NCBI GenBank assembly: GCA_964106915.2 | Contig: OZ066918.1 | Strand: one strand, 5' to 3' | From: Podarcis gaigeae | Taxonomy: Eukaryota | Length of the DNA stretch: 64,000 bases | In this document: one piece after another, positions 1 through 64,000 of the stretch | Numbering within the stretch: position 1 is the stretch's first letter | Layout of the letters: each line of letters begins with the position of its first letter | The notes under the pieces: generated by a model | What the model was told of the DNA's origin: nothing | Database searches by the model: none | What the model saw: the letters and a program-made list of their open reading frames with translations, nothing else | Program-made: the position numbers and the translations under genes

Positions 1-882
1 CTCCTGAGAGAGGCTTGTGGAAGGCCACTTAGCCTGTGTACACACCATACATTTAAAGCACATGACTTCCCCAAAAGAATCCTGGGAACTGTCATTTGTT
101 AAAATAGCAACCTTTCCCAGGGGGAAGCCATGTACTTTAAAGCTGTGGTGTGTACCCTAGTTAGTTTCCTGTGGAGGCAAAACTAGCTGATTTGTAGTCT
201 CTTAGTCACTGTGCTATATGAGCCATACAAGCAAGGGGCTTTGCTTACATTGATGGTTTTTAAACTCTGCCTTCAAGGAACTTTGTCAACTACAAGTCAT
301 CTGTTCAAAAACCCCACTGTGTATCTGTCATGGGACTTTGCAAATTCATAGGGGATTCAGAGAGGGCATGGTCAGGTGCGCAGCCTGCTCACAGTGAGCC
401 AACTGGCCCGGCCTACAAAGCCTCATTATTTCTCACATGAAGCGCCCCCCCCACTCCCCTCAGGCTGAGCATTGCATAGGAGGGCTGGTAATGGAGGGCA
501 GCATGTCTGCCTTAACTGATCTTCACATTGAGGAACCTCCAATAAGCTTCTCTGGAACACAATCTAAAGCCCCTTGACTCTCATGATTAGTCACTCCAGG
601 GCAGCAGTACCCTCCGATGACAGGTGGCATTTCCAGAACAGAGAAGATTGACTGGAGGTAAAAGTGGAGGCGGCATTTCACTTTAACTCCCAAAGCCATT
701 TGAGCTGGTTAAACCGCTTCCTCACCCCCTCTCTGTGTAGTTTTCATTTAATGTGAAATATTTGCTCATCAGTAACTCAATTACAAGCTCTAGGTTGGTG
801 GGTTGTTGTTTTTTTGCAGACAGCTTACTCCGTCCTTTAATCTGATTACTGTTGTGAATAAGGACTGACTTCTCACACAATT

Positions 883-978
883 GTGTGTCTCTATCTATCT
901 GTGTGTGTGTGTGTGTGTGTGTATCTATCTATCTATCTATGAGAACGCGTGTGTGCGCGTGCACACACACACACACAT
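883..978. repeat. Compound microsatellite (TG)n-(TATC)n-(CG/TG)-(CA)n
   Basis: Visible GT run at 901-922, TATC run to about 940, and alternating purine-pyrimidine tract at 945-978. Confidence 0.95.
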
Positions 979-1047
979 CAGTAGAAAATGGAGACCCCTG
1001 CCAGAATGGTGCCATGACCTTGCCTCCCTCCCCAGTCTTTTGGGATT

Positions 1048-1079
1048 CAACAAACAAACAAACAAACAAACAAACAAAC
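1048..1079. repeat. (AAAC)n microsatellite
   Basis: About 8 tandem AAAC units. Confidence 0.95.
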
Positions 1080-1350
1080 CTTGGACAAGCTAAAGAAAGG
1101 ATAAAGAAATTAGCACCTTTCTGAGCACACAAGAGGAAGCAATATTCTCTCTCAGTGGCAGTAGGTGGAGGATGACAGCCAGAGCCTCGTCTCTCTCCGC
1201 TTTCCTTATCATTAGCTATTAATTGCCGCCGAGGTGTGGCCAAGGGGGGTTGCCGAGGCATTAGCCGCTTCGGAGTCGGTGTCCTCGCATAACCTCCCTC
1301 TTAACCAAAAAACTAGCACTAATATGTAGCCCTCGCCTTATAAAGTCAAA

Positions 1351-1368
1351 ATGCACAATACCTTCCTG
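1351..1368 (+). CDS. TET1: Candidate alternative first coding exon of short TET1 (MHNTFL)
   Basis: aaaATG with A at -3, six codons, then a consensus donor CTG|GTGAGT in phase 0, in frame with exon 3. Inferred only; no transcript data. Confidence 0.5.
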
Positions 1369-1877
1369 GTGAGTGCGTGTGTGCGCAGCGTCCGCAGGCT
1401 CTCCCCCCCCCCCCCGGGGCTCAATTGATCCCTCCTCCTCCGTTGCTCTGGATCTCTCCTCTCTGTCTTCTCTTTCGCGTTCAGCTTTAAACCAATCAGT
1501 CAGGCAAACCAGGAGTTGGGGGGGGGCGTTTGGCGGCTTTGCTTTTCCAGTCATTAATATATATATATATAAATAACACACCTCGCTTCCGCCTAGCCCA
1601 CCCCCACCCTCCAGCTTTCCAACCCCTATTTCCACCCCACCCCACCCCTCGGCCGGATCCACGGTCGCAGGGAGTCCATGTCGCAGCTTGCGCCCGCCCC
1701 TTGTGTCCTCTTGCTCCGAGTAAAAACCCCACATAGGAGACCCTTTGTTTGGGAAGGGCTAGGCAAGGGAAGAAGCGCTTTGGAAGCTCCTGGCCTCGCT
1801 TTGCTATTGGCTGGTCCTTTTCTAGAGCCTGGTGGTTGATATTTTTTTTGTGGTGGATTTTTTTTCTTCTTTTGGGG

Positions 1878-1902
1878 GTGTGTGTGTGTGTGTGTGTGTG
1901 TG
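1878..1902. repeat. (TG)n microsatellite
   Basis: Direct observation. Confidence 0.95.
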
Positions 1903-2424
1903 TCTGTGTAATAATATTCGAGAGGCATGCCCAGCACGTCCCCAGTGTTGGCAGGCAGGGCTTGCTGTGCTGCTTTTTGCTGCCGCCGCCGCTGCTGTTC
2001 CTTTTAAAAACACCATGATAATAATACTCAAAAAGCAGCGTGAAGTAGTGCTGTACTGTGGAAGGTTCTTCAGCAGAAGGAAGCAAGATGGCTACCTTGT
2101 GGGTTTTGCTGTGAAGAATGCAGAGCCTAATTAAACCCGACTCTGAAGGGGGGGAAGGTTACTACTATTTTCCCCCCTCCTTCCTCGCTAACCCTCTTTC
2201 CCCCCGTTTTCTTTTTGTTTTGATTCCGGTGACTTCAACGCCTAAAGTCTACTCATCAGTTCCTTCTTAAGTTCTGCAGCGAGAGAGAGAGAGAGAGAAA
2301 AGCCCGTATGGTTCTGCTTTAAAGTCTTCTAATGTTACAAGGCGGGTGGGGGGGGGGAATGCTTAAAAATAAATATTTGCTTTATTCACGAAGGCTTACT
2401 TTGCAATTTGGTGTCTTTCTTTAG

Positions 2425-2475
2425 GTGCTAACTGAAAACAAAAGGCCTCAGAGGAGAAAGCAAAGAGTTCAAAAG
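2425..2475 (+). CDS. TET1: TET1 exon 3 equivalent (VLTENKRPQRRKQRVQK), 51 nt, phase 0/0
   Basis: Acceptor tttctttag|GTG and donor AAG|gtaat. The basic peptide resembles the short post-CXXC exon of mammalian TET1 (VIKENKRPQREKKPKVLK, recalled) and is in frame with the next exon. Confidence 0.88.
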
Positions 2476-4412
2476 GTAATAACGGATCATTTAATTTATT
2501 AATAATTACAGAAAAGCAAACCCCAACCTGTCATACACACTTTTTTTTTTTGGCTGTGAAATAGGCGGTAGAAGGGTGGAAATTCTAGAAAGTATTAGTT
2601 TCCTGATTTTCATATTTATGGTGAATATTAAAAGCTCATAACATTTTTGTCTTTCCCTCAGTATGATGAAGTGTGTTTTGTAGAGATTTAACTCTTTGTG
2701 CACAGAGTTGCAGGATAGAATTTTAAATTACTTGCAGTGCACTGAAAATGACTTGTGTCATCCTTGATTCTTAAAGGCTGTGGTCCTAAAGATGCTTATT
2801 ATGATGGAGTTGGTCCTACTGAATTCAGTAAGAGTTATTTACGAGTAAATGTGTTTAGAAATTGTGCTGAAAGTGACCCTTTGGTTCTTGGACGAGGGCT
2901 GTCTTCATATAGATATCAGGCTGTGTGTATGTTAACCGTGGAATGATAATATCATGTTAAATGTTGGCTGTTCTTGCATTCCCCCCTCCCAAATGATTTG
3001 CTTCTTGTTTTGTAAAATTGACATATTCAGGTAAATGTGGCCTGCAATTCGTAATTAAAAAAATACTACAGGTATGCATTTTCTTCAATAAGTGTGTGTT
3101 GGTCTGAAAATGGTTTTTAAATCGGGCGGCGTTCCATAAGTGTTTTGGTGTGGCGTGGAGCTGCTGAAGCAAAAATCGGGAGGGGAAAAAACCCTAGTGC
3201 ATATTCGGTGTTTCTTGTGCATATATAAATGGCAACCCTGTTCTCTTCAGTGAGTCAGGGAATTCCTGTACACGTGCAGAGGAAATCCCTGTTTACGATG
3301 GGGAATCCCCATCCCATAGTAGAGAATTAGGGCCCCTCCCACACAAGCAGAGTGCTGAATGTCATTGGAGCTTTCCAGAATTCTGGATCATGGCGGATGT
3401 GTTTAGTCTCAGGATTCGAAAGTGAAAATGTATTGCGCGTTTATGTTGCCATATTTGTACTGGGGTGTTTGCCTCCAACTCTGACATAGCGGCATGTTCT
3501 GTAGTGTGACTGAAGTCCTGGCAAACTTACTAACTCGCTGGTACACTATGCGTTAGCTCCTGTGACCAGGCTGGAAGGTCTGTGGATGTTGTTCTTTTGT
3601 GGTAAGAATACTTGGTATGAGTGTAGTAATAGTTAACATGTATTTTGCTGTGTGCGATAGCTTTCAGTTTATTTAGAAACTAGTCATAGGGTCCTTAAAC
3701 AAAGCAGTTGTGTATAAAGATAATTATTTTATAAAAATAAAAACCTATAGAGACTTAAAGTAGATTTTAGGAGGAAATTAAGTATCCTTAAAATCTCCAC
3801 TTTGATAGACTAGGCTGCAATCCTGTGCACACTTATCCAGGAGACCCAGTGAACCTAGTGGGGTTTGTTCCTGAGCAAATGTGCATGGGATTGTGTTATT
3901 TACTTGAAGGTGCTATGGTTGGATTTGTGTTTAGGATGCTAAAGTATACTTGAATTGCGTGTGTGGACACACTTGCATTTGAAAAAAAGTATTCATAATT
4001 TTATTTGCACTGCGCTTAAAATATTATCTTCCAAGTGTGAGCATTTTATGTCTTTTTTTATTTGGATCTGAAATACATGGTTGATTTCTATGTCTTTAGA
4101 AATAATGTCATGTTTACAATGTTGTGTGCTTGCAAATTAAATAATCACTTTGTTGGCATTTTTAATTGACAACCCAAAAATTTAGGTTGCAGTCTGATTT
4201 GGACATCAGTTCCATCAAAATCAATGGGTTGTAAATTCAAATATATAAGTTTCTTTTTGGATAATGGTTCCAATATGTAAGAAGCAATTGTATTATTATT
4301 TTTTACAATGGAGCCAACCAATCAATCTATTGGGCATAGTCTACTGGGATGTTCTTTTGCCGTTCATTTAGCTCCATTGTACTCTTGTGTGGCTCTCATT
4401 CATTTCTAGCAT

Positions 4413-4457
4413 CATTTATTTATTTATTTATGTATGTATGTATGTATGTATGTATGT
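4413..4457. repeat. (TTTA)n-(TATG)n microsatellite
   Basis: Direct observation. Confidence 0.9.
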
Positions 4458-5020
4458 TTTTATTTTCAGCTGCTGTGGGAAGGCAGCCTTAACAGCAAAT
4501 AGATAAAGAAAAGCTTCCTAGTGGATTGTCTCAGTTTTACTACATTGAGGATAGTGGCACTTAGCTGACTTTGCTGAAAGGGTGCAATCTAGACTTCATT
4601 GTGGAGGCCCTCGGGGCACTTGCTGGATTAGAAATTGCACCCAGTTAGTTGCTGATGCTGCCTCTAACCTGGCAGGCACCCAGTGCAAAATTAAAGGCCC
4701 CTGGAGCACATTTATTGCTTTTTGTGGACACTTGCCAGGTTGAAACCAGTATGTTGTGTGCATCGCTTCCAACATGATGAGCATCCCATGTTAGGTGACA
4801 GGGATTCAGGTAGGCACTTGTCTCCAATCTGGGTTGAAGTAGGGAACTGCAAACTGGCAGGATGAAGTTTTGTTGCAGCCTATGTGCCACCAATTGGCTT
4901 TCCCAGGGCTTCTGTTCCACTGTGCTGTTGATCATTAGTGCTTTCCAGAAGCTAATTGCTTATTGTGTTGGTCGTTCCTTAAATGGGTCGGAAAGTTTAA
5001 CTGTGGCATTAAGTTTAGAT

Positions 5021-5144
5021 CAATGAATGTGGTGCCCTCCTGTTGTTTTGGAGAGCAACTTCCATCAATCCCAGCCAGCATGGTCAGTGCTCAGGGGAAT
5101 AGCAGTTCAGCAGCATTGAGAGGGTACCACATTGGCTTCCCCTA
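5021..5144. mobile_element. Degenerate hAT-type palindromic MITE
   Basis: Internal similarity to the copies at 9246 and 55683. Flanks gtttagat and atctagat resemble an 8-bp TSD. Confidence 0.45.
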
Positions 5145-6558
5145 ATCTAGATAGTTTGATTTGCATCTGTTAATTTTAGAGCAAGCTTAAATCACACCAA
5201 GTAACACTGGGTTCTTTATATTTCATGTTGTTAGATTCTTCTTGTATGAGGGCATGTTACTGTATGCTGCGATTACTTCTAATATTCTGTTCTCCTCCTC
5301 CATGTACCTTGGCTTCTCAGCTCTATGTGACATCTTTGTTGCCCTACCTGCCAGCAGATTTAAATGAAGATAATTTAATTTTATTTCCTTACTGTTTTGA
5401 GATAAGAACACAGCACATAAGACATTCCCTGCTCTAATCTGGTGTCATAGCATGCCTCCTGTTTTTTCTCTCTCATTTGGAAATGGTGATCGAAACTCCC
5501 ATTGTTCTAGGTGCATTTTGCGACAGGGAATTTCATTAGCGCAAGCAGCTTCTGAGCTCTGGGCACAGTGCTGCACCTAAGATTTCAAATTAAAAATGCT
5601 GAGTGAAAGGGAAGGAGGACCTTTTTCTGCCTCCCCACTTCCAGCTACTCTCTGAAGGCTGGAGAAGAGACCCTCTTAAGAATATTAGGCGGGTGGGCAG
5701 GGAAAGGACTAGACCATGTGAATAATGAACAGAATATTTTAGTTGCAGTTCATTCATTTTCAACTTTGTATTCTAGTTTTTTTAAAAACGTGCCTAGACA
5801 CTCCATTGCAGCACCCATAACCTAGGTTCAAGGTGCTATTTAGCTCCTATCTTTCATATCAGTTTCTAACACTGATAGTTTTGAAATCCATAAGCCCTTG
5901 CGTGTATTTAATAATAGATTTTAAATGTCTGTGTTACCCACCAGGCATTAGTATTTTGTTATATAGTGTATTCTTTTAGACTGTGCCTTTTTTGCCAGAC
6001 ATACTTAACAATCCAATCCTTTGCACACTTTCTTGGGATTTACTGTCATAATACCCAGCTGTCCTTTTCATCCACTTCTGCAGTCATGGTCTGGATATGG
6101 TGAGGAGTTGGGATGCATATAATCCTTTATAGTTGTTCAAAGAGGACTAGCGATAGTAGTCATTAAGCATTTTGAACTTTTAAGGCTGCCATTTCTGGCA
6201 TGGTCGTGAGGGAGTAAATCACTTTAAACTCTGAGGGACATACTACTGAGGAAACATGTATAGGATTATGCTGCCTGAGTATTTATACATTTATCTGGAC
6301 TGATAAACATAGACAAAGACAGATTGACTTCGTGTTCAATCTGGAGAAAGCTGGGCATATTAAACTCTCATATAAATCTTATCAATTTTAGCCTATAATT
6401 CTCAAATTCTTTAATACCACTGGGATTTAGGTGGGGAGGAAGATAGGCCTAACTTCCTCCGGATTGATTCTGTGCAATACATTAGTGGAGATTTAAAAAA
6501 TATTCTTCAATGGGATATATGTGGTTGGGTGTTTCTGTTGTGCATGCACATTGTTGGG

Positions 6559-6869
6559 AAGGTGTAGGCAACCTAAGGCCCGTGAGCTGGATGCAGCCCA
6601 ATCGCCTTCTCAATCCAGCCCATGGACAGTCTGGGAATCAGCGTGTTTTTACATGAATAGAATGTGTTCTTTTATTTAAAATGCATCTCTGGGTTATTTG
6701 TGGGGCCTGCCTAGTGTTTTTACATGAGTAGAATGTGTGCTTTTATTTAAAATGCATTTCTGGGTTATTTGTGGGGCATAGGAATTCGTTCATTCCCCCC
6801 CCCCCCATATACAACATGGTCTGAGTGATGGTGGACTGGCCCACGGTTCAAAAAGGTTGCTGACCCCTG
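6559..6869. mobile_element. Non-autonomous hAT (Charlie/OC1-like) element with a 71-bp internal tandem duplication
   Basis: Ends aaggtgtaggcaacc...ggttgctgacccctg form imperfect TIRs. 8-bp TSD ttgttggg/ttgtaggg. Duplicated unit at 6643-6706 and 6714-6777. Confidence 0.8.
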
Positions 6870-9245
6870 TTGTAGGGCATCTTAACTTTTTTTAAAAAAG
6901 GAAACCACTAATACATATTGTATTATCTATCTCACAAACATGCTGTTCTATTTCTGTTGTTTTAGAGGTGGTCATAACATGTCACTAATCATGTTAATGA
7001 TCTGTTCTGATTATTAGGTGTATCCTATTTCAAGGTGGGGTTTTTAGGTATTTTTTTAAAAACCACTTTTAAAAATCCAAAAATACTGTATATGTAACGC
7101 TTTCAGACACAAATGCTTTTTCCTAAATACTCAAAGATAATCGGTTAGCTTACTTTTGGCAGGTTTTAGACTTTGAGGTATACAGTACAGATTGATGTGG
7201 AATTTTCCCTTCCAAATTTCAAGGGTTATTACCAATTTACACTTAGATGGACTTTGCAAATTCTCAATAGTTTATTGGCCACCCTATACAATGCTTCAAA
7301 TGTAAATTAATAAACCACTAATATATCTCACAAACATGTAGAAAACGTCTGCTCCTAACAAACCAATTTGTGTCATTAAGTTGCCATATGTAAAATAGTA
7401 AAAGTGATTTTTAAGAAAGTTTACTGTTGGCAACTTAAGGATTTAATGTTTACAGCACCATCCAAAGTCCCCCATAGCATTTAGCAGCTGGTCCGTAACT
7501 GAGCTAATGGTGCTCATTGGGCTGTGACACTTGTGTCTGCGAAGGTCCTCTGTTACATTGGAGAACATAGAAGCAAGAAGGCGGAGCAGACAGATAGGGA
7601 ACTCAAGAGGTTGGAGGATTGAAGGGGAATTTTGTATTGGAAAGAAAATACCATCCATCGTACTGACTAGCCCTTGGCAAGTTTAGAATTAAATCAGTGT
7701 GTTGGCAGTGGATAATAGATGTGTGAGGACTGGAGATTCCTCTTAATATGAAAGGAATATTAACAAGATCACACCTGTCAAGCAGTGGCAGGTATGGAAG
7801 AGATGAGAACAAGCTGTCAGGTCAGAAAGACAATGTCACTAGGAAAAGAATCATCATGAAGCTAGGTGAAGGTATCATTCTACAATTGCTTATGGGATAT
7901 AGGTGTCCATGGAGGCAGCACTTCATTTATTAATATACACTGTATAATAATGCTACCCAGGAGTTGGATTTAGCTTATGCCCTCTAGATAATCTCAAACG
8001 ATGATTAAACTTCTCCAAGAGGGCTAAGTGAATTGGAGATTCTAAGGAGCAAAGCAGAGGTTTTGGTGTCACACAGTGAATTGGAGGGACGTGGGGTCAA
8101 GTGTAGAGATGGTATCTGATTTATGCTGCAGTAAATTAGTGGTTCAAATGAGTTTACAATGTGAATCGCTAAAAGCTGTCTCTCTCTGCCCCCCCTCCAT
8201 CCTTGAAAGAGTTTTCTATGTTATGTTGCCAGAAGCATACAGAAAAGTTAAACATACATGTTTTGAAAAATATAAAATAGTTACCTTAAGCCCTACAACT
8301 GACATTTCCTTCCTACCTTCAAGAACAGTTGAGAAAGCTATCCATCAAATAACCAGTTCACAAAGCGCTACTAGTGCATTGCTTCTTAATCTAATTGTGT
8401 AACTTAAAATAGGCAGATGGTTATAGAAAGAAAAAGGCATATCTAATAAAGGTTATTGGTAAATTAATAATTATTATTATATTTACATGCTGCCTAGCTT
8501 GCTGGGTTACTAATTCAATATCTGTGTACAGCTTCAATGAAATCCACCAAAAGTAACATTTACTTCAATACAATGATATGAGATGTGTGGCTTATTGCAA
8601 AAGCTGCTAATGGCAGAGGCAGTGTATCATCCACCAGTTTTTAAGAGGCACAACAGATGCATAGAAATATGCAGTAAAGTACACTTTGATGTTTGCTTTC
8701 CGCATGCTAAGCCATGCTTAGCATTTGGTGTGAAGTCAAGAATCTGCAGTTGGGCAACACTTTTATTAGGGCCAATTGAAACATTCTAAAATAATGACCA
8801 AGCCTTTTCTCAGACCAATATGGCTTCCTTTGCTTAGAATAAGACTAACTTGTGTTGTGCATCTGATTCATTGATCTAAGTACTTAGCAGGCAGGATTTA
8901 AAAACTCAGTTTCTGCCTGGGACAAATTTGTTAAGCCCTTGTAGAACGGTGTATTACAGTTCCCCCCTTCAACAAATTGAATGAAATTGCTTGGGATATA
9001 ACCTGGTATCACTGGTCTTGGGCTACACTCATATTTTGATATCTGAGCTGATGAAGTCATTGCATTGTTTTAACTTCCTTTAACTTGTGTAATTTCAATA
9101 TTGGAGTGTTTTCTTTAAAAATGGCTCCATGTATGAGAAAATGGGTAGTAATGCTGCTGTGTGGATACCTCAGCCTTAAATGTGTGAGTTGGCCCTACAT
9201 GACGTACAATGTTTCTGTAACTTAAATGAACTGGATGGTCAAATG

Positions 9246-9380
9246 CAGGCATAGGCAAACTTGGCCCTCCAGATATTTTGAAACTACAACTCCCATTGTC
9301 CCTAGCTAACAGGACCAGTGGTCAGGGATGATGGGCGTTGTATCCCAAAACATCTGGAGGGCTGAGTTTGCCTATGCCTG
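9246..9380. mobile_element. hAT palindromic MITE (135 bp)
   Basis: TIR CAGGCATAGGCAAACT...AGTTTGCCTATGCCTG. 8-bp TSD gtcaaatg/gtgaaatg. Confidence 0.9.
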
Positions 9381-9698
9381 GTGAAATGTAACAAGTCAAA
9401 TATGGTGGCATACTGGGATAGGATGAGAGTTATATTTATTAGTACAGAGGGCACTCAAAGAAATCAGGAAATGATCAGATAAACAAGATAATAGCTGATG
9501 AAGTGGCACAGTCCCGTGTCATTTCAGTAAGTTCTAAAAGTGCCAAATCTACTTTAGGAAAAGAGGTTGTTGAGGCCAACTGCACAGCGGGAGTTAAAAA
9601 GCAGGAACAGTAAGCGAGATCTAGAATCCATAATAGCAGGCGCAGTTCTAATGGAGTATTACGACGGCATACGTTTGCTTTAAAATTCAGTTGATTCT

Positions 9699-9958
9699 CA
9701 TAAGCACATAAGACAAGTCTGCTGGATCAGTCCAGTAGCCCATCTACTCCAGCATCCTGTTCTGACAGTGCCCAACCATATGTCTGGGAAGCCTTGAAAG
9801 CAGGACCCGAGTGCAACAGCAATCTGCCCACCTGCAGATCCCGCAGCTGGTATTCAGAGGCATATTACCTTTGACAGTGGAGGTAGAAAGGTAGGCATCA
9901 TAACTAGTAGCTGTTTCTAGTCTTGTCCTCCATGAATTTGTCTCATCTTTTAAAGCCT
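9699..9958 (-). mobile_element. CR1 LINE 3' end
   Basis: Reverse complement of the CR1 3' terminus at 47430-47873 (cataag..ctgctggatcag..ccatcta.tccagcatcctg). Confidence 0.75.
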
Positions 9959-10194
9959 CACAGATATTCCATTGGATGTGCTCACAGTTGTTTGTTCATA
10001 ATTCATTATTTCGTGCGTCAGATGAAGCAGAGCCAGTATTGTTAGGTTCTATAAACACAAGCGGGTCTATTCTAAGCAAAAGCAGGAAATGTCTAAAATA
10101 AATACTGGGTTCTATTCCTGCTTTATTTGTTTCTTGTATGAGTGGCGTTTTAAAGTGCAAGTTAGCAAAATGTTTTGTTTCCCATGTGGAATGA

Positions 10195-10600
10195 CTGTAT
10201 ATTTATATAATGCCATCCATCCTTGCACTGGGCACAAGAGGATACGTCCCTGCCCCAAGGAGCTTACAAACTAAAATCTTACATGGAAGAAACAACTGAG
10301 AAATGAAAGGGGGAGAGAAGGGAAGGCAGATAGGGAAGCAGTGTGCTTTGGTTTCAGTTTTGTGTACTTTGACTTGTTTAGAGGCTTAGTTGCGGTAGGG
10401 AATGGGAAAGTGGGATGTTGAGCAAGAGGCTTCACAGAAAACATAGGTTTAAGGAGGCATTTGAATAGAATAAGAGGTGGCATCACTGCGGTCATCTTAG
10501 TGGTAATTCCAAGCAGAGCGGCAGAAAGAGCAGTCTTTTGAGGGGGCAACAGACCTATGAAGGGTGCTAAAACTGGAGGAGCAAGGGCTGCATGCAGAGA
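10195..10600 (-). mobile_element. Old L2 LINE 3' fragment
   Basis: ccctgccccaaggagcttaca tail motif. Minus-strand FKCLLKPMF resembles the L2 ORF2 end FKxxLKTxLF. Boundaries approximate. Confidence 0.5.
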
Positions 10601-11919
10601 TAGAGCACACACATTATTGTTGCTTTTCCTGACATTTTCTCGATATTTGAGTCTGTTTTCCTGAGCAAACAAGAAGTTGTGTATTACTTGTCCCTGCTTT
10701 GTGCTGCATGGGTGCTTGTGGACTTATGGCATTGAACATGATATCTTGATTTTTTAAAGATGATCTTTGGAAGAAGTGGGCTCAAAATGTCCTTCATGCT
10801 TTTGATTTGATTTTTACATTTATGTCTGAAGGTGGCATATATGGCTCTGCCTCTGAGAGAAGAGCCTCCATGAAGTTCAGCTTCTCCAACCTGCTGTAAC
10901 CTGTTCTGGATTTTTTTTTGGACTGGAACTCTCATCATCCCCAGGCTACACCAGCTGCTGTAGGGGCACTAAGTTGCCCTGCTTGGTTATTTTCCCTGTG
11001 GCATCTTGTTGTAGGGAAAAATATATAAAGCTGAGCTGCTGATTGGTCTTTCCCCATGCAACAGTTGCAACAAACTTTGGACACATCTGCTGACTAAAAC
11101 CTTCCAGTGTCTCTCCTCTTTCAGCACTGCAATATTGCCAAATTTTTCCAATTAATGTTGCAGTCTTTCCAGATGCCATCATGAGAAGGAAGAAATAACT
11201 GATTTCATTTTTGGTTGCTTTTTTTTAAAAAAAAGCTTTTCTATATTTATTGATATTGTAGTTGCCCTCTTCTCACACACTTTTAAAAAAAAATCCTCTT
11301 TGAAGCAAAAAATGACATTGGGTGTTTGGGACGCTGATCTGCAAAAATAGCTATGCAATTATTGTGAGGATAGGATTATCCAAATTATTTGTTCTGCCTG
11401 GTAGTTTTGATTCTATCACTGCTGGACATTTGTTGCCCATTTAAACACAGAGATAGCAATGAGCTGGATACAAGCACAGACTGCCGTTTAAGGCTAGAGG
11501 AGGCAGGAAGAGCCCAAGCTGTGAGTAGAGGTGACCCAGTCCTACCTTACCAAGCAACAGTGTGCTCACATTTTGGTAAGCTATGTTTGCTTCCTTTTTT
11601 CCAGAGCAGTCTCCCTACTGACTCTCTGTTTTAGCACTTTGGCAAGCTTTTCAGAGCTCTCTTCCCCAAAGACCTTACAGGTGTCTACTGTAGGTAGTAT
11701 TAGCAGCTTTGTGGAACTATGTTCCCTCTGGTTCCTAGGGCTGGTGGTTCTGCTATGTGTGTTGCCACTGTAATGTGATACTGTACTGTGGTACCTGTAT
11801 GTGTAGCCTTTTCTGGCAAGTGCCCCACATTGGGCAGGTGCAGTTTATTATTTGGTTATCTGCTCAGGGCAATGGCTATTTGTCACAGGCAAGTAGGCAA
11901 ATTGCAAGTATAATTGACT

Positions 11920-11998
11920 GTGGTTGAGATTCCTGCATTGCGGGGGTTGGACTAGATGAATCTCGGGGTCCCCTCCAACTCTACAGTTCTGTGATTCT
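11920..11998 (+). mobile_element. CR1 LINE extreme 3' end
   Basis: gggttggactagatga..ggtcccctccaactctac..ttctgtgattct is a typical CR1 terminus. Confidence 0.8.
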
Positions 11999-12874
11999 GT
12001 AATGCGGGAGAAGTGTGTAACCTCTGTTCAAACAACTATTTTCTCAACACTCCTTGCCCCTCTACCTGCCTCCTGCCCTTTTGGGCTATAACATTCTTAT
12101 GTAAAAGAGGACCTGCTGTTAAAAGTTAACTGATCCTTGCCTTTGCCATAAAGGTGCCAGTTCTTGCAGCAGCTTGCTGCCTTGTTGAGGTGAATGGTGC
12201 TCCGACTCCACAGTGTTGATTTTTGACAGTGAAGAGCACGTTCCTTATTGCTTCTCTTTTTAAGCAACTTTGCATCCATAGTAGGTACATTAGCAGGTGC
12301 TCAAAATAGGCTGGGTCAGGGTAGATGGCAGAGGCAGGTGTCATGAGTCCTGTGGCATCAGCTGTGACAGGGTGGCAATGGCAGGATCTGTCAGAGGATG
12401 AGAACTCTGCGGTTGAGGTAGAGATGCTTTTGTAAGGGACAGGGGGGAGCTGGGGAGTTGCTAGCTGGACGAGTTCCTACTCCATCTCCTGAGTACAGAG
12501 TGCCCAAGATAGTGAAAGAGGCAGCTGGTAATTTGGCAGAGGCAGCTGAGTTGGAGACATAGGGAGAGTTTGAGGGTTGGGCTCAGGTCTTGTTGCCAAG
12601 GATGCACCAGTAGACCCAGCAGTTGCCGCCGCCACCACCACCAGGAGCTGTCGCTTGTGACTGTGTGGTCCTTCTCTTTAAAAGCAGAGCAGGAGAGGTG
12701 AGTCAAGTGTTGGGACAACATATTTGCTTATGCCTAGCCAGGTATCCCAGAACTCTGTTTATAAACCGTTAATAGCAGTGTTAGAAACTGAGATAGGAGC
12801 CAAATGGCTTCTAGGACCTGGGTTGTGGGCACCAAAACAGAATGTCTAGTCACCATTTGGGAGAGGTGGCAACA

Positions 12875-13330
12875 CTTTTTATTTATTATTTTGATGAGCA
12901 TGAACTAATACACAATTCACATAAGTTACACATTGTTAACATCACATTTTAAACATAAATTGTTAATACATGTTTAATTTGGTGTTTACATTAAAATTTT
13001 TGATACCATACTTCAGTCTTCAAAACACACTACTCTTTATTGTTAAACTCCTTAACATATTGCCTATCCTTAACATATACTTTGAGGCTTCAAAGCCCAT
13101 ACATTTCCATAATCCTTGAGTGTCAGCCAGGTGCAAAAAAATGGCACCCAGACTTTTTGAGGTGTTCGCAAATGGAGAATCTTTAGGTACAAAATGCGCC
13201 TGGTGCCCTGCTAATTTCAAAGTCTGGTTAGTAGATCTGATGATGAGGCCATGGTTTTATAAGTAAAGTTTTTGGGATTTCCCTATCTAAGAGTCTTTTA
13301 TCCAAGGGTGGGAACCAGGACATCCACACT
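12875..13330 (-). mobile_element. Degenerate L1/Tx1-like LINE 3' fragment
   Basis: T-rich tail on + strand. Minus-strand QKVWVPFF resembles the ORF2 C-terminal F.K.W..F motif. Boundaries approximate. Confidence 0.4.
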
Positions 13331-14099
13331 GCTTTAAACTCTCTGTGTTCCCTGTGTTAGGTGTTAAAACACCTGGGTGGTAGTTTTCAAGGTAGAGCTG
13401 GAGGAAGGAACGCCTTCATTTGACTTTGTTCTTTTAATAGCTCACCATAATAACATGCCATTTATAAACTTGAATTTCTGCACTAAAGATCCTATGTGGC
13501 TGCACAGTTTTGATAAGCTGCCACTGGATCTACAAAATACTTTGTGTATTTGTTTTTGTAGCAAGACCTGAATGATTAGCCCTAATTTAATTAAAAATTC
13601 TTTTGCAAAGGATCGTCATTCTGTTATTTGCTATTATTAACATTTTGCTGATTACTGCGAAACAGCATCCCTTGTGGATCTGAGATTATCCTAGGCGTTG
13701 CTGATGTGGTACCCTCCAGATATTGCTGGATTACAACTCCCATCAGCTCCACCCAACATGGCCAGTAGTCGGAGATTATCTTCTCATGTATCTGTAAATG
13801 GCTAAGGAATAGGAAGCAGAGAGGGAAGGATGCAGTAGGTAGAAGGATCAATATTGTGACCCATGATTTTTAAGTTGTTCGTAAATGTACTTGAGTTAGG
13901 GGGCAAGCAATGAGGTAGCCAAGTTTGCGTCTGATACCAAACTGGCAGAAGTTTTCATAATGCATTCCTGGTATAAGGCAAACTAAATATGCTTTGGTAC
14001 ATAAAAGGTATCTTTGGGTAAATGAACCCTTGCTGGAGATTTATGTGACCAGATCTACTACTAGTTTCCTCTACAAAGCTTCTAGTTCCCTCTGGGTAA

Positions 14100-14370
14100 A
14101 AGTTCTGACTACTATTACGGTAATGGTTTTCTGATGTGCCTGAAGTTGCTGGGCAGCCCACTCAACAGCCTTTTTCCATAAAGGAAAAAGCTGGAAGCAG
14201 AGCAGTCAATGAGCGGCATTGTGTCTTCATGTTTGTTTAGCAGGGTACAAATAGGTATAGCTTTGAGACCATCTGGCATTCTGCTTTCCCTGAGCAGTGC
14301 ATTGGTAATACCAGCTAATAAGGAACACAGCATTGCCCTGTTGGCTTTCATCTGTTAGGATGGGCATGGA
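14100..14370 (-). mobile_element. L2 ORF2 internal fragment (pre-RT region)
   Basis: Minus ORF ITNALLRESRMPDGLKAIPICTLLNK...SNFRHI resembles L2 IINxSLxxGxVPxxLKxAxVxPLLKK...NYRPIS. Confidence 0.5.
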
Positions 14371-15410
14371 TCCAAATTGTGTTTTGTAGCTCATGGGCTC
14401 ACTTCAGTGTATGCCCTCTGCATCTGTAAATGAGACTAATTGAAACTGATCCAAATAAAACAAGCAAGACTGAGTTTGACATCTCAAATGCAGTTTAGGT
14501 TTGGAGTCCCAGGCTGAACCAAATGCAAGTGACTTGTTTTTGCCAGATAGATGGGGAAACCCATCCCAACTGTCATAGATGGCTTAATCTCTGTAAGGTG
14601 AAATCCTGGATTCACAGGCCCTCTCATAATTCTGAGGTGGTTAGCAGGATGGCATTGCACTGGTAAGAGGCAAGGAAGATTTCAGTATAGCCTTCAAAAT
14701 GCCATTTTGCAAATAAAACCAAATAACAGATTTGGCTGAAATATCCCCTTTTGTTTCTGGGTTTCAAGGCGAGGAGATATGCAGTAATAAAAAAATGGAA
14801 AATGATTCCTGCATGCCACTGGCCACGTTTACACATAATGATAAGCCAAGGTTCTTGGTTTATCTTTAACAAACGATACTTTGCACAAGCAGAGTGCCTG
14901 TGCACTGTGTACAGAGTTGTGTACTTTTTGCTCATTTCTTTGAATGAGCAGGTAAACAAACCAGGAAGGGCATAACATCACATTATATCTGAATCTGGAA
15001 TTGTGGTTTGTTTTCCCCTAGCAATACACAGTTTATAAACCAATGACAAACCTTGCTTTAAGGCTAGCTAGTGATTTTTGGCTTGTTAGAGAGAGATAAA
15101 CAATTATCATAGGTTCAGATAATGGTATCCTTTTGTGGTTTTTACCATCTCTTGTGAAGGGATCATCAAAGTGGGAGTTATCAGGTTGTGTGCACTGTGT
15201 GGTTTGTTAAGCCAAGGCTGTTGACTTTTGGTACCCACAAACATTGCCAATGTGTTGGAGTCCAATTTGTTGTCTGATAGCTTGGTCAGGCCATTGGAAA
15301 CTTAACCATAAGGATCAATGTATTTATCCTCTTGAGAGTTCTAGAATCCAGTTGGCTTCATACCTCTTGACCTGGCTGTATGACTGGTAGGGTTTGGCCA
15401 GAATCCAATA

Positions 15411-15636
15411 CAGTGGTACCTCGGGTTACATACGCTTCAGGTTACGGATTCTGCTAACCCAGAAATATTATCTTGGGTTAAGAACTTTGCTTCAGGATGA
15501 GAACAGAAATCGTGCTCTGGCAGCGCGACGGCAGCAGGAGGCCCCATTAGCTAAAGTGGTGTTTCAGGTTAAGAACAGTTTCAGGTTAAGAACGGACCTC
15601 CGGAACAAATTAATTACTTAACCCAAGGTACCACTG
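15411..15636. mobile_element. Tc1/mariner (Tigger-like) MITE
   Basis: TIR CAGTGGTACCT...AGGTACCACTG flanked by TA on both sides. Near-identical to 29722-29963. Confidence 0.92.
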
Positions 15637-16136
15637 TAATGGATAACTGACCATTCATTTGCTGCTCCCCCTGTGCATTAACAAAAGCTATAAATTGTTG
15701 GTATAATATTGCTTGGTAACTTTCATTTCATTAGTTTGTTTATTAAATTATATACCACGTTCATCCGAGGATTGTGGGGCGGTTTACAATATAAATATAC
15801 TTAACAATCCTCTGAAGCTCTCTCCCAGCAGGAGACTAGTTGCCTCTTTATCATTTCAACTCTTCAGTTTGATCAAGATTGTTTTAGTTGTTGTTTTTAG
15901 AAAAGTATTACTTTGTTGAGTTTTCATAATGGGTGGCACCAAGAACAGTAAGCAGACGTCCCCTCTCTCTATTTGCAGATAACAAAATAATTGCAATTAC
16001 CCTCCCAGTCTCTGGTTGTTCACTTCTTGGGGTGGGAGGGGGTTCACCTAAAGTTTGTTTAGAGAGAAAGAGGGATCTGATAAAACAATACTGTTTTCTG
16101 TTTGAGGCTATCCCGTTTAAATATTAAGGTCTAGAG

Positions 16137-16268
16137 TAGCATAGAGCAACATGGTGCCCTCCAGATGTTGTTGAACTAACTCTCATCAGCCCCAGCTAGT
16201 GTTGCCAAGAGTCAGGAATGTTGAGAGTCCTACAACATCTGGAGAGAACACCATGTTGGATACCCCTG
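16137..16268. mobile_element. Degenerate hAT palindromic MITE
   Basis: Inverted arms caacatggtg..ctccagatgttg / caacatctggag..caccatgttg. Flanks gtctagag/gtctgcag. Confidence 0.65.
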
Positions 16269-18512
16269 GTCTGCAGTGGGAAGAATGGAGGGACAAAGAT
16301 TCAAATATGATAGTTCGAGGAAGCATAGAGTGAACAGCGTGTTTTGAGTTTAAGAAAAAGGACATTTTAGCTTTAATCCTGAAACAAATGTAATGTGTTA
16401 GCCAGAAGTCACAAGCACTCTCCTGCTCCCACCCTAACAGAGCCCTAACTGGGACAGATAAGATAGGGCAGGAATAGCCCAGGAACACTCAGGACTGAGG
16501 TTGTTGCTGTTATTTATTAGACTTGCCAGTTGGTTGTTACCCAGACGTCTCCAAGTGACTTACAACACATTTAAAACATACAGTACACCATAAAAACAGA
16601 ACAAAGCAACTCCCAAGATAGCTGCAGGAGACTTTGGCATTCAAGTTGAACTTAAATGACTATTTCAAACAGTACCAATACCTTCCATGGTGTGTACCAT
16701 GTGTGAGACAGGTAGTGGAAGCAATGCTTTGTGGATGGTTGAACTCAGTTGCCTGCTTTTCAATTAAGATTTGTGGGGTGGCACCCTTTGAGCTGTACCA
16801 CGCTGGAGCTATTTCACATGTCATTCTTGTTTCCTATCAGAGCAGAGAGGACCAGTTGTTCCCCCATGGGACCCAGAGGAGCTTCACATATTACCTGAGT
16901 AGTATACATCACACTAAAGGGGGACAGAGGCCAAGAGGGGCCTGCGCTTTCTGAGACAAGTAGCTTGCATTCCCCCTCTGTCAATTCCTGGCACCTTGAG
17001 CATATTTGAAAGAAAGGCACTTTTTGCATGCAAAATGTAGCAGAGTCATAAACTACGCATTTTAAAAAGAAGGCTGCAAACCTTTTTCTTACGGCGCTGC
17101 CGCTGCTGATTTGTGCAGAATGGAACTGTATTGCAGCCACTCGTAGCTATAGTGAGAATGTCGCTTCAGATGAAGTCTAGACTGCAGCATGAGCATGTGG
17201 CCAATTTGAATGAAGTTTGGGTCAAAGAGGATAACTTTATTCAATCTACCCTTTCGTGCTTTGATGCCCCTGGTTCAAATGCACTTGTAACCATTGCTTG
17301 AATAGCTTGCTTTGGACTTAATCCACCTCTTGTGAGCCAGCCCGCTCCATTTTTGGATGCAGAGAAGTAGGAGATAAGCTTAGCTTGTTGCAAAACATAA
17401 CATGTTTTTTTCTTGGCTTAATTTCCCTTCCATCTTTTTTAGGGTACTCTGATGTGCTGGGACTTTCTGCATGTGAACCTGCAGATTAGCATCTGTTTCA
17501 GTTTGATATAGAAGCTGAGGTGCAGGGGAAGTGGGTGATTGACAAGGAGCAGACTTGAATAGTTTTATACGCAACACTGTTTTGCAAACTGGCTGCATTT
17601 GACTTTACAGCTGTTTTAACACATAGCAAGACTTTCCGCCTGCCTGCCTGCCTCTGTACTGGAGGCAGCTTTTCTTTGTTCATTCTGCCTCCCTGTACTT
17701 GTATCTGGCCTGCAAGGAGTTAACTCCAGCTCAGTGAGTGCTGGGCTCCTGGCTGCTGTTACGCTACAGTGGAGGACCAGCCCAGACACTGGCTGCTGGT
17801 GTTGCTGGGGGGAACGGAATCAGTGACGGCAGTAGTCGCAGCATCAGCCGGCTGTTTGTGCACATCATCAGCCAGCGGCTGAGGGGAAATAAAACTGAAA
17901 GCCCTTGGATGCAACAGTGTTGCTTGAAAGAAGCACCAGCACCCATGGACCAGGTTGGCATCCTGGCAGCAGGCAAGCTGAACTGGGTTCATACCCTTTT
18001 GACCTTCTCCTGCTTGGAGTCGGATGGAGTGATGAAGTAGCAGGGAGCAATGCAGAGTCGGGCTTGGAGCCTAAAACAGTGAGTTGGGGTTGGGAAGAGG
18101 TTGGCTGGGGGGGGGGGGCATAAAGGGTATTCTTGGAGCTCGTTGCTTTTCAGGCACAATCTTCAGGGAAGCTGATTCTTTGTTTCTACAGCAACAGCGC
18201 AGGCTGGAGCAAATGTTGAAACTGCTGCCTTACTTCGGCTTTTGGGCTCAGTTTCATCCTCTTCCTGGATCAAAGCTAGAGATTATATACAAAAATGAAT
18301 AAAAATTGGGGGTGGGGGATTTGTAGTACAGAGCTTCTGTCTTTTCAGGAAACACTTTTAAGGAATGCGAATCTTCAGGAATATCACCACTGAAAGCTTT
18401 ACGGCACTTGGAAATATAGCGTTTTTGGTCCTAGACAATTGTCCCCAGCAGTAAGTCTGTCTTCTGTGTTCCTGCTGCATAAATATCCTTCAAGTGTTTA
18501 TGTGTTGCAACT

Positions 18513-18698
18513 TAGGTAGCTGCCCTATACCTGATTGGACCATTGGTTCATCTAACAGCATTGTTCTGTACACTAACAGGCAGTGGCTTTCCAGGGTTTC
18601 AGGCAGTTACTTCTCCCAGCCTTATCTGGTGATGCTGGAGGTTTAATGTGGGATCTTTTGCATGCAAAGTCTGTGCTCTGCCACTGAGCTTTGGCCTT
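18513..18698 (-). mobile_element. tRNA-derived squamate SINE (Squam3-like)
   Basis: Minus strand reads ggccaaagctcagtggcagagcacagactttgcatgcaaaagatcccacattaaacctccagcatc (tRNA A/B-box-like head), ending ...atagggcagctacct. Confidence 0.7.
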
Positions 18699-20053
18699 TG
18701 CCCTTTGTGTACCACATTTCCATACTATCATTCTTATCACCCTGATAATAACCCATTCATAGAAAGCACCCCCAGCTAAGCACTATGTCACCTGCACAGC
18801 AGCAAACCAGTGTCCCCCAAATTTTAACTACTTTACTTCTTCAATTTTTCTTTCTGTACACCTAAAGAGCCTGGGACAAAAAGGAATTGATTGATTTTTG
18901 CCACTGGTGTGCTTATTTGTCCTAGCTAATGTTAACATATTGGGATAAAAGAATGTTCTGTGGGGTTTTTCAAACAAAAACTGATTTGGGGAAACAGACC
19001 TACCCAGATATTTCACCCTTGGTTAGGGGCATTTTACTACTCCAAGATAAATTGGAATGTAGGTTGTGGTATGAAAACCATTTATGTTAATTTTTTTAAT
19101 GGGTGAAGGTAAGTCTCTGTGTGACTCAGTATACTGGTGTTTTACCTCTTCACGTTTTATATAGCAGAAGTCAACCCCCTTTCCTTCCCTTTGCAAATAA
19201 TGTAGTTCCATACCTATGACAATATGCAGTGTGGTCCCAAAGTTGATTTTGTCTTTGTTGCTAGTCTGAAATCCAGACTTCTCTTTCCATCTCCAGAAAA
19301 AAGCACCAAAGCTTCAGAATGTACAGTATTAGCTGACCTGTCCAATTAAAAGGACTCTGGTTGATGATCTTTGTTTCCAGTAAAATTTCTACCCCATTAC
19401 ATGTGGCTGATGAAGAATTTACAGTAGTGTAATAAAACTTGAAAATGGCAAAATGCAGATTATTGTTCATTATAGACAACTGTGGATGAGTCTGGACTCC
19501 AATATTCATAATAAGATGTTTGGTAAAGGCAATATTCTGATGTTTGAATAGCTCTCAAATGTAGAATTGATAAGGTGGAATATTCCTCAACATACCTTGT
19601 AGTCCACCTCTTCCCTTTTCCTGATAATATGTACACACTGTTTCCTCAGTCACAGACCACTGAACCAACCCCAAGACACACATTCAGTTAGGCAAAAGTT
19701 AGGCTTCAGCATGCAAGTGTTACTTACAGTTACTGTATACTCTCTCTCTATATTGGGAAAAAACAAAACTTTATATAACCTGCTCCTAAACTTTTTTTCT
19801 CACATACATAATTTTTATTTCAGTGGAAATCACTGAATTGGTACCTCCACCCTTGAAAAACAATCTTAATCTCCTTTATTTGGAAGCAAGCACCTTCCTT
19901 TGGGCTGCATTCTCACACTACCGCTGCTACAGTGTTGTATTGCTGATGTTTAAATACTTTTGCCCATAAAAAGGTTAATTAGGGTAGTTCCGATGCATCT
20001 GTATATTCAGGAATAACAGCATTGGCTAAAACTATTTTTGTGTTGTTTTTCAG

Positions 20054-22661
20054 GGAGACTTAGAAAACAAACCAGTCAATGGCTGCAGACCAGAGCTCAT
20101 GGACTGTGTTGCCCACGGCCATGGCGAAAAACCCAAGGTGAAACCAAGCCATTTGCTGCCTTGGGAAAATGTACAGGCAGATGAAAAGGGAAGTATGACT
20201 GGCTTAGAAACGGAGAAGTGGGCACAGAATGAGAAGCCATCGCTTAGCGTCCATGTGAACGGTGACCTCTGTAGAGCTAGAGCAAGGAATGAGAACTCGA
20301 AACATTTTGAAAAGGATCCAAAAGCTGTTCATTCTTCCAACGTGTTAGATGACCCCAAAAAGTTGCTTGCACAAACTGTTAGAAATGGCATTAAAAGCAT
20401 TCCTTATTCACCAGCAGAATGTGACTTGTTGCTGAAAAAAACAGGTGCTGATCCGGCAAACAGCTGCCCAGAAAGCAACTTGGATGCCTCTTTGGGTTGC
20501 GCTGCTCAACTGAACAATAACAGCACTTTGACAACTGGAACATGTGGTGCTCTTCCAGAAAAGAAGGATCGCATTCTAGCGCAGCAGACAGAAAACTCTA
20601 ATGCCATTCAGGAATCTGAGAACTCACTTTTACAAACTATTTCACTTTTAGATCTTCAGGACAAGCCATCTTGCACTCCCGTGCATGACACAGATGGCTG
20701 CCTTGATGATGGTGCTTCAAATGGTGCTCCAAGCAAAGATTTGCAACCTGAAGATTTGTCACTTCAGTCAACTTTTTTATCTTTGATTAAAAACCGAAAT
20801 TTAACTGTAGAACAGGTTGTAGCTATTGAGGCATTGACACGCTTGTCGGAAGTCCCTCCAGGAGCTCCCTTACCAGCTAAACCAGAAAGAGTTCAGTGCA
20901 TAGAAGAGCAAAGTTCACATTCACTTAACAATTACAAAAAGGATAATTCATGTTTCTTGACATCATCTGCATTGAAAGTAATCAAAGGAAGTTGTCCACA
21001 GAAGGACCAGCAGCTCTTTCCTCATGCTCCTTCGCAGAGAAGAACCCTTCCTAAAAGTCCCTTGACGTCATCTGCATTGATAGCAATCAAAGGGGCTTGT
21101 CCACAGAAAGACCAGCAGCTCTTTTCTCATGGTGCTTCACAGAGAAGAATCTTTCCTAAGAGTTTGCTTTACAATGGTCAAGGTGCTATTTCTGAATTCC
21201 CCAGTAAAACCACTGGTCCATCTAGCTTATTGCGTAGGCTACATTTCTCCCCACGAGATACCAAGTCTTTATCTGCGTTAGTGTCTGGTGGAACTTCAGG
21301 TCATACTACCAAGAAACACCCTCTTTATCATAAAGCTGCCATTGGGCCATGCTCCAAAATCTCAAGTGTTGTCAAACAGCGGAGGAGCAGAGTAGACATG
21401 CTTGGAAAGTGGGAGGGGAAGGCTGTCCATGGCTCAAATTCAAAAAGTAATTCTGTATTTAGGGGAAATATTCATAGCCAGGATGAGGAAGAGGTAGCCA
21501 CCCAGTTAACTCAACTTGCAGCAATAATTGAATCAAGCAAAGCAAGCCCAGACCAGAAGACATCGCTTCTCAGTCGAATACCACCCGATATGCAACCAAA
21601 ACATAAACAGGACCAGTGCCTATTGCAGAAGAAACAATCTGTATTTGTAAGGAACAATTATAGTCCATTGTTAGTCAAGCAAAGGCAACCAACACGGAAA
21701 AATGAAAAACCAGTACCGAGGGCAAAAAGATTAAAAAAGAAGCCTCAAGTAATGCCTGACCAACAAAATCAGCTACAACAAGATTGCCATCTTAGTGAAT
21801 TACAGGACATACCGAAAAAGCCTTCTAAACTACGCAAGGTTGGTCGTAACGCGTCACAGGATTCAAAACTAACTGCTTTGGGGAAAAGATCTTCTAAAGC
21901 CAAAGTACAGAAGGCATGGAATCGGAATACTTTGTCATCACAACAAAAAGCAGCTGCATTATTTCTTCCCAAAACTCAAATAATATACCACAGGCCTTTG
22001 CCTGCTTCAACACAAGACAAAGTGAAAGACAAGTTGTTTGGCTTTGAAATGGTGCCTGAGCACATAAAAACTATGGGCTCCAATGAGGCACGGGGCACCA
22101 ATCCTCCAGGTGCTGCCCCAGATGCTCTGCACCATAGTGGCCTACTCTCCAATAGTCTTCTGACTGTCCCTCACTTCGAAGCAAAATCCTGTTTGAACCA
22201 AGGAAGTGAAAATGTACACATGTTTACAGAAAAAGACAAGAATTCTCAGGTACAGCAAACAATGAACATGGCTCAGATGCATCCTTTGCCTCAGATCTTT
22301 GGTCAAAGAGCAGATGAAATGTGCAAGGAAAACCAAGCAAAACTTGAGTGCGGTGCTATGGAACAACAAATGGGCCAGAAATTGCAAACCATGTCCATTA
22401 ACTGTAGCTTAGCCTCCCCAGGGGAAACCTTGCAGGCTCTCAGGAAAGCAGAGTGTGCAAGTGAAGTTACAGTTCCAACATCAAGAAGCTTGGAGACTGA
22501 GAACACACAGAGAACAGGGATCTTAGGGTGTTCTCCAACAAAGAATACACTCAGTAGTTTTCTTGAATCGCCTATGAAGTTCTTGGACACCCCTACAAAG
22601 AACCTAATCGATACACCTACAAAGAAAGGACAGACTGATTTTCCAAGCTGTGATTGTGTTG
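20054..22661 (+). CDS. TET1: TET1 large exon 4 (2608 nt): disordered region with Sin3-interaction helix, up to the start of the Cys-rich domain
   Basis: Acceptor tttttcag|GGA. Starts [17 protein letters not shown]; Met at 20099 corresponds to the short-isoform start. Contains [17 protein letters not shown]. Ends FPSCDCV G|gtaagt (phase 1). Confidence 0.95.
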
Positions 22662-23136
22662 GTAAGTGTAATTTGCTTCATTTTGCATGGAGTTCTGAAA
22701 GTTTTCTCACTGAGGATTCCTTTAGAATTTTTATCTTGCAAATGTTGCCTCTTGCCTGCTCTGATGAAGTGAGTCTCCAAGTCTCGACCACATAAGTGAA
22801 AAGATGACTCTATATCACTCCATATACTAATCAAGTAACTGCTTGATTACCTGAATTTACCATCTGGCTGTGACTTCCAACAGTAGTGGAAGAATTTCTA
22901 GTTACCTAAAGAGTTGATGTTATCAGTTGAAAATACTTCTTCAGCCCTGCACTTCAGGGAATTGCTGGCTTCCTGTTTCTCTGCAACAAACGGAGGAAAA
23001 TTGTTTTGTTGGTTTGTTGACAATTAGGGAATAACAACCTATATAAATAATACAGGGGAGATATCTTTATCACTGCTCCTCCTTGGTTGTCTCATTGAAT
23101 TCCAATGTGTCCTTGGTAAAAGCAGTATATTATTTA

Positions 23137-23615
23137 CTGTATTTTTCCGTCTATAAGACGCCCTCATGTATAAGGACCCCCCCCCCCCGTATTTTTTGGG
23201 AGTCAATTTTAAGAAAATGAGGGGAGATGGCCCAAAGTTGTTGAGCCTCTCCCCCCACGCAGCTGCGGGCAGGAAACACTCCCTAGATCATTTCCCGCAT
23301 GCAGTGGCATTGGGGGAAGTTTCACTCCCGCCAGCCATCCAGTTGGGAGCGCAACCTCCCCCGATGCCACCGTGCACAGGAAATGACCCAGGGACCGCCC
23401 ACTGTGCACCGCGGCATTGGGGGAGTTTGTGCTCCCGTGCAGATGGCTGGCGGTGCACAGCTTCTCTCTCCCCCTAGGCAGGAAACACCCTCCAGATCGC
23501 TCCCCTCTCGCTGCAGCATCAGGGAAAGCCGAGTTCCCGCCAACGAGCTGGCTGGCAGCGCAGCACTCCCCCCCACATGCCACTATCCGTGTATTGGACG
23601 ACCCCAGTTTTTTTA
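23137..23615 (+). mobile_element. Truncated non-autonomous Tc1/mariner (Tc2-like) element
   Basis: Starts TA|CTGTATTTTTCCGTCTATAAGACGC, a typical TcMar terminus. GC-rich interior. Right TIR not found. Confidence 0.55.
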
Positions 23616-23977
23616 TGTGTATGTACGCATTTGGCTCCTGTTCTTCAGTATCTGAAAGGGAATGAAGTATTATATTAATGATAAACCAGTTAACAATAAT
23701 AAACTTGACTCTAGTTCAAAATGTGAACATTTTGAAAAGATTCCATAGCATTTCTGTTTTGATAAAGGCTCCATTGTTAATCCCATCAATATTCCTCAGC
23801 CTTCTCAGACTTGGAGATCCACCAAGTCTTTTAACTCCAGCCTGGAGTGTATGACATGCCTAATAAATATTTTACTGTATATGTTTATCTTTCTCCTCTT
23901 TTAAAAAAACCCACAACTGTATGTGTGTACTCGGTACATGAAATAATTTTAACAGCTATTTTTAATTTTTTCTGTAG

Positions 23978-24068
23978 AGCAAATTATAGAGAAGGATGAA
24001 GGGCCATATTATACACACCTTGGAACGGGACCAAGTGTTGCTGCAGTCAGGGAAATAATGGAAGACAG
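23978..24068 (+). CDS. TET1: TET1 exon 5 (91 nt; [31 protein letters not shown])
   Basis: tctgtag|AG...AG|gtgag. Conserved TET Cys-rich domain motif GPYYTHLG. Confidence 0.97.
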
Positions 24069-24779
24069 GTGAGAAAATACATATCAGTGAGTAAAGGTTG
24101 AATAAATATAGGCACAGCGCTATACACCCCCCAAAAAATAAATCAAATATATATGATGATAGTATAAGTGGTTTATAACTTCTTCTTTTTCTTGCGGTAC
24201 TTACCTAAGGCCTCCCTGCCTGATTATACTAGGTCGGAACTACACTATCTGTATTTGAGCTGCAGTAACTGGAATGCTGCTGCTTTTTGAGTGCTGACTC
24301 TGTCTTCAGGAAAGGGGTTGAGACTCTCATAAGACAGTTGGTGTTGGGAGTTGGACAGGAAGTGGGTATGTGACATGGTGTGCTGAGGTCTGGAAGAGTC
24401 ATCTCTTCCGTGTTGGTTTCTTAGGACTGTATCCAAGGCAGATGGTCAGTCACAGGAGGTAAATAAAGGACAACATGGCCAATTGTAGTACTGGGCTGGA
24501 AGCCAGCTAGAGCTTGAGGGAAGTTCAGATACCATCTTGACAAAGGAGAGAGACCAAATGATTTCCTGAACAAGAGTTGCAAGGTGCAAGCTTTCCTTTT
24601 CAGAGCCAAGTCACATTGGCAGTTGCTTATCATCAGCTACAATCCAGAGTTCTCATTTAGGTGTGCCTAAGGAATTGGGTATGCCCGTCAGGACTGCTGA
24701 TTGCTTTCTTTGAATAAGTTTATTTGAAGTACAGCATCCCATGCTGCATCATGATATGCTTTCCACATACTCCAGATAC

Positions 24780-24850
24780 TGAGGTCACCTTAACATACTT
24801 ACACATTTAGTACGGCCCAAGCTTTCATGGACACTTTGTCAGATGAATCT
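24780..24850 (-). mobile_element. Degenerate Penelope pLTR fragment with decayed hammerhead core
   Basis: Minus strand catCTGACAAagtgtccatGAAAgctt resembles the 36236-36373 element. Confidence 0.45.
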
Positions 24851-24895
24851 AGTACTATAGTGCTAGGGTGGGTTGCATCATCATGCTATTCCAGT

Positions 24896-25063
24896 CAGTG
24901 GCGTAGCGTGGGGGGTGCAGGGGGGCTGGCCGCACCGGGCGCAACATCTGGGGGTTAGGGTTAGGGGGCGCAAATCCACGGGTTAGGGGGTGCAAATCCA
25001 CTGGTTAGGGGCCACAAATTACTTGCCTTGCCCCGGGTGCTGACAACCCACGCTACACCACTG
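24896..25063. mobile_element. hAT MITE (168 bp) with internal TTAGGG-containing 22-bp repeats
   Basis: TIR CAGTGGCGTAGCGTGGG / CCCACGCTACACCACTG. 8-bp TSD attccagt/attccaga. Confidence 0.9.
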
Positions 25064-25805
25064 ATTCCAGACATTCTGAATGCTGCTAGCCAGACGGAAT
25101 GACACTCTCCTGTTCTGGGGATTTTCCTGAGCCCATTTCAGGGGCATATGGGAAGAGGAGGGAAGCCCCATTGCACAAGCAGAAGTCATTGCACAGCACT
25201 TCTGGTGAGAGGGCACATGACATCGGTTAATCCCATTCTTATTTTGTTGGAGTTCTCCATTTGGTTATGTTGAAGATCTGGTGTGTTTGTAAAGTGTAGA
25301 TGTTTTACTTTGGGCTCCCACATTTAGTAAATTTATTGGTTGGATTAACAGAATGTATTAAATTGGCTGGAAAGGTGCCACAATTACTTGAAAAGCAGAT
25401 CTTAAATGTTTAAAAGGGCATTTTTCATTCAGTTCCAAATGGGGAAGAAACATTCTCTTTCTCGGTCTCTCTCTCTCTGGAGGGAATGCCTCTTTTTAAA
25501 GGTTCCTGCTTTAACATTTATTTGATAAAATCATTGTTGTATTAATGTGCAAACATATGCAGATTTAATTGGTTGAATTACAGTTCATATGATCAGCTAA
25601 GATAATTGATGACAGCCCTAATTTTTAGTAGCAGTTATTGGGTGGGATAGAAAGAACTGGAATTAAGAGGACAAGATAGGAATGGTTCTCTAAAGTACTA
25701 TAGTCAAAGTAGTGTATGCTAGCAATGAAAAGGGATCCCTTGGACAACATGTGAAAAAGGAGCTTGGGAAAGTGGTTTTTTATTTCAGTGGCACAGAAAG
25801 GGTAG

Positions 25806-26150
25806 TAATAATAATAATTTTATTATTTATACCCTGCCCATCTGGCTGGGTTTTCCCCACCACTCTGGGCGACTCCCAGCAGAATAGTAAAAACATGAAA
25901 CATTAAAAACTTCCCTAAACAGGGCAGTCTTCAGACGTCTTCTAAAAGTCAGATAGTAGTTTATTTCCTTGACATCTGAAGGGAGGGTGTTCCACAGGGA
26001 AGGCACCACTACCAAGAAGACCGTCTGCCTGGTTCCCTGTAACTTCGCTTCTTGCAGTGAGGGAACCAGCAGAAGACCCTTGGAGGAGGACCTCAGTGTC
26101 TGGGCTGAGCGATGGGGGTGGAGACGCTCCTTCAGGTATACTGGGTCCAT
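25806..26150 (-). mobile_element. L2 LINE 3' end (relatively young)
   Basis: Minus ORF YLKERL...RSS...LWNTLPSDVKEIN..LTFRRRLKTALF is the L2 ORF2 C-terminus, with an (ATT)n tail. Confidence 0.85.
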
Positions 26151-26296
26151 TCCTAAGGACTGAGGAAGGGGTTAATAGCTGCCGTCCCCAAGTGGTGGTG
26201 GGCATAAGCCTGGAAGGGGCCTGTTGCTTCTCTGCTTGTTAACGGAATTAATTACTAGGACATTTCATAATCCTTACTAGTTTTTCCTTTCTACAG

Positions 26297-26390
26297 ATAT
26301 GGAGCAAAAGGAAGTGCTGTAAGAATTGAGGTAGTTGTGTATACAGGCAGAGAAGGAAAAAGCTCCCAAGGGTGTCCAATTGCCAAGTGG
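26297..26390 (+). CDS. TET1: TET1 exon 6 (94 nt; [31 protein letters not shown])
   Basis: ctacag|A...TGG|gtaagt. Conserved GCPIAKW. Confidence 0.97.
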
Positions 26391-28234
26391 GTAAGTTTTT
26401 GTTTTATAGTAATATATCTTTATTTGTATTCTTGAAATTCATTTTTTTTATTGCAGCTATGGTGCTTAATGCCCATGAAGTGGTTTTTTCTTAGTGATCA
26501 AAGCGCTATTTATTTATACATTAAAATAATTTTGTTACCCCCTTTGAATCAAAAAGGTTGCACAATGTGACCAATGATCCAGTATAAGCCAGTCAACCAA
26601 GAATGAATGAATGAATTGAATTAAAAACCAGCAGCAGTAAACAAAACAAAAACCAGCAGAAAAAAGTTTACAAGCTGCTCAGTAGATCATCCAAAGACAG
26701 AAATTTCTTCATTGATGGCTGGTACTATTGGGACTGAAGTTTTGCTTGGGTTTTTAGCCTTATCCAATCCCACACTGAGGACTTCTATTGCCTCCCTAGA
26801 CAATGCAGGGTGGCATGGGTATTATCAGCATGCTGGTGTCACTGCACACCGAACCTCTGGATTTCATCTTGGTAAGTTTTACAGCTGTTCTGTGACAGGG
26901 CAGTATTACTGTCACGATACAAACAAGAGGCCTGAGGCTGAAGGTGATTGGTCTGCCAAAGGCCAAATGGGTAAGTTCATGACTGAGCTGGGATATGAGC
27001 TGTAGACTTCTCAGATCACAGCTTATGTTACTAACCACTATGTTACACCAGCCACCTGCAAGCCACACCTTGTTCACAGAGGCATATTGGATTTTAATAG
27101 TCTAGTCCAGTTTTTATTAAATGGCTTTGTTCTAAAGATTATGGATATCAGCAAATTAATCCCTAGGATGGGTTGTAGCATCTACTATACCAGCTTGGGG
27201 TCCTAAACTATGATACTATGCTGCCTTTCTCACAGTGTATTTGTGGGTGCTAGGTACTGTATTTGTGTGTGAACTCTGCATTTTAAAACCATGGAAGAAC
27301 CAGGTGTTCCAGTTTGCTATGTGCCTTAAATCTGGTGTCTGATTTTGAACATGGAATATCAATTTGTTATTCCTTACCAATAAACCATTTAATGTGACAG
27401 CTGTTGGAATGAGTCATTCTGCAGTGCTTTTTTGCCCTTGTTTGTACCTGAACTGATAATGAAGCATTCTAAAGTAAATGCCACTGCTCCCATTATCTTA
27501 TCCCTGCTCACATGCAGGTATTTACACCATTCAAATAAAATTAATTTCTGAGTAAACTAACCCCTGTTTCTGTTCTTGGAAAATTAAGAGCAAATTAAGG
27601 TTTGTTCGGTGTCAGTTTCTTATATAACTATGCACATAGGTTAAGATCTACTTTGTTCTGAGCTTTGTATTGTGGTTTCAGTATTGCAAGTGAATACCTG
27701 TGTTGATTCTCTTCCATTTTAATTCAGCGGCATTACCTAAGCAGCGCAATTAGGATAGCACAATGAAATAGCTTATTTGGAGCAGAGTTATCTGTGGACT
27801 GGTAAACTCTATGCCACTTTCTGTGTTAGTAGGAAAACTTATGCCATTCACAGTGATTCACTGGCTTAAGTGTGGGCTTCAAATTTGTGCTAAGAACTAA
27901 TTTAAGGTGAAACAATAATGGCAATTTGTTGTGCTTTGTTCTTATAGAACAAACACTGGAGAACCAACATTGGCCATTGTGCTCAATATAAGGGTAGACA
28001 ACACTGAAGAAAACTAAATTTTAAAGATTTTTTTCCTGCATTTTAAAAAATGTTTAAAGTATTTATATATGAATGAATTACTAAAGTTTCCAAGCTGTGT
28101 ACATAAAAAATTAAAAAGCATACAATGGACAAGATGGATTGAAACAATTGTATTCTGTTATTATAGACTGTGGTCATCTATAACGCCAAACTTAATATTT
28201 GATATTTATATAGTTTATATTTTTGCTGAATTGG

Positions 28235-28830
28235 TGCTAAATATGTGCTCTTTGTGGGGTTTCCCTTGAGATTAGTTTGGAAGCTGCAGCTAGTGCAGAA
28301 TGCTGTGCCCCCGGTTATTGTGTGGAATACCTGGATAGGCATGTGTTACATTGTGCTGAGGAAACCGCACTGGCTGCCGATCAGGTACTGGGCCATGTTG
28401 AAGGTCTTGTTGTTAACATATGAATAAACAACTCAGACCAGGATACCTGAAAGACTGCCTGCCCTTGTAGGATCAATCAGATAATCTGAGGAAATTCTTG
28501 TAGTACTGTACCCTACAGAATGTCATAGGGTAATGATATGAAAATGGGCATTTTCTGTTATTGCCCTGCATTAAGAAATACCCTTTGCTGTAAGTGAAGC
28601 AGCAACCATCAGTTGTTTCAGATGTTTTGTGAAGTCAGATATTTTCGCCCAGGCTTTCCCTGACCCATAAGAATCTCATCCTGCTTTTCTTTATATTAAT
28701 TCCTGGTTTGGGGTTGTATCCAACAACGTCATCCATGATGCTTTTATACTACTGCTTTATTTTTGTTGTAATTATATTGTTTTTATGCTGTATACCAGTT
28801 AAAGAATTGTAAAAATATCAAGTGGCATAT
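28235..28830 (+). mobile_element. L2 LINE 3' fragment
   Basis: GFPLRLVWKLQLVQNA...HWLPIRY...KVLLLTY is L2 ORF2 C-terminal sequence. Boundaries approximate. Confidence 0.75.
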
Positions 28831-28846
28831 ATCTATATATCGGGAG

Positions 28847-29191
28847 GGATGCGGGTGGCACTGTGGGTTAAACCATAGAGCCTAGGGCTTGCCAATCAGA
28901 AGGTTGGTGGTTCAAATCCCCATGACAGCGTGAGCTCCCATTGCTCGGTCCCTGTTCCTGCCAACATAGCAGTTTGAAAGCACGAAGTGCAAGTAGATTA
29001 ATAGGTACTGCTCCTGTGGGAAGTTAACCAGGGTTTCCGTGCATTTCTCTGATTCGCCAGAAGCAGCTTAGTCATGCTGGCCACATAACTCGGAAGCTGT
29101 ACACCGGCTCCCTTGGCCAGTAAAGTGAGATGAGTGCCGCAATCCCAGAATCGTCCTAGACTAGACCTAATGGTCAGGGGTCCCTTTACTT
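28847..29191 (+). mobile_element. Sauria SINE
   Basis: tRNA-like head ggatgcgggtggcactgtgggttaaacc..ggttcaaatccc and cctttacttt tail. 13-bp TSD tatatatcgggag/tatatattgggag. Confidence 0.92.
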
Positions 29192-29379
29192 TATATATTG
29201 GGAGTGAGAGAGAGAGAATAAATTACAATGATTTAGGATGTATTTAGACTGTTGGGGACATTTCTCCCCAACTTTTAAGTGCTTATATTGATTTTGTAAT
29301 TAAAAACAATGCAAATCATTTGAAAACAATCAGATATCCTTGCACCTAGATAATTTCAAGTTTGCCAGGAAGCAGTATA

Positions 29380-29625
29380 TTTCAGCCATCAAATGCCTGG
29401 GTGAATATGCAGGCTTTTAAATTCCTTTTGAATGTTAAAAATGAGGAAGGCAGATGTACCTCACCAGGGAAAGCATTCCATAAATGGGGAACTACCAAGA
29501 TGGTGGGCACCCCCAACAGGGCCTCCCCCACTGACTGTAAGACTTGAGATGGATGATATTGGAGGAGGTGCTCATTTAGGCACTCGGGTCCCAAGCTATA
29601 AAAGACAGAAATGAAAAGTCTCAAG
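29380..29625 (-). mobile_element. L2 LINE 3' fragment
   Basis: Minus ORF ...PHLWNAFPGEVHL..SFLTFKRNLKACIFTQAF. Confidence 0.75.
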
Positions 29626-29721
29626 AACAGATAACATTAGTGAGAATGGGGAAAAGTGTAATATATACAGTTTGGAAATTATCTGTAATTATCTGCTAAA
29701 GTAGGGAGATGAACCTCAGTA

Positions 29722-29963
29722 CAGTGGTACCTCGGGTTACATACGCTTCAGGTTACATATGCTTCAGGTTACAGACTCTGCTAACCCAGAAATAGTGCTT
29801 CAGGTTAAGAACTTTGCTTCAGGATGAGAACAGAAATTGTGCTCCGGCGGCGCAGCGGCAGCAGGAGGCCCCATTAGCTAAAGTGGTGCTTCAGGTTAAG
29901 AACAGTTTCAGGTTAAGTATGGACCTCCGGAATGAATTATGTACTTAACCTGAGGTACCACTG
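29722..29963. mobile_element. Tc1/mariner (Tigger-like) MITE
   Basis: TIR CAGTGGTACCTC...GAGGTACCACTG with TA TSD. Confidence 0.92.
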
Positions 29964-30057
29964 TAGTCTTTATTTGACCATCTTCTAAAAGCTTCATTCT
30001 GTTTTTCTGTCATGTGGCTTTGAGCTGTTCCTATAGTTTGTCTCCAATTTCAAATTC

Positions 30058-30225
30058 TCATAGAATTGTAGACTTGGGGGGTACCCTGAGGGTCATCTAG
30101 TCCAACCCCTGTAATGCAGGAATCTCAACTAAAGCGTTCATGACAGATGGCCATCCTATCTCTGCTTAAACACCTCCAATGAAGGAGAGTCCACAACCTT
30201 CCGAGGGAGTCTGTTCAACTGTCGA
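30058..30225 (-). mobile_element. CR1 LINE 3' end
   Basis: tcatagaattgtaga..ggtcatctagtccaacccctg is the reverse complement of the 11920 terminus type. Confidence 0.8.
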
Positions 30226-32882
30226 AATTTTAAATTATAAAATCTAATGCTGTAAAGAAAGTGTGAAAGATCAGTGTTTTTGTTCAATAGACCTTTGTTC
30301 AATAGAATCACAAGGTCCTTTCTGCAGTCTATATCTGACTGGTCTCTTAAATGTCATCTTGGTGTGATAAGGATTATAATGCATTGAAGAAGCTATAGGG
30401 TACAATTAAGAGAGAAAACAAAGCTGCAGTTAGGATCTTTTTAAAAAGCTGAAGTGCTCAGCACTTTCCTGCATTCTAGACAGTGGTCTCATTTTCACAT
30501 CCTTTAAACCATAGTTAAACTAAACTATGGCTTCAAGAGTAACACTCAGGATGCTGAAACCATGGGCAGTTTGCTTGTTTTCCACCCCTGTTGGGAGCTA
30601 AGCTTGTTTGGAGGAAATGAATCACAAGCTCAAGTTCAGAGGTAACACTTAGCCAGACCATGGCCGCCTAGCTCCTGGCAGCAAATAAGAGCAGGGTAGA
30701 AGAGACATGTATGCTTCATGTTCACCTTAAAACCACAGTTTTGTGTAATTGTGGTTTAAAGGGTTGTGCATATCTGACCAGTAGAGACTTGACTTTGCAT
30801 ATCTACACTGTGCCATTTCATTTAGAGCTTACTGTTCTCACCTGTGTTATATCTTCATGTCACAATATTCCAGTAGTGATTGGACTAGACATCCAGAAAA
30901 TTTAAATCCATGGTAGTATCTTTGGTGATGGAAGAATAATAGGTTAGAGATCTTGCTACATGAAGGTTTGAGCAATGTGTCAGAGTTCAAATAAATTGCC
31001 ACAATTTACATTCTCCCCTGGGGCTGGTTAATGCATACATCAATTCCTATTTAGTTTTTGCTGCATTGTTGCTTTTTATACTGGCACACTTGGTGTATTT
31101 GCACATAATGCTAAGTCATGACTTGTTTCTCCCAACCTTGGTTTGCTTCCTCTTGCCTTGTCCCTTTGAGTATCTGGGTTGGGGTGCCAAGCATTCCATG
31201 GTTGTGTTCAAGCATAAAGCTTAAAACCAGACATTATTTTTAAGCCAATAACAAGCCACAGCTTCATATTGTGGTTTGATGGCCAAAAGCAAACCATGGT
31301 TAGACTGCTGGGCTGAGTCCAGATATTCAAACAAACCATGGCTTTATGTTTTATGCGAACCAGGCTGTTATAAACTGATATGATTTCAAGTGTTTTATTG
31401 ATTGGAGTATTTTTTCTGGGTTCCATTTGTCTTGCACGCATTGTAAGCCACTGCTCTACAGTCTTTCTTAGAGTTGCTGTCTGTCTCTGCAGGCAGATGG
31501 AATCTTGTCTGCAGAATGTTCCATTTTGGAATTAACTGCCCTAATCTATACTGCCACAGAGAGAAGCTATTTTACCTTATGTCTGGATTTCACATAAGTG
31601 TAATTCATTCTATCATTTATATGTGTGTGAACCCATGCACGTTCATATTAGTTAGTTGGCTGATGTTGAAGGGACAGTCTACATCAAGTAATATTTATTC
31701 ACAGAGAACTTATTCCTTATTCCAGAGCTCCTGCCAAGGGTTGAGACAGTTGCTTCAGCAATCTAAAAGAGATATTTCAAGTAAGTAGAACCCAAGCAGT
31801 TAAAACTGCTGCAGGAAGTATGCTTGCCCATGGCATTAACTTTTATAAGTGCATTCTAGACATTGGGGTATGTGGTTTTGTAAAAACGGATATTTTTAAT
31901 AATTTATTTAAGGAATAGTCTTTTACATATACAAGTCGATAACATGGGAAGATTAAAGTATCTCTAGAATATTTGATCATGCAAGATCCTAAAAGTACTC
32001 CTGCATAATGACTGATGATTATATGCCATTATGAAACACCAACATAGTGGGAAGGTATTTCAAGTTTGAAGTATGTTGAAATGCCATCTATTACCTGCTC
32101 ATTTCATATTCAGGAGTCTCCAGTGTGTAGGAAAAGTGGAAAAGGAGAACATCCTTGAGATAAATTCAGGCTACAGCAGGTTCTCTCGCATGTAATTTAG
32201 CAGAAAAGCAGACAATCTAAAAAGCCAATTAAAAAAAATGCAGAAGTAGCACATGGTCCAGTCCTTCCTGTACTGTACCATTTCAAACTTTAGTTGAGGG
32301 GGAGATCGTATACTTTCATGATCCTCTGCATTTGATGTTTTTAATAATGAGAAAGATAGTGCTTTGAATGTGTTCAGTTATTCTGTTGTTTGTGGTTCCA
32401 AATAAAAATTCTCATTTGCTTGAAGATGTTGAAGACGTAAGTGGATTTGTTCAACATCATGATTTGAAACAATTAAGTTACCAAGAATGATTCCTAAGAA
32501 TAGAACGTACGTTTAACTTTTTGCGTGAGTTTGTGAGTAACTGTATGTCTGTAAAGGTGAGCAGTATAGGCATGCTGCATATAGAGACAATCTGAAGGTA
32601 AACTGATCTCAGTTTGGCTGGTGCTTGGATGGGACACTGCTTGGGAATTTTGTAGGTAACCTTGAGTACCATGGAAGAAAGGCAGGATATAAACTTTGTA
32701 AAAGAAAGGATGAATAACCTAGGTTTGAACATTGTTGATATAGAGTAGGGTGAAATTCAAAAATAAAAACCTTATGTCAATAGAGCTCCACAACTGTTCT
32801 TCCCAGGAAGTTTGCAGAACATTGTGGTTACTGGGATAGTGCCTACTCCTGTTCTGTAGGCAGTACTGTGAATTCCAGTATA

Positions 32883-33122
32883 CAGTGGTACCTCAGTTTA
32901 CGAACATAATCCATTCCGGAAGTCCATTCTTAAACCAAAACCGTTATAAACCAAGGTGCGCTTGCCCTAATGAGGTCTCCCGCCGCCGGTGCCCTTCCAC
33001 CGTTCGGATTCCATTCTTAAACCGAGGTAAAGTTCTCAAACTGGGACACTATTTCTGGTTTTGTGGAGTTCATTAACCAAATCGTTCTTAAACAGGACTG
33101 TTCTTAAACCGAGGTACCACTG
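32883..33122. mobile_element. Tc1/mariner MITE (second subfamily)
   Basis: Same TIR CAGTGGTACCTC/GAGGTACCACTG with TA TSD, but a different interior. Confidence 0.9.
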
Positions 33123-34117
33123 TAATGTGATGGTGATAATAGAAATTCTGAGAAATTCGTTTAATTTCACTGCACGCAGGTGGTGTAGTGACAATAAAGG
33201 TTTATTATTATTATTATAGTAATTTGCAAGAATAATCAATCATACCACTATTTTTATAGACTTAGTGTTATTATGAAAATCAGCACTGGTTTCATTTTAA
33301 GTATTGAGGGATGTGTAATATTGAGAGACCGTTTCGAGAGAACTTTTGGGCTAAATTCATTTTGATTTCATTACTGAAGATGTGAAGTTACAATTCTGGC
33401 ATGCCTTCTGTAAAACTCAGTAAAAAAAAGAGTAGTAGACTTGGTAGACCTGTTTTAATACTTTTTCATTCCCAATCATAGCATCAAGCAAAAAATAAAA
33501 TTGTTTTAGCAAAGCCATAAATACATAAATAAATGCACTTATAACTCATAGTTCTACTAATAGCTAAGCTACAGCTGGCTCAATCCAACATTTAAACCAA
33601 TTAAAAGGTACAGCCCTACAAGTAAGCAATCCACAGTGAATTATAGCTGTTGAAAAACTATTTGTTTGTTCTCCAATAGGCCTTAGATTTTCACTCTGTC
33701 TAGAAAGGAACATAAGTGTCTTTAAAAGTGTGATTCAGAATTGCCCCAGGTGGTTTGGGAATCTTGGGTATTTGGAAACGTCAAATGTTTTAACAAAAAT
33801 ACTTTAGGTAGAATGATATGTATTTGGAGGAGACATGTTGAATTTAGGGGTGCCTCCTTCCCCGACAGAACCTACAACAGTTGCATGGCATGCAGAAATT
33901 TCAGTGCTATGCCTTTTTGCTGTCAAGTATGTGCAATGATTTGAAAACCTGCTCACATTGAATTTCTGCAGCTATTAACAGTACAGAGTCTGTGTTGGTC
34001 CAAAAAATGGCATTGTGGAATACAACTCAGTGAGAGACTGGATCGTAAGGCTTCTGGTGTGTTTTAGCAGTTTAAATCTGATATCTTACATTGAATAATC
34101 GCTATGTAACTTGCTGC

Positions 34118-34475
34118 GCAGGTGGCGCTGTGGGTTAAAGCCTCAGCGCCTAGGACTTGCCGATAGAAAGGTCGGCGGTTCGAATCCCTGCGGCGGGGTG
34201 CGCTCCCGCTGCTCGGTCCCAGCGCCTGCCAACCTAGCAGTTCGAAAGCACCTCCGGGTGCAAGTAGATAAATAGGGACCGCTTACCAGCGGGAAGGTAA
34301 ACGGCGTTTCCGTGTGCGGCTCTGGCTCGCCAGAGCAGCGATGTCACGCTGGCCACGTGACCCGGAAGTGTCTCCGGACAGCGCTGGCCCCTGGCCTCTT
34401 GAGTGAGATGGGCGCACAACCCCAGAGTCTGTCAAGACTGGCCCGTACGGGCAGGGGTACCTTTACCTTTACCTT
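34118..34475 (+). mobile_element. Young Sauria SINE
   Basis: CpG-rich, B-box ggttcgaatccc, (ACCTTT)n tail, and perfect 11-bp TSD taacttgctgc (34107-34117 and 34476-34486). Confidence 0.95.
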
Positions 34476-35742
34476 TAACTTGCTGCTAGTAGAGTTGAAT
34501 ACAGAACCTGCTACTTTGCTAAAATTGGTTGTGAATTTGTGCTGACCATCTCTGTTTAGTACTTCAAGGTTGTACTTTTACAAAGGAATAAATAGCATAG
34601 GAGGTTGTTTCTAAGACAAATGAGCTAGTGATGCCTTTGTTCCAGGATCATAAGTAACTGCTAAAATGTGTGGGTGTAGATCACATTTGGGAAATCGGTA
34701 AGCCACTTTGGGCCCTTAGCTGACTTTCATGTGTGGCCTGAAACAGTTTAGGAACCTACCACTGGGGATGCACCACAGCTGTTCTCAATGGCACTCAGCA
34801 GGGTGGGAGGGGAGGTATAGGCAGCAGAAGCCCTCTTTTGACATCCTTCTGTCTCATGTGCTTCATTTCATTCACATTTGTGACATAATGTGCCTGTGAG
34901 TAGGTATCTCTGCATTTTATGGTCTGTAACTTCCTAAGATCCAGACTTGCATATGCTTTGCGTGCTCTTCCATTACTGGTACTGTTCTCAAAGAAGGATT
35001 GAGTAAGTGTGTAAATTGAATGTTACCATCAAGCATTTTTTTTATAGGCCAAAGTGCCAATGTTACATGTCCAATCACTGAACAAGGAATGGGTTTCTGT
35101 GCTCTTTTCTCCCCTTTCTCCCCTTTGTTGCAAATTCTGCCTTGTCTTTCCCGCTTTAGTGGTGGCTCAGCATTAACTGCTGTACTGAAACTAACTATGT
35201 AGTTTGTTAATCCCTCTCCAACTGTGGTTTTGTAACCTGGTTATAGTTGATGCATTGGGACGACAACACTGGTGGGTTTAGATTAGTAATCTACAAGCTT
35301 TCAAACATGTAACATAGTGCAGACCAGTTAATCCCATTAATCTAATCCATCATCTCTGCAAAATGAACACTAAATTTGGGGCACAATCCTTTTTCCTGTC
35401 TGATGCTGTGCTCATGATTGGAAGAAGCTCTGTAGGACCTGACTTTACCCTCTTCACTTTAGCACATATGTATCTCTGTACATGAGCCACGAAGAGAAGG
35501 AAATGGAGTTCTGGTGTGCCTTAACGCAGGGATGGGTAACAAATAACCCTCCAGATGTGGCTAACTTAGAGAGAATGGTGAAGACACTAATAAAACAAAA
35601 TTCTGGTAAATAAGGGTTGGTAGCAATATGCAATCTTTAGAAGAAATCCAACACGACAGCAGGGTCTCTGCAAACAAATAACTGGCATCAGTGCCTTAGA
35701 TCCTTTCTGTTTGATCTACAAACAACTCAACCTGTTTTTCAG

Positions 35743-35951
35743 GTGATACGAAGAAGTAGCGATGAAGAAAAACTGCTCTGCTTGGTTCGACAGCGTGCAG
35801 GACATCACTGCCAAAATGCCGTCATTGTGATACTTATTTTGGCTTGGGAGGGGATTCCTCATCTTCTGGCTGACACTCTATACAAGGAACTGACCCAGAG
35901 CCTCAGAAAATATGGCTGTCCAACTAGCCGAAGATGTGCACTAAACGAAGA
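35743..35951 (+). CDS. TET1: TET1 exon 7 (209 nt; [23 protein letters not shown]...RRCALNED)
   Basis: tttttcag|GTG...GA|gtgagt. Zn-ligand motif GHHC. Confidence 0.97.
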
Positions 35952-36235
35952 GTGAGTGCACTCCAGAACACTGATATTTTGATGCATGAAAGTTTTAATT
36001 CTCCCACATAATTTACTTCTGTGACTCGTAATTAGTCTTTTTAAGATTTCAGATTATAGCCCTAGTACATAAAACTTGAAAAAGTGTCATTTTGTAGTTG
36101 AGTAGGATGTAGCCAACGTTTAATTGCCAATTTGAGTATAGTGTGGGAGGACCAAAATGAGCTTTCTGCGCCTCCTGTTTTCATCTCTGGCAAAAAAAGA
36201 AATTACATGAAGACGGGTGTTTCCCTTCATTTTAA

Positions 36236-36373
36236 AACAAATAGGTATCTGAAGAAGTGTGCATGCACACGAAAGCTCATACCAAGAACTGACTTAGTTG
36301 GTCTTTAAGGTGCTACTGGAAGGAATTTTTTTTGTTTTGACTATGGCAGACCAACACGGCTACCTATCTGTAA
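36236..36373 (+). mobile_element. Penelope-like element pLTR fragment
   Basis: ctgaagaagtgtgcatgcacacgaaagctcatacc...ttggtctttaaggtgctactgga...cagaccaacacggctacc. 12-bp TSD ccttcattttaa (36224-36235 and 36374-36385). Confidence 0.8.
36244..36283 (+). ncRNA. Minimal type-I hammerhead ribozyme motif (Penelope-associated)
   Basis: Stem I GGUAU (36244-48)/AUACC (36279-83). Core CUGAAGA (36249-55) plus one extra A. Stem II GUGUG/CACAC with CAUG loop. GAAA (36271-74), GC, then UC with predicted cleavage after 36278. Confidence 0.78.
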
Positions 36374-36705
36374 CCTTCATTTTAATTTACTTGAGCCACA
36401 TCTTGTTATGCTGCTTCTGATGCTGTGAAGGAATCACAACCAAACCTATCAAGCATGATATCTTTCTCTAAATAGCTTAAATTATAAACTTAGTATATCC
36501 CATTAGAAGGTCAGTTGACTAGGAAATCTCTTATACACAGTAATAGAAAAGTAACATTTATACCCAAATCGGTCATTATCAAAAACCGCTGATGAACTAT
36601 GACATGTGTGTTTTTCCATTGTTCTGTTCAGAGATGTTTGGGGTATGCATTTATAGAAGCTTGCTGCACTGCTGGCTGATTGCCACTTGTTTAAATCTTC
36701 CACAG

Positions 36706-36856
36706 TCGTACCTGCGCCTGTCAAGGCCTTGATCCAGAGACATGTGGAGCATCCTTCTCATTTGGCTGTTCATGGAGTATGTATTATAATGGCTGTAAGT
36801 TTGCCAGAAGCAAAGCCCCCAGGAAATTTAGACTTCTCACTGATGATCACAAACAA
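36706..36856 (+). CDS. TET1: TET1 exon 8 (151 nt; [50 protein letters not shown])
   Basis: ccacag|T...CAA|gtaagt. Invariant TET motif [13 protein letters not shown]. Confidence 0.97.
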
Positions 36857-37389
36857 GTAAGTGTCCTTCCTGCCTTTCTCAAAATAATTTCTAATTTTAC
36901 TTTTTAGGGACTAAAAGCAAAAAGGGTGCAGGGTTTTTTTTGCTAATTGGATCACTTGGGCATATACATTTATAAGCATTCAAGGCAGCATGATACCTAA
37001 TGCAATCTCCTCATTTCCCCCTCTCTATCCCTACTACATAGATTCTGTGTGAAGACAGAGCACCACGACAGTGCTGTTTGTGCCAAAACACTCATACATT
37101 ATTGGTTTACCAAGGTCTTTCTTGACATTTTATTTACCCTTTTGTTTGCAGTTAACTTGCTGGCTCCTTCACCAATGCATTCCTTTCATGCCTCCAATAG
37201 CCCATAGCTGACTGTAGTTTATGTATGTGCCCTCCCAGATAGAAATTGAACATCCTCAGACATATTCAAGGTGTCAGTTTAAATAACAGTTATTTCAGCC
37301 ACTGATTAGTTTTTATTTCCCATAGTCCCAATTTTTTAAAAAAGTTGGAATACTTCATGCTTGCATAGGAGGGGGCATGCTGATAGTGG

Positions 37390-37830
37390 TTTTGGTTTAT
37401 TTTAAATTTTTCCAGTATTTTCCTGTATCTGAGTGCCCCAGAGTGGCACACAGTAAACACTGAAAGCATTCAACATTAAAAAAACCATTAAAGCCATATT
37501 TAGCTATAAACAAACTGAAACCCATTGTAAAATACAATAATGACAGGAAAAAGTTGAAAGTACAGTGAAAACCTTCTCCTTGTGCTAGTTATTCATCTCT
37601 TCCAAAATCATGGGTCTGCAGGTGTGTTTTTGCCAGTCATCTAAATGAAAACCATGTAGGGGAATAATGCACCTCAGAGAAGAGACTGTTACAAGTTTTG
37701 GGGCTATCACAGAGAAAATCCTCCCCTGTGTCCCTGCACTGTGAATCACCTTTGGCAAGAGGGCCACAATAGGGACTCCTGTGTACTTCTTAATGAACAA
37801 GCAGGCTGGTGTGGGATGAGGCGTTTTCAT
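37390..37830 (-). mobile_element. Degenerate L2 3' fragment
   Basis: Minus ORF GRIFSVIAPKL resembles L2 RAFSVAAPxLWN, with a tail-like ttattt..cccagagtgg segment. Boundaries approximate. Confidence 0.5.
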
Positions 37831-37954
37831 ATACTTATGTGCTGCTGAAGCAAGTGCTAAATCATATAGTTCTTATGTTAAGGATGAAAAAGATGGATCA
37901 CTTATCTGTTTTCTGTTTCTGTCACTGTTTTTATTAGGTGTTATTTTAGCTAAA

Positions 37955-38190
37955 TACTGAATATTGATCATTTTGCAGATGACATAAATCTAGGAAGTAT
38001 AGCAATGCAAAAGCAGAAGAAGATAGATTCAAAGTACAGACAGATATGGATCATTTGAGCAACTGGACGGAGTGAGATGAGGTTTAATGTAAAGAAGTGT
38101 AAGATTGTTCTTTTAGGTAAGAATAGCACGTAGCATAGATTTATAAAGCCAGATATCTCTGTCGGCTAGAATGCAGTCAGAGAGAAATAT
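37955..38190 (+). mobile_element. CR1 reverse-transcriptase fragment
   Basis: Reads HFADDINLG, then decayed D.D.L..W...M.FN.KKCKI..LG (RT YxDD region of CR1). Confidence 0.7.
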
Positions 38191-38291
38191 TGGGTAGATA
38201 GCAACATTTTTGTGTGTGAGAGTTCATGGTATTGTGCATGCGACCAGATTTCTTCAGTCTGTTTTTTGCTGTAACAACAACAAAAACAGCA

Positions 38292-38372
38292 AAGAGTCTT
38301 GAAGCATTTTTAAACATTAACACCCTTATTATGGCTTGAGCTTTCCTGGATTAGTCTTACTTTATCAGATGC
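38292..38372 (-). mobile_element. Degenerate Penelope pLTR fragment with decayed hammerhead core
   Basis: Minus strand gcatCTGATAAagtaagactaatccagGAAAgctcaagccataataag..aaaatgcttcaagactctt. Confidence 0.55.
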
Positions 38373-39469
38373 CGTCTTAATGCTTGTGCAACATGGGCAT
38401 CCCCTGGAATCTTTGGGAGATCAGAGAGGGTGTCATGTGCACAAGGAGTGTCATCTGGGAATAATCCACGGATGCAAAGAGGAATCCCTTGGGGTATATG
38501 CGTGGTTTCCCCCATCTCACAGAAGAGAGTGAGATTGCCATCGCACTGGATCAGAGTGTCATGCTGCGAGTCTTGCAAATAAGTATGTTGCTTCAACTAC
38601 TGAGCCACTACAAGATTAGCAAAACCTAAATAAAGTCATAAAAGTGTATCAACTTGGGAGAATGTGATTGCAATGAGTATTCTGTACTGTTCAGTTAAGA
38701 CCGAGAAGGCACTCGCCATTCATCATCATGCCTTCTGTTTTCAGTGTCCAGGCCATAGATTAATGTAGCCAGAATGGCACAACAAGGTTTTGGAGAAGTC
38801 TGGAAGTTGAGATTTGCCGAAGTATAAAAAATTATAGGGAGGGTAAAAAACTAGGGAAGGAACGAGGGAGACTCCAGTGAGAGCTAAGCATGCTCAGTGT
38901 TCAGGGATTGCTGAATGACTGATGACAGTAGACAAAAAACTTTTGGGGGGTGGGGAAGGAGAAACTAAAGGATATCCACTACGTGCTCAGAGAAATGTAA
39001 CAATAGTTGTTTGGTCAAACCGATGTGCTTGCCATATTAGCATAGGTCTAAGTGAATTTTCTTTAAGCAAATGTAATGTTTTAATTTAAAACAAAACAGT
39101 TTTTTATTTTGTGTGTTTGCTTTTTCACTTCTCTCCTTTCCCTCTCCCCCCATAGCCTTGGCTGTGACCCAGAGGGCAGGATTCAGCTAAGTGGTTGCAT
39201 TAATGGAAAGCAGCACAAGTCCCACTAGCACAACAGGACTGTCTCCTTGTCTCCCCCCCCCCCCTGCACTCCCACGCCCTCCCCAAATCTGCTTGGGGGT
39301 GCTGAGCAAACCCTGAGAACAGGGTGCAGGGAGAGGAGAGGGGAGGGGAGATCCTTCCCTCTGGCAAGCATTTCTGCTGCAATGATTGTGTTAAAGCATC
39401 ACTGAAATCCACCCAGAGAGTTCTCATACTTATCTCCCCTATTAACTCAGTAGGCGGCCTAATGTATGC

Positions 39470-39935
39470 TCCTGTCTCTTAATTTGAATCACTTTGCTCC
39501 CATCTGCAACATTAGGATGATTATAATTATGACCTACTTTACAGGACAGTTGTAAGTATTACTGAAATAATAGTCTGGTTTGCAAAACCAGACCATGGCT
39601 TAGCGTGAAGTCATGGGCTGCTTTGCTCTTCTCAGGTTATTTTGCTTCTGTGCTGTGTTGAGTTATGTCATAGTTTGGCTTAGCATGAACCTGGGTCCAT
39701 GGTTTACAAATTGTAAACCAGATAACAAATCTTGGTTACAGCTTGTTATTAGTCTGAAGAGAGCTAAACAGTGAAGCTGGTTTAGACAACACCCAAAGCC
39801 ACACTGTGGCTTAGGTCAGTATGGTGCAGCAGCAAAATAACTAGGGAGGAATGTAGCCATGGTTTGGCATAATTTGACATGTGAACTAGTCTGTTGTGTG
39901 TGAAATGCTTGGAACACTCTAAAGCATCATACAAA
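39470..39935 (+). mobile_element. MIR/CORE-SINE-like remnant interrupted by an 'aaccatgg' palindromic element (~39571-39890)
   Basis: cccatctgcaacattaggatgattataat..acctactttacagg..ttgtaagtatta resembles the MIR core and resumes at gtgtgaaatgcttggaacac. Confidence 0.5.
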
Positions 39936-40325
39936 CACTTTCATTATTATTCAGCAGGTTTCCAAACATGGTACTTGATTTGAAGAAGAAATATATGTTT
40001 GTATTTTAATGCCAATGTGAACTCCCATCCAACACCTCCATTATATCTTTCTCTTGGAAATGGAAAGTGAACTTGGGATCTTTTGTGAACTTCTTTTAGT
40101 GCCAAGCAATTAATTTGCTGACTGCTTTCCCCTTCCTTTGAGCAACTCTCAAGAATGTTTCTATGTTTTGCCATTATGATAGCAAACTTACATGTGGGTT
40201 AGTAACCAAAACCACAGGAAGCTGACTAAATAGCGTACTGAATCTATGTTTGATGTTGCTTTCACAGTTTTACTAGTCTGCTTCTCAAGCTATAAAATGA
40301 TATGATGACTCCTTTCCCTGTCTAG

Positions 40326-40415
40326 GAAGAACATCTCGAAAACAATTTGCAAACTTTAGCCACTGATGTTGCTCCACTGTATCAGAAACTAGCCCCTGAT
40401 GCTTTTCAAAACCAG
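40326..40415 (+). CDS. TET1: TET1 exon 9 (90 nt; [30 protein letters not shown])
   Basis: gtctag|GAA...CAG|gtaaa. Conserved LATxxAPxYxxLAP motif. Confidence 0.96.
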
Positions 40416-40957
40416 GTAAAATCAAAGAAACTCCATTATCTCTATTATGACACATCATCGTTTTAATACTGGTGATGCAGAAAGAAAAGCTGCACAAGTT
40501 AGTTGAAGGCCTTTCGTTACCTTAACTGGCCTAGCTGAAAGAACAGCTAGGCTGCGATCCTATGCACACTTAACTGGGAGTATGTCTCATTAAACACTGT
40601 AGGACTTCTAGAAAGAAATGCACTGCTGGTGTTACAGCTTTCAAATTCCTGCTGCTGTGTCCCCTGCTTACTAACAGGGTCAAAAAACTAATTGTTGTAT
40701 TCTTCATCCTCATTGCCGATCAGTGTATTGCATGAAGTTTGGTAGATCAATAAATCCTGACAGATGTTGTTTTAATTAGACTGTAGATCTAAGGATTTTT
40801 AGCACAATTCTCATCAAATAAGTCAAGCATTTACTTTCATATTTAGCAATGCATAACAATGACAGTGTGGGCATGTCATGGTAAACCACTAACAAGTAAG
40901 CCATGGTTAATGGTTTACCATGAGTGTGCAAATGGTTCTTATTGTAGTCCTCTCCTC

Positions 40958-41125
40958 CAGTGGCGTAGCGTGGGGGTTGCAGGGGGGGCCGGCCGCACCG
41001 GGCACAACATCTGGGGGGACGCGCACTCGCACTCGCAGCTTTCTGCCCCCTGCTAAAATCCACGGGTTAGGGGGCGCAAATTACTTGCCTTGCCCCGGGT
41101 GCTGACAACCCACGCTACGCCACTG
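40958..41125. mobile_element. hAT MITE (168 bp), same family as 24896
   Basis: Perfect 17-bp TIR CAGTGGCGTAGCGTGGG and perfect 8-bp TSD ctctcctc. Nested in an older aaccatggtt-type repeat. Confidence 0.93.
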
Positions 41126-41499
41126 CTCTCCTCTAGTGGGTTAGAGCAACAAACCATAATCCTTGGGAGTTATGGTTTGTTCTGCTCCAATCAAACCACC
41201 TTGTGAACACAAGGTTCGTTCTTGGAGTGTGCAAGTTTTGTTTTGTTGGAGCAAAACAAACCACAACCCCCTAGTTTGGAAGTAATGCTAAGACAGGAAT
41301 TGTGGTTTTTAGTTCCTGATGGCTAAAGAAAGGGGCAAAAAAAGAGTGATCTTATGCTTATGTGACCTTTGGTATTCCATGGCATGTAAATTGGGTTTAT
41401 GTGTTCTCAGTCCAGTTCTTCACTTCAAATGAAAAATTGTCCCTGAAGCTGGTGGTGTTTGGTGAGATACAATGTTATCTCCATGTAAGATTTATTTGT

Positions 41500-41640
41500 A
41501 TTTGTAGGAGGGCAGTTATTATTATTATTTTTGTTTTATTATGTATTTTGTGTTTTCATTTTGTATTTTTATTTTGTGAACCTCCCTGTGATCTTCGGAT
41601 GAAGGGTGGTATACAAAATTAATGAATGAATGAATAAATA
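41500..41640 (+). mobile_element. L2-type LINE 3' tail
   Basis: ttttgtgaacctccctgtgatcttcggatgaagggtggtatacaaa followed by (TGAA)n/AATA repeats. Confidence 0.65.
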
Positions 41641-41657
41641 ATATATTTTTTTTAAAG

Positions 41658-41795
41658 GTGGAAAATGAGCACCTGGGTCCTGACTGTCGACTTGGGATTA
41701 AGGATGGCCGACCTTTTTCTGGTGTCACAGCTTGCATCGATTTTTGTGCTCATGCCCATAAGGATACACACAACATGCACAATGGAAGCACTGTG
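41658..41795 (+). CDS. TET1: TET1 exon 10 (138 nt) with the Fe(II)-binding HxD motif
   Basis: ttaaag|GTG...GTG|gtatgc. [20 protein letters not shown], with His at 41757-59 and Asp at 41763-65. Confidence 0.97.
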
Positions 41796-42549
41796 GTATG
41801 CAACATTGTTGGGATTCAGTTTCAAAAGTGCTTGTTCATTTACAATTTATCTACTTGGCTTCTTTAGGTTGCTACCCTGTAGCTGTGAATGCACCCTTAT
41901 TTCTAGACTTGCTTTTGTTCTTAATTGTTTATGCTCTTCTTTACAAAGTCTTCTTGCAAAGTTTATCCAAAAAAGCCACTTTTATAAAATAAATTAAAAG
42001 CAATTCAGAACTGCAACAAAAGCAAGAAAAAAAAAACAAATAATAGGCTTCCTGCTCTAAGTAGACCTCTAGTTCTTGGATATGTTGCAATCCCCTTTAT
42101 AAAGCTGAAGTAATTTGCAAGGGACGCTTCAAGTTGCCGTGGTTGAAAGTTAAAAGTTTTTATGGATTGATAGAGGTAAGGGAACCAAATCATTGCATGT
42201 GGAGAACAACTTCCGCAAGTTCAACAAAACGTCTCTTCTCTGTGCTGCCCAAAATCTGCTCCAGGGGTTCCCCACTTGTGAAAGTCATTAGACAGAAGAA
42301 CTTTTTAAAGGTGAAAAGCAGCTGTGAACGATTGTGCTGTTAGTGTTTCTAAAATTGTGCAATGTTATTCAAACCTTGACATGTGGGCTTGATGTTTGAA
42401 GGAGAAGGGAATTTCCTTATTTTTCACACAAGCACCCTAAGTAGAATAATATTCTGCATGCTAAAACATAAATATCAACTTTGCTAAAGTTGCTTCACTA
42501 ACAAATAAGAGATGATTTATTATACCCCCCCCCCCATTTTTCTGGCTAG

Positions 42550-42874
42550 GTTTGTACATTAACAAAAGAAGATAACCGCATGGTTGGGGTGATACCCAAT
42601 GATGAGCAGCTGCATGTGCTGCCCCTTTACAAAATCTCACAGACAGATGAATTTGGCACAGAGGAGGGTCTGGAAGCCAAGATAAAAGCTGGGGCAATCC
42701 AGGTGCTTACTGCTTTCCCACGAGAAGTAAGAATGCTAGCAGAGCCACGTAGAGCGACGAAAAAGAAGAAAGCAGACTCAAAGAAGCAAACCTTGGCAGA
42801 GAAGAAGCTGTCTACTGCTGCAAAGGGAAAAAACAGAGTGCAGGAAAATACCAATAAAGCTTCAAAAAGTTTAG
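42550..42874 (+). CDS. TET1: TET1 exon 11 (325 nt; [10 protein letters not shown]...[11 protein letters not shown]...SKSLG)
   Basis: ggctag|GTT...TTAG|gtaggt. The phase-1 donor matches the next acceptor. Confidence 0.94.
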
Positions 42875-43049
42875 GTAGGTACAATAAACCTTGTTTCAAA
42901 AGTTACCTGATACTGGCAGAAATCTGTTTATCAAAGGTCGGGCTGACTCTCAGAATCTGAAATAAACAATCAAGCTCTCAGTGTGTCTAATAAGTAAGGT
43001 ATTGAGGGTGGGATGAAGCAAAACGTTAGCGCAATCAGAATCTCAAGAG

Positions 43050-43960
43050 TACATTTAATAAACGGACTGAATCATGGCAAGGTGGAGGTCCTATGTGGGT
43101 AAGTTGTTCTCAGATCCAGGAATTAGGGAGCCGACCTGTTCTGGGTGGAGGAACAGGTGTCTAAAGGAACAGGTGTGCAGCTTGAGCAGTTCTTCTCAAT
43201 TCAAAGCTGTTGTTAGAGGCCCAAGTGGCTTCAGTGGTGAGGAGTGCCTGTGCCCAGCTATGGCTGGTTTGCCAGCCATGGATGTTCCTGGATCAGCGAC
43301 AGCCTGACATCAGTAATTCGTATTCTGACAATCTCACAGTTTTAAAGTTGCAACACCCTCTGCATAGGCTACCTTTGAAGATGGTCCAAAAGCTACAGCT
43401 GGTGCAGAATGCAGCTGGTAGATTGTTAAGTGGGGCACCAAGGTAGGATCACATGTAATTGATCCTTAAAGCACTGCCCAGCTTGCCTGTGAGCTCCTGG
43501 GCCCAATTTAAGGCGCTGATACTGATATACAAAACCCTGAATGGCTTCAAGGCCCCATATTTAAAGGAGTTCTTCTCCCAATACCTTGCAGACCCATGAT
43601 TTGAGACAGTTGAGGGAGGCCATGCTCATTGTCCTGCCAATAATATGGCATCTTGTGAGGTAACACAAGGCAGGGGTTTCTTGATACTGCAATGGTACAT
43701 TTCCCTGCCTGGAAGAGTGTGTCTGACACCTGCATTGGCAACTTTAGGTGTCAACCGAAGACACCTTCATCTGAACTTTGGGGACACAAATGGAATCTGG
43801 AGTCCAACAGTTTCAGTATCACCTGTTGCGCTACATCTTTTTTTAGTATTAAAATGTAATTTTAGAAGCTTTGTTTTTTGTGGTGGTTGTATTTTAAAAT
43901 TTTGTGAATCACCTTGGACTCCTACAGGAGGAAGATTTATATTTATATTTATATTTCTAT
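43050..43960 (+). mobile_element. L2 LINE 3' fragment
   Basis: LPLKMVQKLQLVQNAAGRLLSG... L2 ORF2 motif, followed by a decayed C-terminus and tail. Boundaries approximate. Confidence 0.75.
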
Positions 43961-44473
43961 ATTGGTAAGTTGCTGAAGGCACTCAGCGGAAGGTGACCAG
44001 TGTTGACTCTGTTAATTTCTTATCCTGATAAAGTACTGCATTTAGGTTGGGTAGAGCTACTAATAGTAATTTTTCACATGATATTTAGAGAATGTATACC
44101 TGTTGTGCATGTGAGCTGTGTCTGCTGGAGTTTGAAAGCCACTTCATCAGCTGAAATTTTAAAATTTCAGCCACTTCAGTAGGAAGTCCTTTTTAGTCAA
44201 AGGCCAGGGTACTTTAGCACATTTTGGATTCCCATATCCAACCAGTCTTCACATTTCCCCCACCCCTCCCAAAGACACACATATGCTATTTCCAGCTCAG
44301 CGCTGGCTGCTAAAACTCTTACCCAGGATACAGCTGCCTCTTCTCTGCTGGAAACGATAAGCCTCCATTGAAGGGAAATTCATATTCTCACAATTAAGTT
44401 TGCTTTTTTTATTGACCAGCTACAGAAAAATGTACAGCTTTATATTTAAAACAATTTGTTCTTTTCTCCTTAG

Positions 44474-45603
44474 GGAGCAAAGCTAATTCATTGCAACCTG
44501 GGACAAAAATGGAGAGTGGGGATCACCTTTCTACAATAAAACACAATTCAGACACTACTAAAAATTGCTCTGTACTAAAGCAATATTCTCCTTCCTCCCC
44601 TTTAAAGCTGGATAGTTTACATTCTTGCTCTCCATTAACTCACAAAGCTGGTGGTATAATGCCAGTGAGTAATAATCAACAAGATTTTTCAACTCCCTAC
44701 GGGTATTTGCAATGCAGTAGTAACAAACCTCATGTGACACCCAAAGGTAAGATCTTTGATGTGTCCATCAGCAATCATACTGGAATTTTGCTGGATGAGA
44801 AGAGGAATGGGGTGCCCCCATTTCTTCAAGACCTTACTGTTTCAGAATCCACAGCCTTCAGAGATACCTTGCCCCACACACTTGAACAAGGAGTATTCAG
44901 CAAGCAAAATTGTGAAATAAAGTTAGAAAACTCTCCTGCCTCACAGTTGGCTAGCTCTTGTGATTCCTCAGTGCCGTTAAATTCTCCAGAAGATATAGTC
45001 AGAAATGAAATTAGTTCTTCCCAGGAGTGTCCAATGCAAAAAGGTGGTTTCAAGAACCCAAATTGCGATTCTGCCACTGCGGATAAACACCCAAGTTGCG
45101 AGCTCTTAAAGCGCACAGAGTCCGAAGAAAAGGCAGAGGAAATGTGGTCCGACAGTGAGCATAATTTTTTGGATAATGACATAGGTGGGGTAGCTGTAGC
45201 ACCATCACACGGCTCCATCTTAATTGAATGTGCACGCCGTGAGCTACACGCCACAACTCCGATTAAAAAGCCGAACCGGAATCATCCCACACGGATATCG
45301 TTAGTCTTCTACCAACACAAAAACTTAAATGAGCCAAAACATGGGATAGCGCTGTGGGAGGCAAAGATGGCCGAGAGAGCAAAGGAGAAAGCAGCGGAAA
45401 AATCAAGCACTGAAAATACCAATGTACAACCCAATGACAGGAATGTGCACCAGGCCAGTGCCTCGAGAGAGATTTTCTATGAAGAGAATGAATTCAACCA
45501 AATTCCATCGCGGCGAGCATTAACAGTAACTCATGATAACATCATAACGGTGTCTACTTATGCCCTCACTCGAGTTGCCGGGCCGTATAACCATTGGGCA
45601 TAA
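44474..45603 (+). CDS. TET1: TET1 last coding exon 12 (low-complexity insert, DSBH C-terminal half, OGT-binding tail), stop TAA
   Basis: ccttag|[20 protein letters not shown] (distal His 45247-49), RISLVFYQH (2-OG Arg 45292-94), and C-terminus [14 protein letters not shown]. Confidence 0.97.
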
Positions 45604-47429
45604 GTTTTTATAGCAACTGTACAACCTTGCCTTGGGAGCAGTGTTACACAATAATCCCTAAAGGTGCTGTTAAAGAACAAAGTCTTGTATGGTTTACTCT
45701 TTGTTCATCTCAACCATTTTGAAGGCTGAGGTAAAAAAAAATGATTTTTTCCCTTAAACTGTGACTTTATATATTTTAACATCTGGTGATTTTCAAGCAC
45801 ATTTTAAGCAAAAAAAAAATATGTATAGTTAAATGATTTTGGCTAGGTTATTAATCCTGATTGAATTATTCAGTTTATTACCTTTTGGAATTTATACTTT
45901 GGTGCTTTGAATTGTCTGTTTACTACAAATGGGCTTTTTATAAAGATTTTAACATACTTCAACTTTTATGATGTAAAATCAATTTAGACAGTATTAGCTA
46001 TACACAGCTCTTGGTGCTCGATCACAAGAAACAGTTAAAGATAAGCTGATTTTTTTTTCCTTCATGGTGCCATTGCTCCGACAGCTTCCAGTCGTTGCTG
46101 TGAAGCCCAAGTTAAGGATAACAAACCAATGATGATTTATCTTTGTACAGATCTTTCATGTCTGTATAGGTTTGTGTGTGCACGTGTATGGTCCACACAC
46201 ATCCACACACAAACAGTATCACTAGTGATGGTTGGAGGTTGTAACCTGTAAATATATATATTTAAAAGCACTTTCTATTTTTAAAGTTAACTTGAAATAG
46301 TATAAGGATCACATTTGTCTAAGGTTTCTACATTCTCTACCAAGAAATCGTTATTTTTCTTACTGTGTAGAGTTCCATACTGCTACAACAACAGTACACA
46401 TATACACATATACTAAGAATATTTGGTTTTTAGACTCTTCCCCCACCCCACCTTTTTCCCTTGAAATTTTTGGTTTGTTTCAGTTAATAAAACAGAGAGT
46501 TTGGATTTGCAAATATAAGCTTAAGGATCATTTTGTCTATACCTGTATTGCTACGGTGTTTTGTTGTCAGAATTGATTTGCTGTAGTTTGTTTCAGCAAT
46601 AAGTGCATGTGTGTCTTTCATGCAGAGCATTGCAAGCTACACGTGACAACCAAATGTTCCTAGAGTCTTGGGGGTAGAACTGTTAATTGCATCAGCAACT
46701 GCCCTCCTAAAGTTGCCTTATTAACATTCTGGAAAGTAGGACTCTAAAATATTTACAAGAGAAATTTGCAGTATCGGCTGTTTTATAGTATATTTGAGTT
46801 CATTAAATCTTCCAGAATTTTCACCAGCTGTTATAAACATGCAGTCCAACCCAGTGTGTGATTACTGAGAACTTAAGTCTACTTTGTCATTGGGTTTTTC
46901 TCCCAGGTAGAAAATTGTAGGATCACAGGCCCATTCTAATTTCCACACAGACGTTGCACAAAAGAGGAACCCATAGCATGCCAAAAGTTGCACGTTCAAT
47001 CCCTGGCATCTCCAGCCAAAAACAAGGTCTCAGGTAGGCAGAAGTCTGTATTGTGCTATGTCTCCATTTTGGGGCCCAGCTGCATTATAACTTTTGTTGA
47101 GACGCAATTGCAGCGACACAAAACAGAAATATGATCTTGCTCAACCAAAAACAAAACTAGAGAAAAGTGCACGGAAATAATTTTAAATCTCAGTTAATTT
47201 GATGTGCAAACTAAAACAAAATATTATTGATAGTCAACAGACAATAGATAACACTGATAAATCTGACAACATGGTGTGGGGAGAAGAGAGGGTATCCAAG
47301 ACCTAAATGTGTGACAGTCTCAAAAAGTTTTCCTTCTGTAAGAAATTATGCAAAATATAAAAGCAAAGCCACACCAGCAGAATGTAAAAAACCCCAAACT
47401 AGTTCTGGCTGTCACAACTCAAACAGCAG

Positions 47430-47873
47430 CTGTAAGAGGGCAACTCCTTTATGAGGGAAGGTTACAACACTTCCAAGTTTTTGAGTTAAGGAAAAAGGTG
47501 ATAAAGAGGACAATATGATAGAGGTGCATATAAATTCACACCTCTGTCATGCCCCCCTCCCCTCTTATACACAGTGCATAGTTAAATTATGGGATTTGAT
47601 GTCATAAAATGTAATGATGGCCACCAGCTTGGATGGCTTTGAAAGGAGATTGGACAAGTTCACAGTGCATAAGGCTCTCAGTGGCTGCTAGGTTTGATGG
47701 CTGTGTACTCTTCTTTGCTGCCAGAGGAAGGATGTCTCTGAATTCTGTTACTGGGGAGCACAAGTGGGGAGAGTGTTTTTGAACTCCAGCCCTGCTTGGG
47801 GGCCGATCACTGTGAGAACAGGATGCTGGACTAGATAGACCTTTGGTCTCTAAACCCAGCAGGGCTCCTCTTA
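47430..47873 (+). mobile_element. CR1 LINE 3' fragment
   Basis: gatagaggtgcatataaa..atggccaccagcttggatggctttgaaaggagattggacaagttca..aggatgctggactagat..cagcagggctcctctta. Confidence 0.8.
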
Positions 47874-48045
47874 AATTATTGCATTGTTTGTGTTACCAGT
47901 TGTTCAGGAGAAGCCATCGTGATACATGCATGGATGCCAGCTCATTCTATCCATGTATTGAAAATATTAGTAAAAAAGAGAATAATCACATATAGAATCT
48001 GTTCTGTATACACCACATTTAAATTGGTTCTTATGCGCTATAGGG

Positions 48046-48343
48046 CAGGGGTGGCTAAGCACCCCCCCCCCCCAGTTCAAGGGCCTGATTCAGTCCACCA
48101 TGCAAGCTTTTGTTGACTCTTAAGATCCCACCTATTTTGGCAGCAGGAAAAGAAAAGTCAGTGTTGAAGTGCCCAGGTGGTGGACTGTCTGCGTCTATGT
48201 GTGCATGCATGCACATGCGCATTTATGCATGCAAGCAAGCGGGGGGGGGGTGACACTCGTGGCTGGCTTGTGGATTCAAAGGGATGGCTGAAGTAAATGT
48301 AACCCTTAATTAAATTAAATTAAATTAAATTCAGCCACCCCTG
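48046..48343. mobile_element. hAT non-autonomous element
   Basis: TIR CAGGGGTGGCT/AGCCACCCCTG. Imperfect 8-bp TSD ctataggg/ctaaagtg. Confidence 0.7.
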
Positions 48344-51151
48344 CTAAAGTGTATATAATACCTAAATAAGGTCCAGAAAAGTAAATCCAAATACACTGCC
48401 AGGCAAACACGTAACAAATCCCTTCCCAGTTGGGCTGGAACTCCCTGAATAGGACAGTTTTCATGTGTATGCATGTGGTTCCTCCTTAGCAACAACTGGT
48501 ACCAGAAACATTGCAAGAATTCAAACCCTTTAGATTCTGGTTTTATAATAGTCTGCTGGTATGGCTTTGTTTTTATATTGTTGTACAATGTCCTGCTAAA
48601 AAAATTTCTGAAGTTAAAATGCACTTTGGTCTTTAAAGCATGAACACACTCTCACTCGTTACATTATGAGGTTATCAGTGCTATCTACAATCTCTTGACT
48701 TGATAAGTTTTTTTGGCTTAGGTTGCATATTTAGTTCAAACTACACATTAGGTCTGTACACTCCCCCCCCCCCTTTTCACTTTCTTACTCATCCAGCACG
48801 GTTGCAGTGTGACAAATAAAGTCTGCTTCATATGCTCTCTTAAGGCCATGTACGTTCCCAAACATTACAGATGCAGGTACAATTTCAGCCACACACAGGA
48901 ACTGTGGACGCTTGGTCCTACAGGGCAACTTCCCATTTGTAAAGCTTATGCCAGAGCTTACTGATTTCATCCTTGAAGCATGGTTGCTGAACTGATTGGT
49001 TTGCTTAAGAGCCTTGAATAGGCATAAACCTGCTACAAAGCAATCTTGAAGCAATCTTGGCAAATATCTGAAATCTCTTAGATAGTAATCTGAAATCTCT
49101 TAGATATGGCCCACACTGCTCTTCTAGTAGCTCTGACAAGAAGCAAAGCTGGAAAAAACCTTCACATTTCTAGCAACTAGTTTCAGATTTCTAGGTGACC
49201 AGATTTTTAGTCCTGGAAGAAGGATATTCAGATTCCTAGGCAGCAGCATCTAATTTCTGGTGACTAGATGCCAGGGATTTCATTAACTGTTGGGAATGCC
49301 CAGACAAAGGGGTTACTAACAGATCAAATAGATGGGTGCCACAGGGCACTGAATGTTCTCAGAACAACTGATGGTGCAGTACTGATGAAGGAATGCAGAT
49401 GGGACTGATCACACCTACTTGAATAGTAGACCTATGTAAAAACAGGTTACAACCCATACATAGATTGTGTGAATTGAACCTTAGAAATTATTTACCTTTT
49501 CATGACAATGCATCGTAAATTAAACATTAGGTGTGGTAGATACTCCAGATCTGGAACACTATAGCATCCAACTCCTTTTCTCTATTCCCCCCCTTTAATT
49601 TTAGTTCAATTGACTAAGCCAACTACAATCAAAATATCAGCCTTGATAAGTATCATGCTTATCAAGGACCAGCAGTTTACATTTTAGAGATGGGGAATTT
49701 TTTTGGTATGGACCTGTCAGCTCAAATCAGTGGGCTCTGAATTATCATATTTTGTATGAGCAATGGTTGCAGGCCATAAGGGTAAGCTTTTTGGTTACAC
49801 TTGTGATTCTCCACCGTGTACATAAATTCCACAGGTCTAACCAGAGCTTGAAGTTTTACTGATAACATACTTGATATTGTAGTGGTGCTGTAACAAATAA
49901 TGTCTAGATCCTCTAGACATGGTGCTTTTGGTTTTTTTAAATGTCTACCATGGTTGTGTGTACAATCTGAAAATCTTTTTGGTTTGGAAAAAATTACATA
50001 TATGTGAATTCTTCCGTTTACCCTTAGTTGCCTATGATTCTGGTCGTACAGAAATGTAAACGTGGAATTCATCCCAATTATATCACTGCAGCTACTTTTT
50101 AAAATGTTAGATGTGTATGCCAATCCAGGGATTAAAGAGCATTGGAAGAGAACACTCCTGCACTCATGGGGCTCCTCCATTTCTCCACCTTTCAGATTAT
50201 CATCACTCTCAATAGTACAGAGAACTTGTTAGGCAAAGTGGGGAGCAAGAACAGGGTGTTTGGACAACATCTGGCTCCTGCTTCTCACACATACACCAAT
50301 GTGATTGGTGTTATATTAGTGATTAAAACTGTTGTCAAGTTATCCAGATCTGGTACAGCAGCACTATGTATAAAATGGGTGCTAGATGCAGGGGCCCCTT
50401 TCTCCTCTGCCCGGGTTAATAACTGGTGTCCTTAAAATCAGTGGTAATTTAGCAAACAGCAAGTCCCATTGATTTCTGTGGGGCCCAAGTAAGCCGAACT
50501 TGTTCAGAGTTGTGGCTCTAATCTATGATCCTGCAAACCCTGGAGGGGTTTTATGAACATCTCTGAGACTGTGCCAGCATGATTGCATTTTAGATTATAC
50601 CCCCATAACTACCACTCAGCAATGTTGGTCACATGGCAATGCCATTCAGACCATTTCCCCAATCTTTACGCCCATTGAATCAGCTGGAATTATAACATTC
50701 TTATAAAGTGTATAAGAAGAGTGAGATTTCAACCCAGTCATTCTATTTTTAAAGCAAACAAACTTTGTAAAAAGAAAAAAAAACCCACCCATATGCTGCA
50801 TTTTTGTTAGCTCAAAGATTATGATTAGTTCAAACAGAAGATATGTAGGGATTGTAAATAATCTAAAGTCAATATTATACCATCATTTTGTACCAGCAGT
50901 TTTCTGCTTCTTGAATATCTATAAACATTAAATTGTTATGGTATTTTTGTGTGCCTTAGATTTGCATTTTGAAATCTGTATATTTTTTGTGAGCCTAAAA
51001 GTTATTAAAAATAACAGCTGTTTATACAGTAAATAGGGTTGTGAATTCCTCCAGTACTCATCTGTGCAAGGCTGGGTTGATTTTTAGTATTGCTGTCTAT
51101 ACAATCTTTCTGCAGAAAGGACTTTCCTGAAAGGGTTACCAGCTGCTTATA

Positions 51152-51332
51152 TAGTCATACCTCGTGTGTGACTTTCAGGTTTCGCCGCTCACGCATGTGC
51201 AGACACACAAAATGACGTCACGCGCATGCGCAGACACGGTGAATCGTGGCATGTGCAGACGCGGATTGCGTTCTGCTCATGTTGCGAACAGAACTCCGGA
51301 ACGGATCCTGTTCACAACTAGAGGTACCACTG
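51152..51332. mobile_element. Tc1/mariner MITE with CpG-rich interior
   Basis: Right TIR GAGGTACCACTG followed by TA. Degenerate left TIR tagtcatacctc preceded by TA. Confidence 0.8.
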
Positions 51333-51598
51333 TATAGGGAACTTTAATGTCACTCTGCCACAGTTTTACCCAGTTCAGAAATTTAAAGAAAACCCAGCTT
51401 ACAATGCTACTATAGCAAGAACATCTTTGTTCTTGTAAATTTTGCTGTGTAAAATTTGCAGTGTACACATTACTACAGATACAACATTGATGAATGAATT
51501 TCCCTGTGATTTTTGGTAAACACTGTACCACATACACGCTTTATGTAAAGTTAGATGGTTTAACTAATAAACATCACCAAAAGCTTAAGATCAGGATA

Positions 51599-51955
51599 AA
51601 AGGTAAAGGTAAAGGACCCCTGACAGTTAAGTCCAGTCGCAAACGACTCTGGGGTTGTGGCGCTCATATCGCTTTACTGGCTGAGGGAGCTGACGTTTGT
51701 CCGCAGACAGTTTTTCCAGGTCATGTGGCCAGCATGACTAAGCCGCTTCTGGTGAAACCAGAGCGGCACACGGAAATGCCATTTACCTTCCCGCTGGAGC
51801 GCTACCTATTTATCTACTCACACTTTGACGTGTTTTTGAACTGCTAGGTTGGCAGGAGCTGGGACCAAGCAATGGGAGCTCACTCTGTCGCACTGACCTT
51901 CCAATCAGCAAGCCCTAGGATCAGTGGTTTTAGACCACAGTGCTACCTGCGTCCC
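51599..51955 (-). mobile_element. Sauria SINE (antisense to TET1)
   Basis: (AAAGGT)n tail on + strand and head ...ccacagtgctacctgcgtccc. 13-bp TSD taagatcaggata/taagagcaggata. Confidence 0.92.
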
Positions 51956-54900
51956 TAAGAGCAGGATAGACCCATCCAATTAGGATATCTCTTAACATCT
52001 CTGTGAACTGCATAGTTTTGACATGGCTACTAGTGGAAAATGTATTGTTCTATTTGGAGAAGAAAGCAGGTCTTAAAATGACAATGCTAAATAGGAAAAC
52101 CATATGTATTTAAAATGTAACTTATCAACCTGATGCTAAATCCATTACTTGGAAGTCCCACTGATTTTAATTAGTCCTGTTAATTTCATTGGGCTGTCCT
52201 TCCATATAATGAGTTTAAGATGGAAGTGCATGATCCTTTTTAGCAGCTAATAAAACTTTGTTAGATTCATCAGGCTACCAAAACATTTAAAATATATTAT
52301 TGAAATTAAGAAATAAAAGTGTTTAATCTGATTTCAGTGGTATATTTTAATTATTTTTGAATAAATTTATGAAATACTCTTGCTTATTACTGTTACACAT
52401 AGAATACAATGTAGCCAACTACATTTTTATAATATCTGATTTAACTGCAGTTTTAATAGCAGATGGTATCAACCATGCATGCGATGTGCAAATTGGCAAC
52501 TACTTACTGTATATACAGCTGTGTGCTATTTATTGTAGCATTTCAGAATATTTATCATTTTTACATAGAAATTGATGTAATTTTGTGAATGAGCTTATAG
52601 CTACAAAGGTTTGTAATACTATTGTCTTGTAATAGTGATTCTTTGGGGCTGTAACAAGCAGCAAAATCTTCAGACTGCTGTAGCAACACAAATCCCTTTT
52701 TAAAGCAGTTTAGTCTAAGATTCTCCCTATTGCTTTCATTGGTGACCTTCCATGCTAGCTAGTTCAGGAGCCTAGAGACAAGGAAATGAAAGGAACGGAA
52801 TGGTAAAAGATGCATGCTTTCCTTGATTTGCTATAACTCCTATTGATCAAATTATCAGTGGCTTTGGCTCTGCAAAGTGCTTGAGATACATAGATCACAT
52901 TTTGGTCCTGTGAATTGTGGTATTTTGTTTTATTAAATTCCTAGCTCATCCAACCGATTTCTCAGAAAAAAAAATGTTATTGACAGTACAGTGAGGTTTG
53001 TACATGGTGTATAGTTGGCTGATTTGTTAATATGGGGAGGGTCTCAGGTGCATAAAATCTGTGTGTTCTCCTTTACTAGTTCAGACTAGGAAGCTTAGAG
53101 CCTAGCTTTACCATGCTCTACAAAAACTCTGCTTGTATTATCAAGTCTCTCCATTGAATGTTTTTGCTTTTAGTGCTATCTTGCTTAAGGTTCCACAAAC
53201 TGTTCTTGCTACCTTGGTGCACCCTTAAACTTCCTACTTGAAAGCATCCCTGCATCAGCAACAATCTGAATTAAAAACAGGATGCTATCTAGAACAGGAT
53301 TTCTTAAAACATGAAATTCGGGACTTGCAGTTGGGTCACCTAAATGTGTAAAAAAGAGACCCACTTTCCCACATAATCATTCTTCTTTGATTTGCTACAG
53401 ACAGTTACTATGAAAAGTGTTCTATGCTTAACTGGGTCAGAGTTCTACCAGGAGCAGAGCACAACCTGGGATCCATTCCCTTGAGTTCCGCCAAAGCAGT
53501 CCAGCTCTGCTTTCCCTAGAGGGGTTGGCAGAGGACTACCATATCTCTTTGTTAGAGAAAGATATGGAAGCTCACTGTTGTTGCATACAAAGTCCAACAT
53601 AATGCCAGCACTATTTAAAAAGAGGTTGCTATAACTCACTTAGCCCTACAGTTACCTGTATGTTACCATAAGGCTGTATCATCCCAGTAACTAGACAACT
53701 CCCTGACTTCAGAATTGTACAGCTAACCGTGGTCCTGACCATGCCAGGAGAGTATTGCTAGCAGCCAAGGTAAACATGACTTTTGCCGGGAGAGTTACTG
53801 GCAATGCACTCCATCAACATGGCAGACATTACTGCTGTACCCAGTCCCTGAGCCACAGAGTCATACTTAAGTGGCTCTTGAGTTGTCAAAGTCAGGTAAT
53901 TGAAGAACAGCTCTTAAGAGGTATGGGAGGCTTCTTGTCTACCCAAAAGCTTACCACAATAAATCAGTTTTCACCCTATAAGCAGATGTATTCTCCTATA
54001 ATCCACATCTTCATCTTACTCCCCTTTTAAGTGTAATTAACCAAGTGTTGTATATTGATAGAATTGAATTAAACCTTCAAAAATACACACCACACACACA
54101 AAATAGTGCTGTTGCAGCTTTATGTAGGACTCCATGACTACCACAAGTACTGTTGCAGCATGAAAAAGTGTTCTCTAATGTAATGAGCTTCAATTTAATG
54201 AACATAAGCCTCTTCTCAAAAGCTGAAAATAAAGACAGATTTTCATTTATAAACACCAGTTCTTTATGTCCGTCTTGCAGGGTGAAATGGGCATTTGGAG
54301 TATAAATGAAAAGTATTCCTCCAAGGGAACAAAAATAAAATAAATCAGTTCTGCAATCAATTAAGGATTCTTTCTTTGAAGTTTTTCTTTCTTTTACTGC
54401 AGGCCAAGTAATAACAATTATGTGTTGGTTTCAGTTTTGAAAATTTGAGGATGAAGCTAAGCAGATCTGGCCCTGGTCAGTGCTTGGGCGGGTGACTCCC
54501 TAGGAAGCATATTCAGTATCTTGAGTTCCGTAACAGAAGAAAAATGTGATATTAAAATAAACATATTTTTATTATCCAGAACATAGGTTTGCAGCTGTAG
54601 ACATACCTTATCCAATTCCTTCTGTAAGAAAAAACAGGGTGACTGACTGATTTGTTCCATGGGATGGTAGGAGTCATAATACTAGCAGAATGTGATAAGA
54701 CTGAATCATTTCAGCATTTGGCAAATGTTTAATTGAACAGCTATGTTACACACTCCTTGACCTGCTGAGATAGCTTTAATAGCATTTTACCCAACTTCAT
54801 TCCCTGTTGCAAATCAAACAGCATTTGTAGAAGGTAATTTTCAGTTAATTCTAATAACAGTGGTAGTTAACATGTGTTCACAAATAACTATAGGATTGAT

Positions 54901-55682
54901 GCTAGAAAACAAAATAAATTGCCCAAACCTGTAGTTGTGATATGTAAAAGTTCACAAATGAAGGATTTATAGCCAATTATGTGATTGGAACTCTAGGAAG
55001 TGGCTATTTCGTTTGTCTATAAGCAAATTAGCAATTTGCTGAACTGTTTCTATGTGCAGGCCATTGCAGCCATCATTTCAGAACCTCAAAATGTAATCAT
55101 GAAATTGAGCAAAAATCTACTAGTTGTCTAAAAATAGTTTCATTTAGCAAACAGCACTATAAATGAGAATTAAAAGTTGTAGTGGCATAGGCTGCAAATA
55201 CAAACTGGCTTGAGAGGCACCTGAAATGTTAGGGTAATCAAAGATCATTTAAAAAGAAGCCTAGTGTTACAACGCTATGTAGCTACACAGACACGCTTTA
55301 ATTAAGCAATTATGATAGTTGGGTTTCTGCTATATAGTATATCAATATTTAATAAATGTTTGCAGTTTAGCAAGACTATACAATGTTCTTGCATTTGTGA
55401 ATGCCATTTTAGAGTTATAGCAAAACATGGCAGCTTTGAGATTCTGTCTGTTGTGTCCTTCAATGCTGAATGTAACTAGTGCCCAAGATGTTGAAGCCAG
55501 ATAGGCTGGTAATGCTTTGTAAAATATTACAAATCTAATGTTCATTGTAGTTGCAACAAAACATTTTGATGTTAGACATTTTAAGACCTTATAGTTCCAG
55601 TTTTTGAAGTGCTGTCTTTTTTCCTTTTTTAATAAATCTTCACATTGCAAAAATATGTCAGAAGTACAACTGTGATCTAGAG

Positions 55683-55818
55683 CAGTGTTTCCCAAACTTG
55701 GGTCCCCAGCTCTTTTTGGACTACAATTCCCATCGTCCCTGACCACTGGTCCTGCTAGCTAGGGATGATGGGAGTTGTAGTCCAAAAACAGCTGTAGACC
55801 CAAGTTTGGGAAACACTG
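55683..55818. mobile_element. hAT (Charlie-type) palindromic MITE, 136 bp
   Basis: TIR CAGTGTTTCCCAAACTTGGGTC / GACCCAAGTTTGGGAAACACTG. Perfect 8-bp TSD atctagag. Confidence 0.95.
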
Positions 55819-57244
55819 ATCTAGAGGACCTTCTTGCCTCAAGTTTCAAAAGTAGCTTGATCAGGAGAGTAGGGGAGTTGGAGGAATGCTGTTTAGAAAA
55901 GCAGAAATGCTGCTGTGTGAATAAAGGGGTTTACTATATTATGGCTATGGTAATCAGAAACCAAGGGTGCAATCTAGTAAAAGCTGCAGTCTTAGGCATA
56001 TTTATTCAGAAATGTACCACTGAATTAAATTAAGTAAATTTAAGAATGCAGTTATGCAATCTAATCCAGTAAATGTTTACTCATAACTAAATTCTACTGA
56101 GTTCAATGAGGATTACACGGGAGTAAATTGTGCACAGGACTACAGCCTTGGTGTCAATAAAATCAGTGAGGTTATAGAATAACTTTATGCATATCTACTC
56201 AGAAGCTAGCCCCATTGAGTTAAAAGGTGCTTTCTTCCAGCTAAATGTGCGTAGGCTTAAGCATGTTTGTTTGGAAGTGAATTAGATTGTGTTCAGTGGG
56301 ACTTCCTTTCTAGTATGCTTCTGACTAAAAATGCATAATCAGGTTGCATGTCCCATTGATTTCATTAAGAATTAGTTGTGACTAATCTCACCGGATTGTA
56401 TCCAAAATGTAATACATAAAATAATCACAGCAGACATGTTCAAAAATTCAGTTTCAGTAGCCTAAAAACAAAAATAGGAAAATGCATTATGCTCAAGCAG
56501 AAGAAACTTGAGCTGTTGTTGACTAATATTCCCTGTATTGTATTGTTTCTTGTGTGTAGTGTGTTGTTGTTTTTTTAAACTGGGGTGCATACAATATTTA
56601 TTTTTCAACAGATATAACTTTGATTTTGGTGGATTTTCCCTCTAACATTCTACTGTATTTAGATGATCTAGTGGTTGAAAAATGAAAAGGCAAATACATT
56701 TTTATCATTTACCATTATTTTAAGTTACTAATAAATGGGAGGAAAGCACTTCACTATTTCACAATACTTACAGGAAAAAGGATTAAAGCTACTTCATTTC
56801 ATTGGGTGGGGGAAAATATATTTGAATATTCTCTGCAGACAAGGGAACGCTTACCAGCAGTACTTGAAGACGTAAGTTTTGACTGCATGTTACTTGAAAG
56901 ATCTTACTAAGCTACTCTTTTTGGTGCACAGCAGTTGTTGTACATTATTTCATGTTTATGTAGCAAGATGCATTTAAATTGTATTGAAACATATGTGTAA
57001 AAATTATTGTTGTGGAGATGGTCTGTTCTGGTTTTTTGTTTTTGTTTTTCTTGGTTTTTTTCTTGTATGTGTCATATCTGTTTAAACTTTTAAATGTTCC
57101 TTTAAAAATGTCCTAAAAAGGCAAGATAAGTTGCTGTCATTGAAAATATATTTTAAATTTTTGTCATGATTTTTTTTCCAAAAAAAAAAAAATTATTACA
57201 AAGTGTATCATTTCTGATAACACAGAACATTGTGGATGGTTTCA

Positions 57245-57300
57245 AATAAATTTTATACTTCTATTTTGCACTTGATTGTCTTAATTTTTTATTTTCTATA
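57245..57300 (+). terminator. TET1: Candidate distal polyadenylation signal of TET1
   Basis: AATAAA at 57245-57250, upstream TGTA (~57206), CA about 20 nt downstream, then a U/GU-rich element. Confidence 0.55.
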
Positions 57301-57559
57301 TTTCTTCGGCATTTTCTCTTCTGAAGGATAGTACACACAGCAAAGGAGCACTTTCCATTCATACAAATGCATCTTAGTAATAGCTTGAAGCTACAGGTAA
57401 GATTGCCCTTTCCCCACTTTTATCTGCTCCTGTGCTTTTAACAGCAGTTTCATCTGCAGGCATTAGCAGATGCAACTAAATTCCACCTCAGTGTCTGGAG
57501 TGGAAGCTACTCCTAGTGATTTCTGCATCTGAAGCTCCTGTTTAAAGGCACAATTACTT

Positions 57560-58150
57560 TAGGAACTTAAAAAACAAAGAATTAAAACATAAGACATAAG
57601 AAATAAAGCAAACACAAAATTAGCCTAAAAACAATTTGCAGACTATTTAAATCCTTGGGAAAATTAAAAGGGCTTCATCTGGTGCTGAAATGACACACCA
57701 GGCAAGTTCTCCTGGGGAAAGCATGTTGCAGTTAAGGTGCCACCACTAAGTAGGCCTTTACTGCTGTAGTTACCCACCACACCTCAGTTGAGTATCTTGG
57801 TATACATGCAGACAAATGTGAAAACAAGCAGTGTTAAAGTATCCTGGAACCAAGCTTTTGGAAATCAAAACCAGCACTTATGCTTTCCAGGTATAATGTA
57901 TTATAGCCTAATTGCAGTTTCCAAAGAGTCTTCAAAGGGAACCCAATATATTATAGCACATTAATCTGTTATTAGCAGGTAATCAAGTTACTAGGGCATG
58001 GATTGCTGAGGTCAGGGTATCTCTGTCCATGTAAGCGGCTACAATAGAGGTGTCCTGATATTGTTATCGTTCCAAACTGTGCCACAGGGGCAGTGTGTAC
58101 CTCCAAAAACACAGATGGGTCAAGGAGCACCCCAGACTCTAGCTTGTTTC
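57560..58150 (-). mobile_element. Degenerate L2 fragment
   Basis: A-rich tail and ggggaaagcatgttgcagttaaggtgccaccact, the reverse of the L2 'VAP.LWN' region. Boundaries approximate. Confidence 0.45.
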
Positions 58151-59219
58151 TTTGAGGGGGTGAAGCCCATTCTAGTGAAGTATTACTAGTATTAGTAAAA
58201 TATTACTCACCCAGGCAGTTTTCTACATTTCTAAATAGAGAGGAGTGTCATCTGTATTTGAAGTCACCTCAAAACATGTTGGGAGACATGGCAGAACAGT
58301 GCAAGGTCCCATAGCAATAGATGGCAATAAGTGGAACTGTACCTCTCTAGCACCATCTTCTTTCCAAACTCTGACCCATCCAGCCTGTCCAGGACATCAA
58401 AAGCCAATGCAAAGTTCAGAAGAATCAACAGGATTATTGCATAGTACGCCACTCTTTAAATATTTTAATTTAAATTGCTTTTTAGCTTTGGAAATATAAG
58501 ACAGGATATGGTTTCACTGTTGGAAGTTTGTGATTAACAATGTTCTCTTCTGTCTTAATTGCTTAATTAATTTTCACACTTGCACTATTCTATTGCACAG
58601 AAACTAAACACAATTGATCAGTTATTTTGGATTATTTTAGGGGAGGAAACCACAAATTGAAACCTTGTTGATTCCCTAAGGGTGACTTCTTTGACAGAGG
58701 AACCAGCTGCTTGTCCCGAAAAGCTGTACTATTAGGCTTTGTGGCATTTATATTGGCTGAGATTTTTTTCATCTGGTACAGCTCCTCTGCCGTTAAATAT
58801 CTGGCAAAAATAAGCACATTTCGCAACTAATGCTTGTTTTGGGAAAAGCATATGTGTCTCTTGTAGCTAAGTGCTTTCAAAATAAAACCGTATTCCTGTT
58901 GCTGATACAGTAATTAATATTGTGGCAGAAATCAGTGTGGTTTGTTCTTTTGTTGTCGTCTTGTGGCGTTTAGTTCTGTTTATTTAGTCCACAGAACGCT
59001 CAACACTGGATAACCCACCAGCTTTCATTTAAAGTGACATTTCTAACTGTACCTGAAATAATTAAACTACAGTATTGGCGGTTGGAGAGAAAATGTGAAG
59101 TATTCCCGTGGCGTGACACTGCGCATTTGAGCACTGGAAATTTATAAGATTGGTCCAAACATATAAATATTAAAGCAGTAACATTTCGTTTTCTATTTTG
59201 GGCTCGTGGTTTTTCAACG

Positions 59220-60400
59220 CTTGGGGTGCATTCTGAGCTTCAGGTAGGCAGCGAGCGTCAGGAAGCGTTTCTGTTTGCCTCATGGCAGCGCAGAATCTGA
59301 GGCGCTTCTTTAGGCCCGGACCTTTCAACCTCGACATTCCCTCAAGGTGCCTACTCTACAGTAAGATGGCGCTGCTGTTATGACCCGCCAAGCAAAGTGG
59401 CGACGGAATACGACGTAATGCAAATCGAATGACGGCTTTCCTCATAGGATTCTTCGCTTCTCGATCGTTAGGGGAGGGGGGCTTCCCTTGACGCATGCGC
59501 GCCGTTACTTCCCTTCCTTGTTTTGGAGACGGCGACCCCATCTTCCCGGAGCACGTGTACGAGGGAGGGGCGGGGAAATCTCACTTCGAGACGTCACCGA
59601 GGTGCGCGGCGCCCGAGTGAATCGCCCCCTCCAACCCGTCCTCGCTCGCGCTCCACTTCGACGCATGCGCCGTGCCTCGATTATCCGTGTGCGCGGGGTG
59701 TCGGAGGGGGTGGGGAATGTGCCGGAGGAGTTTGAAATGGCCCCTGTGAGTCCTCATTCGGCCCGCGCCAGGTAAAGGGTCGTCGGGGTTGAGGCGCGTC
59801 AAAGGCGCCGAGGCCGGGTTGGCCGTTTCAGAAGTGACGAGCCTTGAGGTTTCCGACAGCGGCCCTTGGGCGGGCTGGGCAATGCGAGAGAGGGAGGCTC
59901 TTCTCCCGGGCGGCAGGCAGGCCTCTGCCCCTCATTGTTGTTGCAGGAGGAGGAGGAGGCGCGTCTCCCGCTCTGCTTTCTCCTCGGGTCCCTGTCCCTC
60001 CACCTGAGGAGGAAGAGCGAGCGAGCGAGCTGGCTGGCAGTTTCGCCCTCAAAGGCCTCTTGTCTGTGTCTCCGCCCGCCCTCCATCCACCTCTTCTCGC
60101 CCCCCACCCCGCGTGCCTCGCATGCATGGGGAGCGCGAGAGCCACCCAATAGTTACTTCTTTGTTTCACTCCGTGAATTTCCTCCACTCGCATTCTCTCG
60201 TTCCTTATTTGTAGGCCTTGTTTGTGTCGGTCCCCCCCCCCCCAACGTATCCCATTAAATACAATATATCTTCCATCCTGCCGGTGAGGTTCACGCTGGA
60301 CAATTGGACGTATGATTGCTAAGAAGCGAGTCGGACTGAGCTCAGTTAAGCTGGCTGTCAGGTGCTCGCGACCTCAGTCTGCCTACGTGCAGGTTTCTAG
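59220..60400 (+). promoter_or_regulatory. CCAR1: CCAR1 CpG-island promoter
   Basis: Dense CpG. YY1 AAGATGGCG 59363-71, octamer ATGCAAAT 59418-25, NRF1-like CGCATGCGC at 59492 and 59662, E-box 59552-57, GC box 59567-75, TTTGAA 59731-36. Confidence 0.88.
59700..59771 (+). other. CCAR1: CCAR1 non-coding exon 1 (5' end approximate)
   Basis: Donor CAG|gtaaag at 59771/59772 inside the CpG island. The gtttgaaatggc segment resembles mammalian CCAR1 exon 1 (recalled). Confidence 0.6.
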
Positions 60401-61081
60401 TGGACGTTGCTTTTTCTCTCTCCCGTGCTAACTTCTCGGGAAACTTCCGTTTTCAAGAGATTGCTTTTTATCTTTATTCTCCGAATACATATTGCTTTGG
60501 AATGCAGTCTCCATTTCTGTCTCAGGCCTAAGTGTTTTAGTATACCTGGTATTTTCCCCTGCTCTTTCGCGCAGCAGCTCCAGTCGCTGGACTCCCCTAG
60601 GTTCACAATCGCTGATATTTACAGTGCAAAGACCTGTTCTTTAACTGCGGTGCCATTTTAAAGTCTGCAAGTCAATTAAACTTCTGTGAACAAAGCGATA
60701 GCGTTGCTTTTGGTAAGGTGCCATATTATGTTGCAGATGCATCCACACCTTGAAAGATGAGCTTCTAGAAGTCTTGGTTACAGCTAGTATTGAACTTTTG
60801 TCACAAACCAGGTTTTTTATGCATTTACTTAGAACATCCAGGTGTTTATTTGCCTATGACTTTTGTGCAATCCTCCCCAACCAAAGGTTAGTTTAATAAT
60901 TGTACTATTGTTAATTTACTTTAAAACGTTATTTACCACATCATGCGTTGAAAACCACTCTGTCTAATCTGGAATAGACTTGCATTAAAATAAAGTGTTA
61001 GTGTGGTTTTCATAAAGTTATTTATTTTGATAGGTCACAGTTGTAGAAGACTAAAACAGCAAAAGAATTTTGTCACTCGCC

Positions 61082-61154
61082 ATGGCTCAGTTTGGAGGAC
61101 AGAAGAATCCCCCTTGGGCTACCCAGTTTACAGCCACTGCAGTATCTCAGCCAG
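61082..61154 (+). CDS. CCAR1: CCAR1 first coding exon (exon spans 61034-61154): MAQFGGQKNPPWATQFTATAVSQP
   Basis: Kozak gccATGg, recognisable CCAR1 N-terminus, donor CAG|gtcagc (phase 1). TET1-CCAR1 synteny is known in mammals. Confidence 0.95.
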
Positions 61155-63038
61155 GTCAGCGTTTATATTTCTTTTTAACCAGTAACTACTGCCTTAGCTT
61201 CAATCTGACATACTTCAAGGTTTCATACTTTTTGTCAGAGGAAACCAAAATAAAATAAATAGTTCAAAGGGTTTTAATTGATAAATTGGATTGATTAAAA
61301 TGCTTTGTCCAGCCAACAAGGTGATCCTGTTTAATTAGCAGAACTATTTAAAACAATTTTTTTAAATAAGTTCATTAAAAATGCATGCCATCAAACACCT
61401 TAAATGAATAATTTATTCTGATGTGACAGATGAGGAATGCTTCTTCTAAGATTTTGCCACACACATATGCATTATCATAAAGATGGTGTGCTTTTTTCTT
61501 TAGTAGTATTTATTTTTCATATGCATATATATATGTGGATTTAATAATTTTATCTAGGTGACATCCCTAAAACTCAACAATTCTTAAATGTAGCATTGTG
61601 TTTATATGAAAAGGGCAGGAAATTTGCTTTTAATACATCATGCTTTGAATACATATTGGTGCCCCTGTTATACAGAGACTGGATTTAGCTTGAAATAGTA
61701 AGTAGCATATTTTGTTAGTTGTTGAGCCAACTATGCTTTGCACATTCAAACAAGTTATTAAAACAGGAATGCTACATTTCTTCAGAAGCATGGTTTTCTT
61801 CCTTGTTCCCAAGGTGGGTTTTTTTTGCTGCTTAAAAGGGAAGAACCTGATAATTTTTACAGACTTGGGCCTTCAGCTGGTATTTTTCCAACTCTGTTTT
61901 CAAAGTTTCTGTAAGTGTTTAAGAGTTTGGAGCATGAAGTTCAAGGCTAAGAATGCTTAGCTGAACATATCAGAATTTGTCTAATATATGGTCACTTTAC
62001 AAATAATATGTTGCTTTCTCTTGGTGCCCTTAGGTAAAATGGAAATAAAATTGAATGAGGTCTAAATTACAGAAGCTTGAAGGACCAGTAAAATTTGAGA
62101 ATGAGCAGTTTTAACTGTGAGGCCTGAAATGAAATGAAATTGTTAACTGCATAATTATTTCTGGGCTTTCCCCTCGAAGCATGTGATCATGATGAGGCCT
62201 AGATGCTGATACTAAGCCCAAATAATATACCATGTTATTTACCATGTTATAGTTTCTCTTCTTCCCTCTCCCCTGCTGCATCTATTAGCTGGCAATAGCA
62301 GGTGCTTGCATACTCTTATGGTGCATCAGTTTTCAGCTCCATTTTTATTCTACATATACTTTGTAACAATTGTTTGAATAAATGCAGAATGATTTATATC
62401 ATATACTGCTTTGTTAATTGTTAAGTAGCACATTATATCTTTAAATGGTTAAGTTACAGTTTGATACATCAGCCAGTATTGCATTTATTTTCCTCAAAAT
62501 GTTTCTTCCTTGGCTTCAAAAGATCCAGAATTCATCTATATTTAGCATCAGATCATTAAGTCTGCAATGTGGTTTGAAAATGGCCTGTGATCTGGCACAC
62601 CAAGAAGTCTTGGCATAAAGCATACTCCATCCTTAATTTCCTATAACTGAATATACCTATTAGCTTTAAGGCTAGGTTTTTATTATTGCTCTCAGTTTTA
62701 TGTTCCAAGTGAAGAGTTGCTGAAGACTCCATTGCTTTGTTGCTTTGGATCTATCCTGCCAAGTGTGTGTTAAGCCACATGTAGTAAACATGAGCTATAA
62801 TATTCTTTGGCTCTAAACTAAAGTAAAGTTGAACCTTTTCTGCATTTGAACAGCAGCTCCTATATAAAAAGTGCATGTGCTGTATATTGGGGTGCAAGGA
62901 AGAGCCATTTCCCCACAAGCTTTGACTTACAGGAGGAATTCCTTAGTGCTGTTAAACCCCATGTTTGACCATGATGAGACTGTACTACCCACCCACCCCA
63001 AACTAAGATGTCCTAATGCTTAAATCCTACATTTTCAG

Positions 63039-63211
63039 CTGCTCTTGGTGTTCAGCAACCATCCTTACTTGGAGCATCTCCTACAATATATACACAACAA
63101 ACTGCATTAGCAGCAGCAGGCCTCAGTACTCAGACACCAACAAACTATCAACTCAGTCAGACAGCTGCTTTACAACAACAAGCTGCAGCCGCAGCAGCCG
63201 CATTACAGCAG
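63039..63211 (+). CDS. CCAR1: CCAR1 second coding exon (173 nt): AALGVQQPSLLGASPTIYTQQTALAAAGLSTQTPTNYQLSQTAALQQQAAAAAAALQQ
   Basis: attttcag|CT...CAG|gtaaat. The phase matches the previous exon. The gene continues beyond the window. Confidence 0.95.
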
Positions 63212-64000
63212 GTAAATGGAACTGCATCTGCTGACTCCTATTTTTGTGCAGCCAGTGAGTGGCAACTTCAGTAAAACAAGCCGAGGTCCAGATAAACTTT
63301 ATAATCTGCTTTGAGATTTTTATTTGTAAAATGATTTTACTATTGTTTAGATACTGAATGCTATATAGTTTTTATGTAGTCATGTCTAGGGCTTTCTTGT
63401 CGTAATTACACTGAGCCTCTGTTTGGTGTTCTCAAAATATCACATACCCTCAGAAATAGGGAAATCTTTTTAGTAGGGACAAATGTTATTTGTTAGTGTC
63501 TTTCTCTAACAATGCCGAAAAAGACGTTGGAAAAGCTAATAAAACACTAAATCACAATTCTGTAAACTAGAGTAAAAACTAGTGATGCATCAGATTTTAA
63601 TGCTTAAAACATTTTTGGAGAAAGGTAGGTTTTTAAGGGATTTGGCAAGTACCTAAACACATTCACGTACCCCTTAGTGGCTTTCCCTAGTTCTTAAGTA
63701 TGTTCGTGGTTATTATTATCATTTGTTAGTCACTTTATACAAAACTCTCAAACATATGCTGCTGGTATAGCATAATTTCGTTCCTCACAGTATGATCTTC
63801 ACTATAGCAACATGATTGGATTTGGCTACGTGATGATGTCACTGAAAGTACCACAGCCCTCACATTGCTTTTATTCTTGAGGAAAAGAAGAAACATTTGC
63901 CTGTTGCGAAAGCAATTAGTCTGATGTTCCCAGCCAAACGATGCTGGTGATTTCTTGATGCACAGTACTGGCAAGCAATGACTTGTGTCCTGATCCAGTT

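Follow-up and report, generated by a model that had tools for sequence, protein, structure and literature searches.

The TET1, TET2 and TET3 genes stem from the vertebrate genome duplications. The locus analyzed here raises the question of whether a short element inside a lizard TET1 intron and the main first exon of mammalian TET2 go back to one internal promoter of an ancestral TET gene. This had been proposed in an earlier note made from the sequence without database searches, and we followed it up in the same window, i.e. the whole stretch of 64,000 nt from the wall lizard Podarcis gaigeae (contig OZ066918.1).

The gene in this window is wall-lizard TET1. The open reading frame (ORF) of its big exon (20030-22795) is 98% identical to Podarcis raffonei TET1, and nearly all proteins among the best 120 of 306 matches to it are named TET or TET1. 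P. muralis TET1 aligned by tblastn in 10 coding blocks from 2425 to 45600, and the last TET1 exon in the window carries the Tet_JBP domain. The first of these blocks, at 2425-2475 on the plus strand, is exon 3 (51 nt). In full-length proteins, this small exon comes after the CXXC exon. Its 5' neighbour is either the CXXC exon, which lies upstream of the window and whose end is joined to 2425 in RNA, or an alternative first exon, and its 3' neighbour is exon 4 (20054-22660, plus strand); the joints show loose ends in RNA. Since exon 3 lies at 2425-2475 and the CXXC exon upstream of the window, the element is placed in intron 2, about 350 nt 5' of exon 3. The Met at 20099 in exon 4 is the predicted start of a CXXC-less protein, and RefSeq models from other reptiles (P0010, P0012, P0017, P0028) begin at the equivalent Met, without CXXC. 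In several bird TET1 models (P0030, P0045, P0046, P0078, P0079, P0082, P0083, P0087, P0089 and others), the part ahead of exon 4 is about 17 residues shorter and does not contain the exon-3 peptide, so that some full-length transcripts may skip exon 3. A 39-nt stretch at 2820-2858 attracts low-identity reads and contigs with differing flanks and is probably a piece of an interspersed repeat. Near the other end of the window, a CpG-rich island (59200-60400) with a more canonical YY1 motif at 59363 lies close to a coding exon at 61083-61155, which we take to be the start of CCAR1, the usual neighbour of TET1.

Four of 24 listed sequencing runs (X15, X21, X23 and X19) were mapped to the window; 17 of the 24 contain at least half of the words sampled from 1700-2500, and run rows with a share of 0.04 were not counted as evidence. 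Run X15 consists of contigs of a related organism and is guessed to be RNA. Its contigs at 1703-1864 and 1926-2271 outline a transcribed alternative first-exon region at 1700-2305 (plus strand), the 5' end of which is approximate. Run X21 contributed 19 reads with a depth starting near 1690 (bin 1638-1698), and depth was zero over 1150-1637 in all four runs. No reads fell into the promoter region in X23 (two poor reads elsewhere) or X19 (exon 3 only). One 411-nt X15 contig combines 1926-2271 with 2425-2454, the 32 letters in between matching the skipped GA repeat. These pieces imply a splice from the GT at 2306 (donor 2306-2307, plus strand) across a 119-nt intron to exon 3; the splice-joint table holds no such joint. 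Other X15 contigs join exon 3 to the end of the CXXC exon and to exon 4. Use of two further candidate donors, at 2099 and 2158, was not seen in the lizard RNA of the four mapped runs.

The CpG observed/expected ratio is 0.54-0.79 in 300-nt windows starting at 1051-1651, compared with 0.24-0.28 in those starting at 2401-2701. TG, GCC and GA repeats (1865-1916, 1981 and 2272-2307) lie inside the transcribed first-exon region, and the related organism carries a GCC insertion at 1981. The element had been described as part of an internal TET1 promoter: it is indeed internal, within intron 2, but it sits inside the transcribed leader and not upstream of it.

It is practically certain that the region of the element is the lizard counterpart, by orthology, of the mammalian TET1ALT/Tet1s first exon. 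Six oligonucleotides published for human or mouse short TET1 match 1745-2130, in order. The human DB11 primer (PMC5737541) has a single match at 2080-2100 with two mismatches (19/21; 1 of 100 shuffles matched), and a mouse primer from the same paper has a single match at 2109-2130 with three mismatches (19/22; 0 of 100 shuffles). By eye, the human TET1-ALT gRNA 3 matches an upstream block at 1745-1764 (18/20, plus strand) and gRNA 2 loosely matches about 2052-2071, and one of the mouse Tet1S ChIP primers (PMC7842754) fits 2077-2094 (16/18), while the 3' end of the forward primer fits the block around the ATG at 2015 (2008-2021, plus strand, 14/14). The human DB15 primer and gRNA 1 showed no clear match in the window by eye. 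PMC5737541 puts the human alternative start within the last 1 kb ahead of exon 3 and describes two first exons, with spliced products of 104 and 107 bp. The predicted GT donor at 2158-2159 (plus strand) is the equivalent of the human TET1ALT first-exon donor, being 78 nt away from 2080 compared with the 79-82 nt implied by the human amplicons. In addition, the RefSeq model P0013 of the gecko Heteronotia and the ORF of P0154, a protein probably from a rodent, read through the same bases. The core of the element is conserved among TET1 orthologues of human, mouse and gecko, a point on which the earlier note had let its proposal hang.

PMC5737541 (2017) casts the TET1ALT promoter as a recent mammalian feature, lists YY1 among the factors bound there and states, based on Multiz alignments that showed no conservation beyond mammals, that zebrafish, lizard and chicken have no conserved counterparts of the alternative exons. 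This statement does not hold for lizards: promoter and first exon are present in a lacertid and a gecko.

The match to human TET2 exon 1 that the earlier note had put forward, and on which the proposal likewise hung, was borne out against published TET2 primers. Here, the TET2 side consists of primers tiled with overlaps of 1 and 3 bases, not of TET2 genomic sequence, and the adjacency of the two human primers with the 1-base overlap was deduced through the mouse primer. The mouse Tet2 forward primer (PMC9856181 Table 2) has one match in the window, at 2070-2091, with two mismatches that are both 5'-terminal (0 of 100 shuffles matched), and is identical over 2072-2091 (20/20). By eye, the human TET2 Pro2 reverse primer (PMC6566030 Table 1) is identical over 2072-2087 (16/16). 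For a human TET2 forward primer (PMC9271703), the best placement in the window on either strand is an ungapped alignment starting at 2087, with 18/24 and 19/28 identical bases. Together, the Pro2 primer (16/16) and the TET2-F primer (17/23) give 33/39 ungapped identities over 2072-2110 (plus strand), the block shared by lizard TET1 and mammalian TET2 exon 1b at Pro2. On the 5' side, the similarity ends at 2072, where the four further human bases (4/4) and both mouse bases (2/2) differ, and the shared block comprises only about 40 nt.

Human TET2 resembles lizard TET1 in its layout. As reported in PMC6566030, Pro2 is the dominant human TET2 promoter, its reverse primer ends at +1024, the exon-1b RT primer starts from +1082, 58 nt past the core G at +1024, and the first coding exon follows about 87 kb downstream. 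The primer tiling is consistent with the 57 nt that separate +1024 from +1082. ACCCGACT occurs in two human TET2 primers; judged by a 3-base primer overlap, it lies 32 nt after the ATG in human TET2 and 47 nt after it in the lizard, i.e. about 15 nt closer to the core in TET2. Among the species compared, the TET1 copy of the block is present in lizard, gecko, mouse and human and the TET2 copy in human and mouse. For TET3, the few published primers examined (including the primer tables of PMC3653909) gave no match, which is no evidence of absence. A literature search with strings from the window returned the mouse Tet2 primer and an unrelated plant paper; primer matches in PMC10670923, PMC13578697 and PMC10193937 were unrelated and dropped.

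Within the window, the 25-nt element AGCAGAAGGAAGCAAGATGGCTACC was confirmed at 2072-2096, and the 8-mer ACCCGACT at 2135-2142 (plus strand), directly 3' of the stop of a 39-codon ORF described below. The YY1 core CAAGATGGC at 2084-2092 (plus strand) contains the first 9 of 12 bases of the YY1 consensus as given in the bioRxiv preprint 10.1101/2024.07.09.602649. It is kept in lizard, human and mouse TET1 as well as across the mouse and human TET2 primers, and is the one invariant part of all TET1 and TET2 copies compared. The 8-codon upstream ORF (uORF) that had been described starting from the ATG in this core is present in the lizard (2088-2114, plus strand; stop at 2112-2114), but neither its length nor its peptide is conserved: the human TET2 primer has a stop at codon 5 of this frame, and the human TET1 primer has a changed codon 4. 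Since the ATG opens 8 codons in the lizard but 4 in human TET2, the frame of ATG 2088 encodes no conserved peptide, and both human primer sequences rule out the 8-codon peptide as a conserved product. A similar picture emerged for the GGAAG at 2079-2083 (plus strand), which we take to be ETS-like, following the earlier label. It is present in lizard TET1 and mammalian TET2, but its core is altered in human TET1 (at 2080) and in mouse TET1 (at 2080 and 2082, by eye). This rules out an ETS site as a feature of every copy; as human and mouse TET1 carry a changed GGAA, what all copies have in common is limited to the YY1 core and the right flank.

An RNA structure at the element was rejected based on a z-score of -0.36 for 2040-2160, and no Rfam match was found in 1000-3200 or in the whole window. 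A metagenome scan for the motif yielded 12 loci; the flanks were unlike the window in 12/12, and the loci were therefore treated as chance matches. Seven of them (L001, L002, L004, L006, L008, L010 and L012) are near-identical copies of one unrelated family with a motif variant by chance. Scans of viral and prokaryote genomes for the TET1 core gave no match (0 in each), and none of these three scans turned up a vertebrate locus.

Judging from the sequence comparison, the match between TET1 and TET2 is far beyond chance and reaches well past the 9-nt YY1 core. The binomial probability of 33/39 ungapped identities is 2e-14 to 2e-12, and removal of the YY1 core leaves 24/30 (8e-10 to 2e-8). For the 12 bases upstream of the core alone, first-order composition models gave p ~1e-7; if GGAAG is granted along with the core, 7 further identical bases remain (p 3e-5). 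The right flank alone reaches 11/17, a score attained by 0.08% of window positions, with the 17-base length chosen after the alignment had been seen; over a greater length it is weaker (12/21, p 0.002-0.009). Some shared 8-mer is expected by chance with p ~0.04-0.06, which makes ACCCGACT alone weak to marginal. As a small control, AAGATGGC occurs five times in the window, including once at 59363 in the CpG island, and the four sites outside the element share neither flank.

The leader contains ATGs at 1927, 2015, 2088 and 2118. From the second of these runs a 39-codon upstream ORF (P0121; 2015-2134, plus strand), absent from the earlier note, which crosses the element in another frame. The gecko model P0013 starts with its first 28 residues (21/28 identical; 8/8 across the motif), joined in frame to exon 3. 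Splicing from the GT at 2099-2100 (plus strand), the equivalent of the donor of the gecko model, would likewise connect the 2015 ORF to exon 3 in a continuous frame. P0154, an unnamed protein of 38 aa, has the same start and stop as the lizard ORF and is identical at 24/39 positions, including 15 of the last 16 residues; it fits the mouse primers and is therefore probably from a rodent. The ORF could possibly be a conserved uORF or an alternative N-terminus of short TET1, and its frame is kept within TET1 and may add translational control. The ATG at 2118-2120 lies one codon past the stop of the 8-codon uORF; it also occurs in the mouse primer and is out of frame with exon 3 via the donors at 2158 and 2306.

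Common descent of the TET1-short and TET2 exon 1b blocks is the best reading on sequence grounds, and we consider it quite probable; it accounts for the match as well as for where the match lies, namely in first exons of CXXC-less transcripts from two paralogous genes. The whole explanation, namely that this stretch of the short-TET1 first exon and a likely paralogous TET2 copy both derive from one internal promoter of an ancestral TET gene and work by the mechanism outlined below, is given a probability of about 0.72. The proposal of a single internal promoter as the ancestor of both the main TET2 promoter and that in TET1 intron 2 is supported by the 33/39 match and by the core being kept in TET1 orthologues. 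As to the history, a scenario that we favour to some degree is that the single pre-vertebrate TET gene had an internal YY1-driven promoter behind the CXXC exon, which TET1 kept as the TET1s promoter and TET2 kept as its main promoter after the CXXC4 inversion. A block of this promoter would have remained almost unchanged to the letter in both paralogues, and TET2 would then be the ancestral short isoform turned gene, sharing one regulatory switch with TET1s. Marginally less firmly, we lean towards YY1 as the main constraint on the element. The block may date from before the vertebrate genome duplications and may have had a role in the survival of TET2 after the inversion. Against the explanation as a whole, mammalian TET1 has lost the GGAA, which makes part of the block dispensable there, and the RNA support is thin.

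With regard to the mechanism, RNA coverage suggests that transcription starts inside intron 2, at an approximate position. YY1 likely binds the CAAGATGGC core downstream of this start and would support initiation there. The leader, as judged from one contig, would be spliced to exon 3 and then to exon 4, with the protein predicted to begin at Met 20099, and the upstream ATGs are predicted to dampen translation. In TET2, the inversion would have cut off the CXXC exon and left the internal promoter as the main one. The TET literature, including PMC6566030, refers to the inversion from which CXXC4 arose. In the accessible parts of two preprints, YY1 is reported to bind the Tet2 promoter and to support its H3K4me3 (bioRxiv 10.64898/2026.01.27.701530) and to activate best at or downstream of the start site (bioRxiv 10.1101/2024.07.09.602649). 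The literature available to our search, with most subscription papers outside it, contained no claim of homology between TET2 Pro2 and the TET1 intron-2 promoter, and for YY1 it contained promoter-level binding in mammals and no mapping to the CAAGATGGC core. The comparison of three upstream TET1 promoters in the available text of PMC6566030, which reports no homology to TET2 promoters, did not include the intron-2 promoter.

The main rival to common descent is convergence. The TET1 intron-2 and TET2 promoters could have arisen separately and each gained a composite ETS-YY1 site, or the site of a longer zinc-finger factor, so that they share a factor and not an ancestor. As a downstream promoter motif, the YY1 core is common, AAGATGGC is present in five copies in the window, YY1 has been reported at both promoters, the shared block is short with its sharp end at 2072, and the Multiz alignments of PMC5737541, as far as that text goes, show no conservation outside mammals. 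However, convergence must account for 12 identical bases upstream of the core, or for 7 if GGAAG is granted, at the probabilities given above, and for a right flank that matches as well (p ~1e-3). The other four AAGATGGC sites lack shared flanks, and both copies sit in first exons of CXXC-less transcripts of paralogous genes. We therefore consider separate origins unlikely. Somewhat less probable still is a purely translational constraint, in which the 2015 ORF (or its fusion to exon 3 via the GT at 2099) and the strong-context ATG at 2088 were selected for tuning the output of short TET1, with YY1 being incidental. The start and stop kept between lizard and P0154, the agreement of their last residues (15/16) and the use of the 2015 ORF as N-terminus in the gecko RefSeq model speak for it, and three of six known base changes are synonymous in the 2015 frame and non-synonymous in that of ATG 2088 (by eye). 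This synonymous excess is, however, not significant (p 0.24, computed for 3/7), P0154 shows poor conservation in its N-terminal half, which has the look of a frame shift, and an N-terminus of this kind was found in one of the best 120 of 306 proteins (P0013), directed protein searches yielding only P0013 and P0154 and no other long protein. Such a constraint also cannot explain the TET2 match, because the differences in the human TET2 forward primer are mostly non-synonymous in the 2015 frame (by eye).

That the resemblance is an artefact or a late transfer, with mis-assembly, contamination or gene conversion having brought TET2 sequence into the lizard TET1 intron, is largely refuted and very improbable. 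It would fit the observation that lizard TET1 is closer to mammalian TET2 (20/20 over 2072-2091) than to mouse TET1 (16/18 over 2077-2094). Against it, 14 probable DNA runs with four organism labels from four studies contain 77-100% of the words sampled from 1700-2500, the residues of the gecko model across the block agree with those of the lizard, and the flanks on both sides match mammalian TET1 and not TET2. Overall, common descent from an internal TET promoter remains our preferred reading: we regard the conserved element as real and as a deeper member of the known TET1s promoter, and the main first exon of TET2 as the site of a likely paralogous copy.

In adults, the short isoform is the main form of TET1, and its level is raised in cancers; TET2 is a major tumour suppressor in blood. 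If the two blocks are indeed one ancient element, the short isoform would be older than the split of TET1 and TET2, and the CXXC4 inversion would have required no new promoter, TET2 expression being kept after the loss of its front end. The comparison also names a 40-nt target in the TET2 leader for YY1 control, recently reported at the promoter level, and for non-coding variants.

Among known systems, the mammalian TET1ALT/Tet1s promoter resembles the lizard one in its position just before exon 3, in the matches of its first-exon primers, in a CXXC-less product from an exon-4 Met (predicted in the lizard) and in the YY1 reported there in mammals (PMC5737541, PMC7842754), but it was described as conserved only among placental mammals and not in lizard, chicken or zebrafish. 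The lizard differs in keeping the GGAA that was lost in mammals and in an RNA-supported donor further downstream (2306). Human TET2 Pro2 with exon 1b, as far as PMC6566030 is available, shares the block of about 40 nt, the YY1 core, an upstream ATG, the 8-mer and a first exon that is non-coding (putatively so in the lizard), and we count as a further likeness that it is broadly expressed and the most conserved TET2 promoter between human and mouse; it belongs to a different gene, and its uORF has 4 codons instead of 8. In Drosophila, the accessible part of PMC5764297 likewise describes one Tet gene with two promoters, giving a long form (Tet-L) and a form without CXXC (Tet-S) that is likened to TET2, but it makes no claim of promoter sequence homology. 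By analogy, this two-promoter architecture fits an old origin, without being sequence evidence.

In TISU, a YY1 element overlaps a main start codon that is situated a few bases from the cap. The TET element is similar to TISU and to downstream YY1 elements in having a sense-strand YY1 core that contains a strong-context ATG downstream of the start. Unlike TISU, it carries only the first 9 of the 12 consensus bases, its ATG at 2088 opens a short uORF that stops after 8 codons and not the main ORF, and RNA reaches upstream to at least 1926. Duplicated conserved non-coding elements, reportedly kept beside paralogues of the vertebrate genome duplications (McEwen et al. 2006), are a further parallel, each being a short block common to paralogous loci and conserved within each of them. 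Those are mostly longer distal enhancers, whereas the TET block is short, lies in a transcribed first exon and is overlapped by a 39-codon ORF kept in the gecko and probably in a rodent.

What the first reader, a model, noticed from the sequence alone, without database searches (positions are those of the whole stretch)
36224..36385. Intact minimal hammerhead ribozyme in sense orientation inside TET1 intron 7
Seen: a 138-bp insertion with a 12-bp TSD contains every hammerhead core element. These are stem I GGUAU/AUACC, CUGAAGA plus one extra A, stem II closed by G-C (GUGUG-CAUG-CACAC), GAAA, and a UC cleavage site after 36278. Stem III is reduced to the palindrome AGCU. Known: Penelope-like retroelements carry such minimal type-I hammerheads, which are weak as monomers and are thought to cleave as dimers through the palindromic stem III. 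It lies on the transcribed strand in a 754-nt intron between two catalytic-domain exons, ~330 nt from the donor and ~430 nt from the acceptor. Inference: pairing in trans with other Penelope transcripts could cut TET1 pre-mRNA. A DNA demethylase would then be sensitive to retroelement RNA levels, forming a potential feedback loop. Neutral passenger status is the null hypothesis.
Basis: partly seen in the sequence, partly recalled or inferred. Interest (0 to 1): 0.78.

Follow-up and report, generated by a model that had tools for sequence, protein, structure and literature searches.

The report
Young Penelope hammerhead insert in TET1
A 138-base fragment of a very abundant lizard jumping gene (a Penelope-like retroelement), carrying that family's usual minimal hammerhead ribozyme motif, landed recently in an intron of TET1; the motif is real, but it is an ordinary passenger and very unlikely to cut the TET1 transcript.

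Summary
At 36236-36373, a 138-bp insert with exact 12-bp target-site duplications carries a complete minimal type-I hammerhead on the TET1 sense strand. It lies in a 754-nt intron between two catalytic-domain exons.

A descriptor scan finds this motif once in 64 kb and in 0 of 300 shuffles. Its architecture is the one published for Penelope-like-element (PLE) hammerheads, reptiles included. Rfam models do not detect it.

Contigs from public runs show two things:
- The insert belongs to a family with 10,000-19,000 contig pieces per run, about 10^4-10^5 times the flank depth.
- The orthologous site is precisely empty in two close relatives (flanks about 1% and 2.4% diverged) and filled in the source species and one other.

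So the copy is young. It matches the family's commonest base at all but one reported variable position, which explains why the motif is intact without selection.

There is no second copy in the window. The AGCU helix III duplex is worth only about -3.9 kcal/mol. Published PLE hammerheads do not cleave as monomers and cleave poorly even as dimers.

The TET1 feedback idea is unsupported. This is a known class and a neutral passenger. The scan has already reported sister copies elsewhere in this genome (MDN1, GRIA2) with the same verdict.

The parts
36224..36235 (+). Left target-site duplication CCTTCATTTTAA (AT-rich, contains ATT)
   Evidence: A single copy is present at the empty site of organism E (joint 36223>36374, skips 150, 12 letters shared).
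36236..36373 (+). 138-bp retroelement insert, a 5'-truncated PLE-type tail or mini-element, in sense to TET1
   Evidence: Summed contig depth is about 10^6 here against 12-84 in the flanks. The site is empty in organisms E and F.
36236..36243 (+). 5' junction nucleotides (AACAAATA) that do not match the family
   Evidence: table 7. Other copies stop matching this copy upstream of 36244/36245. Their own proximal consensus there is ...TTTCAGT.
36244..36248 (+). Hammerhead helix I, 5' strand GGUAU
36249..36255 (+). Core box C3-A9, CUGAAGA
36256..36256 (+). Unpaired extra A between A9 and G10.1, a hallmark of PLE hammerheads
   Evidence: The feature is described in PMC4209133.
36257..36270 (+). 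Helix II hairpin GUGUG-CAUG-CACAC with the G10.1-C11.1 closing pair. The whole 14 nt is a perfect palindrome.
   Evidence: Pairing probability is 0.92 in the insert alone.
36271..36274 (+). Core box G12-A15.1, GAAA. C36270-G36271 is a CpG that has decayed in 10-20% of family depth.
   Evidence: table 3.
36274..36277 (+). Palindrome AGCU, a helix III stub that can pair only with a second copy
   Evidence: The duplex energy is -3.9 kcal/mol.
36278..36283 (+). C17 (predicted cut 36278/36279) followed by the helix I 3' strand AUACC
36297..36357 (+). 3' hairpin (GUUGGUCU...AGACCAAC) ending in the AC-rich CCAACAC. It is the likely counterpart of the PLE reverse-transcription initiation stem-loop.
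   Evidence: fold; z = -0.72, not significant alone. The analogy is to the PAc element.
36374..36385 (+). Right target-site duplication
35952..36705 (+). Host intron, 754 nt (GTGAGT...CAG), 604 nt without the insert
   Evidence: The flanking exons match the TET catalytic domain.

Best explanation
This is a recent, lineage-specific insertion of a short copy of a highly amplified Penelope-like-element (PLE) family of a lizard. The element's endonuclease and reverse transcriptase made it by target-primed reverse transcription at an AT-rich site. The copy keeps the element's 3' part: the minimal type-I hammerhead of the pseudo-LTR/ORF junction plus about 95 nt, ending just after an AC-rich stem-loop. 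The hammerhead looks intact because the copy is young, not because it is used. In TET1 pre-mRNA it is spliced out with the intron as a neutral passenger.

Shown: the motif, the target-site duplications, the copy number, and the empty orthologous sites.

Inferred: the PLE transposition mechanism (by analogy with Anolis PAc) and the absence of cleavage.
For: Motif and class:
- The descriptor hit is unique in the window and absent from 300 shuffles.
[quoted passage not shown] That paper reports such motifs in reptiles.
- The Anolis Poseidon consensus shows the same layout: CUGAGGA, then U, a 6-bp helix II, GAAA, ACGU, C. It also has CAACAC at the mapped RT start, 85-92 nt past the cut. Here CCAACAC lies 72-79 nt past the cut and the insert ends at +95.
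- The target contains ATT in AT-rich DNA, as PAc prefers.

Copy number and age:
- 10,000-19,000 contig pieces per run match the insert. Summed depth is about 10^6 against 12-84 for the flanks.
- Single contigs from organisms E and F join 36223/36220 to 36374, which is an empty site with one TSD copy.
- In organisms A and D the contigs break 6 and 22 nt inside the insert.
- Flank divergence is 1.0% for E and 2.4% for F.
- This copy differs from the commonest family base at only one reported position (36291).
- 10-20% of family depth has lost the core CpG, including G12>A. Inserted copies therefore decay neutrally.

Activity:
- There is no partner copy in 64 kb.
- The helix III duplex is -3.9 kcal/mol.
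- Helix I probability is 0.11 or less.
Against: - No RNA data exist for a species that carries the insert, so cleavage in vivo is untested.
- No full-length element with an RT/GIY-YIG ORF beside this family's hammerhead could be examined. PLE membership therefore rests on motif architecture, insertion anatomy and the literature.
- Thermodynamic folds ignore co-transcriptional folding, which would favour the local hammerhead helices.
- A preprint reports depletion of related retrozymes from Xenopus introns. That leaves room for some cost of intronic copies.
Confidence: 0.9

Rival explanations
1. The intronic hammerhead pairs in trans, through AGCU, with hammerheads in other Penelope transcripts. 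It then cuts TET1 pre-mRNA and couples the level of a DNA demethylase to retroelement RNA abundance.
For: - The core is sequence-complete and on the sense strand.
- The family is extremely abundant, so many partner RNAs could exist.
- Dimeric cleavage is the accepted mode for such motifs.
- An intronic ribozyme can tune its host mRNA, as shown for Cpeb3.
Against: - The 4-bp intermolecular helix is about -3.9 kcal/mol. That is a millimolar-range Kd by nearest-neighbour estimate.
- The most stable predicted dimer uses the helix II palindrome instead, which does not build helix III.
- Single motifs show no cleavage, and dimers are weak and mostly need non-physiological Mg.
- The Anolis PLE hammerhead needs its own protein and leaves no RNA-seq ends at the cut.
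- Only 427 nt separate the cut site from the acceptor, and slow ribozymes do not affect splicing.
- The insert is missing in close relatives and is one of more than 10^4 copies, so nothing is specific to TET1.
Confidence: 0.02
2. The insert matters to TET1 through ordinary transposon side effects rather than catalysis. One example is a cryptic 3' splice site (T-rich tract plus CAG at 36325-36349) followed by a GTAAC donor-like site at 36370. That would give a 20-nt frameshifting pseudo-exon.
For: Direct reading of the sequence: TTTTTTTTGTTTTGACTATGGCAG|ACC...ATCT|GTAACC.
Against: Splice-site strength was not scored and no RNA evidence exists. A 20-nt exon is poorly defined. The insert is fixed or common in two species without any sign of harm.
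Confidence: 0.04
3. The motif is a chance match to the hammerhead consensus in ordinary intron sequence.
For: No Rfam hammerhead family matches, even at E<=10.
Against: - 0 of 300 shuffles give a hit.
- It lies inside a TSD-flanked insert of a massively repeated family whose copies share the core.
- It shows four features that are not part of the core boxes but are typical of PLE hammerheads.
Confidence: 0.01

Closest known systems
Minimal hammerhead ribozymes of Penelope-like elements (Cervera & De la Pena 2014, PMC4209133; Lunse, Weinberg & Breaker 2017, cited in PMC6765202)
   Same: - Type-I topology with a 4-5 bp open helix I.
- CUGANGA and GAAA boxes.
- An unpaired nucleotide between A9 and G10.1, and a G10.1-C11.1 pair.
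- Helix III reduced to a palindrome, so only dimers can be active.
- Thousands of dispersed single copies, most of them on truncated elements.
- Reported in reptiles.
   Different: Helix II is 5 bp with a CAUG loop, shorter than the 6-8 bp quoted for flukes and flies. This lizard family's sequence is not, to my knowledge, specifically described. No adjoining RT/EN ORF was seen here.
Poseidon_Ac (PAc) of Anolis carolinensis (PMC11167929)
   Same: - Same hammerhead layout, including the extra nucleotide and a 4-nt palindrome (ACGU there, AGCU here).
- An AC-rich CAACAC stem-loop downstream of the cut, where reverse transcription starts.
- An AT-rich target containing ATT.
- 5' truncation of copies.
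   Different: The primary sequence is different (compared by eye only). In PAc the ORF starts at A9-U-G, whereas here that triplet is AAG and the only ATG (loop II) meets a stop after 9 codons. This copy ends 95 nt after the cut; PAc starts reverse transcription at 85-92 nt, with an optional tail.
Non-LTR retrozymes (Cervera & de la Pena 2020, PMC7229834; bioRxiv 10.64898/2026.07.22.740005)
   Same: Short non-autonomous PLE-derived units with type-I hammerheads. The average reptile consensus is 176 bp, and dispersed monomers are common.
   Different: Retrozymes are defined by tandem repeats that can yield circular RNA. This locus holds a single monomer with target-site duplications, so no circle can form.
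Conserved intronic self-cleaving ribozymes (Cpeb3 HDV-like ribozyme, PMC10919898; mammalian intronic hammerheads HH9/HH10, from my own knowledge)
   Same: A self-cleaving motif on the sense strand of an intron of a protein-coding gene.
   Different: Those are complete monomeric ribozymes with minute-scale kinetics and are conserved across orders. This one lacks helix III, is species-group specific, and is one of more than 10^4 repeats.

Membership tests
PLE-associated minimal hammerhead (min-HHR) | Core boxes CUGANGA and GAAA, and a UH cleavage site | tested here: met
   CUGAAGA 36249-55, GAAA 36271-74, U16.1-C17 36277-78.
PLE-associated minimal hammerhead (min-HHR) | [quoted passage not shown] | tested here: met
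   A36256. The criterion is from PMC4209133.
PLE-associated minimal hammerhead (min-HHR) | G10.1-C11.1 pair closing helix II | tested here: met
   G36257-C36270.
PLE-associated minimal hammerhead (min-HHR) | Helix III reduced to a palindromic 15.x-16.x stub or loop | tested here: met
   AGCU 36274-77 is its own reverse complement.
PLE-associated minimal hammerhead (min-HHR) | Short (4-5 bp) open helix I | tested here: met
   GGUAU/AUACC, 5 bp. Only 4 of the pairs are clearly family-derived.
PLE-associated minimal hammerhead (min-HHR) | Large consensus family of copies in the genome | tested here: met
   10,000-19,000 contig pieces per run and about 10^6 summed depth.
PLE-associated minimal hammerhead (min-HHR) | Lies in the pseudo-LTR of an element encoding RT plus GIY-YIG endonuclease | not testable with these tools
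   There is no full-length copy in the window. The metagenome scan gave no reptile copies.
PLE-associated minimal hammerhead (min-HHR) | Self-cleavage as a dimer | not testable with these tools
   This needs an in vitro assay. Only thermodynamic estimates were made.
Rfam hammerhead families (Hammerhead_1, Hammerhead_3, HH9, HH10, Hammerhead_II) | Covariance-model score at or above the gathering threshold | tested here: not met
   No hammerhead match at gathering score or at E<=10 over 36150-36450. This is expected, since those models include a real helix III (my own knowledge).
PLE insertion (target-primed, internal RT initiation, as in PAc) | AT-rich target with ATT, target-site duplication, 5' truncation, and a 3' end at or after an AC-rich stem-loop about 85-120 nt past the hammerhead cut | tested here: met
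   TSD CCTTCATTTTAA. Family homology starts at 36244/45. CCAACAC lies at 36351-57 and the insert ends at +95. The hairpin itself is not more stable than shuffles.
Non-LTR retrozyme | Tandem head-to-tail repeats, each with a hammerhead | tested here: not met
   This locus has a single unit and the window has no second copy. Head-to-tail joints do exist elsewhere in the family (table 5c).
TET1 (host gene) | Paralogue-specific N-terminal large exon plus Tet_JBP catalytic exons | tested here: met
   named TET1 hits, 41-46% identity in birds and 63-69% in squamates. Tet_JBP. TET2 structure homologue at 8e-29.

The most novel reading that the evidence does not exclude
Sense-oriented intronic copies that keep both the hammerhead and the 3' protein-binding hairpin might be cleaved when the family's own RT/EN protein is expressed. 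That protein is predicted to be dimeric and activates the hammerhead in Anolis. Bursts of PLE activity would then impose a genome-wide pre-mRNA cleavage cost on thousands of genes, TET1 among them. This would be a generic cost, not a dedicated TET1 feedback loop.
Probability: 0.03. Interest if true: 0.6.

Novelty: already known. Interest (0 to 1): 0.1.

Why it matters
It matters little by itself. It is one more copy of a documented class of retroelement ribozyme motif.

Its use is as a clean natural experiment. Closely related lizard species carry filled and empty alleles of the same TET1 intron. If anyone wished to test whether minimal PLE hammerheads ever cut host pre-mRNAs, comparing exon 7-8 splicing and RNA ends between these species would answer it.

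It also warns the scan that this genome holds tens of thousands of such 'intact hammerheads'. 121 notes have already been filed on them.

Tried and rejected
- Rfam at gathering score over the whole window, and at E<=10 around the site: no hammerhead match. The three weak hits (UPD-PKc, tobamovirus IRES, a Tetrahymena snoRNA) are noise.
- blastn of the insert against the window: no second copy.
- My first pattern search had the spacer one base too long and missed the site. The Python descriptor replaced it.
- Metagenome scan for the core pattern: 10 loci, mostly chance matches in bacterial-looking contigs. There were no reptile copies, so no full-length element and no covariation test. L007 holds an unrelated min-HHR-like motif.
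- Lunse et al. 2017 (PMC5785218) is not held. It is cited only through the review PMC6765202.
- The search of earlier findings by sequence: blank.
- The 3' hairpin is not more stable than shuffles (z = -0.72), and neither is the whole insert (z = -1.46).
- RNA evidence: no run on record as RNA holds the intron. The 'RNA?' runs belong to organism F, which lacks the insert. Expression and ends therefore could not be tested.
- Paralogue naming:
  - The PDB holds only TET2, so cannot separate TET1, TET2 and TET3.
  - The last-exon search returned bird fragments named 'TET3'.
  - The large-exon search settled it as TET1.
- The exons were searched one by one by reference.

Full report
**What is there**

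Reading the sequence and the repeat finder confirm an exact 12-bp direct repeat, CCTTCATTTTAA, at 36224-36235 and 36374-36385. It encloses 138 bp (36236-36373). The + strand of the insert carries a complete minimal type-I hammerhead:
- Helix I: GGUAU (36244-48) pairs with AUACC (36279-83).
- Core box CUGAAGA: 36249-55.
- One unpaired A: 36256.
- Helix II: GUGUG-CAUG-CACAC (36257-70), closed by G10.1-C11.1.
- GAAA: 36271-74.
- The palindrome AGCU (36274-77) stands in place of helix III.
- C17 is 36278, so the predicted scissile bond is 36278/36279.

I wrote a descriptor requiring these elements: helix I and helix II of at least 4 bp, an optional extra base, and a palindromic helix III stub. It hits once on the two strands of the 64-kb window and in none of 300 dinucleotide-preserving shuffles. 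Rfam does not see it, either at gathering score or at E<=10. That is expected for a motif without a real helix III.

**Host gene**

- The exon ending at 35951 (...[21 protein letters not shown]...RRCALNE) and the exon starting at 36706 ([31 protein letters not shown]) are TET catalytic-domain exons.
- The last exon has a Tet_JBP hit.
- The PDB holds only TET2, so it cannot decide the paralogue.
- The paralogue-specific 884-aa exon (20099-22750) matches proteins named TET1 in about 40 bird species and in mammals. Its closest relatives are squamates at 63-69% identity: Naja, Sphaerodactylus and Phrynocephalus.
- The gene is therefore TET1 of a squamate.
- The intron is 35952-36705, 754 nt. The cut site would be 327 nt from the donor and 427 nt from the acceptor.
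- Exons were searched one at a time by reference.
- 'Intron 7' follows human numbering, which I could not verify.

**What the insert is**

Contigs of four public DNA runs from four closely related organisms were laid on the intron.
- The flanks have single-copy depth (12-84). The insert collects 10,000-19,000 contig pieces per run, with summed depth near 10^6. It therefore belongs to a very large repeat family, present in all four organisms.
- In organism E one 6.9-kb contig joins 36223 directly to 36374. It skips 150 bases, with 12 letters shared by both sides.
- In organism F one 6.3-kb contig joins 36220 to 36374.
- These are empty sites with a single copy of the duplicated 12-mer.
- In organism A (probably the source species) and organism D, the flank contigs run 6 nt and 22 nt into the insert and stop there. 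This is what an assembly graph does at a high-copy repeat, so those sites are filled.
- Flank divergence from the window is 0% for A, about 0.8% for D, 1.0% for E and 2.4% for F.
- The insertion is therefore recent and lineage-specific, and TET1 works without it in sister species.

Among positions where at least 10% of family depth differs, this copy carries the minority base only at 36291. It is thus about 1% from the family's commonest sequence. The single CpG in the core (C11.1-G12) has decayed to TG or CA in 10-20% of family depth. G12>A is inactivating by established hammerhead biochemistry. Inserted copies therefore decay as neutral DNA, and this one is intact because it is young.

Homology to other copies begins at 36244/36245. 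The first 8-9 nt of the insert are junction filler, and the copy is 5'-truncated at the very edge of the hammerhead.

**Comparison with the literature**

Cervera and De la Pena (PMC4209133) defined min-HHRs of Penelope-like elements by features beyond the core boxes:
- a conserved G10.1-C11.1 pair;
- palindromic 15.2-16.2 positions;
- a 4-5 bp helix I with no defined loop 1;
- thousands of dispersed single copies on truncated elements.

They note such motifs in reptiles. They found no cleavage by a single motif and only weak cleavage by dimers, mostly at non-physiological Mg.

The biochemical study of Anolis Poseidon (PMC11167929) adds the following:
- Insertion occurs at AT-rich sites containing ATT.
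- Copies are 5'-truncated.
- Reverse transcription starts internally, in an AC-rich stem-loop 85-92 nt past the hammerhead cut, with an optional tail.
- The hammerhead cleaves only when the element's protein is added.
- No RNA-seq reads begin or end at the cut site.

Its consensus shows the same layout as here (CUGAGGA-U-helix II-GAAA-ACGU-C), and CAACAC at the RT start. In the window CCAACAC lies 72-79 nt past the cut and the insert ends at +95. The sequences are otherwise different, so this is another PLE family or a non-autonomous derivative (bioRxiv 10.64898/2026.07.22.740005). I could not examine a full-length element. The link to an RT/GIY-YIG ORF therefore rests on anatomy and the literature.

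**Can it cut TET1 pre-mRNA?**

- There is no second copy in the window, so no cis dimer can form.
- The AGCU:AGCU duplex is worth about -3.9 kcal/mol, a millimolar-range Kd by nearest-neighbour estimate.
- The most stable predicted homodimer uses the 14-nt palindrome of helix II, which does not supply helix III.
- In partition-function folds, helix I has a probability of 0 in the insert alone, 0.11 in a 350-nt context and 0.01 in the whole intron. Competing pairings include a perfect 10-nt complement of the core at 36157-66.
- These are equilibrium predictions and ignore co-transcriptional folding.
- Synthetic-ribozyme work summarised in PMC10919898 (Fong et al. 2009) shows that only fast ribozymes impair splicing. 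PLE hammerheads are slow even as dimers, and only 427 nt separate the site from the acceptor.

**Verdict**

The Penelope hammerhead identification is supported.

The scan has filed 121 notes on hammerhead/Penelope motifs in this genome. Two follow-ups on other copies, in MDN1 and GRIA2 introns, reached the same conclusion. Those notes are not independent evidence, but they agree with the copy number measured here.

Noticed in passing
window 36257-36270: Helix II plus its CAUG loop is a perfect 14-nt palindrome. Cofolding predicts a strand-swapped homodimer (-40.2 against 2 x -11.6 kcal/mol) through helix II rather than through the AGCU helix III stub. Whether the whole family shares this is unknown.
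   Followed up: partly
window 36157-36166 vs 36271-36280: Host intron sequence upstream of the insert (ATGAGCTTTC) is a perfect 10-nt complement of the hammerhead's GAAA-AGCU-C17-A1.1 segment. About 0.3 such pairs are expected by chance in this region, so it is probably coincidence. It would compete with the active fold (probability 0.33 in a 350-nt context).
   Followed up: partly
window 36325-36375: The insert brings a T-rich tract followed by CAG (36347-36349) and, 20 nt later, a GTAAC donor-like site (36370). This is a possible cryptic frameshifting micro-exon. It was not scored and no RNA data exist.
   Followed up: no
proteins P0007 and P0010 vs P0132-P0175: Bird protein fragments that match the TET1 last exon over 98% of its length are named 'TET3 dioxygenase' in their source records. 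Fragments from the same kind of bird records that match the TET1-specific large exon are named TET1. The TET3 labels on the C-terminal fragments look like misnaming.
   Followed up: partly
window 59800-60300 and 1-2000: Two GC-rich islands (GC 0.48-0.49 against about 0.40 elsewhere). The downstream one lies about 14 kb past the TET1 stop and may be the promoter of the next gene. An earlier scan note places CCAR1 just beyond the window. The upstream one coincides with first-reader notes on an internal TET1 promoter.
   Followed up: no
tables 5 and 5c (family copies elsewhere in the genomes): Many contigs join the family sequence to itself head-to-tail (for example 36374>36245 or 36332>36245, with a few letters between) or on opposite strands (for example 36247<>36326). 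Tandem and inverted (palindromic) arrangements of this element are therefore common elsewhere, as other first-reader notes in this genome describe.
   Followed up: no
L007:31-61 (-): A 1.35-kb AT-rich metagenome contig carries a min-HHR-like motif with the same layout (GCAC-CUGAGGA-A-GUGGGC...GCCCAC-GAAAGCUC-GUGC). It is presumably from a eukaryote's PLE in that sample.
   Followed up: no
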